Shown here one piece after another: positions 1 through 64,000 of a DNA stretch of 64,000 nucleotides. Source of the stretch: Desulfonatronospira sp. Its GTDB lineage: Bacteria > Desulfobacterota > Desulfovibrionia > Desulfovibrionales > Desulfonatronovibrionaceae. Positions within the stretch are counted from its first letter, which is position 1, and every line of letters begins with the position of its first letter. The notes beneath the pieces were generated by a model. The model was given only the letters and a program-made list of their open reading frames with translations, did no database searches and was not told the DNA's origin. The DNA lies in the NCBI RefSeq assembly GCF_003553695.1, contig NZ_PWFB01000012.1, one strand, 5' to 3'. The translations under genes and the position numbers were made by a program.

Positions 1-1131
1 TGAGGTGCTGATAATCTGGATGTTGATATTTTCCTTTTTCAGGGCGGAAAAAGCTATGGCCGCCACCCCGGAATGATTGCGCATGCCCACGCCGATGACC
101 GAAACCTTGGCCACGCCTGCATCGTGCAGTATCTCCCTGGCCCCGATTTTGTCCTTGATTTTCTTTAGTATATTCAGGGTGTCTTCAATACTGCCCTTGG
201 GCACGGTAAAAGTCATATCCGTTCGCCCGCTTTCCCGGCTGGGGTTCTGCACTATCATGTCCACCACTATGTTAGCCCTGGATATAGGCTCAAAAATCCC
301 TGCCGCGCTGCCCGGCGCATCAACTACATCCACCAGGGTTATCCTGGCCTGATCCTTGTCATAAGCCACTCCGGAGACCATTGCAGCTTCCATGCTCTTA
401 TCCTCCTGTACAACTAAGGTTCCCGGATTCTGGGTGAACGTGGAGCGCACATGCACCGGGACATTATATTTCTTGGCAAACTCCACTGAACGGATCTGCA
501 GCACCTTGGCCCCCATGCTGGCCATCTCCAGCATCTCATCATAGGCGATTTTTTTCATCTTCCTGGCCTGGGAGCAGATATTGGGGTCTGTGGTGTACAC
601 CCCGTCCACATCCGTATAGATCTCGCAGACTTCGGCATCCAGGGCCGCAGCCAGGGCCACAGCTGACGTGTCTGAACCTCCACGGCCCAGGGTGGTTATA
701 CGCCTTTCACAGTCGCACCCCTGAAACCCGGCCACCGCCAGCACGTCATAGTTTTTCAGGATATCAAAGATATACTCATGCTCAATATCCAGGATCCTGG
801 CCTTGCCGAAACTGCGATCCGTCTGGATGGGAATCTGAAATCCCAGAAATGACCTGGCCTTTACCCCGCAATCCTTGAGAAGCATGGAAAATAGAGCAAC
901 AGAGGTCTGCTCTCCTGTGGATACAATAACGTCCAACTCTGAGGGATCCGGGCGCTTGGACCATTTTTTAGCCAGATTTATAAGACGATCGGTTTCCCCG
1001 GACATGGCCGACAAAACCACCACCACCTTGTAGCCTTTGTCCAGGGCCTTGAGCACCCGATCCCTGACTTTGAGCATACACTCCACATCAGCCACGGACG
1101 TGCCGCCGTATTTTTGTACTATCACCCGCAT
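1..1131 (-). CDS. lysC: Aspartate kinase (3' end runs off the window)
   Basis: Not in the ORF track; translated by hand: MRVIVQKYGGTSV..., TTLGRGGSDTSAVALAAAL, IYTDVDGVYTTDP, C-terminal ACT region KVSVIGVGMRNHSGVAA. Start overlaps the tsaE stop. Confidence 0.95.
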   Translation of the reverse strand, partial: MRVIVQKYGGTSVADVECMLKVRDRVLKALDKGYKVVVVLSAMSGETDRLINLAKKWSKRPDPSELDVIVSTGEQTSVALFSMLLKDCGVKARSFLGFQIPIQTDRSFGKARILDIEHEYIFDILKNYDVLAVAGFQGCDCERRITTLGRGGSDTSAVALAAALDAEVCEIYTDVDGVYTTDPNICSQARKMKKIAYDEMLEMASMGAKVLQIRSVEFAKKYNVPVHVRSTFTQNPGTLVVQEDKSMEAAMVSGVAYDKDQARITLVDVVDAPGSAAGIFEPISRANIVVDMIVQNPSRESGRTDMTFTVPKGSIEDTLNILKKIKDKIGAREILHDAGVAKVSVIGVGMRNHSGVAAIAFSALKKENINIQIISTS

Positions 1132-1598
1132 ATATTGCTGCTCCTTAACTTTTCCCCCGCCCCGGAAAGATTGATCAAGGCCTCCCTTGAGCCGTTGTAA
1201 AATTTCAGAACAATATCCACCCGGTCCCGGGGTCTTTGCCCCTCAGGCAGAAAATCACCCCATTCCACCAGAATCAGCCGATCCACCCCAGCCAGAAGTT
1301 CCTCCACGTCCTGGTCAGCCTTCAGGCCCTGCAGCCTGTATAAATCCACATGCAAAGTCTCGGGACGGGTGGGATAAATATTGGCCAGATTGAAGCTGGG
1401 ACTGCTGACCTCGGCATCTTCACCCCCGGGAAGGGCGGAAACAATGCCGCGGATCATGGTGGTTTTGCCCGTGCCCAGATCCCCGCAAAAAAAGACTGCC
1501 GGGAAAAAATCCCGGCTGGTAAAATAAAGGCCCATTTTTCTGCCCAGCTCAATAGTGGCGGCCTCATTGGACAAAATTAAAGATATAACAGAAGACAC
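1122..1598 (-). CDS. tsaE: tRNA threonylcarbamoyladenosine biosynthesis ATPase TsaE (YjeE)
   Basis: GDLGTGKTT P-loop, VSSPSFNL, HVDLYRL, LVEW motifs; 158 aa. Confidence 0.93.
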   Translation of the reverse strand: MSSVISLILSNEAATIELGRKMGLYFTSRDFFPAVFFCGDLGTGKTTMIRGIVSALPGGEDAEVSSPSFNLANIYPTRPETLHVDLYRLQGLKADQDVEELLAGVDRLILVEWGDFLPEGQRPRDRVDIVLKFYNGSREALINLSGAGEKLRSSNICG

Positions 1599-1615
1599 GT
1601 AATAAAACCAGCCGG

Positions 1616-2080
1616 CTACATCTTGTCCTTGGAACCCACCAGGGTCTTGAGAACATCGGACTTGCCCACCACCCCCACCAGCTTGCCCTCTTCGGCCACC
1701 GGCAGGGTATGATACTTTTGATTTACCATGATCTCGGCCAGATCTTCAAGAGAAGTGTTTCTTTTGACCGCCAGGGGGTCAGGGGTCATGGCGTCTTCAA
1801 CTCTTGTGGCTGCAATCTTTTTGATCTCCCTGTCCATTTTTGCTGTTGAACCAAGAGGGAGGATGCTGTCCAGCACGGTAAACATGGAGGGCAAAGGGAT
1901 CTTCTTCTGCATGGCCACCAGGTCGCTCTGGCAGATTATACCCACCAGATTGTCCTCCTGGTCCACCACCGGAATGCCGTTGATGTTTTTCTCCAGCAGA
2001 AGGTGGATAGCCTCGGATATATCCGTATCCGGATGAACCCTGATGGGATCTCTGGTCATCAAGTCTTCAGCAGTTGTCAT
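1616..2080 (-). CDS. CBS domain pair protein
   Basis: Two CBS repeats (DLMTRDPIRV..IPVVD..LVGII; DAMTPDPL..LPVAEEGKLVGVV). Confidence 0.9.
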   Translation of the reverse strand: MTTAEDLMTRDPIRVHPDTDISEAIHLLLEKNINGIPVVDQEDNLVGIICQSDLVAMQKKIPLPSMFTVLDSILPLGSTAKMDREIKKIAATRVEDAMTPDPLAVKRNTSLEDLAEIMVNQKYHTLPVAEEGKLVGVVGKSDVLKTLVGSKDKM

Positions 2081-2110
2081 TTACACTCCCCCGTGTTTAG
2101 CATGCCATTA

Positions 2111-3688
2111 CTAACAGAAGAAAAAAACCTTGTCCTCGTGCTTCCCGCCCCTGTACCTGGCCAGAACCCCGGGAAGAGCGTCCGCGATCTCCCTGGCCAG
2201 GTTGCCCCTGCAGGGATAGATCTTTTCAAGATCTTTGCCGGCGAGTCCATGCCAGTATACTCCCAGGCTGGCCGCATCCAGTGTTCTCATGTTCTGTGCC
2301 ATGAGACTGCCGATAATGCCGGACAAAACATCCCCGGACCCTCCTACAGCCAGGTTGGGAGTGGCAAAGGGTGAGATATAAAAATGCTGATCCACTCCGG
2401 CAATAAGCGTGGATGCTCCCTTGAGCACCAGATTGAGATTGTATTTTGCGGAAAATTCCTGGACATAGCGGCTCCTGTCCTGGTTGATCTGGGCTGCAGA
2501 AACGCCGAAAAACCTGGACATTTCCCCGGGATGAGGCGTCAGGACCACTTCACTGGATCCCGAAAGCCTGTTCATGAGGGAATCGTCCCCGGCCAGAAAG
2601 TACAGGGCATCAGCATCAAAAAGGGTCCTGGGATGAACATCCTCCAGGTAAGCACTGAAAAAAGCCCTGGTGTCATCATCACGGCCCATGCCAGGGCCCA
2701 CCACCACCGCATCGAAACGCGTCAATTCATCCTTTATCTGGCTGAACATTTCGCGACGCCAGTGAAAGCCTTCACCCAGGGGAATGGTCATTATCTCGGG
2801 CCAGCCGCACCTTATGTGCCGTGCAAGATCAGCCGGGCAGGCCAGGGTCACCAGACCGGCACCAGCGCGCAGGGAGCCCAGGCAGGTCAGTACAGCCGCC
2901 CCGGAAAGGGCCTGGGACCCTCCCAGGACCAGAACATGCCCTCCTTCTCCCTTGTGCATGGTTCGTCTGGGCATCTCCAGCCTGTTCAGGATATCAATAT
3001 CCAGGACATAATGTTTTGGAGGGCTGTCTTCTTTTATTTTCTGCGGAATGCCGATTTTTTTTATGCTCAGGCAACCCACGTACTCCCTGGCCTCAGGCTG
3101 CATAAGACCCAGCTTGGCCTCTTCAAAGGCCACGGTATCATCGGCTTTGACCGCTACCGGACTGGGCTCGCCCGTGATGCCGTTAATACCGGAAGGTATG
3201 TCCAGAGAAATTACATAAGCCCTGGCCCCCACCTTGTTGATGGCCTTTATCCAGCGAACGCAATCCTGGCTTAGCTCCCCTGTAAACCCCGTGCCCAGCA
3301 GGCCGTCGACAATAATGTCCACATCCTTGATAAAATCAAAGTTGTATTCAGAAAGATGTGCGTAGGGAATTTCCAGCTTGCGCAATACTGAAAGGTGATA
3401 CCCGGTGGCACCGTCATATTCTTTGAGCCTTTTGGAGTGCAGAGTCATGACCTTGACCCCGCTGTTCCACAGGTGCCTGGCCAGGGCAAAGGCATCCCCG
3501 CCGTTATTGCCGGAGCCAGCGAAAATCAGAGCGGTACGCCCGGAAAGATCCGAAAATCTGCTTTTGATCTGACTGAAGGCCTCGCGGCTGGCGTTCTCCA
3601 TTAGCAGTTCCGGCCTGAGATGAAAATCATCCATGCTTCTCTTGTCCCAGGCAGCCATTTCCCGCGGAGTGGGCAGGGGGAGATACAT
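2111..3688 (-). CDS. nnr: Bifunctional NAD(P)H-hydrate epimerase/dehydratase (YjeF)
   Basis: ELLMENAS, GSGNNGGDA, DGLLGTG, SLDIPSG; kinase-like domain VVVGPGMG, DADAL, LTPHPGEM, LAVGGSGDVLSG. Confidence 0.95.
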   Translation of the reverse strand: MYLPLPTPREMAAWDKRSMDDFHLRPELLMENASREAFSQIKSRFSDLSGRTALIFAGSGNNGGDAFALARHLWNSGVKVMTLHSKRLKEYDGATGYHLSVLRKLEIPYAHLSEYNFDFIKDVDIIVDGLLGTGFTGELSQDCVRWIKAINKVGARAYVISLDIPSGINGITGEPSPVAVKADDTVAFEEAKLGLMQPEAREYVGCLSIKKIGIPQKIKEDSPPKHYVLDIDILNRLEMPRRTMHKGEGGHVLVLGGSQALSGAAVLTCLGSLRAGAGLVTLACPADLARHIRCGWPEIMTIPLGEGFHWRREMFSQIKDELTRFDAVVVGPGMGRDDDTRAFFSAYLEDVHPRTLFDADALYFLAGDDSLMNRLSGSSEVVLTPHPGEMSRFFGVSAAQINQDRSRYVQEFSAKYNLNLVLKGASTLIAGVDQHFYISPFATPNLAVGGSGDVLSGIIGSLMAQNMRTLDAASLGVYWHGLAGKDLEKIYPCRGNLAREIADALPGVLARYRGGKHEDKVFFFC

Positions 3689-3829
3689 AATGCCTTTCTC
3701 CTGTTGATATTAATGAAACATTTTATCCAAAACCAGGCTGTCCGTGGTTATACAGTAAGCTGAACCAGTTGTAACTGTTGGCTTTCAATTATTATCTGGA
3801 CCCCGATATCCATTAACAGGAGCAAGTAT

Positions 3830-3957
3830 GATGTGACTGCAAAAAGTCGTTTTTGCAGTCACGGACATCAGAGGTCAGAGATCAGAGGTCAGTAAAAACA
3901 GTTATGAATCTTTTTGATTCCTGAATTATTCATTACCCGACTTTTTGCAGGTGCATC
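3830..3957. mobile_element. 128-bp MITE-like element with 20-bp terminal inverted repeats and 6-bp direct repeat AAGTAT
   Basis: Left GATGTGACTGCAAAAAGTCG (3830-3849) vs reverse complement of right end GATGCACCTGCAAAAAGTCG (3938-3957), 17/20; AAGTAT at 3824-3829 and 3958-3963; internal 13-bp stem hairpin 3833-3862 and heptamer array 3868-3892. Confidence 0.75.
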
Positions 3958-3993
3958 AAGTATAAACACTGAGGTGGGCTGGACAGTTACTGG

Positions 3994-4719
3994 CTATTTT
4001 GAAAAACCTCGGATGATATCGTTCATCTGCTCCACGGCCCTGACCATGCCAACCATAACAGCCCTGGCTATTATGCTGTGGCCGATGGAATATTCACAGA
4101 CATTCTCCGCTCCGGAAAAGGCCAGTATGTTCTGATAGTTCAGTCCGTGGCCCAGGTTGACCTTGAGCCCCAGTAAGTGGGCGTGCCTGATCCCGGCCAG
4201 GATTTTCTCAAGTTCTTTCTTTTTTGCCGGGGAATCAGGGGCGTCCGCATAATGACCAGTATGAATTTCTATATATTCGGTACCGCTGGCTGCAGCAGCT
4301 TCAATCTGGTCCGGGTCCGCGTCAATAAACAGGCTGGTATGGACATTTCTTTTTTTGAACGGTGCCAGGTAGTCCCGGAGAAAAGCCTCACGCCCTCTGC
4401 ACTCCAGGCCGCCCTCTGTGGTCAGCTCCTCGCGCTTCTCCGGGACCAGGCAGACCATGTGCGGCAGCACATCCAGAGCGATGTTCTGCATCTCCTCTGT
4501 TGCAGCCATTTCCAGGTGAAGATTGGCTGTAAGAGTGGATTTGAGGAGACTCAAATCCCTGTCCTGTATATGCCTGCGATCCTCCCGCAGGTGAACGATT
4601 ATGCCCTGGGCACCGCCAAGCTCAGCCAGGTGGGCAGCTGTGACGGGCTCGGGCTCGCTTCCCATGCGGGCCTGCCTTAGAGTAGCCACGTGATCAACAT
4701 TTACTACCAGTACCGGCAT
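3994..4719 (-). CDS. pdxJ: Pyridoxine 5'-phosphate synthase
   Basis: [44 protein letters not shown]; start moved to ATG 4719 behind an AGGAG RBS. Confidence 0.96.
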
Positions 4720-4993
4720 ATGATACTCCTGCTTGATGTGCCTGCTTGATTTATTTACAAAACAGGCCTGGAAAGTAAATAGGTAACATTCTCTTAAGGA
4801 TGCAAAAAAGTCAAGCCTGCAGGCTCCAGCTTGCAGGACATGTCCGGGTTTCATTTCCTCTTGACCGGCAGGATTATATCAGGGCAGTATGAACTGCACA
4901 TCAGGCATGGTCCGGCAGCAGAACCCATAGACCAGAAGACGGAAAAATCAAAGAGGCATGAGATAACATTTATCAGACTGAGCCTGCCTGGGA

Positions 4994-5011
4994 ACTTTTT
5001 GAAGTTGCATC
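4994..5011 (-). repeat. Additional end of the GATGCA-CTGCAAAAAGT repeat family (possible degenerate partner at 4799-4812)
   Basis: Reverse complement GATGCAACTTCAAAAAGT matches the 12722 copy at 17/18. Confidence 0.55.
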
Positions 5012-5086
5012 ATGTCTGAAAATTGATATCTTGTTTTTTTAATCCTGCAGCTTTATCCGGCTGCGTAATACAAACCGGAGGTAGCC

Positions 5087-5287
5087 ATGACCACGATAAA
5101 GATAGAAGGCATGTCATGCGGACATTGTGTAAAAGCTGTAACCGATGCCCTGAACAACATCCCCGGAGTGTCCGGTGTCCAGGTCAGCCTGGAACATGGG
5201 CAGGCAGAATTTAATGCCGGAGATGATCTGGATATGGCAGCGGTAAAAAAGGCGGTGGAAGACGCCGGCTACAAAGTGGTGGACTGA
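5087..5287 (+). CDS. copZ: Heavy-metal-associated (HMA) chaperone, CopZ-like
   Basis: 66 aa, IEGMSCGHCV (MxCxxC), ends AVEDAGY; GGAGG RBS. Confidence 0.88.
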   Translation: MTTIKIEGMSCGHCVKAVTDALNNIPGVSGVQVSLEHGQAEFNAGDDLDMAAVKKAVEDAGYKVVD

Positions 5288-5329
5288 AGTTTTGTCCTAA
5301 AATGTGTAAATACAACTGCGGAGCAATCA

Positions 5330-5836
5330 ATGCAGACCAGAGAAGATAAAACCAGAGAGGCCATCAAGGACCTTTCACGGGTATTTCAGTTTGAGCTGTG
5401 GCTCAGATTTTATTTTATCCATGATGATGAAGGCAGGCTTTCCATTAACCTGGATGAGGAAACGCTGCAGAAGATGGAGGAAAAATACGGGCATCTGGGC
5501 CAGCTGGCCAGAACCCTCACTGGGAAGGAAATTACTCCTGAAACATGTCGTCAGACAATTGTCGAGCACATCATGCATCAGTTTGACGGAACAAAGTACG
5601 ATGTGGGCCATGTGCCCCGGATGATGGATCATGCAGTGTTCAAGGGCGAAATTCAGCTTTTCAACACCTGGGCCGGCCTGCACGAAGAGCAGCTGGACCG
5701 CAAGGTCCTGGATTTTGAGAAGTGGATTGAGATTTATGAGGAGTGGAAATCCAGCGAAAGCGCCCAGAAAGTAAATCTGGCCCTGAACATCCAGGATGCT
5801 GAACACCACCACCCTGGATCGGACAAGACAAACTGA
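5330..5836 (+). CDS. Hypothetical protein, 168 aa
   Basis: GGAG RBS, globular protein-like composition, 42 nt after copZ; no recognised motif. Confidence 0.75.
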   Translation: MQTREDKTREAIKDLSRVFQFELWLRFYFIHDDEGRLSINLDEETLQKMEEKYGHLGQLARTLTGKEITPETCRQTIVEHIMHQFDGTKYDVGHVPRMMDHAVFKGEIQLFNTWAGLHEEQLDRKVLDFEKWIEIYEEWKSSESAQKVNLALNIQDAEHHHPGSDKTN

Positions 5837-5923
5837 AGTATCAGCGACTTTAGCGACGACTTCTGTCGCGCGTCCTGCCACGGGCTTCGCGTGACAGAAC
5901 TAACTTTTTGCAGGCGCGTTTTG

Positions 5924-6466
5924 TCATTTCTTTTCCTGCTTTTCCAGGGCCTCTTGAACCAGATCCGCCATTTCCCGGGCATTAAGCTCATCTCCTCTTT
6001 CCTGTCTGGCCAGGATGAGGTTTATCTCTCTTTGCACCATGGGCTTGCGGATATCATAATATAGTTTCCAGTTTTCCAGAGCTCCCTGGTCATCCCCCAG
6101 CCTGGCGCAGGCCAGGCCGGTATAAAGCAGGGCAAAATTGTCCCTGGGCCTGAATCCCAGCAGCTTTTCCCAGGACTGCCTGGCCCCGGCGTAATCCCCC
6201 TGCATGAAATGGCAGTACCCCAGGTTGGGCATGGCCTCCAGATGCCTGGGTTCTTTCTTGAGCCTTCTTGAATACAGGTGAGCAGCCTTGTCGTACTGTC
6301 CCTCCCTGAGCAGCCTGTCAGCGTAAACCATGTCCGGATCAACTCCGCTGGACTTCTTTTCCAGGGAGTCCCCCCGAACCTTCTGAAACAGGCCCTGGAA
6401 AAGATCCCTTCGGGATATTTTGCGGTCTTTACCGGTCCTGTGATCCTTTATCGATCTTGATGTCAT
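5924..6466 (-). CDS. Tetratricopeptide repeat protein
   Basis: TPR-like units (AMPNLGYCHFMQGDYAGARQSWEKLL; ALLYTGLACARLGDDQGALENW); GGAG RBS. Confidence 0.8.
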   Translation of the reverse strand: MTSRSIKDHRTGKDRKISRRDLFQGLFQKVRGDSLEKKSSGVDPDMVYADRLLREGQYDKAAHLYSRRLKKEPRHLEAMPNLGYCHFMQGDYAGARQSWEKLLGFRPRDNFALLYTGLACARLGDDQGALENWKLYYDIRKPMVQREINLILARQERGDELNAREMADLVQEALEKQEKK

Positions 6467-6584
6467 TTCGGTGTGAACTCCTGCAGGACGCTCCTGGAAA
6501 ACTGACTTTTTTCCAAGCGCGTCCTGCTGATGACAATTTTGCAGATATGGTAAAACTCCTGAACGGCTTGTAGATTGCAGGGGC

Positions 6585-6613
6585 TTGATTTTTTATCCAC
6601 TCTGCTTTATATT
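6585..6613 (+). promoter_or_regulatory. Putative sigma-70 promoter of tRNA-Pro
   Basis: TTGATT-17 nt-TATATT ending 10 nt before the tRNA. Confidence 0.55.
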
Positions 6614-6623
6614 TTTAATCTAT

Positions 6624-6701
6624 CGGGATGTGGCTCAGTCTGGCTAGAGCGCAGCGTTCGGGACGCTGAGGCCGCAGGTTCGAATCCTGCCATCCCGACC
6701 A
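6624..6701 (+). tRNA. tRNA-Pro (anticodon CGG)
   Basis: Acceptor CGGGATG/CATCCCG, anticodon arm CAGCG-TTCGGGA-CGCTG, T-loop GGTTCGAATCC, encoded CCA. Confidence 0.97.
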
Positions 6702-6801
6702 CCGTTCATCCTCACCTAACTGTCTTCCTTTTATCTACCCCGGCTCATGCAGGCTGGAGGGAGAAAATCCACAAACGGTCGATAATCCGCGTTTAAAAGC
6801 T

Positions 6802-8172
6802 TCAAATACGCTCTTGCGCCCCATTTTCCAGACCGTTTAAGACCGGCTTTCTGCCCATGCAGAAATAAGAAAAGCCCATCTCTTCCAGCATCCGTGGAGG
6901 ATACAGGTTGCGTCCGTCAAATATCACCGGCAACTGCAGCCGGGCTTTTATGCGCTTGAGATCCGGATTTCTGAACTGATTCCATTCCGTGACCACTGCC
7001 AGCGCATGGGCGCCCTGAAGCACTTCATACTGGTCCTCAAGCACCTTTACGCTGGAGTTATCCTGCAGCAACCGGGAGGCGTTTTTACCTGCCTGAGGAT
7101 CATACGCTTTTATTAACATGCCCCTGGATGTAAGTTCTTTTATGATCTCCAGGGACGGGGCCTCGCGCACGTCGTCGGTATTGGCCTTGAAAGCCAGTCC
7201 CCACAGGGCCAGGGTCTTGCCCTCCACTCCCCCCAGCCCTGAAAAGTAATCCTGCACCTTGCGGGCCAGCACCTTCTTCTGAAAACGGTTGACCTCCTCC
7301 ACAGCTTGAAGAAGGCCCGGAGTGTACTGTTTTTCATGGGCGGTATTGATAAGGGCGGAGACGTCCTTGGGGAAGCATGAACCCCCAAAGCCCACCCCGG
7401 GATAAATAAAATGATATCCTATGCGGTGATCAGAGCCGATCCCCCTGCGCACATCGCTTATATCAGCTCCCACCTTTTCGCAGATGTTGGCTATCTCGTT
7501 GATAAAGGAAATCTTGGTGGCCAGCATGCAGTTGGCTGCATACTTGGTCATCTCGGCGCTGCGCACCCCCATGACCATCATCTTGTCCCGGCTGCGGGCA
7601 AAGGGCGAGTACAGCACTTTCAAAAGTTCCGCAGTGCGGATATTGTCTGTGCCCACAATGACCCTGTCCGGTTTCATGAAATCGGAAACCGCGTCCCCTT
7701 CCTTGAGAAACTCCGGGTTGGAGACCACGTCGAATTCCAGCTCCAGGCCCCTTTTGTCCAGTTCGGCCTGGATGAGCTCGCGCACCATATCCGCCGTACC
7801 CACAGGTACCGTGGACTTGTCCACCACGATTTTGTAGTCCTGCATGTTGCGGCCCACATCCCTGGCCACCTGGCGCACAAATCCCAGGTCCGCCCGGCCG
7901 TCTTCTCCGGGAGGGGTGCCTACACAGATGAACACGAACAGGCAGTTGTCCAGGCCTTCACTAATATCAGTGGTAAAATGCAGCCGGCCCTGGTCCCTGT
8001 TTCTGCGCACCAGTTCCTCCAGGCCGGGTTCGAATATATGCACCCGCCCCTGGTTCAGAGTCTCCACCACTTCCGGGTTAGCGTCCACGCAATAAACGTT
8101 GCTGCCCATCTCCGCAAAGCAGGCCGCGCTCACCAGCCCCACATACCCAGTACCCACGATGCAAATATCCAC
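6802..8172 (-). CDS. ugd: UDP-glucose/GDP-mannose 6-dehydrogenase
   Basis: GTGYVG Rossmann motif, FICVGTP, KSTVPVGT, SNPEFLKEG, GFGGSCFPKD, GLAFKANTDD; GTG start. Confidence 0.95.
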   Translation of the reverse strand: MDICIVGTGYVGLVSAACFAEMGSNVYCVDANPEVVETLNQGRVHIFEPGLEELVRRNRDQGRLHFTTDISEGLDNCLFVFICVGTPPGEDGRADLGFVRQVARDVGRNMQDYKIVVDKSTVPVGTADMVRELIQAELDKRGLELEFDVVSNPEFLKEGDAVSDFMKPDRVIVGTDNIRTAELLKVLYSPFARSRDKMMVMGVRSAEMTKYAANCMLATKISFINEIANICEKVGADISDVRRGIGSDHRIGYHFIYPGVGFGGSCFPKDVSALINTAHEKQYTPGLLQAVEEVNRFQKKVLARKVQDYFSGLGGVEGKTLALWGLAFKANTDDVREAPSLEIIKELTSRGMLIKAYDPQAGKNASRLLQDNSSVKVLEDQYEVLQGAHALAVVTEWNQFRNPDLKRIKARLQLPVIFDGRNLYPPRMLEEMGFSYFCMGRKPVLNGLENGAQERI

Positions 8173-8404
8173 CCATCAACTCCTAAAATATATTTTTGCC
8201 CGGAAAACTGTCCACAGTCACTACTGGCAAAGCATCCATATCAGTTTCTTAGTTTTCATCTGGAAACGGTTCTTTTTCCCTTTGGCGGTGTCAATCTGCA
8301 CAATTATTCGTCAACGTATTAAGATACGCCTCCTCATAATTGCTTGATTTCCTTGCCAAAAGAAAAAACTCCTCGTTTCCAGAAAGAAAACCATCAGTTT
8401 TTAG

Positions 8405-8431
8405 CATCCGGAAATAAAGAATTTCCGGATG
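8405..8431. promoter_or_regulatory. Perfect 11-bp inverted repeat, candidate regulator/enhancer site
   Basis: CATCCGGAAAT-aaaga-ATTTCCGGATG in the AT-rich ugd/bioF divergent spacer. Confidence 0.5.
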
Positions 8432-8596
8432 GAAACTTCTTAACTGAAAAACATCCGCCTGTAAAAGGTGTTTTGCCGCATGCCTTCGCTGAGATTATAA
8501 TATTGCGGTCAAAAGTGAACCTTGCCTGTCAGCTCTTTTTCTCCTAAAAAATTGTATAGACCCCTTGCAAGCATGTCTTTTACTTATTTTTCTCCA

Positions 8597-8612
8597 TGGC
8601 ACTCAAGTTGCT
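8597..8612 (+). promoter_or_regulatory. Putative sigma-54 (-24/-12) promoter of bioF
   Basis: TGGCAC-TCAAG-TTGCT, full consensus with GG-N10-GC spacing, ending 11 nt before the ATG. Confidence 0.65.
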
Positions 8613-8623
8613 GGAAGGTTTAA

Positions 8624-9799
8624 ATGAGCACGGAAAATTTCCCCCTTCCCGGAAAAAACATTGCCAGATCAGAAAAGCGCAGCATACCTGATATAGAGCA
8701 TGGGCCTGATCTGTATATAAAATTTCAGGGCCAAAGGCTTTTGAACCTGGCTTCCAACAACTACCTGGGACTGGCCGGTTCGGAAAAAATGAAAGAAGCA
8801 TCAATGCGCGCCGTGGCGCAATTCGGTACTTCCAGCGGTGCATCCAGACTTATTTCCGGAAACTACTCGCTGTACTCAGCACTGGAAGATGCCCTGTGCA
8901 GCTTCAAGGAAACTTCCGCTGCCCTGGTATTCGGTTCCGGGTATGCTGCCAATCTGGGAATATTAAATGCCCTGGCCCACAGAAAATGCCTGGTATTTTC
9001 CGACAGGCTAAATCATGCCAGCATCATTGACGGAATCACCCTTTCCAGGGCTGTTCACGTGCGTTACAGGCACGCCGATCCCGAACATCTGGAATATCTT
9101 CTGGCCCAAAAGCCCGTCCAGGCTCCCAAGATCCTCATCACAGACACCGTTTTCAGCATGGACGGGGACAAGGCCCCTTTACCTCAAATATTGAACCTGT
9201 GCAGAAAGTACAGGGTACTGACCATTGTAGATGAGGCCCATGCCACCGGGATACTGGGCAGAGGCAGGGGCCTGGTCCATGAACTTGGTCTGCAGCAGGA
9301 GATAGACCTGCACATGGGTACCTTCAGCAAGGCCCTGGGATCATACGGCGGCTACGTGGCCGGATCAAAAGAACTGGTGGATTTTCTGATAAACAGGTCC
9401 CGCAGCTTTATCTACTCCACATCATTGCCCCCTGCCGTGGTGGGAGCCAGCCTGGAAGCACTGCAACAGGTACAGGACCACCCAGGGCAGGGACAAAGGC
9501 TTTTGGAGCTGTCCAGTGAACTGAGGTCATTTTTGCAGGAACTTGGCCTTGACACCGGCACAAGCACTACCCAGATTATCCCGGTGATAATGAAAAACAG
9601 CCAGGCCGTGCTCCAGGCCCAGGCAGAGCTGATCCAGGCCGGCATTTTTGCCGGGGCAATCCGCCCCCCCACTGTCCCTGCGGATTCAGCCAGACTAAGG
9701 CTCTCCGTGCGAGGGGACATGGCCCGCAAGGAAATGGAACTGGTAAAAAACGCCTTCCGCAAAATCTTTACCAGGCAGAGCCGTAATGAACAGGCATGA
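8624..9799 (+). CDS. bioF: 8-amino-7-oxononanoate synthase (PLP alpha-oxoamine synthase family)
   Basis: LASNNYLGL, SGASRLISG, SDRLNHASIIDG, DEAHATG, GTFSKALG, AIRPPTVP. Confidence 0.85.
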   Translation: MSTENFPLPGKNIARSEKRSIPDIEHGPDLYIKFQGQRLLNLASNNYLGLAGSEKMKEASMRAVAQFGTSSGASRLISGNYSLYSALEDALCSFKETSAALVFGSGYAANLGILNALAHRKCLVFSDRLNHASIIDGITLSRAVHVRYRHADPEHLEYLLAQKPVQAPKILITDTVFSMDGDKAPLPQILNLCRKYRVLTIVDEAHATGILGRGRGLVHELGLQQEIDLHMGTFSKALGSYGGYVAGSKELVDFLINRSRSFIYSTSLPPAVVGASLEALQQVQDHPGQGQRLLELSSELRSFLQELGLDTGTSTTQIIPVIMKNSQAVLQAQAELIQAGIFAGAIRPPTVPADSARLRLSVRGDMARKEMELVKNAFRKIFTRQSRNEQA

Positions 9800-10412
9800 C
9801 CCCTACTTCAGCGCAGCCCCATTTTACGATCTGGCAGTCACTCCTTTTCTGCACCGCATAAGAAAAGCAATCTGTATCCAGCTGCAGAAAATGCAGGTGA
9901 AAAAAGTGGTGGATCTGGGCTGCGGTACCGGACGCCAGCTTGAGCTTTTGCACCGGCAAGGCTTCCAGGCCTGCGGGGTTGATTTTTCCGCTGCAATGCT
10001 TAAAAAGGCTGCAGACTATTCTTCCAGCACTGCGCTATTTCAGGCGGACATAACCAGGACGCCTTTTTTGGGCCACAGCTTCGACAGTGCCCTTCTCAGT
10101 CTGGCCCTGCATGAAAATCCATGGACCGTGCAGCAGGCAATAATCGCAGAAGCCCTGCGCATAACCCGCCCAAAAGGTGCCCTTCTCCTGCTGGATCACT
10201 GCCCGGCCTCCAGCAGGGCCGGTAAGATTATACACCTTTTAACCCATATACCCGAGCGGCTGGCAGGGAAGAATCATTACCGAAACTATCTGGAATTCAT
10301 GAAAAAAGGAGGGCTGCAGGGGCTGTTTCTGTCCTGGCCGGACTTGCAGGCTACGGAGATTGAGCATTATTACCTGGGCAACCTGGTACTTCTAAAGGTC
10401 AAAAAATTATGA
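9786..10412 (+). CDS. Class I SAM-dependent methyltransferase
   Basis: VVDLGCGTG, GVDFSAAML, QADITRTPF, SFD; overlaps the bioF stop. Confidence 0.88.
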   Translation: MNRHDPYFSAAPFYDLAVTPFLHRIRKAICIQLQKMQVKKVVDLGCGTGRQLELLHRQGFQACGVDFSAAMLKKAADYSSSTALFQADITRTPFLGHSFDSALLSLALHENPWTVQQAIIAEALRITRPKGALLLLDHCPASSRAGKIIHLLTHIPERLAGKNHYRNYLEFMKKGGLQGLFLSWPDLQATEIEHYYLGNLVLLKVKKL

Positions 10413-10431
10413 AGGAAAAGGTAACCATTCA

Positions 10432-10643
10432 CCAGGGTCCGTGGACTTTACAAACAGGACGTAAAAACTCACTCCAAGGAAGCGTAAATCAAAACCTGTA
10501 CACGAGTTTTTAAGCGAGCATAACTTCTATAACACGCTTCAAATCAGGTTCGGTGTTTTACGGTTTTGATTAATCACGCCAAAGGCGTGACTACGCGTCC
10601 TTTATACAGTTTACGCCCAGTTTGTAAAGCCCCCGGACCCTGG
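10432..10643. mobile_element. 212-bp MITE-like element with 34-bp imperfect terminal inverted repeats
   Basis: CCAGGGTCCGTGGACTTTACAAACAGGACGTAAA (10432-10465) vs reverse complement of 10610-10643, 30/34; no TSD seen; no coding capacity recognised. Confidence 0.7.
10574..10594 (-). repeat. GTAG-type REP-like hairpin
   Basis: Minus strand reads GTAG-TCACGCC-TTT-GGCGTGA. Confidence 0.55.
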
Positions 10644-10732
10644 ATATCAGTGGAACGCTTAGATTGACCAATTTTATCAGATGGTGGATAGTTACAACAA
10701 ATAAACCAAACCTAAACACAAAGGAGTAAGCC

Positions 10733-11251
10733 ATGCTGACCCCGAAAATGCAGGAAGCCCTGAACCAGCAGGTAAACGCGGAGATGTATTCCGCATATAT
10801 GTATCTTTCCATGTCCGGCTGGTTTGAGGACAGAAGCCTGGCCGGATGCGCCAGGTGGATGCGTATGCAGGCCCAGGAGGAACTGATGCATGCCATGAAG
10901 ATTTACGACTTTATTCATGAACGCGGAGGCCAGGCGCAGCTGACAGCCATTGAAGAACCTCCCCGGAACTGGAGTTCTGCCCTGGATGTATTTGAAAACG
11001 TGCTCTCCCATGAAAAAAAGGTCACCAGCCTGATAAACGACCTGGTGGATCTGGCCATTCAGGAAAAAGACCATGCCTCCAATATCTTTTTGCAGTGGTT
11101 TGTAACGGAACAGGTGGAGGAAGAGGCCAGTGCCGATGCGGTCCTGCAGAAGATCAAGCTGACAGCTGACGCTCCCGGCGGTCTTTTTGCCATTGATCAG
11201 GAACTGAGTCAGAGAACCATGGCCTGCCCCTGCGGTCAGGGCCAGATATAA
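10733..11251 (+). CDS. ftn: Non-heme ferritin
   Basis: LNQQVNAEMYSAYMYLSM, QAQEELMHAMK, HEKKVT, FLQWFVTEQVEEE ferroxidase ligands; AAGGAG RBS. Confidence 0.95.
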   Translation: MLTPKMQEALNQQVNAEMYSAYMYLSMSGWFEDRSLAGCARWMRMQAQEELMHAMKIYDFIHERGGQAQLTAIEEPPRNWSSALDVFENVLSHEKKVTSLINDLVDLAIQEKDHASNIFLQWFVTEQVEEEASADAVLQKIKLTADAPGGLFAIDQELSQRTMACPCGQGQI

Positions 11252-11277
11252 GTCAAGCAGGCAATACGGACGGCTTT

Positions 11278-11310
11278 GCGCCTGCAAAAAATCTTCTGCA
11301 GGCGCTTTTT
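11278..11310 (+). terminator. Putative intrinsic terminator after ferritin
   Basis: GCGCCTGCA/TGCAGGCGC 9-bp stem followed by TTTTT. Confidence 0.6.
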
Positions 11311-11314
11311 GTTC

Positions 11315-11437
11315 TCAAGGCCTGGGCAGGCGCAAGGTAATCCGGGTGCCCCGGCCTTCTGCAGAGTCTATCCACATCCTGCCCCCGAACCGCCTGACAA
11401 CGCTGTAGGCCTTGGTCAGGCCGAAACCGCCGCCCAT
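11315..11437 (-). pseudogene. Relic C-terminus of a sensor histidine kinase ATPase domain
   Basis: Hand translation MGGGFGLTKAYSVVRRFGGRMWIDSAEGRGTRITLRLPRP* matches the G2 box and last strands of HATPase_c; upstream frame closed by TAG, no H/N/G1 boxes. Confidence 0.7.
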
Positions 11438-11539
11438 GGTTCTTTTTTCCTGCACGTTGCTGCCCGGGAATTTAAAATAAAGGCCGGCATGACCGCTATA
11501 TGCCTAAGGGCACCCAGGTTCAAGCCGGCCGGAACTCGT

Positions 11540-12367
11540 TTACTTTTCTTCTGAGCCACCCGCAATGGCCTGCCATGTATTCCTGAACAAAAAGCTGTTG
11601 TCCACGTTGTTTTCCATCTCCTTGAATAGAGCCAGGGGCATGGAAAAGGACATGAGGTTTCTGTCCAGCATCCTGCGCAGATACTTGCGGGCCGAAGGGT
11701 CCATGAGCCCCACAACTGCCCCGGGCTCTTCCTTGAGAGCCTCGGCATAGGGCAGAAGGGCAATGGCCTGGCATCCGGCCACAAATGGAATGCTCACGTT
11801 GTTGAAACTGTGGCGGCCATGGTTGGCCAGGACAACCAGGGCGCACAACTGGTCTGCATCCACCAGAAAAGTGACCACCTGCACATTTTCGTTTTCTTCA
11901 TCAGCCTGCTGCAGGGGTTTGAGCACCACGTACTCCGCGGGCACCTCGGTAATGGGCAAAGACTCCACGTAAGAGCGTACATGCTCCGGGCCCTTGAGGT
12001 AGCGTTCCCCTTCCAGGAAATCATCGCCGAATTCCCCCAGACCGGCTTCTTTGAGCTTATCCCCCACAGCCCTGCCATTTTCTGAATTCTTGTTCCCGCT
12101 GGACAGGAAATTGTAAAAACATTCCTGCCCCCCTGGAAACTCCTGGTACTTGTTGCCGAATCCCAGGCCAACTCCCCCGCCCCAGCATCCATAGCTCTGA
12201 CGGCTGAATACCGCTGTTCTGCCCTTGACCACGCTGGCCAGGGAAAACATGACGCAGCCCCAGCGATCCGGCTTGAATTCCACCGCCCCGGACGGCTTTT
12301 CATCGGACCAGATCAGGGCCGCCGGCTGGTATTTAAGCTTCAGGATGGATGCAGTCCTGCTCAGCAT
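11540..12367 (-). CDS. DUF169-like protein
   Basis: LKLKYQPAAL start, GCWGGGVGLGF, VTFLVDADQLCALV, PFVAGC, GLMDPSAR pattern recalled for DUF169; start moved to ATG 12367 behind GGAGG. Confidence 0.7.
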   Translation of the reverse strand: MLSRTASILKLKYQPAALIWSDEKPSGAVEFKPDRWGCVMFSLASVVKGRTAVFSRQSYGCWGGGVGLGFGNKYQEFPGGQECFYNFLSSGNKNSENGRAVGDKLKEAGLGEFGDDFLEGERYLKGPEHVRSYVESLPITEVPAEYVVLKPLQQADEENENVQVVTFLVDADQLCALVVLANHGRHSFNNVSIPFVAGCQAIALLPYAEALKEEPGAVVGLMDPSARKYLRRMLDRNLMSFSMPLALFKEMENNVDNSFLFRNTWQAIAGGSEEK

Positions 12368-12378
12368 AAAAGCCTCCT

Positions 12379-12585
12379 TCAGGCTGAACCGGCTGCAGGC
12401 TTGACTACAGCACCCGAGCGCAGGCACCTGGTGCAGACCCGGATTCTTCTTACCCGGCCCTGAGGCAGCTGGGCCCGGACCCGGCGCAGGTTGGGCATAA
12501 ACCTTCTCCTGCTATGATTGTTGGCGTGGCTGACGTTGTTGCCGGTGGCGGGTTTTTTGCCGCATACTTCACATTGCTTGGTCAT
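12379..12585 (-). CDS. rpmB: 50S ribosomal protein L28
   Basis: [36 protein letters not shown]. Confidence 0.96.
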
Positions 12586-12721
12586 AACCTTATCTCCTTG
12601 ACATTAAAAATATTAAGGGGCTGCTGTTTACACACCCTTTTCCATGACTTACTCATTGCAGTCGGCATGTGTGTTGATGCCTGCCTAAACGGATGAAAAA
12701 TGTTCAGCGTTTTGCATGCAG

Positions 12722-12741
12722 GATGCAACTGCAAAAAGTCG
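12722..12741 (+). repeat. Solo end of the GATGCA-CTGCAAAAAGTCG repeat family
   Basis: GATGCAACTGCAAAAAGTCG, 19/20 identical to the right TIR of the 3830-3957 element. Confidence 0.65.
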
Positions 12742-12862
12742 GAATGCGGACGATAAGCTGGACTTGGAAAGCAGATGACTCAAGGTTAACCCAGATACAT
12801 CGACCGCAAGGCAAAAAAAGAATATATTAGCTGCTTGATTTAAAAATGGCAAGAGTAAAATC

Positions 12863-12890
12863 TTGACATACTCCGGCATAACAGGATAAT
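12863..12890 (+). promoter_or_regulatory. Putative sigma-70 promoter of the yceD-rpmF-plsX operon
   Basis: TTGACA-16 nt-GATAAT. Confidence 0.5.
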
Positions 12891-12911
12891 TAAACTTTTT
12901 CGAGTTTACAC

Positions 12912-13439
12912 ATGTTGCTTTCAGACTGGCTGCCCTTATCAGAAATCCCGGACCAGGGGTTGAAATATTCCTTTCAGGACGATTCCAGATGGAACCTGTT
13001 GTGGGAAAAATTCGGACTTGACTGCCGTATGGAAAAAAGCCTGGTGTCCTCCCTGGAAGTCCTTCCCCAGAGCAGGGGAGTCTACTTCCGTGGACAGATC
13101 CAAGGTCAGGTGGTCATGACCTGCTCACGATGCCTGGAACCGGGCAGCGTGGACATAAATTACAATATTGACGTGTACGAGAGCTTTGAAGCAGACCCGG
13201 AAGATCATCCCGGATACAGCCCCCTCAAATTTGAAGACGGTCAATGGTGGTTCAGCCCGGAACACCTGGCCTGGGAGCATTTCGTCCTGGCCCTTCCGGA
13301 CAAGCCCCTTTGCTCCAGGGACTGTAAAGGAATCTGTCCTGCCTGCGGAGAAAATATCAACACCGGCCCCTGCACCTGTCCTGAGGAATCCCAGGATCCC
13401 AGGCTGGCCGTGTTCAAAAATCTGAAAATAAATCGATAG
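12912..13439 (+). CDS. yceD: DUF177/YceD family protein
   Basis: CSRCLE and LCSRDCKGICPACGENIN..DPRLAVFK; directly before rpmF. Confidence 0.9.
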   Translation: MLLSDWLPLSEIPDQGLKYSFQDDSRWNLLWEKFGLDCRMEKSLVSSLEVLPQSRGVYFRGQIQGQVVMTCSRCLEPGSVDINYNIDVYESFEADPEDHPGYSPLKFEDGQWWFSPEHLAWEHFVLALPDKPLCSRDCKGICPACGENINTGPCTCPEESQDPRLAVFKNLKINR

Positions 13440-13450
13440 AGAGGTTAATA

Positions 13451-13639
13451 ATGGCTTTACCCAAAAAGAAAACTTCCAGATCAAAGAAGGGGATGCGCCG
13501 GTCGCACGATCACATTCCCGCACCCAACGTAATATACTGCGACTGCGGAGAAGCTTCCCTGTCCCACAGGGTATGCCCTCAGTGCGGCACCTACAGAAGC
13601 CGGACATACATCAAATCCACTGCGGATGAATCCGATTAA
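13451..13639 (+). CDS. rpmF: 50S ribosomal protein L32
   Basis: MALPKKKTSRSKKGMRRSH..CDCGE..HRVCPQCG. Confidence 0.96.
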   Translation: MALPKKKTSRSKKGMRRSHDHIPAPNVIYCDCGEASLSHRVCPQCGTYRSRTYIKSTADESD

Positions 13640-14684
13640 GCCCTGGATTGCAGTAGATGCCATGGGCGGGGACTCCGGCCCTGAGGTAGTCATCCCCGGA
13701 AGCCTTGAAGCCGCCAGGCAGGACAACCTGGGTCTGGTACTGGTGGGTGACCAGGAAAAAATTGGACAGGCCCTGGCAAAACAGAAAACTGGAAATCTCA
13801 AGTTGGAAGTTCTCCATGCTCCTGAAGTGGTTGCCATGAATGACAAACCTTCAGAGGCCCTTCGCCGCAAGAAAAATTCTTCCATCCAGGCCGCCTTCAA
13901 ATCTGTGCGTGAAAAAAAGGCCCACGGAGTGGTCAGCGCAGGCAACTCGGGAGCTACCCTGGCCTGCGGCATGTTCACCCTGGGACGCATTAAAGGCATT
14001 GAACGCCCGGCTCTGGCCTCCATACTGCCCACAGAAAAAAAGGAGCCTCTGGTACTGGTGGATGTCGGGGCCAATGTTGAATGCAAGCCTTATCACCTCA
14101 TCCAGTTTGGTCTCATGGCTGATGTCTTTGCCCGGAACGTTCTGCACATTAAAAATCCGCGCATCGGGGTCCTGAGCATCGGCGAGGAGGAGGGCAAAGG
14201 CAACAAGCTGGTACTGGAAACCATAAAGCTTTTCAAATCGTCATCCATGAACTTTATAGGCAATGTCGAAGGCAGAGACTTTTTTGCCGGTAAAGCCGAT
14301 GTGGTGGTTTGCGACGGTTTCGTTGGCAATGTCTCTTTGAAGCTCATGGAGGGTCTGGCCATGTCTTTAAGCCGCATTCTCAAGGCGGAAGTGAAAAAGA
14401 GCATGCTGGCCAGGCTGGGATTTCTTCTGGGCATCAGGGCCCTTAAAAGATTCGGCAGGCACATTGATTATGCCGAATACGGTGGAGCCCCTCTGCTGGG
14501 CCTCAACGGCATAGGGATCGTATGCCACGGTTCCTCCAACTCCAAGGCCATTACCAATGCTGTACTCATGGCCGGAGAATTCGTTCGCAACCGGGCCAAT
14601 GAGCACCTGGCGGAAGGACTGGGACAAAACCAGGAAATAGGCATGTTCGGCAAACGCCACCAGGTAAAAAACCACTCGGCTTAG
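13626..14684 (+). CDS. plsX: Phosphate acyltransferase PlsX
   Basis: IAVDAMGGD, VSAGNSGA, IERPAL, DVGANV, IGEEEGKGN, FIGNVEG, VCDGFVGN, YGGAPLLG. Confidence 0.96.
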   Translation: MNPIKPWIAVDAMGGDSGPEVVIPGSLEAARQDNLGLVLVGDQEKIGQALAKQKTGNLKLEVLHAPEVVAMNDKPSEALRRKKNSSIQAAFKSVREKKAHGVVSAGNSGATLACGMFTLGRIKGIERPALASILPTEKKEPLVLVDVGANVECKPYHLIQFGLMADVFARNVLHIKNPRIGVLSIGEEEGKGNKLVLETIKLFKSSSMNFIGNVEGRDFFAGKADVVVCDGFVGNVSLKLMEGLAMSLSRILKAEVKKSMLARLGFLLGIRALKRFGRHIDYAEYGGAPLLGLNGIGIVCHGSSNSKAITNAVLMAGEFVRNRANEHLAEGLGQNQEIGMFGKRHQVKNHSA

Positions 14685-14723
14685 CCCAGGGTGAGCTGCC
14701 TTTATTTCCATGCAGACCAAGAC

Positions 14724-14750
14724 GTCAGAAGTCAGAGGTCAGTAAAAACA
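14724..14750 (+). repeat. Heptamer repeat fragment shared with the 3830-3957 element
   Basis: TCAGAGGTCAGTAAAAACA identical at 3882-3900 and 14732-14750. Confidence 0.65.
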
Positions 14751-14947
14751 AAGACTTATGTAGATTGTTGGTTCCTTCGCATCCAAGAGGACATAAGCCG
14801 GCAATGTACAATAAAAATACTGCAAATTTCACTGTAACATTAATCCATAACCCGTAATTCTATTCCCTGACACCCTTAATGCTCTAACATTACCCTGCAG
14901 CTACTGCATCGAAGGCCTCAAAAACGTCCTCGACCGACATTTTTCAA

Positions 14948-15943
14948 ATGAAGAACAACTGCTGTTTAACAGGACTTGGCTACTATGTCCCTGAAAAAGT
15001 CATGACCAACCATGACTTTGAACTTCTGATGGATACCTCCGACGAATGGATCACCACCAGAACAGGGATCAGTCAACGCCATGTATGCACCGACCAGGCC
15101 TGTTCAGATCTTGCATACCATTCATCCATCCTGGCCTTGAAAGAAGCCCGGCTTGCTCCTAATGATCTCACCCACATCATCGTGGCCACCTTTACCCCGG
15201 ACGCCTTTATCCCCAATGCAGCCTGCCTGCTCCTGGAAAAACTTGGACACAGGAATATCGCCGCCCTGGACATCAACACCGCCTGTACAGGTTTTATCTA
15301 CGGCCTGGAACTGGCCAGGGGGCTTTGCATGCTTCCCGGCGAAGCCAATGTGCTGGTTGTGGCCTCCGAGGCCCTGACCACCAGGGTCAATTTTTCCGAC
15401 AGGAGTACCTGCGTTCTTTTCGGGGATGGAGCCGGGGCTGCGGTTGTTTCCAGCACTTGTGGAAACCCGGACGCAATGCACGGCCGGATTCTGGACGTTT
15501 GTCTCAAAGCGGACGGCGCTCTGGGAGAACTCCTGACCATCAAGGGCGGAGGATCGGCCTATCCCATGGCCCTGGGTGAGACAGTAAAGGAAAACTTTTT
15601 TGTCCAGATGGAAGGCCGGGAAGTGTTTAAACACGCGGTTCGCTCCATGTACAATGTTGCTCTGGAAATCATGGAAAGAAACAACGTCCGCCCCGGGGAC
15701 ATCGACCTGGTGGTGCCGCACCAGGCCAATATCCGTATCATTGATGCCCTGGCCAAGAAAATGAATCTTGACCCCGCAAATTTATTTGTTAATGTTCAAA
15801 AATACGGCAACACTTCAGCCGCCTCAGTGCCCATAGCCCTTGCCGAGGCCAGGGAGAAGGGCCGTATCAGGCCGGGAGACCTGGTGCTTATGGTGGCCTT
15901 CGGAGGAGGCTTTACCTGGGGAGCGGCGCTGGTACAATTTTAA
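14948..15943 (+). CDS. fabH: 3-oxoacyl-ACP synthase III
   Basis: SDEWITTRTGI, DINTACTGF (Cys), LFGDGAGA, PHQAN, YGNTSAAS, FGGGFTWG. Confidence 0.96.
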   Translation: MKNNCCLTGLGYYVPEKVMTNHDFELLMDTSDEWITTRTGISQRHVCTDQACSDLAYHSSILALKEARLAPNDLTHIIVATFTPDAFIPNAACLLLEKLGHRNIAALDINTACTGFIYGLELARGLCMLPGEANVLVVASEALTTRVNFSDRSTCVLFGDGAGAAVVSSTCGNPDAMHGRILDVCLKADGALGELLTIKGGGSAYPMALGETVKENFFVQMEGREVFKHAVRSMYNVALEIMERNNVRPGDIDLVVPHQANIRIIDALAKKMNLDPANLFVNVQKYGNTSAASVPIALAEAREKGRIRPGDLVLMVAFGGGFTWGAALVQF

Positions 15944-15962
15944 AGCCAGAAGAGAGGTTAAT

Positions 15963-16706
15963 ATGTCCGAGCTTTTAAAAACCGCCCTGGTCACCGGCGG
16001 CTCCCGCGGCATAGGCAGGGAATGCGCCCTGCGCCTGGCCCGGGACGGATACAATGTATACATCACCTACGTAAGCAAACCCCAACAGGCCAGGGAAACC
16101 TGCGCCGAGATTGAAAAACTGGGGGCACAGGCCACTGCATTTGAGCTGGACGTAGGAGACCAGGAAGCCATTATTGATTTTTTCAAAAAAGAAATAAAAG
16201 ACAGGGTAGAACTGCAAGTGCTGGTGAACAATGCCGGCCTGACCCAGGACGGGCTTCTGGTGCGCATGAAACCCGAGCAATGGGAAAAAGTCATCCGGGT
16301 CAACCTCACGGGGTCATTCATCTGCCTGCAGCAGGCAGCCAAACTCATGATGCGCAGCCGCCGGGGGCGCATCATTAATTTATCCTCTGTAACCGCCCAG
16401 ACCGGCAACCCCGGTCAGGCCAATTACACCTCCGCCAAAGCAGGACTCATAGGTCTGACTAAAACAGCAGCCCAGGAACTGGCCCCCAGAAACATCACCG
16501 TGAACGCCGTTGCCCCGGGTTTCATCGACACGGACATGACCGACAAGCTGCCAGGGGATATCCGGGACAGATTTCTGCAGATGATACCCCTGCAGCGTTT
16601 CGGAACCCCCCGGGACGTTGCCGAATGCGTGGCCTTTCTTGCTTCCGAGGAAGCAGGGTACATAACCGGACAGGTCCTGGGAATCAACGGAGGGCTGTAT
16701 ATGTAG
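15963..16706 (+). CDS. fabG: 3-oxoacyl-ACP reductase
   Basis: TGGSRGIG, LVNNAG, YTSAK, NAVAPGFI, GQVLGINGG; start moved to ATG 15963 behind GAGGT. Confidence 0.96.
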   Translation: MSELLKTALVTGGSRGIGRECALRLARDGYNVYITYVSKPQQARETCAEIEKLGAQATAFELDVGDQEAIIDFFKKEIKDRVELQVLVNNAGLTQDGLLVRMKPEQWEKVIRVNLTGSFICLQQAAKLMMRSRRGRIINLSSVTAQTGNPGQANYTSAKAGLIGLTKTAAQELAPRNITVNAVAPGFIDTDMTDKLPGDIRDRFLQMIPLQRFGTPRDVAECVAFLASEEAGYITGQVLGINGGLYM

Positions 16707-16850
16707 TCCGGGGATTGATGCCCGACCCTTTTATCACAACTTGAAACTTTGGCCGGCATGTAATATGGAGACATCTGGCTTTCAGCATACAATGCCTTCA
16801 AGACAAACGCTGCAAATGTATCGTCAATTCAAACAATTAAGGAGAAAACA

Positions 16851-17081
16851 ATGTCAGTAGAACAGAAAGTAAAGGACATCGTTGTGGACCAGCTTGGAAT
16901 TTCCGCCGAAGAAGTAAAGCCCGGGGCCAAATTTGTAGAGGACCTGGGGGCTGACTCCCTGGACCTGACAGAACTTATCATGGCCATGGAAGAAGAATTC
17001 GATATTGAAATCGACGATGAAAAGGCCCAGGAACTGCTTACCGTGCAATCGGCCATAGACTTTATCAAGGCCAACCAGTAG
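16851..17081 (+). CDS. acpP: Acyl carrier protein
   Basis: DLGADSLD phosphopantetheine motif; 76 aa acidic. Confidence 0.97.
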
Positions 17082-17229
17082 CCTGTTGACAGGGCATCTG
17101 CATCCCCCGCCGGCATGCTGATCAACCCCCTCTTTTTACAAAGCCAGGACGCGGAATAATCCGCTGACTCTTTCTGGGCGGAAAGAAGAGAAAAAGAGTA
17201 AACCCAAAGTAAGCGCAGGATAACAAACA

Positions 17230-18468
17230 ATGCCAAGAGTAGTTGTTACCGGCCTGTCAGCCCTGACCCCTATAGGCAGTGACCTCGACAGCAGCTGGGA
17301 AAACCTTCTGGCCGGCAAAAGCGGAGTGGATCACCTGGAACGTTTCGACAGCACAGGATATGCCTCCAGAATCGCAGCCGAGGTCAAGGATTTTGATCCC
17401 ACAGCATATATGAGCGCCAAGGAAGCCAAACGCATGGACCGCTTCTGCCACCTGGGTGGGGCCGGAGCGCAGATGCTCATGCAGGACTCCGGCCTGACTC
17501 CGGACAATATGGATATGGAGCAGTGCGGAGTGTTGCTGGGATGCGGGCTGGGCGGCCTTGAAACCATCGAGGAATTCCATTCCAAACTCCTCAAGTCCGG
17601 TCCCAAAAGGGTATCCCCCTTTTATATTCCTCTTTTGATAGCCAACATGGTTGCCGGACAGATATCCATAACCACCGGAGTAAAGGGACCCAACCTGGTG
17701 ACCACCTCTGCATGCGCCTCCGGCATGCACGCCATCGGCTACGCCTATTCAGACATAAGGCTGGGCCGGGCCAAGGCCATGATCACCGGAGGAGTGGAGT
17801 CCACCATAACCCCCATGGCCTTATCCGGCTTCAGCGCCATGAAGGCCCTGTCCACCAGAAACGACGACCCGCAAAAGGCCAGTCGCCCCTTTGACAAAGA
17901 CCGGGACGGATTTGTCATCGGTGAAGGAAGCGGGCAGATGATCCTGGAATCCCTGGACAGCGCACTGGAAAGAGGAGCCAGGATTTACGCTGAAGTCGTC
18001 GGATTCGGGGCTACAGCGGATGCCTTTCATATAACCGCCCCGGATGATTCCGGGGAGGGCATGGCCAGCTGCATGAAACAGGCCCTGCGCGAAGCCGGAG
18101 TATCGCCTGAGCAGGTGGATCACATAAATGCCCACGGTACTTCCACTTACTTGAACGACATCACCGAAACCAGGGCCATCAAGGAAGTCTTTGGCAAACA
18201 TGCCTACGACATACTGCTAACAGCCAACAAGTCCATGATCGGGCATACCCTGGGGGCGGCAGGTGGCATAGAGGGGGTATTCTGCGCCAAAAGCCTTTAC
18301 CATGGACAGGTGCCGGGCACCATCAACCTGGATACTGCCGATCCCCATTGCGACCTGGACTATTGCTCCCGGGGCAGCGTTAACAGAAGCATCGATTTCG
18401 CCCTGTGCAATTCATTCGGATTTGGAGGAACCAACGGCTGTATCCTGTTTAAAAAATTTGAAGTATAG
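17230..18468 (+). CDS. fabF: 3-oxoacyl-ACP synthase II
   Basis: RVVVTGL, TSACASG, PFDKDRDGFVIGEG, HINAHGTST, GHTLGAAG, NSFGFGGTN. Confidence 0.96.
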   Translation: MPRVVVTGLSALTPIGSDLDSSWENLLAGKSGVDHLERFDSTGYASRIAAEVKDFDPTAYMSAKEAKRMDRFCHLGGAGAQMLMQDSGLTPDNMDMEQCGVLLGCGLGGLETIEEFHSKLLKSGPKRVSPFYIPLLIANMVAGQISITTGVKGPNLVTTSACASGMHAIGYAYSDIRLGRAKAMITGGVESTITPMALSGFSAMKALSTRNDDPQKASRPFDKDRDGFVIGEGSGQMILESLDSALERGARIYAEVVGFGATADAFHITAPDDSGEGMASCMKQALREAGVSPEQVDHINAHGTSTYLNDITETRAIKEVFGKHAYDILLTANKSMIGHTLGAAGGIEGVFCAKSLYHGQVPGTINLDTADPHCDLDYCSRGSVNRSIDFALCNSFGFGGTNGCILFKKFEV

Positions 18469-18505
18469 GGGTTGTTCACCCTGTTTATAAGGAGAAATAC
18501 ATAAG

Positions 18506-19750
18506 ATGAACATGGAAGAAATCAGAAGAGTAGACCCGGAAATAGCCAGGTGCATAGATCTGGAGGAAAAGCGCCAGCTGAACAAACTTGAGCTCATTGC
18601 CTCCGAGAACTTTACCTCACTGGCGGTGAGACAGGCCATGGGCACTGTCTTGACCCACAAGTATGCCGAAGGCTACCCTGGCAAGAGATACTACGGCGGC
18701 TGCGAATACGTGGATATGGCTGAAGATCTGGCCCGGGACAGGGCTAAAGAACTCTTCGGTGCCGAGTATGTCAATGTCCAGCCTCATTCCGGCTCTCAGG
18801 CCAACATGGGAGTTTTCTTCGGGATGCTGAAGCCCGGTGACACCATCATGGGTATGGACCTCTCCCACGGCGGGCACCTGACCCACGGCTGCCCGGCCAA
18901 CTTTTCCGGAAAGCTTTACCAGGCTGTATTTTATGGCGTGGAAAAAGAAACCGGGTACATAAACTACGAACAGGTGGAAGAGCTTGCCCTGAAGCACAGG
19001 CCCAAGATGATTATCGCCGGGGCCAGCGCTTACCCCAGGGAAATCGATTTTCAACGCTTCCGGGAAATCGCGGACAAAGTGGATGCCAAGCTCACCGTGG
19101 ATATGGCCCATATCGCCGGAATAATTGCAGCAGGCCTTCACCCCTCTCCGGTACCCCATGCACACTTCACAACCACAACCACGCACAAGACCCTGCGCGG
19201 TCCCAGAGGAGGCATGATCCTCAGCCGGGACGAATATGCCAGGACCCTGAATTCCCAGATATTTCCAGGGATTCAGGGCGGCCCCCTCATGCACGTCATA
19301 GCGGCCAAGGCCATAGCCTTCAAAGAGGCCCTTGCCCCGGAATTCAAAACCTATCAGCAGCTGGTCATCGATAACGCCCGGGCCATCGGCAGGCTTCTCT
19401 CTGACTCCGGCTTCAACCTGGTATCCAATGGAACGGACAACCATATCCTGCTGGTGGACCTGACCAACAAGGATATTACCGGCAAAGACGCCGAAATTGC
19501 CCTGGATACAGCGGGCATGACCGTGAATAAAAACACTGTGCCCTTTGAAACCAGGTCTCCCTTTGTTACTTCAGGCATCAGGATCGGCAGCTCGGCCCTC
19601 ACCACCCGAGGCATGCGCCCCGAGCATATGGAGAAGGTGGTCGACTGGATGATTGCTGCCCTGGAAAACTCCAGCAACCGGGAGCGTCTGAATCAGATCA
19701 GCAAAGAGGTGGAAAAATTCGCCAAAGAATTTCCTCTCTTTGCATGGTAG
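18506..19750 (+). CDS. glyA: Serine hydroxymethyltransferase
   Basis: [44 protein letters not shown]. Confidence 0.98.
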
Positions 19751-19812
19751 CAGGTAAATCAGGCGGCAGGGGACTGGCTGTGCCGCAGAAGCCTCACCAG
19801 TGCTTCGGCCCT

Positions 19813-19837
19813 GGCTTGGCTTCCCAGCCAAGCCTTT
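19813..19837 (+). terminator. Internal hairpin between glyA and the deaminase/rib genes (weak terminator or RNA-stability element)
   Basis: GGCTTGGCT-TCCC-AGCCAAGCC followed by TTT. Confidence 0.35.
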
Positions 19838-19858
19838 AGACGCCGGGAGGTGCAGGTG

Positions 19859-20317
19859 ATGCAGCAAAGACTTTCATGGGACCAGTACTACATGCGCATC
19901 ACCCACCTTGTAGCCCGGCGCTCCACATGCCTCAGGCGGGTGGTGGGAGCCATGGCTGTCAAGGACAAACGCATCCTGGCCACCGGCTACAATGGAGCCC
20001 CGGCCGGGCTGGAACACTGCCTGGATGTGGGGTGCCTGCGCGAGGAACTGGGCATCCCCTCAGGTGAACGACACGAGCTGTGCAGAGGCCTGCACGCTGA
20101 ACAAAACGTGATTATCCAGGCCGCAATTCACGGGGTGAGCATAACCGGCTCCTATATCTACTGCACCACCCAGCCCTGCCTCATATGCTCCAAGATGCTC
20201 ATCAACTGCGGAATTAAAAAAATCTTTTTCAGTCAGGGATATCCTGATCCATTGGCCCAGGAAATGCTGAGCAGGGCCCAGGTGGAGTTCGAGCTTCTGC
20301 AGATAAACAGGGATTGA
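19859..20317 (+). CDS. Deoxycytidylate (dCMP) deaminase family protein
   Basis: [29 protein letters not shown] Zn motifs; alternative GTG start at 19850. Confidence 0.9.
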
Positions 20318-20337
20318 GCGCAGCCGGGAATTAATTC

Positions 20338-21453
20338 ATGAACCAGAGCCAATTCATGCTTAAAGCCCTGGACTTGGCAAAAAAGGCCAAGGGTTATACC
20401 GCTCCCAATCCCTGCGTGGGAGCACTGGTGACGTCCGGGGACAGGATCATGGGCAGAGGATGGCACAGGGCCTGTGGTGAAGATCATGCCGAAGTGGAGG
20501 CCGTAAAAAACGCCCGGGAAAACGCTGCAGATCTTTCCTCCTGCACCATGTACGTCACTCTTGAACCTTGCAATCACCAAGGCCGGACCCCTCCCTGCAC
20601 CACTGCCATACTCCAGGCCGGCATACCGGAAGTGATCATAGGAACCAGGGACCCCAATTCCCTGGTCCAGGGCGGCGGGGCGGATTTTCTACAACACAGT
20701 GGAGTAAGAGTCACAGTAGGCGTGGAAGAGCAAAGATGCCGGGATCTCATCGCTGATTTTTCCCTGTGGAACAATTCAGACCGTCCATATGTCTACCTCA
20801 AGACCGCTTCCACCCTTGACGGACGCATAGCCACCCGCACCGGGCACTCCAGGTGGGTTACCTCGGAGAATGCCAGACAGATGGTCCACGAATTAAGGTC
20901 CAGGGTGGGCGCGGTGCTGGTGGGAGGCAACACCTTTTACCAGGATAATCCCGCCCTGAACAGCCGCATCCAGGGAGTCAGGCATCAGCCTCTGGCAGTG
21001 ATTCTCACCTCCAGGCTGCCTGATCCAGATGATGATTTTTACCTGCTGCAGAAAAGAGCCTCCCGGACCATCTTCTGGACCGACCAGGCATCTGCTTCTT
21101 CCTCCAAGGCAGACGCCCTTAAGGCCCGGGGCTGCAGGGTCATGGGTCTGGACAGAAAAGGCCCCGGTCTGAACCTGGAGCAGGGGTTGCAGAAGCTCAG
21201 GCAGGAACTGGGCATTTATTACGTTTTATGCGAGGGAGGGGGCCGACTGGCCATGTGCCTCTTACAGCAGGGCCTGGCTGATGAAACCTGGGCCTTTGTA
21301 GCCCTGAAAATGCTTGGTGATCAGCAGGCCGTGCCGGTGGCCGGGGGCAGAGAAGTGGAATTTATGGATCAGGCCCTGAACTTTCGCCCGGGAGAAATTT
21401 TGAACCTGGGACCCGAGATCCTGCTCAAGCTCTTTTCCCTGAACAGGGAATAA
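20338..21453 (+). CDS. ribD: Riboflavin biosynthesis deaminase/reductase
   Basis: PNPCVGA, HAEVEA, TLEPCNH..TPPC, SLDGRIAT-like, EGGG. Confidence 0.95.
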   Translation: MNQSQFMLKALDLAKKAKGYTAPNPCVGALVTSGDRIMGRGWHRACGEDHAEVEAVKNARENAADLSSCTMYVTLEPCNHQGRTPPCTTAILQAGIPEVIIGTRDPNSLVQGGGADFLQHSGVRVTVGVEEQRCRDLIADFSLWNNSDRPYVYLKTASTLDGRIATRTGHSRWVTSENARQMVHELRSRVGAVLVGGNTFYQDNPALNSRIQGVRHQPLAVILTSRLPDPDDDFYLLQKRASRTIFWTDQASASSSKADALKARGCRVMGLDRKGPGLNLEQGLQKLRQELGIYYVLCEGGGRLAMCLLQQGLADETWAFVALKMLGDQQAVPVAGGREVEFMDQALNFRPGEILNLGPEILLKLFSLNRE

Positions 21454-21494
21454 TTCATTGACCATTATAGGGTAATGGGAGACAATAACAGATT

Positions 21495-22151
21495 ATGTTT
21501 ACCGGCCTCATACAGGGCACAGGCAGAGTTTCCGCCATAGAAAAAAAGGGCCTGGAGACCAGGTTCACGGTCAGGGCGGACTTTGCCATCAGAGATCCCC
21601 GCCCCGGAGAGAGCATTGCTGTCAACGGGGTCTGCCTCACTGCGGAAAATTTCAGCCGGGATGCTTTTCATGTGTATGCCTCTGCCCAGACCATCTCGGT
21701 TACAAATTTAAAAAACATAAGCATAGGCAGCCAGCTAAATCTTGAAAGGGCACTGGCCCTGGGAGACAGGCTCGGGGGGCATCTGGTGTCCGGACATGTG
21801 GATTGTCTGGCAGTAGTGGAAGATATCCAGTCGGCCGGTGAATCCAGAAAAATCACCTTGGGTTTTTCAGAAGAGTTAAGTCCCCAGGTGATAAACAAAG
21901 GCTCCGTTGCCCTGGATGGAGTAAGTCTGACCATAACCGGATGTGGTCCGGGATGGCTGCAGGTGAACATTATCCCGGCCACCTGGAAGGAAACCGCCAT
22001 TGCCCGCTGGAAAAAAGGCTCTCAGGTCAACATGGAGACCGACCTTATCGGAAAATACGTCCAGAACATGCTGGCCCCCTGGTCTGCGGACCAGTCCCGG
22101 ACCCGGAACGGAAAAATCGACATGGATTTCTTGAGACAGCATGGTTTTTAA
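21495..22151 (+). CDS. ribE: Riboflavin synthase
   Basis: MFTGLI start, SIAVNGVCLT, NLERAL, GGHLVSGHVD, GSVALDGVSLT. Confidence 0.96.
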   Translation: MFTGLIQGTGRVSAIEKKGLETRFTVRADFAIRDPRPGESIAVNGVCLTAENFSRDAFHVYASAQTISVTNLKNISIGSQLNLERALALGDRLGGHLVSGHVDCLAVVEDIQSAGESRKITLGFSEELSPQVINKGSVALDGVSLTITGCGPGWLQVNIIPATWKETAIARWKKGSQVNMETDLIGKYVQNMLAPWSADQSRTRNGKIDMDFLRQHGF

Positions 22152-22198
22152 GGCTAATAATTTATCCTGAGGGAAAATAAATAAACACGAGGCTAAAA

Positions 22199-23410
22199 AT
22201 GTCAGTTAGCAGCATCGAAGAAGCAATTGAAGACATCCGGCGGGGCCGGATGGTCATCCTGGTGGATGATGAGGACAGGGAAAACGAGGGAGACCTGACC
22301 ATCGCCGCCGAACACATCACTCCCGAGACCATAAATTTCATGGCCAAATACGGCCGCGGGCTCATCTGCCTGGCCCTGGCCCCGGAATGGGTGGACAGGC
22401 TGGGCCTGCCCATGATGGCCCCCAAAAACACCTCCAGATTTGAAACCGCCTTCACCGTTTCCATAGAAGCGGCCAAAGGGGTAACCACCGGCATTTCGGC
22501 CTATGACCGGGCCACCACCATTCTCACCGCCATCCAGGACAACGTGGTCCCGGAAGATATCGCCACGCCCGGGCATATATTTCCCCTGCGGGCCAAAAAA
22601 GGCGGAGTGCTGGTCCGGGCCGGGCAGACCGAGGGAAGCATGGATCTTGCCCGCCTGGCAGGGCTCAAACCGGCGGCGGTGATCTGCGAAATAATGCGCG
22701 ACGACGGCAACATGGCCCGCATGCCCGATCTCATTGAATTCGCCAGAAAACACGAAATCAAAATCTGCACCATCGAGGAGCTGATCCGTTACCGATCCAG
22801 GTTCGACTCCATGGTCAAACGGGTGGCTGAAGCTGAACTGCCCACCGAATGCGGCACTTTCCGGGCCATAGCCTATGAAAACGAGGTGGACGAGCACACC
22901 CATGTGGCCCTGGTCAAGGGCAAAATCAAAAAGAACGAACCCGTACTGGTGCGGGTGCACAGCCAGTGCCTTACAGGTGATGTTTTCGGATCCCTGCGCT
23001 GTGACTGCGGCAACCAGCTCAAGGCCGCCATGCGCATGGTGGACCAGGCCGGAAAAGGCGTAATCCTGTACATGAGTCAGGAAGGTCGGGGAATAGGCCT
23101 GGCCAACAAGATAAAGGCCTATGCCCTGCAGGATCAGGGCCGGGACACCGTGGAGGCCAACGAAGAACTGGGGTTCGCTCCAGATTTACGCAGCTACGGC
23201 ATAGGAGCCCAGATACTGGTGGACCTGGGCATCACCAAAATGCGTCTTATGACCAACAACCCCAAGAAAATAATCGGCCTGGAAGGCTTTGCCCTGGAGG
23301 TGGTGGACAGGGTATCCATCGAAGTCCCTGCCTGTGAGCAGAACCAGTGCTATCTGCTGACCAAGAAGGAAAAGATGGGGCATATCCTGAGTATTTCCGG
23401 AAAGCAGTAA
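22199..23410 (+). CDS. ribBA: Bifunctional DHBP synthase / GTP cyclohydrolase II
   Basis: DDEDRENEGD, PGHIFPL, RAGQTE, RVHSQCLTGDVFGSLRCDCG, QEGRGIGL, TNNPKK. Confidence 0.97.
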   Translation: MSVSSIEEAIEDIRRGRMVILVDDEDRENEGDLTIAAEHITPETINFMAKYGRGLICLALAPEWVDRLGLPMMAPKNTSRFETAFTVSIEAAKGVTTGISAYDRATTILTAIQDNVVPEDIATPGHIFPLRAKKGGVLVRAGQTEGSMDLARLAGLKPAAVICEIMRDDGNMARMPDLIEFARKHEIKICTIEELIRYRSRFDSMVKRVAEAELPTECGTFRAIAYENEVDEHTHVALVKGKIKKNEPVLVRVHSQCLTGDVFGSLRCDCGNQLKAAMRMVDQAGKGVILYMSQEGRGIGLANKIKAYALQDQGRDTVEANEELGFAPDLRSYGIGAQILVDLGITKMRLMTNNPKKIIGLEGFALEVVDRVSIEVPACEQNQCYLLTKKEKMGHILSISGKQ

Positions 23411-23434
23411 ACAAGGACCATTGGAGAGATAAGC

Positions 23435-23908
23435 ATGATGCACATCAAAACCATCGAAGGCAGACTGGATGCCAAGGGGCTTAAAATCGCCCTGGTGGCC
23501 TGCAGATTCAACGACTTTATTGTGGACAGGCTCATCGGCGGAGCCGTGGATTACCTGGTACGCCACGGCATGGCCAGGGAAAACCTGACCCTTTACCGGG
23601 TACCCGGGGCCTTTGAGATGCCTGTACTGGTCAAACGCCTGGCAGGCAAAAAAGACCTGGACGGGATAGTCTGCCTGGGTGCGGTCATCCGCGGGGCAAC
23701 CCCGCATTTCGACTATGTCGCCTCCGAGGCAACAAAAGGTATTGCCCAGAGCTCCATTGAAAGCGGCATGCCTGTGGGCTTTGGCCTTTTAACTACGGAC
23801 AGCCTGGAGCAGGCCATTGAAAGAGCCGGGAGCAAGGCTGGCAACAAGGGTGTGGAGGCCGCAGCAGCTGTTCTGGAACTTATCCGGGTCATGGAGCAGG
23901 TGGATTAA
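23435..23908 (+). CDS. ribH: 6,7-dimethyl-8-ribityllumazine synthase
   Basis: [42 protein letters not shown]. Confidence 0.97.
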
Positions 23909-23924
23909 CCCTGTCTGACAGCAA

Positions 23925-24398
23925 ATGTCCAGAAAAACTCACAGCACCAGGCGATCGCATTCAAGGCACGCCCAAAGGGTATTTGCCTTTCAGATCCTTT
24001 ACTCTCTGAATTTTGATCAAACAGGCAGTCGGCTGCTCAGCACCTTTGATCACTTTAAGAATGACCAGGACACTGCAGCACAGCAGGAAATGTCATACGC
24101 TTTGCAGCTGGTAAACGGTGTCCGTGACAACCTGGACAAACTTGATGCCGTAATCAGCAGACATTCCCAGAACTGGAAGGTTAAGCGCATCGCCATGGTG
24201 GAACTGTCCATAATGCGCCTGGCTGTTTATGAAATGACCCACAGGGAGGACATCCCAATTAAGGTGGCCATCAACGAGGCCGTTGAATTGGCCAAGACCT
24301 TTGGGGACAACAACTCGCGCAACTTTGTCAACGGCATCCTGGACGCCGTGGCCAGAGATATAAGACATGATCAACCTGGGACTGACGCGGGAGCTTGA
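23925..24398 (+). CDS. nusB: Transcription antitermination factor NusB
   Basis: AFQILY, ILR-like SIMRLAVYEM, VAINEAVELAKTFG, FVNGILD. Confidence 0.95.
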   Translation: MSRKTHSTRRSHSRHAQRVFAFQILYSLNFDQTGSRLLSTFDHFKNDQDTAAQQEMSYALQLVNGVRDNLDKLDAVISRHSQNWKVKRIAMVELSIMRLAVYEMTHREDIPIKVAINEAVELAKTFGDNNSRNFVNGILDAVARDIRHDQPGTDAGA

Positions 24399-24912
24399 TT
24401 CCTGCCCCATACTTTATTCCAGGCTCGGGTTTGAGTTGCCGACTGGTGAAGATACGGGGGGGCCGCTTCTAAGATCCTGGCCCAGTGAGTATGCCCGAAC
24501 ATGGGAGTTGTTCTTCCCCCTGCAAAAAGACCAGGACCATGCTGAGTGGGCCATGGAGCTTTCCACGTGCATCGAGGGCCTGGGGCAGACCAGGTGGTGT
24601 GTGAACACGCATGATCTGGTCCGGGTCTTCAACCTGCCTGTGGATAAAGCCCTGGCCAGGTGGGGAGATCTATTCTGGCCCCATTTCACCATGGACTCGG
24701 TTTTTGTCTTCACTGTAAAAGATGATGTCCATCTTGTCCGGGAGGTCCTGGAAATATGGCACCGCAGGGAAACAAACATTTGCCTGCGCAGACATTATGA
24801 TTTTACACTCCAGGAGATAAGCGACCCGGCACAGGACACACCACAGAAAATAAAATGTGGTCTGTCCCCCAGGGGTCTGTGGAACAGGATTGGACTTAAA
24901 AGTTGTTATTAA
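24367..24912 (+). CDS. Hypothetical protein, 181 aa, between nusB and leuS
   Basis: Fills the whole gap on the operon strand, overlaps the nusB end by 32 nt and stops 13 nt before leuS; weak RBS, no motif. Confidence 0.55.
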   Translation: MINLGLTRELDSCPILYSRLGFELPTGEDTGGPLLRSWPSEYARTWELFFPLQKDQDHAEWAMELSTCIEGLGQTRWCVNTHDLVRVFNLPVDKALARWGDLFWPHFTMDSVFVFTVKDDVHLVREVLEIWHRRETNICLRRHYDFTLQEISDPAQDTPQKIKCGLSPRGLWNRIGLKSCY

Positions 24913-24925
24913 AGGATGACATTAA

Positions 24926-27430
24926 ATGCAGGAACGCAGGTACATTCCGGAGGAGATAGAAAAAAAGTGGCAGCAGTTCTGGGAGGAAGAGAAAACCTTC
25001 CAGGTCACCCATGAAGAACCTGACAGGCCCAAATACTACGTCCTGGAAATGTTTCCCTACCCCTCCGGGCGTATCCACATGGGCCATGTGCGCAACTATT
25101 CCATCGGGGATGTGGTGTCCAGGATGAAGATGATGCAGGGATACAACGTCCTGCATCCCATGGGCTGGGACGCCTTTGGCATGCCCGCTGAAAACGCGGC
25201 CATAAAGAACAACACCCATCCCGCCCACTGGACCTACCAGAACATCGACTACATGCGCGATGAACTCAAAAGGCTCGGCTACTCCTACGACTGGAGCAGG
25301 GAGCTGGCCACCTGCCATCCTGAATATTACCAGTGGGAGCAGCTGTTTTTTTTAAAGTTTTTCGAGAAGGGCCTGGCATACCGCAAGAAGGCCCCGGTCA
25401 ACTGGTGCCCCACCTGTGTCACTGTCCTGGCCAACGAGCAGGTGGAGGCCGGACAGTGCTGGCGCTGCGACTCCATGGTGGAAAAACGCGAACTCTCCCA
25501 GTGGTTTTTGCGCATAACCGATTATGCCGAAGAACTGCTTAAAGATCTGGACAAGCTTTCAGGCGGGTGGCCGGAACGGGTCATCAGCATGCAGAAGAAC
25601 TGGATCGGCAAAAGCACCGGCATGGAGATAGACTTTCCAGTCCAGGGACTGAAGGAAAAGATCACCGTCTTCACCACCCGGCACGACACTCTGTTCGGGG
25701 CCACCTTCATGAGCCTGGCCCCGGAGCATGAGATGGTCCCCCGACTCATCCGGGACAACCCCGAACAGGAAAAAATCCGCGAATTCATTGCCAGGACCAC
25801 TTCCCAGGAACACCAAGAACGTACAGCCGAGGACACGGAAAAAGAAGGCATATTTACCGGTAGTTACTGCATCAACCCGGCCACCGGGGAAAAAATGCCC
25901 ATTTTTCTGGCCAACTTTGTCCTGGCCGAGTACGGCACCGGTGCGGTCATGGCCGTGCCTGCCCATGACCAGAGAGATCTGGAATTTGCGCGCAAATACA
26001 ACCTGCCGGTGCGGGTGGTGGTCAAACCCCTGGGGATGGACGAACCTTTGCCTGATGAGCTGGACACCGCTTTTGTTGATCCTGGGCTGGCGGTCAACTC
26101 CGGGCAGTTCAACAACAAGCCCACCTCGCAGGTGCAGGAAGAGATTGCCGATTATCTGGAGGGTCTGCAGGCCGGACTAAGGGCTGTAAACTACCGCCTG
26201 CGGGACTGGAACATCTCCAGGCAGCGCTTCTGGGGGGCTCCTATTCCGGTTATTTATTGCCAGACATGCGGCATAGTCCCAGTACCGCCCGGCGACCTTC
26301 CTGTTGTTCTGCCCCAGGAGGCTGAGATGCCCAGGGACGGACGCTCTCCATTGCCGGACCTGGAAAGCTTTGTCCAGGTGGACTGTCCGGAATGCGGCCA
26401 AAAGGCCAGGCGGGAAACAGACACCATGGATACTTTTGTTGAATCCTCCTGGTATTTCGCCAGGTTCACCGCACCGCGCAAAAACGATGACGCCTTTGAT
26501 CCGGAGGCCATAAAATACTGGCTGCCTGTGGACCAGTACATAGGCGGGATTGAACACGCCATTTTGCATCTTCTTTACGCCCGCTTCTTTGTCAAGGCCC
26601 TGCGCGATACAGGATACTGGGACCTGGACGAGCCCTTTGCCCATCTTCTGACCCAGGGCATGGTCCTCAAAGACGGGGCCAAAATGTCCAAGTCCAAGGG
26701 CAACGTGGTGGACCCGGATGAAATGATCCAGCGCTTCGGGGCCGATACAGTCCGGCTTTACTGCCTGTTCGCCTCTCCCCCGGAAAAGGATCTGGAGTGG
26801 AGCGATTCAGCCATTGAAGGCTCCTACAGATTTTTAAACCGCCTCTGGAGGCTGGTGCACGAACTATCCGGGGTCATCTCCCCTGTTGGACCCTGCATGG
26901 CCATGGAAGGGACAAAGCTTACCCCGGAAGAAAATGAGCTGCGGACTGCCGAGCACGAGGCCATGCGCCGCGCCACGCGGGACATGCTGGACAGGTTTCA
27001 GTTCAACACGGCCATAGCCGCCTGTATGGAACTTTTAAACACCATCGGCCAGCGCCGGCAGTCCCTCAGAGAAAGCCCCAACGGGCCGCAGGTGCTCTCA
27101 TCGGCCCTGTCAACGGTTCTGACTGTGCTGGCCCCCATCACTCCGCATATCTGCGAGGAACTGTGGTCGCACATGGGATACAGGCAAAGCCTGGCCTGGA
27201 GCAGATGGCCGGAGTATGACTCCAGGGCCCTGGTGCGCCAAGAGGTCACCGTGGTCATCCAGGTCAACGGAAAGCTGCGCTCCAGCATGAATGTCCCCGT
27301 GGACATGGACCAGGAAGAGCTCAAATCCCTTTGCCTGGAGGATGAAAAAGTCAAGAAACATATCCAGGACAAAAACGTGGTCAAGGTGATAATTGTGCCT
27401 CAAAAACTGGTAAACATAGTGGTGCGTTGA
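24926..27430 (+). CDS. leuS: Leucine--tRNA ligase
   Basis: [33 protein letters not shown]; 834 aa. Confidence 0.98.
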
Positions 27431-27432
27431 AT

Positions 27433-27954
27433 ATGCGAATTGCAGTGCTGGTTCTTTGCCTGGCCCTTTGCGCCGGATGCGGCTACAACTTCGCCGGCAT
27501 GACTCCGGTGGATATGCCCGAGGGCGTAAGCCGGCTGCATCTGGACCGGGTGAACAATCCCACCCAGGAGGCCTGGCTGGAGCCTTTCGTGCGTTCCAAC
27601 TTCCGCGACGAGTTCTCCAGGCGGGCGGATATATCCTGGGTGGACCGGGAGCAGTCCCAGGCCTACATAGAGATAGACATCAAAAACTACCGGGTTTCCG
27701 ACGATCTCACCGGGGCCGGGGACAGGGCGGTGCGCTCCGATGTAAGGCTGGACCTGGAAGTAAAAATTTATCACTCCCAGGATGACCAGCTGTTGTGGTC
27801 TTCGGGCAGCGTCCGCGGCAGCAGCTCTTATTACCTGGCCCAGGATCAGGCCCCGGTGCCGGGGGAGAGCACCCCGGGAGAAAGGCAGGCTGCCCAGGAA
27901 GCAGTTGAAGAAGCCCTGCGCCTGGCCACGGACCGGCTGGGCACAGAATTTTAA
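27433..27954 (+). CDS. lptE: LPS assembly lipoprotein LptE
   Basis: Lipobox ALCAG-C then GY; position between leuS and holA. Confidence 0.8.
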   Translation: MRIAVLVLCLALCAGCGYNFAGMTPVDMPEGVSRLHLDRVNNPTQEAWLEPFVRSNFRDEFSRRADISWVDREQSQAYIEIDIKNYRVSDDLTGAGDRAVRSDVRLDLEVKIYHSQDDQLLWSSGSVRGSSSYYLAQDQAPVPGESTPGERQAAQEAVEEALRLATDRLGTEF

Positions 27955-27969
27955 GGGCCGGGTTGTACC

Positions 27970-28941
27970 ATGTCCAGACCCGGCTTTTACTTCTGTTTCT
28001 GCCCGGATTCGGGCCTTCTCAAAAGACAGATTCATAAGATCCTTGAACCATATGATCCCGATTCCTGGGAACTAAACACCCTGTGGAGCGATGATGAGGA
28101 CCTGGAACAGAAGTTGTGGAAATCCCTGAACATGGCCAACATGATGGGACCTTCCAGGGTGGTTGTTATCCGCAACTGCCAGGTCTTCAAAGAAGCCCAG
28201 TGGAAATCCCTGGCTCCGGCCCTCAAGGGATTCAAGTCCGGCATATGGCCTTTTATCTGCCTTGAAGGCCCCTGGGAGAAAGGCAAGCCCAAGATCCCCG
28301 CCTTCCTGGAAAAGCAGAAATTTTTCAGGGTCGCCCGGGAAAAGGGCTGGCTCTGGCATTTTCCCGGCATCACCAGGCAGAACCTGCCCAGGTACCTGGA
28401 CAAAAGAGCCCGGGAAACCGGCCTTGTATTCGATCCCGGTGTACAGGAAAAACTGGTGGATATCCTGCCCCTGCACAGTCTGGGGGTGGACCGGGAACTG
28501 GAGAAACTGCGTCTTCTGGCTCTGGACCAGAACAGGGTGACCCTGGAACACCTGGACATAGTCGAGCCCAGGGCTGATCTGGACATCTTCGCCCAGATGC
28601 AGAGTATCCAGCAGGGTAAAAACCTTGCCCGGGTATGGCAGAAATTCTTCAGGGATCAGCAATCAGGCCTGGACGGCCTCTTTCAGTTTCTAGGGCTTTT
28701 GTTGCACGAAGCCCGCATTATGTGGCATCTGGCTGCCGGGGAATAGGACAAGGTTTACCTGCATCCCGGGACAAAAAAACAAAAAATCCAGCTGGCCAGG
28801 CAGCTGGGCCCCCGGAACATCGCCCAAATCTGGGACATGATCCTTGAGGCCGAGGCCGGAGTAAAGTCAGGAACCGTCCTGCAGGACCAGGCCCTGGAAA
28901 AGCTGACTGCAGATCTTTACCGCATGTTCAGGCAAAAGTGA
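27970..28941 (+). CDS. holA: DNA polymerase III delta subunit, interrupted by an in-frame TAG at 28744-28746
   Basis: Position leuS-lptE-holA; frame after TAG reads DKVYLHPGTKKQKIQLARQLG..ILEAEAGVKSG..ALEKLTADLYRMFRQK* to TGA 28939-28941, giving 323 codons in total. Confidence 0.8.
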
Positions 28942-28969
28942 GCATTTCCTTGGCAAGTGAGTTTCCATT

Positions 28970-29650
28970 ATGGATTTCCGAAAACCGCACTATACAGGTC
29001 ATCGCCAGAGACTGAAGCAGCGTCTCTACAAGGACCCTGCCAGCCTGCAGGACTATGAAATACTGGAACTGGTCCTGGGGTACGCCCTGCCCAGAAAGGA
29101 CACCAAGCCCCTGGCCAAGGCCCTTCTTAACCGCTACCCCACCTTCAAGGACCTCCTGGCTGCAAGGCCCGGCGACCTTCAGGCTATTGACGGCATCGGT
29201 CCGGGTATTATTACATTTCTTAAGCTCTGGGGTGAATTCTGGGCCAGGACGGACAGGTCCGGACTTAGCAGCAGGAGCACCCTGGACTCGCCGGAAAAAG
29301 TCGTCCGTCTTGCCAGATCCAGGCTCCAGTTCAAGCCCGTAGAAGAATTCTGGGCCATCATGGTGGACAACAAAAACCGGCTGCTTGACTTAGAAAAAAT
29401 GAGCCGGGGAACAGTGGATCAGGCCCCGGTCTTCCCCAGGGAGATCCTGACGGTTGCCCTGGAAAAAAGAGCCAGCGGCGTGATTCTATTGCACAACCAT
29501 CCCGGCGGCGACCCGTATCCCTCTTTTCAGGACCGGGAACTGACCAGGAAAATCAAGGAAGTATCAGCGGCCCTGGGAGTAAGGCTTCTGGACCATGTGA
29601 TTATATCCGAAGACAGTTTTTTCAGTTTTCAGGAACATGGATATTTGTAA
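28970..29650 (+). CDS. radC: RadC/JAB domain protein
   Basis: GHRQRLK, YEILELVL, EEFW, VFPREI, HNHPGGDPYPSFQD, LLDHVII. Confidence 0.93.
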   Translation: MDFRKPHYTGHRQRLKQRLYKDPASLQDYEILELVLGYALPRKDTKPLAKALLNRYPTFKDLLAARPGDLQAIDGIGPGIITFLKLWGEFWARTDRSGLSSRSTLDSPEKVVRLARSRLQFKPVEEFWAIMVDNKNRLLDLEKMSRGTVDQAPVFPREILTVALEKRASGVILLHNHPGGDPYPSFQDRELTRKIKEVSAALGVRLLDHVIISEDSFFSFQEHGYL

Positions 29651-29780
29651 CAGAAGGAAAAGAACAGACCAAAGCGTGCTTAACATTTGCTAAAAATGAA
29701 GTATTGATATTCGGGTCCAGGCAGCATCCGGCTGCAGGCCCCAAAACGGTCCAACGCCAAAAACCAACAGGAGAAAACTT

Positions 29781-30050
29781 ATGAATTCCATGCAATGTAT
29801 ACTCAGCGGCAAGGTTCAAGGCGTTTTTTTCAGATCCTGGACACAGGAGCAGGCTCAGAGCCTGGGAGTAAAAGGCTGGGTCAGAAACCTGCATGACGGC
29901 CGGGTGGAAGTTCTGGCCCAGGGAGATGAGGATGCTCTGGCCGAGTTCAAGAAAAGGCTGATCCAGGGTTCTTCCATGAGTGAAGTAAAAGACATTAAAT
30001 GCCAGGATATGGAATACGACAAGACCTATTCCAAGTTCGAGATCAGGTAG
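29781..30050 (+). CDS. acyP: Acylphosphatase
   Basis: SGKVQGVFFR, GWVRNLHDGRVEV. Confidence 0.95.
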   Translation: MNSMQCILSGKVQGVFFRSWTQEQAQSLGVKGWVRNLHDGRVEVLAQGDEDALAEFKKRLIQGSSMSEVKDIKCQDMEYDKTYSKFEIR

Positions 30051-30126
30051 ACCTGCATCCTGCTCCATACTTCCATAAGCTTATCCGCATTATAGCCGGA
30101 CCAGCGCGATATTTTTTCCAACGCGC

Positions 30127-30154
30127 TTGACTAATGCCTGATACAGCTTACAAT
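30127..30154 (+). promoter_or_regulatory. Putative sigma-70 promoter of lon
   Basis: TTGACT-16 nt-TACAAT. Confidence 0.45.
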
Positions 30155-30252
30155 TGAACATCAGGCCCTGCAGAGTTCCTGCGGGGCCTGATGACTGACT
30201 TTTGCGTCCAGAAGCCGGACATCCGGCTAAATTTTTCAGGAGAAAACTTGCC

Positions 30253-32670
30253 ATGAGCGATGAAAAGATATTTTTTGCCGAACCCGGGGAGATAGTAAAC
30301 CCCGTGGAAGACCCTCCAAAGTCGGAGAGCTCGGGCCAGGAGGCGGAGCTGGAGATACCCTCCAGCCTGCCGCTTCTTCCGGTGCGAGATATTGTGGTAT
30401 TCAATTACATGATCCTTCCCCTTTTCGTGGGGCGGGACAAAAGCATCCAGGCCATTGACCACGCCCTGAACAATAACCGCTACCTGCTTATCTGCACCCA
30501 GAAGGATGAACAGGTGGAAAATCCCGGTCCTGACGACCTTTACCAGACCGGCACCGTGGTCATGATCATGCGCATGCTGAAAATGCCCGACGGCCGCCTC
30601 AAGGTTCTGGTCCAGGGCATCAACAAGGCCAGGATACGCAGGTTCGTCCAGACTGATCCCATGGACATGGTGGAAATAGACGTGATCAAGGACAAGGAAT
30701 TTACCGATCCCACTTCCGAATCCGAAGCCCTGTTACGGGCCGCCCGGGAGCAGAGCGAAAAGCTCCTGGGACTTAGAGGGGTGGATGCTTCCGAGATCAT
30801 GGCCGTTTTAAACAGTGTGGACGACCCCGGCCGTCTGGCGGATCTGGTGGCCTCCAACCTGAGGATGAAGCCTGCTGATGCTCAGCAGATCCTGGAGTGC
30901 AGCGACCCGTTGCAACGCCTGAAAATGGTCAACGAGCAGCTCGTGCGCGAGGTGGAGGTGGCCTCGATGCAGGCCAAGATCCAGAACATGGCCAAGGAGG
31001 GCATGGACAAGGCCCAGCGCGAATACTTCCTGCGGGAGCAGCTAAAAGCCATCCGCAAGGAACTGGGCGATGTCACCGAAAGCGGGGACGACATGGAGCA
31101 GCTGCGGGAGTCCCTGAAAAAGGCCAGACTTCCGGCCAAGGTGATGAAAGAGGCTGAAAAGCAGCTCCAGAGGCTGGAAAACATGCACCCCGATTCAGCC
31201 GAATCCACCGTGGCCAGGACATACCTGGAATGGCTGGTGGAAATCCCCTGGAAAAAGAAGACCAAGGACCGCCTGGATATAAAAGAGGCCCAGAAGATAT
31301 TAAACGAGGACCACTATGACCTGGAAAAGGTCAAGGAAAGGATCCTGGAGTACTTGAGCGTACGCAAACTAAACCCCAGAATGAAAGGTCCCATCCTCTG
31401 CTTTGTGGGCCCCCCCGGTGTGGGCAAGACTTCCCTGGGCCAGTCCATCGCCAGGTCCCTGAACCGCAAGTTCGTGCGCATGTCCCTGGGCGGAATGCGC
31501 GACGAGGCTGAAATTCGCGGCCACCGCAGGACCTACATCGGGTCCATGCCCGGGCGCATCATCCAGAGCATGAAGGAGGCCGGGTCCGTCAACCCGGTCT
31601 TTATGCTGGATGAAATAGAAAAGGTGGGTGCCGACTTCAGAGGGGACCCCTCATCGGCCCTGCTGGAGGTCCTGGACCCGGAGCAGAACCATTCCTTCAC
31701 CGACCACTACCTGAATGTCCCTTATGACCTGTCCAAGGTCATGTTCATCTGCACCTCCAATATCCTGGACACCATCCCCTCGGCCCTGCTGGACCGCATG
31801 GAGGTTATCCGCATTCCGGGCTATACCGAGCAGGAAAAGGTGCATATCGCCCGTAAATACCTCCTGCCCAGGCAGATCAAGGAAAGCGGGCTCAAGGAAA
31901 AGGACGTATCCTTGAGCGATGGGGTCATAAAAGAGATTATCCGCAACTATACCCGGGAGGCGGGGCTCAGGAACCTGGAGCGCGAAATAGGGGCAGTATG
32001 CCGCAAAATCGCCAGGCAGGTGGCTGAAGGCAAAAAAGGCCCCTTTCGCATCACCAGGAAAAAGGTGGACAAACTTCTGGGTGTGCCCAAATACATACTT
32101 GAGGACCGGGAAAAGGAACTGCCTGCAGGTGTGGCCATAGGACTGGCCTGGACCGCTTACGGCGGGGAGATCCTGCACGTGGAGGTAAGCCTCATGCCGG
32201 GCAAGGGCAAACTCATACTCACGGGACAGATGGGCGAGGTCATGAAGGAAAGCGCCCAGGCGGCTCTAAGCTATGCCCGCAGCCGGGCCAAAACACTCGG
32301 TCTGGACGAAGACCTCCTGGACAAACGCGACATCCACATCCATGTGCCGGCCGGGGCCACCCCCAAGGACGGTCCTTCAGCCGGGCTGACCATGGTTTCC
32401 GCGCTTGTTTCGGCCCTGCTGGACAGGCCTTTGCCCAGGGATATCGGCATGACCGGAGAGATCACTCTTCGCGGCCGGGTGCTGCCTGTGGGAGGCATAA
32501 AGGAGAAAATCCTGGCTGCAGTGGCCTCCGGAGTCAAGACGGTGATCATTCCGGACTCCAACAAGCGCGATTTCAATGAAATCCCGCCGGAGCTCAGGAA
32601 AAATATCCAGGTCAAAACCGTGGAAAATATGGACCAGATCTGGCCCATCCTGGAAATAGCCAGGGATTAG
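30253..32670 (+). CDS. lon: ATP-dependent protease La
   Basis: LPLLPVRD, GPPGVGKTS, LDEIEK, PKDGPSAG (Ser), GGIKEK (Lys); start moved to ATG 30253 behind GGAG. Confidence 0.97.
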   Translation: MSDEKIFFAEPGEIVNPVEDPPKSESSGQEAELEIPSSLPLLPVRDIVVFNYMILPLFVGRDKSIQAIDHALNNNRYLLICTQKDEQVENPGPDDLYQTGTVVMIMRMLKMPDGRLKVLVQGINKARIRRFVQTDPMDMVEIDVIKDKEFTDPTSESEALLRAAREQSEKLLGLRGVDASEIMAVLNSVDDPGRLADLVASNLRMKPADAQQILECSDPLQRLKMVNEQLVREVEVASMQAKIQNMAKEGMDKAQREYFLREQLKAIRKELGDVTESGDDMEQLRESLKKARLPAKVMKEAEKQLQRLENMHPDSAESTVARTYLEWLVEIPWKKKTKDRLDIKEAQKILNEDHYDLEKVKERILEYLSVRKLNPRMKGPILCFVGPPGVGKTSLGQSIARSLNRKFVRMSLGGMRDEAEIRGHRRTYIGSMPGRIIQSMKEAGSVNPVFMLDEIEKVGADFRGDPSSALLEVLDPEQNHSFTDHYLNVPYDLSKVMFICTSNILDTIPSALLDRMEVIRIPGYTEQEKVHIARKYLLPRQIKESGLKEKDVSLSDGVIKEIIRNYTREAGLRNLEREIGAVCRKIARQVAEGKKGPFRITRKKVDKLLGVPKYILEDREKELPAGVAIGLAWTAYGGEILHVEVSLMPGKGKLILTGQMGEVMKESAQAALSYARSRAKTLGLDEDLLDKRDIHIHVPAGATPKDGPSAGLTMVSALVSALLDRPLPRDIGMTGEITLRGRVLPVGGIKEKILAAVASGVKTVIIPDSNKRDFNEIPPELRKNIQVKTVENMDQIWPILEIARD

Positions 32671-32701
32671 AAGGCCAGGTACAGTGCCTCAGCTGGCGGG
32701 T

Positions 32702-33958
32702 TCAATCAAAATCCGCCAGCAAAGCCCCGATGTGCAGCCTTCCCAGCAGATTCTCACGCTGATAGCGGTTGCGGATCTTCCATTGCGCCTGCTGCAGCTG
32801 CTCATTGGTAATGCCGTTTCTGGTAGCGGTATAGGCCTCGATAAAAGCCGCTAAATTATCGCATACCTTGAGCAGATGTCCGTCCCTGGGATCAAATTCG
32901 TCCCGGTTGTAGTTCTGGTGCAGCTCGTCAGCATCCAGACTGAGCACCCTGCCTTTATCCACCACAGTGTTGTCGAACTCCGAATAATCCTTGTCCCCGA
33001 GGTAGTAGCGCAGCCTGGCAGTGAGTTCACTGTAGCCCGGTTCATCAAGGAGGGTGAAAACCCTCTGCTCCAGTTCCCTTTGCTCGTATTCCCGGATGAG
33101 GTCCTTTATCCTCTGCACCGACTGCTTCACCGGAGAAATAATGTCCCGGGTCAGAAGCTCCGGCAGGTCATGAATAAGCCCTGCATAAAAATTGTTCTGC
33201 CTGCGGCTGGAACAGGCCCCTACAGACAGGCTGAAAAAATAGGCCAGGCAGGCCACGATGAACATATGCCCCAGAACCGACGTCTCCGGGATTCGCGGAG
33301 TCTGGGACCACCTTTTCTGAAACCTCAGCCGGCCGCAAAGATTAACCAGGCCTCCCAGGCCGTTTCGCGAACCTCCTGCGATTTCGCGCATGCCTGTGAG
33401 ATCAAAGTGCTCTTTTAACAGCTCTTCAAAATTGGCCTCAATATCCTTTAGCTCATCATCACCGGGATTAACCCCCTTGATAAGGCCGAACTCCCAGCTG
33501 CTGGCAAAGATATGGGCGGCACTGAGGATCTTGCCCGCCAGCCCGGTGTCGTCAGGTTTTTGCAGATATGCACAAAGCCCCTGCCAGAAATGGTCCCCTA
33601 AAGGTTGAACCCGGGGCTGCAGCTGCTCCAGGACCCATTCTGTCAGCTGCTTGTAGTGCTCAGGATTGGATTTTATGCGGTAGAAAATAGGGGGCTTTAT
33701 GTCCGTAATCACCAGCCGGTAAAGATATTCATAGATTCCGCCCTGGATAACCTTCTCACCCAGGTGAAGCCTCTCATCAGCAGGCATATCCCTGGAATTG
33801 AGAAGATAAAGAATGTAAGCCACAAACATCTTGTGCGCCTGCTTATCTACCTCTATCAGTTCCACCGGGCGCAACTTGTCGTTCCAGCGCTTCATGAAAG
33901 ATCCGGAAAAGATGAGCTGCAAAAGCCCCTTGCGCACGCTGGGATATTGTTCATGCAT
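32702..33958 (-). CDS. HD domain protein with internal duplication (YfbR-like)
   Basis: C-half RW..ETSVLGH..IHDLPE..RD..DNL; N-half degenerate copy RW..QAH..YEYL..TD. Confidence 0.8.
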   Translation of the reverse strand: MHEQYPSVRKGLLQLIFSGSFMKRWNDKLRPVELIEVDKQAHKMFVAYILYLLNSRDMPADERLHLGEKVIQGGIYEYLYRLVITDIKPPIFYRIKSNPEHYKQLTEWVLEQLQPRVQPLGDHFWQGLCAYLQKPDDTGLAGKILSAAHIFASSWEFGLIKGVNPGDDELKDIEANFEELLKEHFDLTGMREIAGGSRNGLGGLVNLCGRLRFQKRWSQTPRIPETSVLGHMFIVACLAYFFSLSVGACSSRRQNNFYAGLIHDLPELLTRDIISPVKQSVQRIKDLIREYEQRELEQRVFTLLDEPGYSELTARLRYYLGDKDYSEFDNTVVDKGRVLSLDADELHQNYNRDEFDPRDGHLLKVCDNLAAFIEAYTATRNGITNEQLQQAQWKIRNRYQRENLLGRLHIGALLADFD

Positions 33959-34013
33959 ATTCGTACCTCTTAATAAGTTTCCATCCGTAAATTCCTTATT
34001 CCCGGATGAAAAC

Positions 34014-34949
34014 TCATTGGGTCTTTTTGAAAAGCCTGCGTATTCTGTCCACCAGTACTTTTTTCACAGGATATACAGAATCAAGCTGGGCTGCAAGCAT
34101 CCCTGCCAGCATCAGGGCGCACCCGGCCCAACCCCTGGGGTGTAAGGCTTCCCCCAGAATGATCATCCCGGCGAAAACTGCAAAAACCGTCTCCAGACTT
34201 AAAATCACCGCGGCATGTGTAGGGGGAGACCTTCTCTGGGCCACCACCTGCAGAGTAAAGGCCACGCCCACAGAAAGGACTCCCCCGTAAAGAATGGGTA
34301 CTGCCGCACTTCTTATCATGCTCCAGGTAAGCTCTTCCAGGGCCATTCCCATCCCAAGGCTGAGCGCCGCGCATACCCAGAACTGCAGTGCCGCCAGACG
34401 CAGGACATCCATTCTGGGGGCCAGCCATCCTATGGCCAGAACATGCAGGGCATACATGAAAGCGCAGGCCAGCACCAGGCTGTCTCCCAGACTGATGGTC
34501 AGACCGTCGGTAATGGTCAGCAGATAAAGTCCGGTGACAGCCAGAACAGCACCGATCCCGGCTCCTGCACCCGGCCTGAACCCCCACAGACAGCCTAGGA
34601 GGGGGACGATGACCACGTAAAGCCCGGTGATGAATCCGGCCTTTCCCGCAGTGGTATAAATTATGCCCACCTGCTGCAGAATGCTGGCCATAAATAAAAT
34701 TGTCCCGGATAAAAGACCGGCAAGGAGAATGGAAGGGCTCTTTTGCCCTGCCGCGCAAGGCGGCCTGAGACTACCGAAATAAAGAATCAGCGGAGTCAGG
34801 ACCATGGCCCCCAGGGCAAAGCGGATGCCGGTGTACATGAAAGGGCCCATGTGGTCCATGCCCACCTTCTGGGCCACAAAGGCGGAACCCCAGATCAGGG
34901 CTGTCAAAAGGAGCAGCAGATCGCCCCGGAGATGATTTTTCCAGGACAT
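34014..34949 (-). CDS. EamA/DMT family transporter
   Basis: About 10 hydrophobic segments, IWGSAFVAQK, GKAGFITGLYVVIVP, LSLETVFA. Confidence 0.9.
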   Translation of the reverse strand: MSWKNHLRGDLLLLLTALIWGSAFVAQKVGMDHMGPFMYTGIRFALGAMVLTPLILYFGSLRPPCAAGQKSPSILLAGLLSGTILFMASILQQVGIIYTTAGKAGFITGLYVVIVPLLGCLWGFRPGAGAGIGAVLAVTGLYLLTITDGLTISLGDSLVLACAFMYALHVLAIGWLAPRMDVLRLAALQFWVCAALSLGMGMALEELTWSMIRSAAVPILYGGVLSVGVAFTLQVVAQRRSPPTHAAVILSLETVFAVFAGMIILGEALHPRGWAGCALMLAGMLAAQLDSVYPVKKVLVDRIRRLFKKTQ

Positions 34950-34952
34950 GGA

Positions 34953-35642
34953 CTAATGCTGACCTACTTGCAGGTAGGCGTTTATGCGGTTTTCAATTCT
35001 CTTGAATATCCACAGAATGCCGTAGACCAGGACCAGGTATATTGCCGCAGCAGCCAGAAATAGTTCGTAAAAGGCAAAGCTGCGTGCGGATATTTCCCTG
35101 GCCACTCCGGTGATATCCATGACCGTGATAATGGATACCAACGAAGAGGCCTGCAGCAGGAAAATGACCTCGTTGGTGTAGGCCGGCCAGGCGATGCGCA
35201 GGGCCTTGGGAATGACAATGCGGCGGTAAAGGAGAATCCCGGACATACCGCAGGCCCTGGCCGCTTCCACCTCACCGCGGGGTACTCCCTGGATTCCGCC
35301 ACGGAAAATCTCCGCTGAATAGGCGGCAGTGTTCAGGGTAAGGGCCAGCACAGAGCAGAACCAGGGGCTTTTGAATAAATGCCATAGTCCCACCGAGTCC
35401 AGAAAGACCTGAAACTGGCCGCTTCCGTAATAAATGAGAAAAATCTGCACCAGAAGAGGGGTCCCCCGGAAATAAAAGGTAAAGGCATATACCGGCATCC
35501 ACAGGCAGCGCAGTCTGGAAACGCGCATGACCGCCAGGGGGATGGCCAGTACGAATCCCAGCAGAACACTTAAGAAAGTGATCTCCAGGGTGACCACAGC
35601 ACCGCCAAGGAGCCTGGGCAGACTTTCAATGATGATTTCCAT
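34953..35642 (-). CDS. Polar amino acid ABC permease (HisM-like)
   Basis: FRGTPLLVQ, AYSAEIFRGGI..VPRGEVEAARACGM. Confidence 0.92.
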   Translation of the reverse strand: MEIIIESLPRLLGGAVVTLEITFLSVLLGFVLAIPLAVMRVSRLRCLWMPVYAFTFYFRGTPLLVQIFLIYYGSGQFQVFLDSVGLWHLFKSPWFCSVLALTLNTAAYSAEIFRGGIQGVPRGEVEAARACGMSGILLYRRIVIPKALRIAWPAYTNEVIFLLQASSLVSIITVMDITGVAREISARSFAFYELFLAAAAIYLVLVYGILWIFKRIENRINAYLQVGQH

Positions 35643-35649
35643 GTCCGCC

Positions 35650-36369
35650 TCAGTCGGTGATTATGCCGCGGCTGGCGCGTTTTTCAGCCCATTGCTGGAC
35701 CAGGTTGGAGCCTATGGTGATAAAGAGATAAATCAGGGAAGCCGCAAAAAAGAAGGTGAATGGCTCCCGCGTGGCCCGGGCTGCAATATCTGCGTTACGC
35801 ATGAGTTCCGGCAGCTGAATAACGGAAATAAGGGCCGTGGCCTTTATCAGCACCATCCATACGTTGCCCAGACCAGGCAGGGCAAAGCGCATCATCTGAG
35901 GAAGGACCACCCTTCTGAAGGTCAGGGACCGGCTCATGCCGCAGGCCCGGGCAGCCTCCACTTGCCCCCTGGGCACGGCCAGGTAGGCACCGCGAAAGAC
36001 CTCGGTGGAAAAAGCCCCGTAAATAAAACCGATTGTGGCTACTCCGGCCACAAATGGATCAAAGGAGACGTAAACAGGCTGACCGAGCTTGGCGGTTACA
36101 TCCTGAATCAGGGTGGGCACTCCGTAATAGACCAGCAGGATAAGGATAAGTTCCGGGATCCCCCGGATAACAGTGGTGTACGTATCGGCCGCGAAACGTA
36201 CCAGAGAGGACCGTGAAAACTTGCACAGCACCCCTAAAAGCCCAAGCCCCATGGCCAGCACCATGGAACAGATCCCCACGTAAAGGGTCAGCTTGGCTCC
36301 CTGGAGCAAAAGCCAGCCGTAACCATGCAGGTCAAAAAAGGACATGGGTATTAAATCCTGAAAAAACAT
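35650..36369 (-). CDS. Polar amino acid ABC permease (HisQ-like)
   Basis: IRGIPEL, TEVFRGA..VPRGQVEAARACGM, ALPGLGN, KATAL. Confidence 0.92.
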   Translation of the reverse strand: MFFQDLIPMSFFDLHGYGWLLLQGAKLTLYVGICSMVLAMGLGLLGVLCKFSRSSLVRFAADTYTTVIRGIPELILILLVYYGVPTLIQDVTAKLGQPVYVSFDPFVAGVATIGFIYGAFSTEVFRGAYLAVPRGQVEAARACGMSRSLTFRRVVLPQMMRFALPGLGNVWMVLIKATALISVIQLPELMRNADIAARATREPFTFFFAASLIYLFITIGSNLVQQWAEKRASRGIITD

Positions 36370-36425
36370 GCCGGCACCAGAACTACCTGACTCTGGTGCC
36401 GGCCCGGAGTGATCATTTTGAGGAG

Positions 36426-37208
36426 TTATTCGTCACCGTAAACATCGAAATCAAAGTATCTGTCGTTTATTTCCTGATAAGTACCGTCTTCCCGGATATC
36501 CTGAATGGCCTGGTTGAAGGTCTCGCGCAGATCATCATCTCCCTGGCGCAGAGCAATGCCAATTCCTTCTCCGAACCACTCCTCATCTGTGTAGCTGGGT
36601 CCGACAAACTCGTAATTCTGACCTGCCTCGGAGTCCAGAAAGCCGGTCTGCAGCACCACTGCATCGGCAAAAAGCAGATCCACCCGTCCGGATACCATAT
36701 CCATGTTGGCTTCCTCCTGAGTGGCGTAGGAGCGGATAGTCAAGACATCATCAAAATTGTCATTTATAAAATTGGCGCTGACTGTGGCTCTTTGAACCCC
36801 AACTGACAGGCCCTCAAGGGCATCTTTACTGATCTCAATATCCCGGTCCTTGTGCTTAACGAACCTGGCCGGGGTCTGGTAGTATTTCTCGGTGAAGTCC
36901 ACCCTTCTTTTTCGCTCCTCTGTAATGCTCATGGAGGCTATGATGGCGTCGTAGTCCCTGGCCAGAAGGGCCGGGATAATGCCGTCCCAGCTCTGGGTCA
37001 CGAACTCGCATTCCAGGTTGGCTGCTTCACACAGGGCCTTTGCGATATCAATGTCAAAACCCTTGAGGTTGCCCTGCGCATCCATGTAGTTGAAAGGCGG
37101 ATAAGCACCCTCGGTACCGATACGCACCTTGTCCCGGGCCAGGGATGTGCCGGCCAGCAGCATGCAGCCAAGCAAGACTAAAGCCGTGATGTAAAAAATC
37201 CTTCTCAT
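36426..37208 (-). CDS. Lys/Arg/Orn/His-type ABC substrate-binding protein
   Basis: Signal peptide, GTEGAYPPF, GFDIDIA, WDGIIPAL, SMSITEER. Confidence 0.92.
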   Translation of the reverse strand: MRRIFYITALVLLGCMLLAGTSLARDKVRIGTEGAYPPFNYMDAQGNLKGFDIDIAKALCEAANLECEFVTQSWDGIIPALLARDYDAIIASMSITEERKRRVDFTEKYYQTPARFVKHKDRDIEISKDALEGLSVGVQRATVSANFINDNFDDVLTIRSYATQEEANMDMVSGRVDLLFADAVVLQTGFLDSEAGQNYEFVGPSYTDEEWFGEGIGIALRQGDDDLRETFNQAIQDIREDGTYQEINDRYFDFDVYGDE

Positions 37209-37323
37209 GTCTCCTCCTGTTTTTGATTAACATTAACCAGATTGAACACTAAAACTCGTGTACAGATCGCAAGCCCCTGTCAGAATCCGGCTGCAGCAAA
37301 AAAGATGTCTGCCTTTCAGCTCA

Positions 37324-38115
37324 TCAGAAAAACCTGGACAGAAACTTTTTGCACCTTTCCGACCGAGGAGCGGTGAATACCTGCCCCGGGGGGCCCTGCT
37401 CCTCAATGACCCCGGCATCCAGAAAAATAACCTGGGAAGATACGTCCCGGGCAAAGCTCATCTCATGTGTGGCCAGAATCATGGTCCGGCCTTCCCGGGC
37501 CAGTTCCTGCAGCACCCCGAGCACCTCGCCCACCAGTTCCGGGTCCAGGGCGGAGGTAGGTTCATCAAACAACAGGGCCTTAGGCTCCATAGCCAGGGCC
37601 CTGGCTATGGCCGCTCTCTGCTGCTGCCCCCCAGAAAGCTGGGCTGGATAATAATGCGAGCGGTCGGCTATGCCCACTTTTTCCAGATAAGCCATCCCTC
37701 TCTCCCTGGCCTCCTTTCTGGGAACCCTGAGAACATGCACCGGGGCTTCCATAACATTGTCCAGAACGCTCATGTGGGTCCAGAGATTGAAATGCTGAAA
37801 GACCATTCCCAGCCTGGTCCGGATGCGATCCACCTGTCTTTGGTCTCCTGGCACGGGTACTCCGTGTCGGTTGAGCTGCATTCGGATCTGTTCACCGCCC
37901 ACGAATATATCTCCGGATGTGGGTATTTCCAGCAGGTTGATACAGCGCAAAAGCGTACTCTTGCCGGATCCACTGGAGCCGATCATGGAGATTACGTCCC
38001 CTTCACGGGCTGTTAAGGAAACACCCTTGAGTACCTGCAGAGAACCAAAACTTTTGTGCAGGTTTCTCACGCCCAGAGCTGCCTGGGCTATTTCTGGGGA
38101 AGACTCGTTTTCCAC
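37324..38115 (-). CDS. Polar amino acid ABC ATP-binding protein (HisP-like)
   Basis: GSSGSGKST, FQHFNLW, LSGGQQQR, LFDEPTSALDPE, THEM. Confidence 0.94.
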   Translation of the reverse strand: MENESSPEIAQAALGVRNLHKSFGSLQVLKGVSLTAREGDVISMIGSSGSGKSTLLRCINLLEIPTSGDIFVGGEQIRMQLNRHGVPVPGDQRQVDRIRTRLGMVFQHFNLWTHMSVLDNVMEAPVHVLRVPRKEARERGMAYLEKVGIADRSHYYPAQLSGGQQQRAAIARALAMEPKALLFDEPTSALDPELVGEVLGVLQELAREGRTMILATHEMSFARDVSSQVIFLDAGVIEEQGPPGQVFTAPRSERCKKFLSRFF

Positions 38116-38292
38116 TTTGATCTGGTCCGGAAATGATTGGACAGGTTTAACAGGCGCTTAGAAAAAATGACTGTATGGCAGAACATACCCGGGTAGTGTC
38201 CGGATATGTTTTTTTATGTAACCCCCTGTATGTGTGTCAAGATAAACTTGCAGCACCTTAAAAACCAGGGCGGAAAATCAAAATTTTTATTG

Positions 38293-38320
38293 TTGACAGC
38301 TGCCGGGAAAATCGTCTAAT
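38293..38320 (+). promoter_or_regulatory. Putative sigma-70 promoter of rplM-rpsI
   Basis: TTGACA-16 nt-TCTAAT. Confidence 0.4.
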
Positions 38321-38358
38321 AGTTATATTTTGCCAAAACGATTATGGAGCAGGAAATA

Positions 38359-38787
38359 ATGAAGACTTACAGCCCTAAACCTGAAGATATCCAAAGAGAC
38401 TGGTACGTGGTGGACGCCCAGGACAAAATTCTGGGCAGACTGGCCACCCGCATAGCCACAAAACTAAGGGGCAAGGACAAGCCCGAATTCGCCCCGCACA
38501 TGGATATGGGCGATTTTGTCGTGGTGGTCAATGCCGAACAGATCAAAGTTACCGGAGACAAACTGGAGCAGAAAAAATACTACTACCACACCGGTTATCC
38601 AGGCGGCATCAAGGAAACCTCGCTGGAGAGTATGCTGCAGAAAAAGCCGGAAGAGGTCATAAGAAAAGCAGTGGGACGCATGCTGCCCAAGAACAAGCTG
38701 GGACGCAAGCTTCTTAAAAAACTTAAAGTCTATTCCGGTCCCGAGCACCCGCATGCTGCTCAGCAACCTAAAGCCATTCAGGATTAA
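38359..38787 (+). CDS. rplM: 50S ribosomal protein L13
   Basis: [40 protein letters not shown]. Confidence 0.97.
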
Positions 38788-38807
38788 TACCTTTCGGAGC
38801 ACCACAA

Positions 38808-39200
38808 ATGAAGGAAGAATATTTTTACGGAAAAGGCAAGCGCAAGACCTCCACAGCCAGGACCAGGCTTTACAGCGGATCCGGGCAGATACTGGTCAAT
38901 GGAAGACCCTACCAGGAGTACTTTCCCCGGGCCACGCTGCAGATGATCATCAACCAGCCCTTGAAACTCACCCAGGCCACAGGCAAGTTCGACATCAAGA
39001 TCAACGTGGACGGCGGCGGCCTTGCCGGGCAGGCCGAGGCAGTGCGCCACGGCATCAGCAGGGCCCTTTTGCAGGTGGACCAGGAGAACCGGCCTGTGCT
39101 CAAGAAGGCCGGCCTGCTCACCAGGGACGCCAGGGTCAAGGAAAGAAAGAAATACGGCCAGAGAGGCGCAAGAGCCAAATTCCAGTACTCCAAGCGCTAA
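38808..39200 (+). CDS. rpsI: 30S ribosomal protein S9
   Basis: [35 protein letters not shown]. Confidence 0.98.
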
Positions 39201-39233
39201 CTAAAGCGCTGGCAGCAAAAACTTCACACTATC

Positions 39234-39261
39234 AAGGCAGGGTCTCCGCCCTGCCTTTTTT
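39234..39261 (+). terminator. Intrinsic terminator after rpsI
   Basis: AAGGCAGGG-TCTCCG-CCCTGCCTT plus T run. Confidence 0.75.
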
Positions 39262-39385
39262 ATTGCCTGGTGCACTTTACAAGCTATATTCGCATTGACT
39301 TGCCGGCATGCTTTGAATATTTTTAATGATTTGACTCATGGTTGAAACATGACAGTTCAGCCAATCAATCAGGAGGAAACTGCCT

Positions 39386-39940
39386 ATGCTTCAAAGACCT
39401 TTTGTTCCTTCCCGGGCCTTTTTTACCCGCGGCATAGGAAGACACAAAAACAAGCTGCAGTCCTTTGAACTGGCTCTGCGGGACGCAGGCATTGAAAAAC
39501 AGAACCTGGTTTATGTCTCCAGCATATACCCCCCTCACTGTAAAATGATTTCCGTGCAGGAAGGTATAAACGAGCTTTTGCCAGGGGAACTTACATTTTG
39601 CGTCATGGCCAGAAACGCTACCAATGAAAAAGGGCGCTTGGTTGGTTCAGCAGTGGGCATGGCCTTTCCTGCGGATGAGAGCCAGTACGGATATATTTCC
39701 GAGCATCACGCATTTGGAGCCGATGAAACCGAGATCGGCGACTTCGCCGAGGATCTGGCCTCAACCATGCTTGCCACCACCCTGGGCATCGATTTTGATC
39801 CGGAAAAGGACTATGATGAAAGAAGGCAGATATACATGATGAGCGGACAGATAGTTGACTCGGCCTCGGCTCCCTGCGTAACCACAGGGGTGGCCGGCCT
39901 GTGGACCACCACTATTTCCGTGGCTGTATTTCTGCCCTGA
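39386..39940 (+). CDS. pdaD: Pyruvoyl-dependent arginine decarboxylase
   Basis: [22 protein letters not shown] (Ser-Ser self-cleavage site), YISEHH. Confidence 0.88.
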
Positions 39941-39951
39941 GGCAAACACCC

Positions 39952-40818
39952 ATGTTCGATGACTTTCTGGACCTTGAAGGCAGTGGCGGGGATCACCTCA
40001 TCCACGTCTGGCCGGTACCCTACCAGGGCACGGTGAGCTTTGACACAGGCACCAAGGACGGGCCCGAGGCCCTGTTCAGGGCCAGTTACCAGATAGAGCC
40101 CTATGACCCTGAACTCGATGCCGATATAAGCGACTACTGCAGCTTCAAAACCCTTCCCTTTCAAAGACCCGTGGCCTCGGGACCCGGCCAGATGCAGCAG
40201 GAAATGGATGTTTTCCTGGAAAAATTCGATCCCTCTAGAGATTTCTTTTTGACCCTGGGGGGAGAGCACTCCATAGCCTTCCCCCTGATACGTTTTTATT
40301 CCAGGGCTTATCCGGATCTGACTGTTCTTCAGGTGGATGCCCATGCCGATTTAAGGACAGACTTTCAGGGCAGCCCGCATTCCCACGCCTGCGTCATGTC
40401 CAGGGTCAGGGAACTGGGCATAAAAACGGTATCCCTGGGCATTCGCAGCATGGACCGGGACCAGGCTCAAATCATAAAAAACAGTCCAGCACACATAATG
40501 GCCATGCATCCCTGGGAGCTGCCCCCGCCGGCACAGGCGGCCGAAGCAGTCAAGAATTTCATCGGCCCCGGTCCAGTTTACATCACCTTTGACGCCGACG
40601 GCCTGGACCCGTCCATCATGCCCGGCACCGGCACCCCAGAGCCAGGAGGGCTGGAATACACCTGGATAAACGATTTCTGGAAACATTTCTGGCCAGGTCC
40701 CAAACTTGTGGGCATGGATTTTTGCGAGCTGGCTCCGCGGCCGGGCAGCGTTTTGTCCGAGTCCGTGGGTGTCAAATGCATCTTGAGGATACTGCTCAGC
40801 TACTTCAGGACAATTTAA
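39952..40818 (+). CDS. speB: Agmatinase (ureohydrolase family)
   Basis: GGEHS, DAHADLR, HSHAC, DADGLDPS, PGTGTPEPGGL; start moved to ATG 39952. Confidence 0.9.
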   Translation: MFDDFLDLEGSGGDHLIHVWPVPYQGTVSFDTGTKDGPEALFRASYQIEPYDPELDADISDYCSFKTLPFQRPVASGPGQMQQEMDVFLEKFDPSRDFFLTLGGEHSIAFPLIRFYSRAYPDLTVLQVDAHADLRTDFQGSPHSHACVMSRVRELGIKTVSLGIRSMDRDQAQIIKNSPAHIMAMHPWELPPPAQAAEAVKNFIGPGPVYITFDADGLDPSIMPGTGTPEPGGLEYTWINDFWKHFWPGPKLVGMDFCELAPRPGSVLSESVGVKCILRILLSYFRTI

Positions 40819-40849
40819 TTACCCAACATTCAACATCCAGGAATTGACC

Positions 40850-41980
40850 ATGACCAAACACGATATCCGCTCCATTGACAAGCTGCAGAACCCCGATGAG
40901 CTTGGCTTTAAAGCCCTTGAGCCCCTGGACCCGGACAATATCCATAATTTTGACCAGCTCCTGCAGGCCATGGAAAAAACTGCCTTCAGCGGCCGCAGCC
41001 TGGGTGAGGCTTTGAATGTACTCCAAGAGATGGTTACTGATCCGGACTGCCTGGTGGTGGGAACATTCTCCGGGGCCATGACCGTGGCCAAAATGGGTAA
41101 GCTCCTGTGCAAGATGATAGATGAGAGATGGGTCAATGTAGTCATTTCCACCGGGGCACTTATGGCCCATGGCTTTATCGAGTCCATAGGGCTTAAGCAC
41201 TACAAGTATGAAAAGCACAGAATGAATGACCAGGAGCTTTTCAAAATGGGCTTCAACCGGGTCTATGACACCCTGGAGCCGGAAATAAACTTTATGCGGG
41301 CTGAAGACATTGTGCATCGGGTGATGCAGGGCATTGACAAAGAAGAGCAGCTATGTTCGGAAATCATCTGCCAAAAAATCGGTCGTTATCTGGACGAGAA
41401 TGTTCCAGGACCGGGCATACTCAAAAGTGCTTACCAGCAAGGCACCCCGGTATACATACCAGCCTTTACCGACTCGGAACTGGCCCTGGACATAGCCACT
41501 CATATCCTGCGCCAGCAGGAAAAAGGCCCCACCCTGCAGCCGGAAACCTGTCCGCCTTTTCCCTTCAATCCCTTTCTGGACCTGTTCAGCTACACTAAAA
41601 AAATTACCGAAAGCAAAAAGATAGGCCTGTTCACCATTGGCGGGGGCGTACCCAGGAACTGGGCCCAGCAGGTCAGTCCTTTCCTGGAAATAGCCAGTCA
41701 GCGCCTGGAAAACATGGAACTGCCTCTGCGCAGATTTCAATTTGGTGTGCGCATCTGTCCGGAGCCGGTGCACTGGGGGGGACTGTCCGGCTGCACGTAC
41801 CAGGAAGGGGTGTCCTGGGGAAAATTCACCCCCAGGGAGCAAGGGGGCAAATACGCTGAAATATATTCAGACGCAACCATTGCCTGGCCCATTCTCATCA
41901 AGGGCCTGCAGGACAGGCTGGCCAAAGAGGTCAGAAGTCAGAAATCAGAAGTCAGAAGTCAGCAGACTTCTGACCTTTGA
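40850..41980 (+). CDS. Deoxyhypusine synthase-like protein (candidate homospermidine synthase)
   Basis: TAFSGRSL, FSGAM, ISTGA, NRVYD, PAFTDS, IGGGVPRNW, GGLSG..EGVSWGK (catalytic Lys), DATIAWP. Confidence 0.9.
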   Translation: MTKHDIRSIDKLQNPDELGFKALEPLDPDNIHNFDQLLQAMEKTAFSGRSLGEALNVLQEMVTDPDCLVVGTFSGAMTVAKMGKLLCKMIDERWVNVVISTGALMAHGFIESIGLKHYKYEKHRMNDQELFKMGFNRVYDTLEPEINFMRAEDIVHRVMQGIDKEEQLCSEIICQKIGRYLDENVPGPGILKSAYQQGTPVYIPAFTDSELALDIATHILRQQEKGPTLQPETCPPFPFNPFLDLFSYTKKITESKKIGLFTIGGGVPRNWAQQVSPFLEIASQRLENMELPLRRFQFGVRICPEPVHWGGLSGCTYQEGVSWGKFTPREQGGKYAEIYSDATIAWPILIKGLQDRLAKEVRSQKSEVRSQQTSDL

Positions 41981-42067
41981 AAAACATGAAGTTGGCAGGA
42001 TGCTTGGCAGCATGATCAATAACCCTGAACCCTTCTTGATTTGCTGATCACTGACTTCTGACCTCTG
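41929..42067. repeat. Inverted heptamer arrays (TCAGAAG/TCAGAGG) flanking a gene remnant
   Basis: GGTCAGA AGTCAGA AATCAGA AGTCAGA AGTCAGC at 41929-41963; inverted GACTTCTGACC at 41965-41975 and CTGACTTCTGACCTCTG at 42051-42067. Confidence 0.85.
41988..42047 (+). pseudogene. C-terminal remnant of a four-helix-bundle (TIGR02436/IVP-like) protein
   Basis: EVGRMLGSMINNPEPFLIC* resembles the final helix I recall for this family; no N-terminus present. Confidence 0.55.
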
Positions 42068-42797
42068 CTCCCTGCTTTGAAATCCAGTCCACTGCAGTCT
42101 TGAAATCCAGGCTGCCGCTGTAGATGGCCCGGCCGGTGATGACTCCTTCCAGGCCCCTGGGACCCAGATGATGGATTTCCTGAATATCTTCCAGGGTGGA
42201 AATCCCCCCGGCAGCTATTACCGGCCTGTCTGTCAGCGTCAGGACATGCTCCAGGGCGGGGACATTAACCCCGGACTGCATGCCGTCCCTGGCAATGTCC
42301 GTATAGATGAAAAACGCGGCCCCCATGGATTCCAGCTCCGGGATGGCCTGATCCACATCCAGACCCGTATCCGATACCCAGCCCCTGGATTTTAGCCTGC
42401 CGTCCCTGGCATCCAGGGACACGCCTATCCGGCCCGGAAAACTGCTGCAAAGCTCCCTGAACCTGTCTTTTTCCTCCAGGGCCATGGTGCCGATGATGAG
42501 CCTTTTGACCCCTGCATCAAAGTAAGCCTGAGCCGTATCCAGGTCCCTTATGCCTCCGCCCAGTTGAGCCGGGATTTTAATTCTGGAGCAGATGTCTGCT
42601 ATAAGATTCTTGTTGGCCGGCCTGCCCGAGAAAGCCCCGTCCAGGTCCACCAGGTGCAGCCAGCTTGCTCCCAGCCGTTCCCAGTGCTCAGCCATAGCTC
42701 CGGGGTCAGGGGAAAATACGGTCACCTCGTTTTCCAGTCCCTGCCTCAGGCGCACGCATTCACCATTTTTGATATCTATTGCCGGAAAAATTATCAT
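42048..42797 (-). CDS. hisA: ProFAR isomerase HisA
   Basis: IFPAIDIK, LHLVDLDGA, QLGGGIR, YTDIARDGM, IAAGG, ITGRAIY. Confidence 0.97.
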   Translation of the reverse strand: MIIFPAIDIKNGECVRLRQGLENEVTVFSPDPGAMAEHWERLGASWLHLVDLDGAFSGRPANKNLIADICSRIKIPAQLGGGIRDLDTAQAYFDAGVKRLIIGTMALEEKDRFRELCSSFPGRIGVSLDARDGRLKSRGWVSDTGLDVDQAIPELESMGAAFFIYTDIARDGMQSGVNVPALEHVLTLTDRPVIAAGGISTLEDIQEIHHLGPRGLEGVITGRAIYSGSLDFKTAVDWISKQGAEVRSQ

Positions 42798-43426
42798 AGT
42801 CCAAGCTCCCTTACCCCTTGCTCCAGTCCTTCATTGGCCAGCTGCCTGGCTGAGATCCACTTGCCTCCGCGTCTGAAAAACTTGCCTATGCTGGAAAGAT
42901 CCTCCAAAAGTGCAAACTGTCTTTCATCGAAATAGAACCTTTGCAGCTGCAGTTCCTGCAAATCAATAAGGTTTAGTTCCATGACCACCGCGGCCGGCTC
43001 CTGAACTCCATAGGACCCGCCGATACGTTCTTTCCACTCAAAGACAAAGGGCACGAGGATATAATCGGCTGGAATGCACTTGCCCACCTGGACCCAGAAA
43101 TGAAAGGCCGAGCTTTGCGGAGAGGTGTCCGCAGCCACCAGATCCATGCATTGTTCGACCATTTCCGGATATACCATCTTTTGCCGGCTTTGCCTGAGCA
43201 AAGCGGCCAGATCACTGTCCAGCTTTTCTATGACGTCCCTGTCGATTTCTTTTTGCCCTACAGTAATATGGCTGGTGATCATTTCCCAGCGATGCTTGGG
43301 CTGGCTGAACCCGGCCACGGCCACCACTGCATCCTCAGGAGGATAATGCACCGGTTCCCTGGGGGCACAGGCCGCCAGAGTCAAAAGCAATGCACCTGCA
43401 ATAAGGATCAGGTATTTCCGGATCAA
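42794..43426 (-). CDS. Putative lipoprotein
   Basis: Signal peptide with lipobox LTLAA-C; overlaps both hisB and hisA by 4 nt. Confidence 0.8.
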
Positions 43427-44013
43427 TCCAGGGCCCCCTTGGTACTTAAAACATTGGTTCTGCCCAGGGTAACCGCCTGACGAAGTGCCAGCCCCAGGGA
43501 CTTGAACGCTGCCTCCATGAGGTGGTGTCCGTTTTGTCCGTAATGAAAACTAAGATGCAGATTCATTCCAGAGTTACTGGCCAGGGACTTGAAGAATTCT
43601 CTGTACACGTCTTTTTCCTCTCCGGCTATCAGGTCCGGGAGTATCTCTTCGCCCCGGTAAACCAGACAGGGTCGTCCCGAGATGTCCAGCACACACTCGC
43701 AAAGGGCTTCGTCCAGGGGCACCCTGGCCTGGCCAACGCGATTGATACCCTTCTTGTCCCCCAGGGACTCTGCCAGAGCCTGCCCCAGGCAAAGGCCCAC
43801 ATCCTCCAGGCTGTGATGGGCATCTACATGCAGATCCCCCCGGCACCGTACCTTGAGGCCGAGCCCGGCCCAGTGCGCCATCAGGGTCAGCATGTGGTCG
43901 AAAAAACCCACCCCGGTGTTAATGGTCATGTCCTGCTCATCCCCTGGATCCAGAACCAGATCCAGTTGTACATCAGTCTCCAGAGTTTTCCTGTGAATGT
44001 TTGCCTGGCGCAT
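43423..44013 (-). CDS. hisB: Imidazoleglycerol-phosphate dehydratase
   Basis: [37 protein letters not shown]. Confidence 0.97.
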
Positions 44014-44031
44014 GTTTGCTCTCTTAATTTA

Positions 44032-44841
44032 TCAGACCTCGTCTTCGTCTTCTTCCTCATCTTCCTTTTTATCCCGGTGCTTTCGCTCCCGGCCCCAGAT
44101 ATAGGCCACCCAGATGCTCACCTCGTATAAGAGAATCAAGGGTCCGGACATGAGAATCTGACTGATGATATCCGGCGGTGTCAAAAATGCCGCCGCCAGA
44201 AAAATGACCAGCACCGCGTACTTGCGCTGTTTGCGCAATCCTTTGGAATTTACTATGCCCAGCCTGGCCAGGAAAAAGATGAAAAGGGGCAGTTCAAAGG
44301 CGATGCCGAAGGCGAAAAGAAGCTTCACCGCAAAGCTGAAGTACTCCCGCAGAGAAGGCATGGGCTGGATCATTTCGTTGGCAAACCCCATGAAAAACTG
44401 AAAACCTATGGGAAAGACCACGAAATATCCGAAAAGTGCCCCCACCACAAAAAATAAAGCGGAAATAAAGGCAATGGGAATTATGAACCTGCGCTCCGTG
44501 TCATACATTCCCGGGCCCACAAAACGCCAGATCTGGTAAAAAATATACGGACTGGCCAGAAACACCCCGGCAACCAGGGAGACCTTGAGGTAGGTAAAAA
44601 AGGCCTCCGGCAGGCCGGTAAAAATCATGGAGCTGGCTTCAGGCAACACCTTGACCAGAGGCTGCATTAAAATATCGAACAGCCTTTCCTTGAAGGCGTA
44701 GCAGATTAGAAATCCCACAAAGGCCGCGATAATGATGCGAAACAGACGGTACCGCAGCTCTTCCAGGTGTTCGGTAAAGGTCATGCCCTCTTCTTGGGGC
44801 ATTTCCTCTTCAGTGGTTTCTTGATGATGCTCGGTTGTCAT
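44032..44841 (-). CDS. tatC: Twin-arginine translocase subunit TatC
   Basis: HLEELRYRL, EAFFTYLK, YQIWRFV.PG, FELP, LTPPD, LYE. Confidence 0.96.
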   Translation of the reverse strand: MTTEHHQETTEEEMPQEEGMTFTEHLEELRYRLFRIIIAAFVGFLICYAFKERLFDILMQPLVKVLPEASSMIFTGLPEAFFTYLKVSLVAGVFLASPYIFYQIWRFVGPGMYDTERRFIIPIAFISALFFVVGALFGYFVVFPIGFQFFMGFANEMIQPMPSLREYFSFAVKLLFAFGIAFELPLFIFFLARLGIVNSKGLRKQRKYAVLVIFLAAAFLTPPDIISQILMSGPLILLYEVSIWVAYIWGRERKHRDKKEDEEEDEDEV

Positions 44842-45248
44842 GGCCTGGTTTCAGCCTCTTTATCCTGTTCCCGGGTGGTTGTTTTGGACCCTTCCTGCTC
44901 TTCCCTGCCGGCTTGTTCATCAGCCTGTTCTTTTTGTCCGGATTCTTCCGGATTTGGTTCCGAAGAGAATTTTGACTCGCTTTGGTCATTGTCATCCTCC
45001 TCAGGCACGGACTCCTTTTTATTTGCGGCTTTCCTGTCCTTCTTTTTCTTAAGCCTGGCCTGTCGCTCCTTGTCTTCTTCCTCCTGGGCCTCAAGGTCGA
45101 TGGTCCGTTTAACGTCAGTAGTCACCCTCTTGAACTCAGCCAGGGTTTTTCCCAAAGATCTGGCGATTTCCGGCAGCTTCTTGGGACCCAGGACCAGAAG
45201 GGCCACCACTAGAATCACCAGGATTTCCGTCGTTCCTATTCCAAACAT
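44838..45248 (-). CDS. tatB: Twin-arginine translocase subunit TatB (TatA/B family)
   Basis: MFGIGTTEILVILVVALLVLGPKKLPEIARSLGK, charged tail, overlaps tatC. Confidence 0.88.
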   Translation of the reverse strand: MFGIGTTEILVILVVALLVLGPKKLPEIARSLGKTLAEFKRVTTDVKRTIDLEAQEEEDKERQARLKKKKDRKAANKKESVPEEDDNDQSESKFSSEPNPEESGQKEQADEQAGREEQEGSKTTTREQDKEAETRP

Positions 45249-45267
45249 GACGCATTACCCCTTGGGT

Positions 45268-46818
45268 CTATTCCCACTCTATGGTGCTTGGAGGCTTGGA
45301 GGAAATATCAAAAACCACTCTGTTGACTCCCTGCACCTCATTTATGATCCGGTTGGAGATCCTGGCCAGAATTTCCGGGGGTATCCTGCTCCAGTCGGCG
45401 GTCATGGCATCAATGCTGTCCACAATGCGCAGGGCCACCACGTGTTCGTAAGTCCTCTCATCTCCCATAACCCCCACGGTCTTCAAGGGCAAAAGTACGG
45501 CAAAGCCCTGCCAGACTCTGGTATACCAGTTGGATGCCAAAAGCTCGTTTTGTACAATGCGGTCGGACTTGCGAAGTATTTCCAGCCTTTCAGGGGTAAT
45601 GGCCCCGATGACCCTGATGGCCAGGCCGGGCCCGGGAAAAGGATGCCTCCAGACAATGGTGTCGGGTATACCCAGCTCCACAGCCACCTTGCGCACCTCG
45701 TCCTTGAACAGTTCCCGAAGAGGCTCCACAAGCTTCAGATCCATCTTTTCCGGCAGCCCGCCCACATTGTGATGGCTTTTGATTACAGCTGAAGGACCCT
45801 TAAAGGAGACGCTCTCGATAACATCCGGATACAGGGTGCCCTGGGCCAGCCATTTGACATCCGGAATGGATTTGGCCTCTTTTTCAAAAACCTCGATAAA
45901 TGTGTGCCCGATAATCTTTCTTTTTTCCTCCGGGTCCTTGACCCCATGCAGCCGGGAAAGAAAAAGATCCTGGGCCTCTACGTGCTTCAAGTTCAAGTCG
46001 AAATATTTGGTCAGGCTCTCCACCACTTCCAGGGCTTCATTGTGCCGAAGCACCCCGTTGTCCACCAGGATACAGTGCAGACGTTTGCCTATGGCCTTGT
46101 GCAGCAAAACAGCCACCACTGTGGAATCTATGCCTCCGCTAAGCCCGCAGACCACCTGCTCGTCGTCCGGGATCATCTTCCGGATGTCATGAATGCAGTC
46201 CTGGATAAAGGAGGTCATGGACCAGTCCGGCACCAGAGCGGCAACCCTGAAGAGAAAATTGTGCAGAATGCGGTAGCCCTCTTCGGTGTGGGCCACTTCA
46301 GGGTGAAACTGCAGGCCGTAGATCTTTCTCCGGGCATTGCCCACGGCGGCGATTTCCACGCTGGATGTGCGCCCCAGCACTTCAAAACCCGGTGGAGGCT
46401 TAAGAACCGTGTCCCCGTGAGACATCCAGACAGTCAACCCTGCCTTGTCCCCAAGCCCCTCCCACAGGGGGCAGGCTTGGACGAATTCAAAGCTCGCCCT
46501 GCCGTACTCCCTGTTGCGGGCAGGCTCTACCTGGCCCCCGAAAAGATGGGCCATGAGCTGCATTCCGTAACAGATACCCAGGATGGGAAGACCCAGCTGG
46601 AAGATGCCCGGATCCACCCGGGGGGAGTCCTGTCCGGCCACGCTGGAAGGCCCGCCGGACAACACCAGGGCCGAGGGCTGCATGGCTTTTAAATCTTCCA
46701 GGCTTACGGTACAGGGATGAATCTCGGAGTATATCCCGGATTCCCTGATTCTTCTGGCAATCAACTGAGTATACTGTGAACCGAAATCCAGAATAATGAC
46801 CTTGTTTTGAACTTGCAT
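45268..46818 (-). CDS. guaA: GMP synthase (glutamine-hydrolysing)
   Basis: [46 protein letters not shown]. Confidence 0.98.
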
Positions 46819-46884
46819 GCCCTTTATGCCTCATGAAGAATATTTTATGGCTGTCAACAGTCCTGCCGGCCCTCGGTTTCCCCC

Positions 46885-48342
46885 TTAATAGTTCTCTATA
46901 CGGTAATTGGGGGCTTCCTTGGTGATTATTACATCATGCACGTGGCTTTCTCGGTATCCGGCCGGGGTCATGGTCAGAAACCGCCCCTTTTCATGCAACT
47001 CCTGAACCGTGGCGCATCCCAGATAGCCCATACCGGATTGCACGCCACCAATGAGCTGGTACACGGTATCCCCCACCGGCCCCTTAAACGGCACCCGCCC
47101 CACAATCCCTTCAGGTACAAGCTTGCTGCTTTTTTCCTGGAAATAGCGGTCGCTGCTTCCATCACGCATGGCGTCTATGGAACCCATGCCGCGGTAGATC
47201 TTGTAGGTACGGCCCTGGTAGAGAATGGTCTCTCCCGGGCTTTCCGTGGTCCCCGCCAGCATGCTGCCCATCATCACGGTATCGGCACCCGCCACCAGGG
47301 CCTTGATCACGTCCCCGGAGAACTTGACCCCGCCATCGGCAATTATACAGCATCCCTTTTCCCGACAGGCCCTGGTGCACTCCATGATGGCAGTCACCTG
47401 GGGCACTCCAACTCCTGCCACCACCCTGGTGGTGCAGATGGACCCCGGGCCGATGCCCACCTTTACTGCATCCACTCCGGCATCCGCCAGGGATTTTGCT
47501 CCTTCATAGGTGGCCACATTTCCCGCAATGAGTTGACAGTCCGGAAAGGAGGCCTTTATTTCCCTGATGCCGTGGATGATATTTCTGGAATGACCATGCG
47601 CCGAATCAAGAACTATAAAATCCGATCCGGCCTGAATAAGGGCCTCCACCCTGGCCATCTTGTCCTGACCTGTGCCTACGGCTGCTCCCACTCTGAGCCG
47701 GCCCATTTCGTCCTTGCAGGCATTGGGATATTTCTTGATCTTCTCAATATCCTTTATGGTGATAAGGCCTTTAAGCCTGCCTCCATTCTCCACCACCAGG
47801 AGCTTTTCAATCTTGTTCTTCTGCAGGATGTCCTTGGCTTCCAGCAGTGTCGTCCCCACCGGGACAGTGACAAGGTCACCGCTGGTCATGACCTGGTCCA
47901 CACTGGTCCTGAGATCGCTTACAAAGCGTACGTCGCGGTTGGTGACAATGCCCACCAGCCGGCCTTCTTCCTCCACTGGCAGGCCGGAAATACGGTACTC
48001 GGTCATGAGGCGCAGAACTTTTTCCACGTCATCGCCCGGGTGTACAGTGACCGGGTCCACAATCATGCCGCTCTCGGATTTTTTTACCCGCTCCACCTCC
48101 TGGCGCTGTTCCTCGATACTCATATTTTTATGCACCACGCCTACCCCGCCGGAGCGGGCCATGGATATGGCCATCTCGGCTTCGGTCACCGTATCCATGG
48201 CTGCGCTGAGCAAAGGGATATTGAGTTCTATCTGCGGGGTAAGCCGGGTCTTGAGGCTGGTATCTTCCGGCAGGACCTCGGAATAGTCCGGCACCAGCAA
48301 AACATCGTCAAAGGTTAATCCCTGGCCCCATATCTTTTCCAT
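46885..48342 (-). CDS. guaB: IMP dehydrogenase
   Basis: [21 protein letters not shown] pair, [17 protein letters not shown]; start moved to ATG 48342 behind GGAGG. Confidence 0.98.
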
Positions 48343-48481
48343 GACCCCTCCAGTAAGTTTGTAAAGACTGACCTGTATCCGAAAAAAATTTACTCCTGTT
48401 ACCGGCAATCTCCTGTCAATGTCAAACGTCTACGCACGGCCCTATGGAAAAGAAATCCCGGCGGAACAACGTAAGCACATG

Positions 48482-49063
48482 TCATATCCCTTCCCCCGGA
48501 GCAGGTGTCTCCAGTTCCTGGCGCACTCTTTCCAGTAGATCCGGGTGGTCCGGATCCAGTTCAATAATTTTTTCCAGATGCTCCCTCGCCTTTTCCGGTT
48601 CATCAAGATAGTACTTGTAAATGATGGCCAGGTTGAAGTGACCCTGGTGGTTTTCGGGGTTAAGCTCAAGAAGCCTGTCAAACTTCTCCCTGGCTTCGGC
48701 ATGCCGCTGCATCTGAAACAGGGTAAACCCTGCCTGGTTCAGAGCCAGCTGGTTATCTGGATCTACATTCAAAGCCCTTCTCCAGAATGAAAGAGCCTTA
48801 TCCCAGTCCTGGTTCTGCATAAAAAAGCTGGCCAGTTGGGTTATGGCCTCAATATTTTGAGGATTTTGCTCCACCTCCTGCATAAGCCCGGCTATACGCG
48901 CCATCATCTGCTGATCCTGTTGACGGGTCTGCGTTTCTTGAACCAGGGAAGGGGACTGGATTCTGTACCAGACCGAGGACACAAATATGACGGCCAGACC
49001 CAGAATTGCTAAGACAACAACCGCCCTTTGAATACTCGTGGATGATAAAAGGCCGCTACTCAT
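48482..49063 (-). CDS. Membrane-anchored TPR protein at the end of the ccm operon (CcmI-like)
   Basis: N-terminal TM helix, three TPR-like units, overlaps ccmD. Confidence 0.75.
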   Translation of the reverse strand: MSSGLLSSTSIQRAVVVLAILGLAVIFVSSVWYRIQSPSLVQETQTRQQDQQMMARIAGLMQEVEQNPQNIEAITQLASFFMQNQDWDKALSFWRRALNVDPDNQLALNQAGFTLFQMQRHAEAREKFDRLLELNPENHQGHFNLAIIYKYYLDEPEKAREHLEKIIELDPDHPDLLERVRQELETPAPGEGI

Positions 49064-49184
49064 GGTACATCACCTCCAGCTGCCTTATCTTTTTCTCAAG
49101 TTTTTTCTGGCCCATGGCCAGAAAAAAGAGATAGCCCCCGATGCCCAACCATACAACCACGTTGCTGGCAATGAGATATGTCAT
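49056..49184 (-). CDS. ccmD: Heme exporter protein CcmD
   Basis: 42 aa MTYLIASNVVVWLGIGGYLFFL plus basic tail, directly after ccmC. Confidence 0.8.
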   Translation of the reverse strand: MTYLIASNVVVWLGIGGYLFFLAMGQKKLEKKIRQLEVMYHE

Positions 49185-49307
49185 AAAAAAACCAACCTTT
49201 TGCTTGTTTATAGTAACCGGGCTTTTTCCGCGACCCTGCACGGAAAAAGAGGACCCTGCGAGACAAATTTAAAAAAAGAAAAAGATTTCATACAACCACC
49301 CCCAATC

Positions 49308-49994
49308 CTAATCCCTGTATGTATACAGATTCCACAGCCGTTCCTGCAGGTTCTTCTGCCTGAAGCGCATCAGGATCAGGGCCGCAGTCACCAGTCCCAT
49401 GGCTATGACGCAGACCACTACAGTGGTCATCATTTCCGGTTCCAGACCGCCGCCCTCAGAGGCAAAAACCGCAGGATGAATGCTGCGCCACATGCGGGCC
49501 GACAAAAATACCAGGGGTACATTCAAAAAGGCCACCACACCAAGGACAGCAGCCACCATGCGCATCTTTCTCTGTCCTTCTATGGACTGGCGCAGCACGA
49601 GGTACCCGGCGTAAATAAACCACATGATAAGAGCTGTGGAGAGCCTGGGGTCCCATGTCCACCAAGTGTTCCATGATACCCTGGCCCAGAGAGAGCCCGT
49701 GGCCAGGGTCAGGGTACTGAGCAAAAGGCCTACCTCGGCTGCCGAAACCGCCAGCTGGTCCATGACCGGACTTTTGCGCACTAGAACTGCTATGCTGGCG
49801 CAAAAGACAATAAAAAAACTTATCAGTCCCCACCAGGCCACCGGCAGATGCAGGTAGAAAATCTTCTGCACCAGGCCCATGGTGGCCTCCACAGGCGCGT
49901 AAAACCAGATAAAATACTGCGCCAGGGCCATGGCTGCCCCGCCGGCCAGGGCCAGGGGACCCAGCAGGGATGAGATGGTGTCGCTGTTATTCAT
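49308..49994 (-). CDS. ccmC: Heme exporter CcmC
   Basis: IFYLHLP, TGSLWAR..WNTWWTWDPRL (WWD domain), WRSIHP. Confidence 0.95.
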   Translation of the reverse strand: MNNSDTISSLLGPLALAGGAAMALAQYFIWFYAPVEATMGLVQKIFYLHLPVAWWGLISFFIVFCASIAVLVRKSPVMDQLAVSAAEVGLLLSTLTLATGSLWARVSWNTWWTWDPRLSTALIMWFIYAGYLVLRQSIEGQRKMRMVAAVLGVVAFLNVPLVFLSARMWRSIHPAVFASEGGGLEPEMMTTVVVCVIAMGLVTAALILMRFRQKNLQERLWNLYTYRD

Positions 49995-50028
49995 TTGTAT
50001 ATTTACTCACGGCTTTAAAAGTATCTTA

Positions 50029-50721
50029 TCAATATTCTCCATAAATAAACGGAAAAAGAAGCAGGGCGGCTCCGGTAAACACGGCATTGAAAGCCAGTAC
50101 CAGACCCATCCATGATCTCAGGTCATCTCCGGATCCATCCCCCAGAAAATAGGACCCCATGCTGATCCCGGCCAGCAGAACCGGTATGAGCAAGGGAAAT
50201 ATGACCACGCTTAAAAGGGAATCCCTGGCACTGTGTCCCTGGGACATGGCCCCCAGAAGCGATCCCACTGCTACCAGTCCCCAGTCCACCAGAAGAATGG
50301 AGCCGATGCCAACCGGCCAGGACACTATCTGGTCCTGTCCCAGGAAAACCACTATTGCAGGAAGAAAAACCGCCTGGGCCATTAACAGAAGCACTCCCCC
50401 GGCCAGGGCCTTGCCCATCCATATGTACTGTATGGGCATGGGCGCCAGCAACAGCCCTATCCTGGACTGGTTGGCCCCCTCGCAGCTGTAAAGGGTGTTG
50501 AACACCAGTATCACTGCAAAGCTGGTGGCCAGCCAGAAAATGGCCGCGGCAGCCTGCGGCGATACATCCTCCCCAACCGGGGTGGAAAGGCTGAAGACAA
50601 ACACCAGGATAAGCCCCAGAAGCACCGGCTGAACAATGCCTGCTCCGTCGGCGAACACCAGCCGCAGATCCTTGGCCATGAGGGCCAGCGGTCTGGCTGT
50701 CACAGCCTGCTCTCCTGGCAT
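50029..50721 (-). CDS. ccmB: Heme exporter CcmB
   Basis: KDLR start, hydrophobic, LLSVVIFPLLIPVL. Confidence 0.9.
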   Translation of the reverse strand: MPGEQAVTARPLALMAKDLRLVFADGAGIVQPVLLGLILVFVFSLSTPVGEDVSPQAAAAIFWLATSFAVILVFNTLYSCEGANQSRIGLLLAPMPIQYIWMGKALAGGVLLLMAQAVFLPAIVVFLGQDQIVSWPVGIGSILLVDWGLVAVGSLLGAMSQGHSARDSLLSVVIFPLLIPVLLAGISMGSYFLGDGSGDDLRSWMGLVLAFNAVFTGAALLLFPFIYGEY

Positions 50722-51380
50722 CTGTCCCGGAAATCTTTTGCCGGGCCAAGGTAGGACTGCTTTTTATTATCAAGGTATAATACCTGGTCAGCCAGATCCA
50801 GGTCCTCCTCCAGGCTGTGGCTGACCCAGACCATGGAAGCACCCCTTTGCCTGGCCTTGGCAATTTCCTCTCTTAACATGCGCCGGGACTGGGCGTCCAT
50901 GCCGGTGGCCGGCTCATCCAGAAAAATAAGCTCAGGCTCAAGCATGAGCACTCTGGCCAGACTTAGTCTCTGGGACATGCCCCTGGAAAATATGCGCGCG
51001 TTTTCATATGCAAAACTCCTGAGTCCCACCAGGGCCAGCAGGTCCAGGAGCTCTTCCTCGCTTTTGACCAGACTGTACATGCCGGCCCAGAACCGCAGGT
51101 TTTCCAGGGCGCTCAGCCCGGGATAGATAAAGGTATGATGCCCCAGATAAGCCGCCTTTACGCTGGATACGCCGGTGTGAACAGTTCCCCTCACCGGTCG
51201 GATCAACCCGGTCATAATATTAACCAGAGTGGTCTTGCCTGCCCCGTTGGGGCCCGCCAGAAGAAGAACCTGACCCTTTCCCAGGCTTAGACTGATATCT
51301 TTAAATACCAGCCGCTGGTCAAAAAAATGACTTACCCGGTCCAGCTCCAGGAGTATATTCTGATTGTCCTTTTCCTGCAT
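50700..51380 (-). CDS. ccmA: Heme exporter ATP-binding CcmA
   Basis: GPNGAGKTT, LSALENL, FSRGMSQR, LDEP; likely ATG 51380 (track uses TTG 51401). Confidence 0.9.
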   Translation of the reverse strand: MQEKDNQNILLELDRVSHFFDQRLVFKDISLSLGKGQVLLLAGPNGAGKTTLVNIMTGLIRPVRGTVHTGVSSVKAAYLGHHTFIYPGLSALENLRFWAGMYSLVKSEEELLDLLALVGLRSFAYENARIFSRGMSQRLSLARVLMLEPELIFLDEPATGMDAQSRRMLREEIAKARQRGASMVWVSHSLEEDLDLADQVLYLDNKKQSYLGPAKDFRDRCQESRL

Positions 51381-51413
51381 GACGTAACTGCAATTAATCA
51401 AAATACAGGATTT

Positions 51414-53318
51414 TTAATTCTCCGGTGCTCTGACCCTGACCCTGCCCATTATCATAAAAATGGACAGGCACAGGATGATGCTGCCTATCCAGATCCAGTT
51501 CACCAGAGGATTGACACTGATTTTAAAGGTGACATTGAGTTCCTGGTCAAACCCCATGATGGTGGAATAAATCTCCTTGCCCAGGGAAAAGATGGTGGAG
51601 ACCTCAGAGTAGGGCTGGTCGAAGTTGCGGTGCAGGGTGCGCTGGGGAAGCATGGTGCCCACTTCCTTGCCGTCCCGGGTCACGTCCAGCCTGGCCTCGT
51701 ATATGGATACCCCGGGGTCGTGTTCTTCCCGGAAATCGGAATAGGTAACCTCAAATCCGCTGATCTCAGCGCTTTCACCCTGGCTCAGCCGTACCTGGAT
51801 CTCCTCCTGGTACGGACCGGAAAAGGCAACCCCCAGGACAATCATGGCCACTCCGAAGTGGACCAGGTAAAGCCCCCAGCCTTTACGGCTGCGGCGCACC
51901 TCCCGCCTGGACAGGATATAAAAGATCATGGACACCATTCCTGCCGTGCCCGCCGAAGCCGCAACCAGGGGCATAAAATCGCGCATACCTCCGATCCAGA
52001 GACCGGCAACAGACACTGCAAAAACCAGAACCACCGCCAGCAGTCCCTGCATGTCCAGAATTCCCTGTCGCCAGTTGAACCAGGGGCAGACACACATGAC
52101 CAGAGCCATGGCAGTAAAAAGGGGCAGGCAGACCCGGTTATAGAAATCCGGCCCCAGTCCCATGGGGTTTTCGGTCCAGATATTGGAAATGACCGGCCAC
52201 ATGGTCCCCATGGCCACTATCACGGCCAGGCCCAGAAAAATCCAGGAAACCACGACGAGAAGTCCCTGTTTGCTCCACAGGCTGTCCATGGCGCTTTTCT
52301 GCTTCTGCCCGGCCATGGCTACAAAAAGAGTAAGGGCCAAACCTGCCAGCATGAAAATAACCAGCGGACCCCCTACTCCCCGGCCGCCGAAAGTATGCAG
52401 GGATTCGATAACATCGCTGCGCACAAGGTAGGTGGCGAAAAAGCAGGTAAGCAGGGAAAGATTGATAAGTATCAGATTGGATCGGTGCAGTACATTTCTC
52501 TGCTTGCCTACTATGGCAGTATGCAGAAATGCCGTGCTTATAAGCCAGGGAATAAGGGAGGCGTTTTCCACCGGGTCCCAGGCCCAGTATCCGCCCCATC
52601 CCAGTTCCATATAGGCCCACCATCCGCCCAGAAGTATGGCTCCGCCGGTGAGCATGACCCAGGCAAAAAGCACCCAGTTGCGGCACTGGAAAATCCAGCT
52701 GCGCTGATCGCCGCTGAGCCACCCGGCCAGAGCCAGGCAGGCCGGGATGGTAAATCCGGCATAGCCCAGAAAGGTCATGGGCGGATGAAATATCATGCCC
52801 ACGTTCTGCAAAAGCGGGTTCAGCCCGCTCCCGCCCATGGGCTGGATATCATAGACGATAAAGGGATTGCTGGGTCCGGTAAGCAAAAGCAGTAAAAAAC
52901 CCTGGACAATAAACATCATTCCCCAGAACCAGGCCTTGGTGTCCCTGGCCAGTGACTTGTACACTGGAGACAAAAGCCAGATACCGGCCATGATGACCAC
53001 CACCCACAGCCAGAAGAGAAGAGATCCTTCCTGACCGGCCCAGAAAGCTGAAACCTGATAATGCATGGGCAGAAACTCATCTGAGTTTCTGTAAACATAA
53101 GAGTATGTAAAATCACGGGTGACAAAAGCCCAGAGAAGTACAAGGGAACTTAGGGTAACCAGACCCGTAACAGCTGCCTGCCCCCGTTCCAGCCAGGACA
53201 CGATCTTTATATCCTCTCCAGTACTTCTGGTGCGCCATAATCCTGCAAAAGCAGCTCCAGCCAGGAGAATCATGATGATAAGCGACGTCAGCAGTGCGAA
53301 AAAGCCCAGATAGTGCAT
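51414..53318 (-). CDS. ccmF: Cytochrome c maturation heme lyase CcmF
   Basis: FWAGQEGSLL, HPP, GGWWAY.ELGWGGYWAWDPVEN, HTF, HFG. Confidence 0.96.
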   Translation of the reverse strand: MHYLGFFALLTSLIIMILLAGAAFAGLWRTRSTGEDIKIVSWLERGQAAVTGLVTLSSLVLLWAFVTRDFTYSYVYRNSDEFLPMHYQVSAFWAGQEGSLLFWLWVVVIMAGIWLLSPVYKSLARDTKAWFWGMMFIVQGFLLLLLTGPSNPFIVYDIQPMGGSGLNPLLQNVGMIFHPPMTFLGYAGFTIPACLALAGWLSGDQRSWIFQCRNWVLFAWVMLTGGAILLGGWWAYMELGWGGYWAWDPVENASLIPWLISTAFLHTAIVGKQRNVLHRSNLILINLSLLTCFFATYLVRSDVIESLHTFGGRGVGGPLVIFMLAGLALTLFVAMAGQKQKSAMDSLWSKQGLLVVVSWIFLGLAVIVAMGTMWPVISNIWTENPMGLGPDFYNRVCLPLFTAMALVMCVCPWFNWRQGILDMQGLLAVVLVFAVSVAGLWIGGMRDFMPLVAASAGTAGMVSMIFYILSRREVRRSRKGWGLYLVHFGVAMIVLGVAFSGPYQEEIQVRLSQGESAEISGFEVTYSDFREEHDPGVSIYEARLDVTRDGKEVGTMLPQRTLHRNFDQPYSEVSTIFSLGKEIYSTIMGFDQELNVTFKISVNPLVNWIWIGSIILCLSIFMIMGRVRVRAPEN

Positions 53319-53422
53319 GAGAAAATCCTACTGTTTCAGGGTTGATTAATCCAAAAATAAAGGCCCGCCCCGGGATGCAGGCAGAGCCTTTGTGGGTTCA
53401 TCTGTTGAAAAGGAGAAAGCCG

Positions 53423-53833
53423 TTATTGTTTACTCTCGTATCGGGACGGACACTGGGTCATGAGGTCGTGGGCCATGAAAATTCCTTCCTCGGGCCTGGC
53501 CTGACCCTCGACAATAACCCCGGCTCCAGGTCTGAAAGCATCGGGAACCGCTCCCGCATACCTTACCCGGATGACCTTGTCCTTGTCATCCTTATCCTGG
53601 AGCATGAAGGTCACCCCCAGGGCATCACTGTCTCTTTCAAGTTCTTCCTCTGCCACCTTGCCGAAAAGCCTGGCCCTGTCCAGCTTGTCCTGGTCCATGG
53701 CCAGGGCCTCGGAGACCTCCAGAAAATAGGTGCTGCTCTGGGTTACACTGGTAACCACCAGATATCCCACTCCGGAAAAGATCAGCAAAAAGGCTGCAAG
53801 ATACATGAATTTTGATTTTTTTTGTGTGGACAT
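53423..53833 (-). CDS. ccmE: Heme chaperone CcmE, CxxxY variant
   Basis: N-terminal TM, RLFGKV, YAGAVPDAF, C-terminal QCPSRY; start moved to ATG 53833 behind AGGAGG. Confidence 0.93.
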   Translation of the reverse strand: MSTQKKSKFMYLAAFLLIFSGVGYLVVTSVTQSSTYFLEVSEALAMDQDKLDRARLFGKVAEEELERDSDALGVTFMLQDKDDKDKVIRVRYAGAVPDAFRPGAGVIVEGQARPEEGIFMAHDLMTQCPSRYESKQ

Positions 53834-54074
53834 ACAGAAGTCCTCCTGTAAAACGTGTTCCAGGCAGGGTGACAAGCCCTCGAAAATGATCCTGCAGGCT
53901 TACTGCAGGCGATGCTGTCAACAGTTCATAAGAATAATACACCTTCTTTGTTCAGCATTCAAGCACAAATAAATTCTATGCACTGTCTAAGTGCGGATAC
54001 ATATCTGCTCCAGGGTGCTGCCTGCGCCAGTCCCGAACCTGGAAAGTTTATTTTATTTTAATATATTAGGATTA

Positions 54075-54090
54075 AGCACATTTTGTGCCA
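54075..54090 (-). promoter_or_regulatory. Possible sigma-54 promoter upstream of the ccm operon
   Basis: Minus strand TGGCAC-AAAAT-GTGCT, GG-N10-GC spacing, one mismatch at -12 box. Confidence 0.35.
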
Positions 54091-54119
54091 GTTCTTGCTT
54101 CTGATAACCGTGGTCGGTG

Positions 54120-55184
54120 TCATCCGGTACCCTTTTGAGACCCCCCTGAGCTGCTTTGATTTCTAAGCTCCGCCCTGCTCTGCCTGGCCAGTTCGCGCAT
54201 ATCCACCACCTCATCTGTCTCGTCAACTATTTCCTTGCCCAGAATCTCTTCCATGACATCCTCCAGGGTGACCAGTCCGGCAATACCGCCATATTCATCC
54301 AGAACCATGAAAAGATGTACCCTGGAATTGAGGCACTTTATGAGCAGGCGGTCCAGGCTCATGGTTTCCACCACGAAGTCCACCCGACGCATAAGGTCTT
54401 CCAGCCGGATATGATCCTGGTCCCTGGCCAGAGCATCCAGAATCTGGCTGCGGTTGACAATTCCCACAACATCCTCGGGATCATCCCCTTCGTAAACAGG
54501 TATGCGGCTGTGGGGCCAGAAGGTCCTGTACTCCCTGGCTTCAGACACAGTCATTTTCGCCGGCAGGGAAAAGATAACCATCCTGGGGGTCATGATTTCC
54601 CTGACCATCTTTTTGTCCAGGGAAAGGATATTCTGGATGGTCAGTTCCTCATAAGGCTTGATGACCCCGGAGCGTCTGGTAAGGCTGATCATGGCAAGCA
54701 GATCCTCCTCAGAGGTTGTCGGCCCGGGTTTTTTTCTTTCAATAAAGACCACCAGGTACCTGCATATCACTATTATGGGCTTTAGCACCCACACCAGGGC
54801 CACCAGAGGCTTGGCCAGAGCAGGAGCCACCCTCCTGTTGAACACCACGCCCATGGTTTTGGGGATTATCTCTGAAAATATAAGTATTGTCAGGGTAAAG
54901 ACAATGGAAAAATAGATAAGATTGTGCGCCCCGAACACACTGGCCGCAGCTGCCCCGGCTATGGCCGCGCCCGCTGTGTTGGCCAGGGTGTTCAGGGTCA
55001 AAATGGCGGTAATGGGCTGGTCGATTCTGGAGCGCAGGGCGTACAAAAGCTGCCCGCTTTTTTTCTTTTCCTTCTTAAGCCGTTCTATAAAGCTCCAGGG
55101 TACGGAGTAAAGCGCAGCCTCGGCAACGGAACAAAATGCGGATACAACCACCGCAAGGGAAAAGGCAATGATTAGTTCCCACAT
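54120..55184 (-). CDS. CNNM/DUF21-CBS (CorC/hemolysin-like) membrane protein
   Basis: SAFCSVAEAAL, ILTLNT, SEIIPK, IMTPR, HSRIPVY, LDEYGG..GLVTLEDVMEEILG. Confidence 0.92.
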   Translation of the reverse strand: MWELIIAFSLAVVVSAFCSVAEAALYSVPWSFIERLKKEKKKSGQLLYALRSRIDQPITAILTLNTLANTAGAAIAGAAAASVFGAHNLIYFSIVFTLTILIFSEIIPKTMGVVFNRRVAPALAKPLVALVWVLKPIIVICRYLVVFIERKKPGPTTSEEDLLAMISLTRRSGVIKPYEELTIQNILSLDKKMVREIMTPRMVIFSLPAKMTVSEAREYRTFWPHSRIPVYEGDDPEDVVGIVNRSQILDALARDQDHIRLEDLMRRVDFVVETMSLDRLLIKCLNSRVHLFMVLDEYGGIAGLVTLEDVMEEILGKEIVDETDEVVDMRELARQSRAELRNQSSSGGSQKGTG

Positions 55185-55263
55185 AGATTATCAGCAGCTA
55201 ACAGAAGGCTGCACTGGAAGCAAGCACAACCTGATCAAAACCTGAAAACATTCGCCACCAGAA

Positions 55264-56538
55264 CTAACCTTGCCTTGCGGTTACCGAGTTGCCGGCCACC
55301 CAGCCGGTGGAAAAAGCCGCCTGGAGGTTGAAGCCGCCAGTGCCAGCGTCAACGTCTAAAACCTCGCCTGCAAAGTAGAGGCCCTGGACTTTTCTGGACT
55401 GCATGGTCCTGGGATCCACTTCTGAAAGCTTTATTCCTCCGGAAGTGATTATGGCCTCATTGAAAGACCGGTACCCGGTGATGTCCATACAGAGCTCCTT
55501 ACACCACATACGCAGAGCCTTCTGTTCACTGGCGGAAAGATCACTGCCCGGTTTGTCCGGATCAATATCGGAATTCTTTAGAAAAACGGGGATCATTTTT
55601 ATGGGCAGAAATTCCTTGAGCAGATTGGATATCTTTTTTCTGCCCCGGGCATGCATCCGGCTGGATATCCGGGATTTCAAGGCGGTGTGACTCACTGCAG
55701 GTTTCAGGTCAATGACCAGCTTGACTTCCAGATTCCGGCTCAAGGCCCGGACCACATCTTTGCTCAGGGAAAGGACAATGGGGCCGGATACCCCGAAATG
55801 GGTAAAAAGCATTTCCCCGAAATCTTCCACCTGCTTTTTTCCCTGGACATAGATCCCGGCCCGCACGTTTCTAAGGCTTAAGCCCTGCATCATCGGGGCG
55901 GTGTCCCCTTTTGTCTCCAGGGGGACCAGACCTGGATAGACCGGGACAATTTCATGCCCTAGAGCCCTGGCCAGAGCGTAGCCGTCCCCAGTGGACCCGG
56001 TAGCCGGGTAAGACGCTCCGCCTGTGGCAATGACGATATTCTCGCCTCGAAAAAACTCTTCTGTTGTACCATGCTTGTCCGTCACCCCCCCGCGGACCCG
56101 GCCCTTTTCTGCAACAATCTGTCTTACTGCCTTAGCAGTCTTTATTTTTACCCCGGCCTCTTTCACCCAGCCAACCAGGGCTCGTACCACGTCAGAAGCC
56201 TGCTGGGTGCGTGGAAACACTCTGCCCCCTCTTTCTTCCTCGGTCTCAAGTCCCAGCGAGTTGAAAAAAGAAACCAGATCCCGGCTGGAGAAACGGCCCA
56301 GGGCAAAACGCATAAATTTTGCCCCGTGGCCAAAGGTACGCAGGAAATCATCATTTGCAGCGGTATTGGTAAGATTGCAGCGCCCCTTGCCGGTAATGCC
56401 CAGTTTCCTGGCCGGCAGGTGCTTTTTTTCCAGAAGAATCACCTGCAGCCCTCTCGTCGCCGCCTGCCCGGCGGCCATAAGACCGGCAGGCCCCCCGCCC
56501 ACTACGATTACTTCCTGGCGAGAGTCTGCTTGCGCCAT
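55264..56538 (-). CDS. HI0933/BaiN family NAD(P)/FAD-dependent oxidoreductase
   Basis: GGGPAG, GKGRCNLTN, GGRVFP, ATGGASYP.TGSTGDGY, LFTHFGVSGP, GGFNLQAAFSTG. Confidence 0.93.
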   Translation of the reverse strand: MAQADSRQEVIVVGGGPAGLMAAGQAATRGLQVILLEKKHLPARKLGITGKGRCNLTNTAANDDFLRTFGHGAKFMRFALGRFSSRDLVSFFNSLGLETEEERGGRVFPRTQQASDVVRALVGWVKEAGVKIKTAKAVRQIVAEKGRVRGGVTDKHGTTEEFFRGENIVIATGGASYPATGSTGDGYALARALGHEIVPVYPGLVPLETKGDTAPMMQGLSLRNVRAGIYVQGKKQVEDFGEMLFTHFGVSGPIVLSLSKDVVRALSRNLEVKLVIDLKPAVSHTALKSRISSRMHARGRKKISNLLKEFLPIKMIPVFLKNSDIDPDKPGSDLSASEQKALRMWCKELCMDITGYRSFNEAIITSGGIKLSEVDPRTMQSRKVQGLYFAGEVLDVDAGTGGFNLQAAFSTGWVAGNSVTARQG

Positions 56539-57605
56539 CAGATCCTGGGCTGAAAAAAAGAGTCTCTGCGCACCGGGTTCATCCCTGCAGCCCGTATATG
56601 ATGCCTTAGCTGATCAACTCCCAGGCCTGTGGGTGTATCCGCACCTGCGGCGTGGCCCACCTTTTCCTCGACAATGGTCCCGTCAAAATCATCAGCTCCG
56701 TACCAGAGTCCAAGCTGGGCGGCCTTTATGCCGCAAAAGGCCCAGTAAGCCTTGATATGTGCGATATTGTCCAGAAAGATGCGGGAGATGGACCACATTT
56801 TAACCAGGTCCACACCGTCCGGTCCGGAAGCCTGCAATTCATTTCTGCCCGGCTGATAAGGCAGAGGGATAAAGCACAGAAATCCGCCGCTTCTGTCCTG
56901 CAGATCGCGCAGGGCCTGCAGATGATCCAGGCGATCCGTCCAGGACTCCACGTGACCGAAAAGAAGGGTGCAGTTGGTGGGTATATTCAGGCTGTGGGCC
57001 AGCTCATGCACCTTGAGCCACTCTTCCCCGGAAAGCTTTTCCGGGCAGAGCTCTCTGCGCAGCTGCGGGGAAAAGACCTCTGCTCCGCCGCCGGGCAGGG
57101 CATCCAGTCCGGCCTGCACGAACTCGGTCAAGACCTGTTCTCTCGTCTTTTCATACTGCCCGGCCAGATAGGCTATTTCCACTGCGGTAAAGGCCTTGAT
57201 GTGCACTTCCGGGCGGATCTCCTTGATGGCCGTGAGCATCTCCAGGTAATAGTCATAAGGAAGGTCCGGATTCAGGCCTCCCACCACATGGATCTCGTCA
57301 ATGGGCTCGTGCAGCCGGCTCTTGATTGCTTCACGCACCTGGTCCACGCTCATGACGTAAGCGCCTTCTTCCCCTGCCCTTTTGCTGTAGGCACAGAACC
57401 GGCAGGCATTGCTGCAGATATTGGTATAGTTCAGGTGCTGGTTGTATACGAAAAAGGCCTGATCCCCGAACATCCTGGTCCGCACCTTCAGAGCAGCCTG
57501 ACCCAGTTGGTGCAAACCGGCGGACCGGACCAGGAAAAGGGCATCTTCCCGGCTGATACGCCCGCCTTCATGTACCCGGCTTAAAATGTTCTCCAGATCA
57601 CTCAT
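56538..57605 (-). CDS. mqnE: Aminodeoxyfutalosine synthase (radical SAM, futalosine pathway)
   Basis: NYTNICSNACRFCAY (CxxxCxxC), IKAFTAVEI, PGGGAE, HIKAYW (MqnE-type, not MqnC NIQAS). Confidence 0.85.
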   Translation of the reverse strand: MSDLENILSRVHEGGRISREDALFLVRSAGLHQLGQAALKVRTRMFGDQAFFVYNQHLNYTNICSNACRFCAYSKRAGEEGAYVMSVDQVREAIKSRLHEPIDEIHVVGGLNPDLPYDYYLEMLTAIKEIRPEVHIKAFTAVEIAYLAGQYEKTREQVLTEFVQAGLDALPGGGAEVFSPQLRRELCPEKLSGEEWLKVHELAHSLNIPTNCTLLFGHVESWTDRLDHLQALRDLQDRSGGFLCFIPLPYQPGRNELQASGPDGVDLVKMWSISRIFLDNIAHIKAYWAFCGIKAAQLGLWYGADDFDGTIVEEKVGHAAGADTPTGLGVDQLRHHIRAAGMNPVRRDSFFQPRI

Positions 57606-58488
57606 AGGTAAAAATCCACCTGGGCCCCAGGATATTGTCCCCCAGGGAGAATTCGCTTAAGATCCTGCGCAGGATGGAGATCTTTTCCTCGGGTCCTTCC
57701 AGCTGCTTGGCGTCCCTGGGCAGCTGGACCTTTTCACAGAGTATATCCAGGGCCTCGCTTCTGCCCCCCAGCTCATCCACCAGCCCAGCCTCCAGGGCCT
57801 GCCTTCCGGTCATGGCCCGACCGTCAGCCAGATCAAAAACCCTTTGCTCGTCCATGCCCCTGGCCAGGGCCACGTCCTGCACAAACTGTTCGTGCATATC
57901 ATCCACCAGGCCCTGAAAGTATTCTCTCTCCTCGTCGGTCATGGGCCGGGATACTGTCCCGGCATCCTTGAAATCGCCGCTGTAGACCCCCTGGTCCTCG
58001 ATACCCAGCTTTTGCAGAAGCTCCTGGATATTGGTCAGGGTGACCTTGACCCCGATGCTGGCGGTCAGTGTTCCCGGATTGGCCACTATCAACCCGGCCG
58101 GACTGGCTGCGTAGTATCCCCCCGAGGCAGCCACGGAGCTGAGGGAAGCCACCACCGGCTTCTTTTGGGCCAGGCTCTTTACAGCCCTGAAGACCTCCTG
58201 GGACGGAGCCACCACTCCCCCGGGAGAGTTGACTCTCAAAAGAACCCCTTTTACGGAATCGTTTTCTTCCAGTTCCTGTATCCAGTCCACAATATCCCTG
58301 GAGTCAGTAATAAGCCCGCTGACGTTCACCACCCCGATCTTGGGCTGGGTCCTTAATTTTGGCCCGTCAAAAAACAGATAATTAAAAACGGCCATGGCCA
58401 GCATGAATGCGACCACGGCCGTAATTATGAGCAGGAAACCAAAAATCAGCGGATGTCTCTGGCTGAATTTAGTCTTGCTTGTCTCCAT
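57598..58488 (-). CDS. sppA: Signal peptide peptidase SppA (36K type)
   Basis: LRVNSPGG, AASGGYY (Ser), GTLTASIGV, FKD (Lys), ADGR..TG.QA..GLVDELG. Confidence 0.94.
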   Translation of the reverse strand: METSKTKFSQRHPLIFGFLLIITAVVAFMLAMAVFNYLFFDGPKLRTQPKIGVVNVSGLITDSRDIVDWIQELEENDSVKGVLLRVNSPGGVVAPSQEVFRAVKSLAQKKPVVASLSSVAASGGYYAASPAGLIVANPGTLTASIGVKVTLTNIQELLQKLGIEDQGVYSGDFKDAGTVSRPMTDEEREYFQGLVDDMHEQFVQDVALARGMDEQRVFDLADGRAMTGRQALEAGLVDELGGRSEALDILCEKVQLPRDAKQLEGPEEKISILRRILSEFSLGDNILGPRWIFTYE

Positions 58489-60217
58489 CCCCTTCTTCCA
58501 GTTTCTGTCGGATTAAATCGCCCAGGTTGCTCCCCGGAGCCGCGCTGCCGTTTTTGCTTCGCTGATCAACAGGAGCGCTTTTTTTCTCCTCCTCTTCCAG
58601 GTGCTGCTTGACGGAGAGGCCCAGCCTTCGCTCGTCGGCACTGACATGGATGACCTTGGCCTGGATTTCCTGGCCTTCGGAAAAGAACTCCTTGGGGTTC
58701 TTGATTTTCTTGCGGCTCATCTCGGAAACGTGCACCAGGCCCTCGATACCTTCCTCCACCTCAACAAAGAGGCCGAAATCGGTAATATTGGTGATCTTGC
58801 CCCTTACAGTGGTACCCACGGGGTAATGTCTGGGCACCTCGGCCCAGGGATCCTCGGTAAGTTGCTTGATGCCCAGGGTGAACTTCTCACTTTCCTTGTC
58901 CACAGTAAGCACCTTGGCCCGGACCATGTCCCCGTTCTTGAAAAGCTCTGAAGGGTGGCGCACCTTTTTGGTCCAGGACATGTCCGAGACATGGATAAGC
59001 CCGTCTATGCCGTCCTCGATACCGATAAACAGGCCGAACTCGGTGATGTTCTTCACCGGTGCCTCCAGGATGGTCCCTTCGGGATACTTTTCCGCAACCA
59101 CATCCCAGGGGTTGGGGCTGACCTGTTTCATCCCCAGGGAGATGCGCTTGCGTTCCGAATCTATTCCCAGGACCACCACTTCCACTTCGTCTCCGGATTT
59201 GACCAGTTGAGAAGGGTGCCTGAGCTTCCTTGTCCAGGACATCTCGGAGATGTGCACCAGGCCTTCCACCCCGTCAGCCAGTTCCACAAAAGCCCCATAG
59301 TCAGCCAGATTGGTGACCTTCCCGGTCATTCTGGTGCCTTCGGGATATTTCTCCTCAATGTTTTCCCAGGGATCGCTTATAAGCTGCTTAAGCCCCAGGG
59401 AAACCTTTTTTTCATCCGCATCAAAGCCCAGCACCTTGAGCTCCAGGTCATCCCCCAGTTGAACCATTTCTTTGGGATGGCGTATCCTTTTCCAGGACAT
59501 GTCGGTTATATGCAGCAGGCCGTCCAGTCCTCCCAGGTCAATGAAGACTCCATATTCGGTGATGTTTTTGACCTTGCCCTGAACCACCTGGCCTTCCTCA
59601 ATGGTATCCAGCAGTTCCTGGCGCATGTTTTCGCGTTCTTCTTCCAGAAGTACCCGACGGGAAATGATCACATTGCTGCGTCTGCGGTTGATTTTGAGGA
59701 TGCGAAAATCCATCTCCTGGCCTACCAGGGCGTCCATGTCCGGTACAGGACGAAGGTCTACATGGGAACCCGGCAGAAAAGCCTCCAGGCCTTCAAGATC
59801 CACATTGTAGCCGCCTTTGATCCTTTTGATGATTTTGCCCTGGATGGTGGTCTGATTGTCCATGATGTCCTGCAGATCATCCAGAAGCTTCACCCGCCTG
59901 GCCTTCTCCCGGGACAGGGATATAGCACCCTCGTTTTCATCCTTCTGGGTGACAAAGACGTCCACCTTGTCGCCTTCTTTCACGGTCAGATTGCCTTCCG
60001 CGTCCTGAAACTCGGAAGCAGGAATCTGTCCCTCGGACTTGAAGTTGACATCCACAAGGACATAGTCCTTTTCCACTTTAACCACTTCTCCGGTGACGAT
60101 ACTTCCTTCCTGAACCTCGCCGAAATCCGCGTTTAGATAGTCCTCCAGCGCGGATTCAAAGCTTACATCGGTTTCAAAGTTTTCCTGCGGATCTGTGGTT
60201 TCGTTTGTGTTTTGCAT
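58469..60217 (-). CDS. rpsA: 30S ribosomal protein S1
   Basis: Six S1 domains (AFLPGS, YGVFIDLGG.DGLLHITDMSW etc.); start moved to ATG 60217 behind GGGAG. Confidence 0.97.
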   Translation of the reverse strand: MQNTNETTDPQENFETDVSFESALEDYLNADFGEVQEGSIVTGEVVKVEKDYVLVDVNFKSEGQIPASEFQDAEGNLTVKEGDKVDVFVTQKDENEGAISLSREKARRVKLLDDLQDIMDNQTTIQGKIIKRIKGGYNVDLEGLEAFLPGSHVDLRPVPDMDALVGQEMDFRILKINRRRSNVIISRRVLLEEERENMRQELLDTIEEGQVVQGKVKNITEYGVFIDLGGLDGLLHITDMSWKRIRHPKEMVQLGDDLELKVLGFDADEKKVSLGLKQLISDPWENIEEKYPEGTRMTGKVTNLADYGAFVELADGVEGLVHISEMSWTRKLRHPSQLVKSGDEVEVVVLGIDSERKRISLGMKQVSPNPWDVVAEKYPEGTILEAPVKNITEFGLFIGIEDGIDGLIHVSDMSWTKKVRHPSELFKNGDMVRAKVLTVDKESEKFTLGIKQLTEDPWAEVPRHYPVGTTVRGKITNITDFGLFVEVEEGIEGLVHVSEMSRKKIKNPKEFFSEGQEIQAKVIHVSADERRLGLSVKQHLEEEEKKSAPVDQRSKNGSAAPGSNLGDLIRQKLEEGDGDKQD

Positions 60218-60336
60218 ATAACTCCCCCTAACACACTTGGTAAATTTGCTGCTGCTTAGCAGATCGCGGAAATATTGACAATAAAAATAATGCACTTTTA
60301 GAAAATTTAATGCAGTTCTTATCTGGTCCTGCCCAC

Positions 60337-61629
60337 TCAAACCAGGGCTTCCAGGTCATAGTCATGACTGGAAATGATCTCGGCGCGCACCATTTTACCC
60401 GGCCTTACTCCGGGTCCGCTTATGTAGGTCAGGCCATCTACCTCGGGGGCCTGAAACCAGGTCCGGCCGGTATATAGCCCCGGCCACTCCGGATGGAGGG
60501 CATCAACCATTATATCCAGGCTCTCTTGCACAAAGCTCTGCAGATACTCCCGGCTGATCTTCTTTTGCTCCTGCATGATGATCCTGCGACGCTCATTTTT
60601 CAGCTCATCCGGAACCTGCCCGCTAAAACCGGCCGCCCTGGTTCCTTCCTCGGGGTAAAATGGAAATACCCCCAGATGCTGCACTCTGGCCTGGCGGACA
60701 AACTCCAGCAGGGCCTGAAAGTGCCATTCTTTTTCTCCAGGATAGCCGGTTATCAAAGTGCTCCTGATGGCTGCCCCGGGAAAATAATTTCTTATACGCC
60801 GGAGTACTTCCAGAGGATCATGCTGAAAGGGACGCCCCATTTTTTTAAGTATTTCCGGGTGGGCGTGCTGCAGGGGGACGTCAAAATAGGGCACAAAAGG
60901 AGGACCCAGCTCAGCCAGCCTGGCCAGAAGCCTCTCGTTCAGGCCGGAAGGATACAGATACATGATCCTTATTCTTAAAAGCCCCTCAAGCACTGCAAGC
61001 TTTTCGGCCAGACGGGCCAGTCCCTGCCTGTAACCCAGGTCGCGTCCGTAAGCAGTGCTGTCCTGGGATACCAGCACAAGTTCAAGTGCACCCTGGTCTA
61101 TGAGGTGCTCTGCTTCCCGGAGTACTTCCGGCTCAGGCCTGGAACGCAGTCTGCCCCTGATGGAAGGAATGGTGCAGAAGGCACAGCGGTTGTTGCACCC
61201 TTCGCTGATCTTGAGATAGGCATACCCTGTAAAAGGCCCTGGTCTTGAGGCCGGGGATTCTTTGTCAACCGGGCAGCCCAGCATGTGCAGGATTCTGCCC
61301 GGCAGATCAGCCTGCTTAGCTATAGGCACAAACATGTCCGCCTCCGGGATTTCCCGGCCAAGCCCGGACCCGTACCTGGACACCAGGCAACCAGTGACCA
61401 CCAGAAGCGGCCTGGGGCTTAAGGACTCAATGTCTTTGGCCACCTCAAAAATTGTTTCCAGGGACTCTTCCACCGCCGAGCGGATGAAAGCGCAGGTGTT
61501 GATTAAAACCACATCAGACTCTCCTGGTTCAGCCACAGGGTAAAAATGCTCTTTTAGTCCACTGAGGATGTTTTCTGTATCCACCGTATTTTTGGGACAC
61601 CCCAGACTGTGAGTGTACACCTTGATCAT
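60337..61629 (-). CDS. rimO: Ribosomal protein S12 methylthiotransferase
   Basis: SLGCPKNTVD, NTCAFI, YLKISEGCNNRCAFCTIP, YLYP, APEVDG; start moved to ATG 61629 behind GGAG. Confidence 0.95.
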   Translation of the reverse strand: MIKVYTHSLGCPKNTVDTENILSGLKEHFYPVAEPGESDVVLINTCAFIRSAVEESLETIFEVAKDIESLSPRPLLVVTGCLVSRYGSGLGREIPEADMFVPIAKQADLPGRILHMLGCPVDKESPASRPGPFTGYAYLKISEGCNNRCAFCTIPSIRGRLRSRPEPEVLREAEHLIDQGALELVLVSQDSTAYGRDLGYRQGLARLAEKLAVLEGLLRIRIMYLYPSGLNERLLARLAELGPPFVPYFDVPLQHAHPEILKKMGRPFQHDPLEVLRRIRNYFPGAAIRSTLITGYPGEKEWHFQALLEFVRQARVQHLGVFPFYPEEGTRAAGFSGQVPDELKNERRRIIMQEQKKISREYLQSFVQESLDIMVDALHPEWPGLYTGRTWFQAPEVDGLTYISGPGVRPGKMVRAEIISSHDYDLEALV

Positions 61630-61870
61630 ATTTTCTCCTGGTCCTCGGTAACCGTACTCATAAAGCCAGACTCCGGCAAAATCTGATTTTTTCGGTCTTT
61701 TTTTTGGGGCAAGGATTATTATCCGGTTGCCACGGGGCATCTGCTCTGGACTGCCAGGTGGATGTTTCCTTGCACAATCGGGGCAAATGATCTAAAATTT
61801 TTCCGGTTCTTGACGCAGAACCCGCCGCACCGCATCTTCGGTCATTATCCGTCAAACCAGGAACCCCAGG

Positions 61871-62827
61871 GTGCCCCACATGAACTGGATACACAAGGAC
61901 CTGTTGGACATTGAATCCCTTTCCCCTGATGAAGTCAGGCACGTATTCGATACTTCCACCAGATTCATGGAGATCAATTCCCGCAGTATAAAAAAGGTGC
62001 CCATACTCAAGGGTAAAAGCGTGGTCCTTTTTTTTGCCGAGCCTTCCACCCGGACTAAGACCTCCTTTGACATGGCAGCCAAGCGCCTGTCAGCGGACAG
62101 CTTCTCCCTGGCAGCCACAGGCAGCAGCCTGAGCAAGGGCGAAAGCCTGAAAGACACGGTGCTCACCCTGCAGGCCATGAAACCCGATGCCCTGGTCCTC
62201 AGGCACTCCCTGAGCGGAGCAGCCGGTTTTATTGCCTCGCACCTGGATTGCAGCGTTCTCAATGCCGGTGACGGCTGGCACGCCCACCCCACTCAGGCCC
62301 TGCTGGACGGATTCACCCTTTTTAATCACTGGCAGAGCTTCCAGGGCAAACAGGTCCTGATCCTTGGAGACATCGCCCACAGCCGGGTGGCCAGATCCGA
62401 TGTGCAGCTTTTGAGCATGCTGGGATGTCGCATCAGAGTCTGTGCTCCGCGCACTCTGCTGCCCAGGGGGATACACAACTGGCCCGTGGAGGTGTACTCC
62501 AGCCTGGATCCGGCCTGCCTGGACGTGGACGCCATCATCAGCCTGCGCCTGCAGCTGGAGCGCCAGGAGGCAGGTCTTCTCCCGGACCTTCGCGAATACT
62601 CATCACGCTTCTGCCTGCAGCCAGGGCACATACAGAAAGCGGCTTCAGGGGTAAAAATCATGCATCCCGGACCCATAAACCGCGGCGTGGAGATATCCTC
62701 GAGCCTGGCCGACTGCGGGGACAGCCTTATCCTGGAGCAGGTCAGCTCCGGGGTGGCCGTACGCATGGCCCTTCTTTATCTGTACCTGACCCGGAGCAAG
62801 CCCGGGCAGGAAATCCCGGAGGAATAA
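61871..62827 (+). CDS. pyrB: Aspartate carbamoyltransferase catalytic subunit
   Basis: [54 protein letters not shown]. Confidence 0.97.
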
Positions 62828-62832
62828 AACCC

Positions 62833-64000
62833 ATGGAATACACCCGCGTCTGCAATGCAATTCTAAACGGCACCGCAGGCACTCTGCTTCTGCATGAGGG
62901 CCTGGTGCAGGAGTTTATTCCAGGCGGCATCCCTGTTGAGAGCACACCCGGCAGGGACCTGGAATTTGACGCCCGGAACTGCCATTTACTGCCCTCCCTC
63001 ATAGATATCCACGTCCACCTGCGCGATCCGGGACAGGAATACAAGGAAGACATTGCCTCGGGGCTGGCTGCAGCAGCATCCGGAGGATTCGGGCGGGTCC
63101 TGGCTATGGCCAACACTGATCCGGTAAACGATAATGCCGGCATTACCGGGTACATGCTGCAAAAAGGCCGCGAGCATCATCCCCACGGGCCGTTTTTGCA
63201 TCCTGTAGGAGCTTTAACCCGGGGGCTCAAGGGAAAGGATCTGGCCCCCCTGGCCGAGCTGGCTCAGGCCGGATGCAGGGCTTTCTCCAACGACGGACTC
63301 CCGGTACAGGACAATGAACTCTTTCGCAGAGCCGTGGAATATGCATCGGACCTGGATCTAAAGGTCATTGACCATTGCGAGGACAGCTTTCTAAGCGTCG
63401 GCGGAGTCATGAACGAGGGAAGAATGTCCGACTACCTGGGACTCAAAGGCATCCCGGACGTGGCTGAAAGCCTGCAGGTCAGCCGGGACATACTGCTGGC
63501 GGCATACCTGAACATACCCATCCATCTGGCCCACATAAGCTGCGCATCCTCGGTAGAGCTCATTTACCAGGCCAAGCAGAAATCCATCCCCATAAGCGCC
63601 GAGACCTGCCCGCACTACCTGCATTGGAGTGAAGAACTGGTGGGCGGTTACAATACTCTGGCCAGGGTCAACCCGCCCCTGCGTACCAGAGACGATGTCC
63701 TGGCCCTGCGTCAGGCGGTGCGGGAAAAAGTCATCGACGCAGTCGCCTCGGATCATGCCCCGCATGCGGACTTTGAAAAAGAGGTTCCTTTTGCCGGGGC
63801 TCCCAACGGCATCTCCGGCCTGGACACCTGTTTGTCCCTGGTACTGGACCTGGTCCGCGAAAATGTTTTGACCCTGCAGGATGTGATCAGGCTCATGGCC
63901 ACCTCTCCAGGCGAACTCTTCCGCCTGCCCGTGTGCAGCTTCGCCCCCGGCGACCCGGCGGACTTTACCCTGGTGGACCTGGAAAAAAAGTGGGTACCAA
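62833..64000 (+). CDS. pyrC: Dihydroorotase (3' end runs off the window)
   Basis: Not in the ORF track; hand translation: DIHVHLRDPGQ, DHCED, HLAHIS, ETCPHYL, VNPPLR, ASDHAPH. Confidence 0.95.
   Translation, partial: MEYTRVCNAILNGTAGTLLLHEGLVQEFIPGGIPVESTPGRDLEFDARNCHLLPSLIDIHVHLRDPGQEYKEDIASGLAAAASGGFGRVLAMANTDPVNDNAGITGYMLQKGREHHPHGPFLHPVGALTRGLKGKDLAPLAELAQAGCRAFSNDGLPVQDNELFRRAVEYASDLDLKVIDHCEDSFLSVGGVMNEGRMSDYLGLKGIPDVAESLQVSRDILLAAYLNIPIHLAHISCASSVELIYQAKQKSIPISAETCPHYLHWSEELVGGYNTLARVNPPLRTRDDVLALRQAVREKVIDAVASDHAPHADFEKEVPFAGAPNGISGLDTCLSLVLDLVRENVLTLQDVIRLMATSPGELFRLPVCSFAPGDPADFTLVDLEKKWVP

Follow-up and report, generated by a model that had tools for sequence, protein, structure and literature searches.

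The window analysed here, a stretch of 64,000 nucleotides (contig NZ_PWFB01000012.1), originates from a soda-lake Desulfonatronospira, a member of a sulfur-cycling genus. The holA gene of this organism, which encodes the delta subunit of DNA polymerase III, begins with the ATG at 27970, downstream of leuS and lptE (Table 1). Its reading frame is interrupted by a TAG at 28744-28746, which is codon 259, in the context GCC GGG GAA TAG GAC AAG GTT. Beyond the TAG the same frame stays open for 64 sense codons (28747-28938) and ends with a TGA at 28939-28941, from which the ATG of a radC-like gene at 28970 is separated by a gap of 28 nt. The TAG, its coordinates, the length of the open tail and the gap to radC had been described in an earlier inspection of the letters (hereafter the sequence-only reading), and all were exact when the sequence was read again. 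The gene as callable from this sequence corresponds to the public protein P0004, which is 258 aa long and 100% identical to the query at 80% query coverage. No contig was returned when records encoding exactly this product were looked up. The open tail is not a chance reading frame, since it is covered by the alignment to the TIGR01128 profile and matches the C-terminus of intact alleles of the same species in every letter (see below).

Table 1. Features of the holA region and their positions in the window.
Feature	Position	Strand	Remarks
leuS (context)	24926..27430		leuS-lptE-holA order; same in gene calls of L081-L084
lptE (context)	27427..27954	+	directly 5' of holA; Pfam LptE match
full-length holA frame	27970..28941	+	323 codons + TGA; DNA polymerase III delta subunit; interrupted at codon 259 in this assembly
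holA as callable from this sequence (P0004)	27970..28746	+	258 codons + TAG
in-frame TAG, codon 259	28744..28746	+	T private to this assembly; G elsewhere, giving GAG (Glu)
cut-off tail	28747..28941	+	64 sense codons + TGA; last two long helices of delta domain III (model); LEAExGVKSG
radC-like JAB-domain gene (context)	28970..29650	+	Pfam RadC, E = 1.7e-40

The read-through product, with X at the position of the stop, scored 91.5 bits against TIGR01128, the holA equivalog of NCBIfam (cut-off 80), and residues 6-314 were aligned with profile positions 1-314 of 316. The match to the Pfam family DNA_pol3_delta was below threshold (15.1 bits vs 21), so that the identity of the gene rests on TIGR01128, the fold and synteny. 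The AlphaFold model of the intact allele P0057 has a mean pLDDT of 83.6 and displays the clamp-loader fold of three domains, of which the C-terminal one is the helical collar. The top PDB matches of this model in Foldseek were the delta subunit of Bacillus subtilis (YqeN, 3zh9; E = 1.2e-9, TM 0.58) and then the Escherichia coli delta chains 8giy_A, 1jqj_D and 1jr3_D, aligned over the full length. Values of TM against the solved delta structures were 0.51-0.58, with a sequence identity of just 13-15%. The profile of alignment A1 also matched residues 34-338 of 3zh9_B, and phmmer with the single protein gave no match among the PDB sequences. The leuS-lptE-holA neighbourhood is present in the window, and its order is that of E. 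coli. In comparison with YqeN and the E. coli delta (1jqj, 1jr3, 8giy), the likeness thus consists of the equivalog cut-off passed, the full-length alignment of the model and, for E. coli, the gene order; the differences are the low identity, the sub-threshold Pfam score and a frame cut at codon 259 in this assembly. An uninterrupted frame of about 320-345 codons is lacking in the window; the four conspecific assemblies all have one (323 aa), as do almost all of the homologues (two have 302 aa). Among HolA genes this one is ordinary, and the call of holA made in the sequence-only reading is borne out by profile, fold and synteny.

The collar domain keeps delta in the clamp-loader pentamer. In the AlphaFold model, the stop at codon 259 removes helices 266-300 and 305-321, which are the last two of this domain. 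The tail holds six of the 27 invariant columns of alignment A1 (23 sequences), namely K272, A276, A294, E295, K299 and G301, and two of the 11 invariant columns of alignment A2 (45 sequences), namely K299 and G301. The most conserved motif of the family, LEAExGVKSG, is located in the tail as well and is conserved enough to be used as a search pattern. In both E. coli and B. subtilis, holA is an essential gene. With the conserved tail of the collar lost from a subunit that is essential in model bacteria, a viable cell carrying only the 258-aa form is unlikely, in agreement with the earlier expectation that loss of the C-terminus should be serious. The DNA of the tail (28745-28941) shows zero differences from the intact alleles L081-L084; this lack of decay means that the lesion, if there is any, is very recent.

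The 90% cluster of P0004 contains one other member, P0057, which is 323 aa long, has Glu at position 259 and is identical to the read-through product of the window in its other 322 residues. P0057 is encoded by four independent assemblies (L081-L084), three of them NCBI MAG contigs (PXFJ01000012, PUKX01000005 and PWRL01000164) and one a JGI soda-lake sediment metagenome (3300000365). Over 6-21 kb, these assemblies share 99.7-99.93% DNA identity with the window, and all four carry G at 28744. Near-identical sequence was also present in 16 soda-lake, salt-lake or sediment metagenome runs. Logan contigs spanning the site were obtained from eight of these (X1-X7 and X13, dated 2012 to 2025); each of the eight has G, which, as Logan contigs lose rare variants, identifies G as the letter of the population and leaves room for a minority T. 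The word depth at the site in these contigs ranged from 2.6 to more than 500. Over 19.9 kb, the sequences of runs X1, X2 and X4 depart from that of the window in only four positions: two synonymous changes, one exchange of Thr and Ala, and the TAG. A query of 111 bases centred on the site (28690-28800) was represented by eight sampled 31-mers; eight runs hold exactly five of these and none holds more, from which it follows that every indexed public run lacks the three words spanning the T. The nonsense lesion is thus not reproduced in independent samples of the lineage (T in 0 of 8 runs and 0 of 4 assemblies).

Run X9 was considered as a low-coverage source of the window, as its identical contigs end at 28732 and restart at 28943. 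It was ruled out by differences at 25837, 26434 and 26945 and by a tract of 11 differences. In run X6 a second, far more abundant relative was detected (~213x vs 26x), with 19 differences from the window in 202 aligned bases (28549-28750). The last 30 bases before 28750 are shared between this relative and the window, and the relative has G at 28744. The presence of this relative explains the contig breaks near the TAG in X1, X3 and X6.

A search of a collection of 5.8 billion proteins yielded 56 homologues, which are 310-362 aa long except for three: P0052 and P0053 (302 aa each) and P0004, the 258-aa protein of the window itself. The nearest homologues (82-85% identity) read AAGE-E-DKV across the site. 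At the level of DNA, the codon is GAG in L001, L002 and L085, CAG in L003 and L004 and TCA in L011; TAG occurs in none of them. A scan of JGI metagenome contigs with K at the site gave 0 matches, and a repeat with N at the site found a single contig with GAG, which belongs to a sister species with 87-91% identity. A scan of genome contigs by the LEAExGVKSG pattern returned nothing from the species of the window, the best match having 85% amino-acid identity. The comparison with holA of close relatives, which the sequence-only reading had proposed as a check, thus returned a sense codon in every case (GAG, CAG or TCA). That reading had stated that a sense codon in reads or relatives would speak against the more exotic explanations, and this is what the four assemblies and eight runs show, all of them with GAG.

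The TAG is most probably a base-call or consensus artefact of this one assembly, with a probability of roughly 65%, as judged from the comparison with the surrounding population. One erroneous letter at 28744, a T in place of G, would turn GAG (Glu259) into the stop, and it could have arisen in base-calling, from low coverage or during consensus building. The organism would then almost certainly make an ordinary delta of 323 residues, which would occupy its normal position in the clamp loader, with no suppression or recoding involved. A sequencing or consensus error one change away from a sense codon was also the option ranked first in the sequence-only reading, and the GAG in all four assemblies, all eight runs and the closest sister species supports it. 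An artefact is favoured because the T is absent from every other public copy, because the tail is undecayed and conserved and because holA is essential. The anomaly is of a familiar kind, the one-letter internal stop of draft or metagenome-derived assemblies, and represents no new kind of system. It resembles such single-base-error stops in draft genomes and MAGs in being one substitution away from the sense codon of relatives, in being private to one assembly, in having a downstream frame that is intact and identical to functional alleles and in hitting an essential gene; it differs from them in that the error is here deduced from population comparison.

The main alternative, possible but clearly less probable than an artefact, is that the T belongs to a nonsense allele that is genuine but private, either a rare population variant that was picked by the assembler or, if the organism is a cultured isolate, a mutation in the sequenced stock. 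Such an allele would be a recent loss-of-function lesion, kept at low frequency or surviving by leaky termination at UAG, and would be no feature of the species. The distribution of private letters bears on the choice between the two and is counted in favour of an artefact. The window constitutes a slightly distinct haplotype, with 0.07-0.3% of its sites differing in comparison with any one of the other assemblies. Within 17970-38941 (~20 kb), 28744 is the sole letter private to the window; at the other variable sites, among them the shared polymorphic sites 25837, 26945, 27355, 26185, 26239, 26257 and 26434, the letter of the window is common to at least one other assembly or run. In a comparison of ~59 kb with X2, X3, X4 and X6, three positions have a letter that occurs in the window and in none of these runs: 28744, 6228 and 56087. 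At 6228 the window has G vs C, which affects codon 80 of a TPR protein (Pro vs Arg), and at 56087 it has C vs A, which affects codon 151 of an HI0933-like flavoprotein (Gly vs Val). A homopolymer is lengthened in the window at both of these sites (GCG to GGG at 6228, CCACCCC to CCCCCCC at 56087). All three private letters alter a protein (Glu to stop at 28744), and about half of the shared polymorphisms are synonymous. This pattern fits unselected changes, that is errors or very recent mutations, better than natural variation filtered by selection, the numbers being small. The letters at 6228 and 56087 may be errors like that at 28744.

The same data are also compatible with a genuine private allele. 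The slightly distinct haplotype carries two further private non-synonymous letters, and three private letters in ~59 kb (5e-5 per base) are plausible for genuine strain-private mutations. In addition, deleterious changes are over-represented among alleles seen only once in a natural population, G to T is a real mutational class (oxidised guanine), and the undecayed tail of 64 codons fits a very recent event. However, such an allele would lose the last two helices of domain III together with the most conserved motif of the family, in a gene that is essential in model bacteria and has no second copy in the window, and the T was found in none of the four assemblies and none of the eight runs. Furthermore, an essential gene that has acquired a nonsense codon could not go to fixation in a culture that grows, and at normal depth such a change would rarely be followed by an assembler.

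A decoding of UAG in this strain by a suppressor tRNA, by pyrrolysine-type machinery or by context-driven read-through, which would yield a full-length delta, is very unlikely. Its sole support is the frame that stays open and intact past the TAG. In this respect the gene resembles those of bacteria with pylTSBCD, in which an in-frame UAG is followed by an open homologous frame, but here the UAG is unconserved even within the species and the gene is not a methylamine methyltransferase. The weightiest point is that a programmed UAG would be expected in the conspecific genomes, which have GAG; orthologues and conspecifics encode Glu, Gln or Ser, so the site is not conserved as a recoding site would be. 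TAG is also a common stop in the window: of the 65 ORFs in a crude, non-overlapping set (90 aa or longer), 17 end in TAG, 32 in TGA and 16 in TAA. The ORFs that end in TAG include the presumed fabF, glyA and lon (assigned from the Pfam families in L081), as had been pointed out before from the letters, and this use in housekeeping genes does not agree with efficient genome-wide decoding. No tRNA-CUA was found within the window, the only tRNA being tRNA-Pro(CGG), and the Rfam search near holA gave no match. The RNA of 28735-28860 (126 nt around and after the TAG) was folded, as had been proposed for the region downstream of the TAG, and was not unusual against shuffles (z = -0.50). Pyrrolysine is unreported for Desulfonatronospira in the searchable literature; the one paper that mentions both links them solely via an unrelated reference. 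Site-specific read-through such as the insertion of pyrrolysine, one of the options in the sequence-only reading, is thus left without support by the GAG of conspecifics, the common use of TAG as a stop and the lack of a predicted downstream structure. It is less probable still that the T is real and has become fixed in the strain, with survival through a suppressor tRNA or pyrrolysine-like decoding of UAG; if true, a living bacterium would rely on suppression of a stop codon to make an essential subunit of its clamp loader.

The idea that holA is split or functional when truncated, with the 258-aa part acting alone, together with a separate C-terminal piece or under the cover of a paralogue, is equally improbable: domain I of the E. 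coli delta alone can reportedly open the beta clamp in vitro (the 1JQJ work), but the only in-frame start after the TAG is the ATG at 28837, which would give 34 residues and is preceded by no clear Shine-Dalgarno sequence, no split form occurs among the 56 homologues, and no second holA was revealed in the window by tblastn with the intact protein (next best E-value 0.62), so that the paralogue considered earlier found no backing there.

As to annotation, P0004, the 258-aa 'delta subunit' on public record, almost certainly represents an artefactually shortened version of the normal 323-aa HolA seen in P0057. P0004 should be taken as no evidence for recoding, for a dispensable C-terminus of delta or for a pseudogenised replication gene. 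Near-identical metagenome populations can serve to vet single-letter anomalies of this type when the original reads are out of reach.

Several other features of the window were recorded. The region 25465-27355 of leuS holds most of the variable sites among the window, L081-L084 and the runs, and its flanks are nearly invariant. One contig of X9 has 11 differences within 26434-26945 of leuS. This distribution would fit a tract of recombination or a microdiversity hotspot. The start of lon (30202-32670) is uncertain: the longest ORF begins with TTG at 30202 and encodes 822 aa, and the conspecific gene calls of 805 aa correspond to a start at 30253. In four runs (X2, X3, X4 and X6) the word depth of the contigs, with a background of 10-80x, rises to ~14,000x near 7.8-8.45 kb (7801-8450) and to 58-4,254x near 10.4-11.05 kb (10401-11050), and several contigs branch at 8405-8476 and 10542-10595. 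These spikes suggest short sequences that are common to many genomes or multicopy; Rfam gave no family match at either region. A perfect 11-bp inverted repeat is located at 8405-8431, CATCCGGAAAT-AAAGA-ATTTCCGGATG. It occupies the AT-rich spacer between a UDP-glucose dehydrogenase-like gene and the next gene, and a copy with 2 mismatches is found at 33982-34008; none is expected by chance. The repeat may represent a terminator or, alternatively, a small hairpin element that is repeated.
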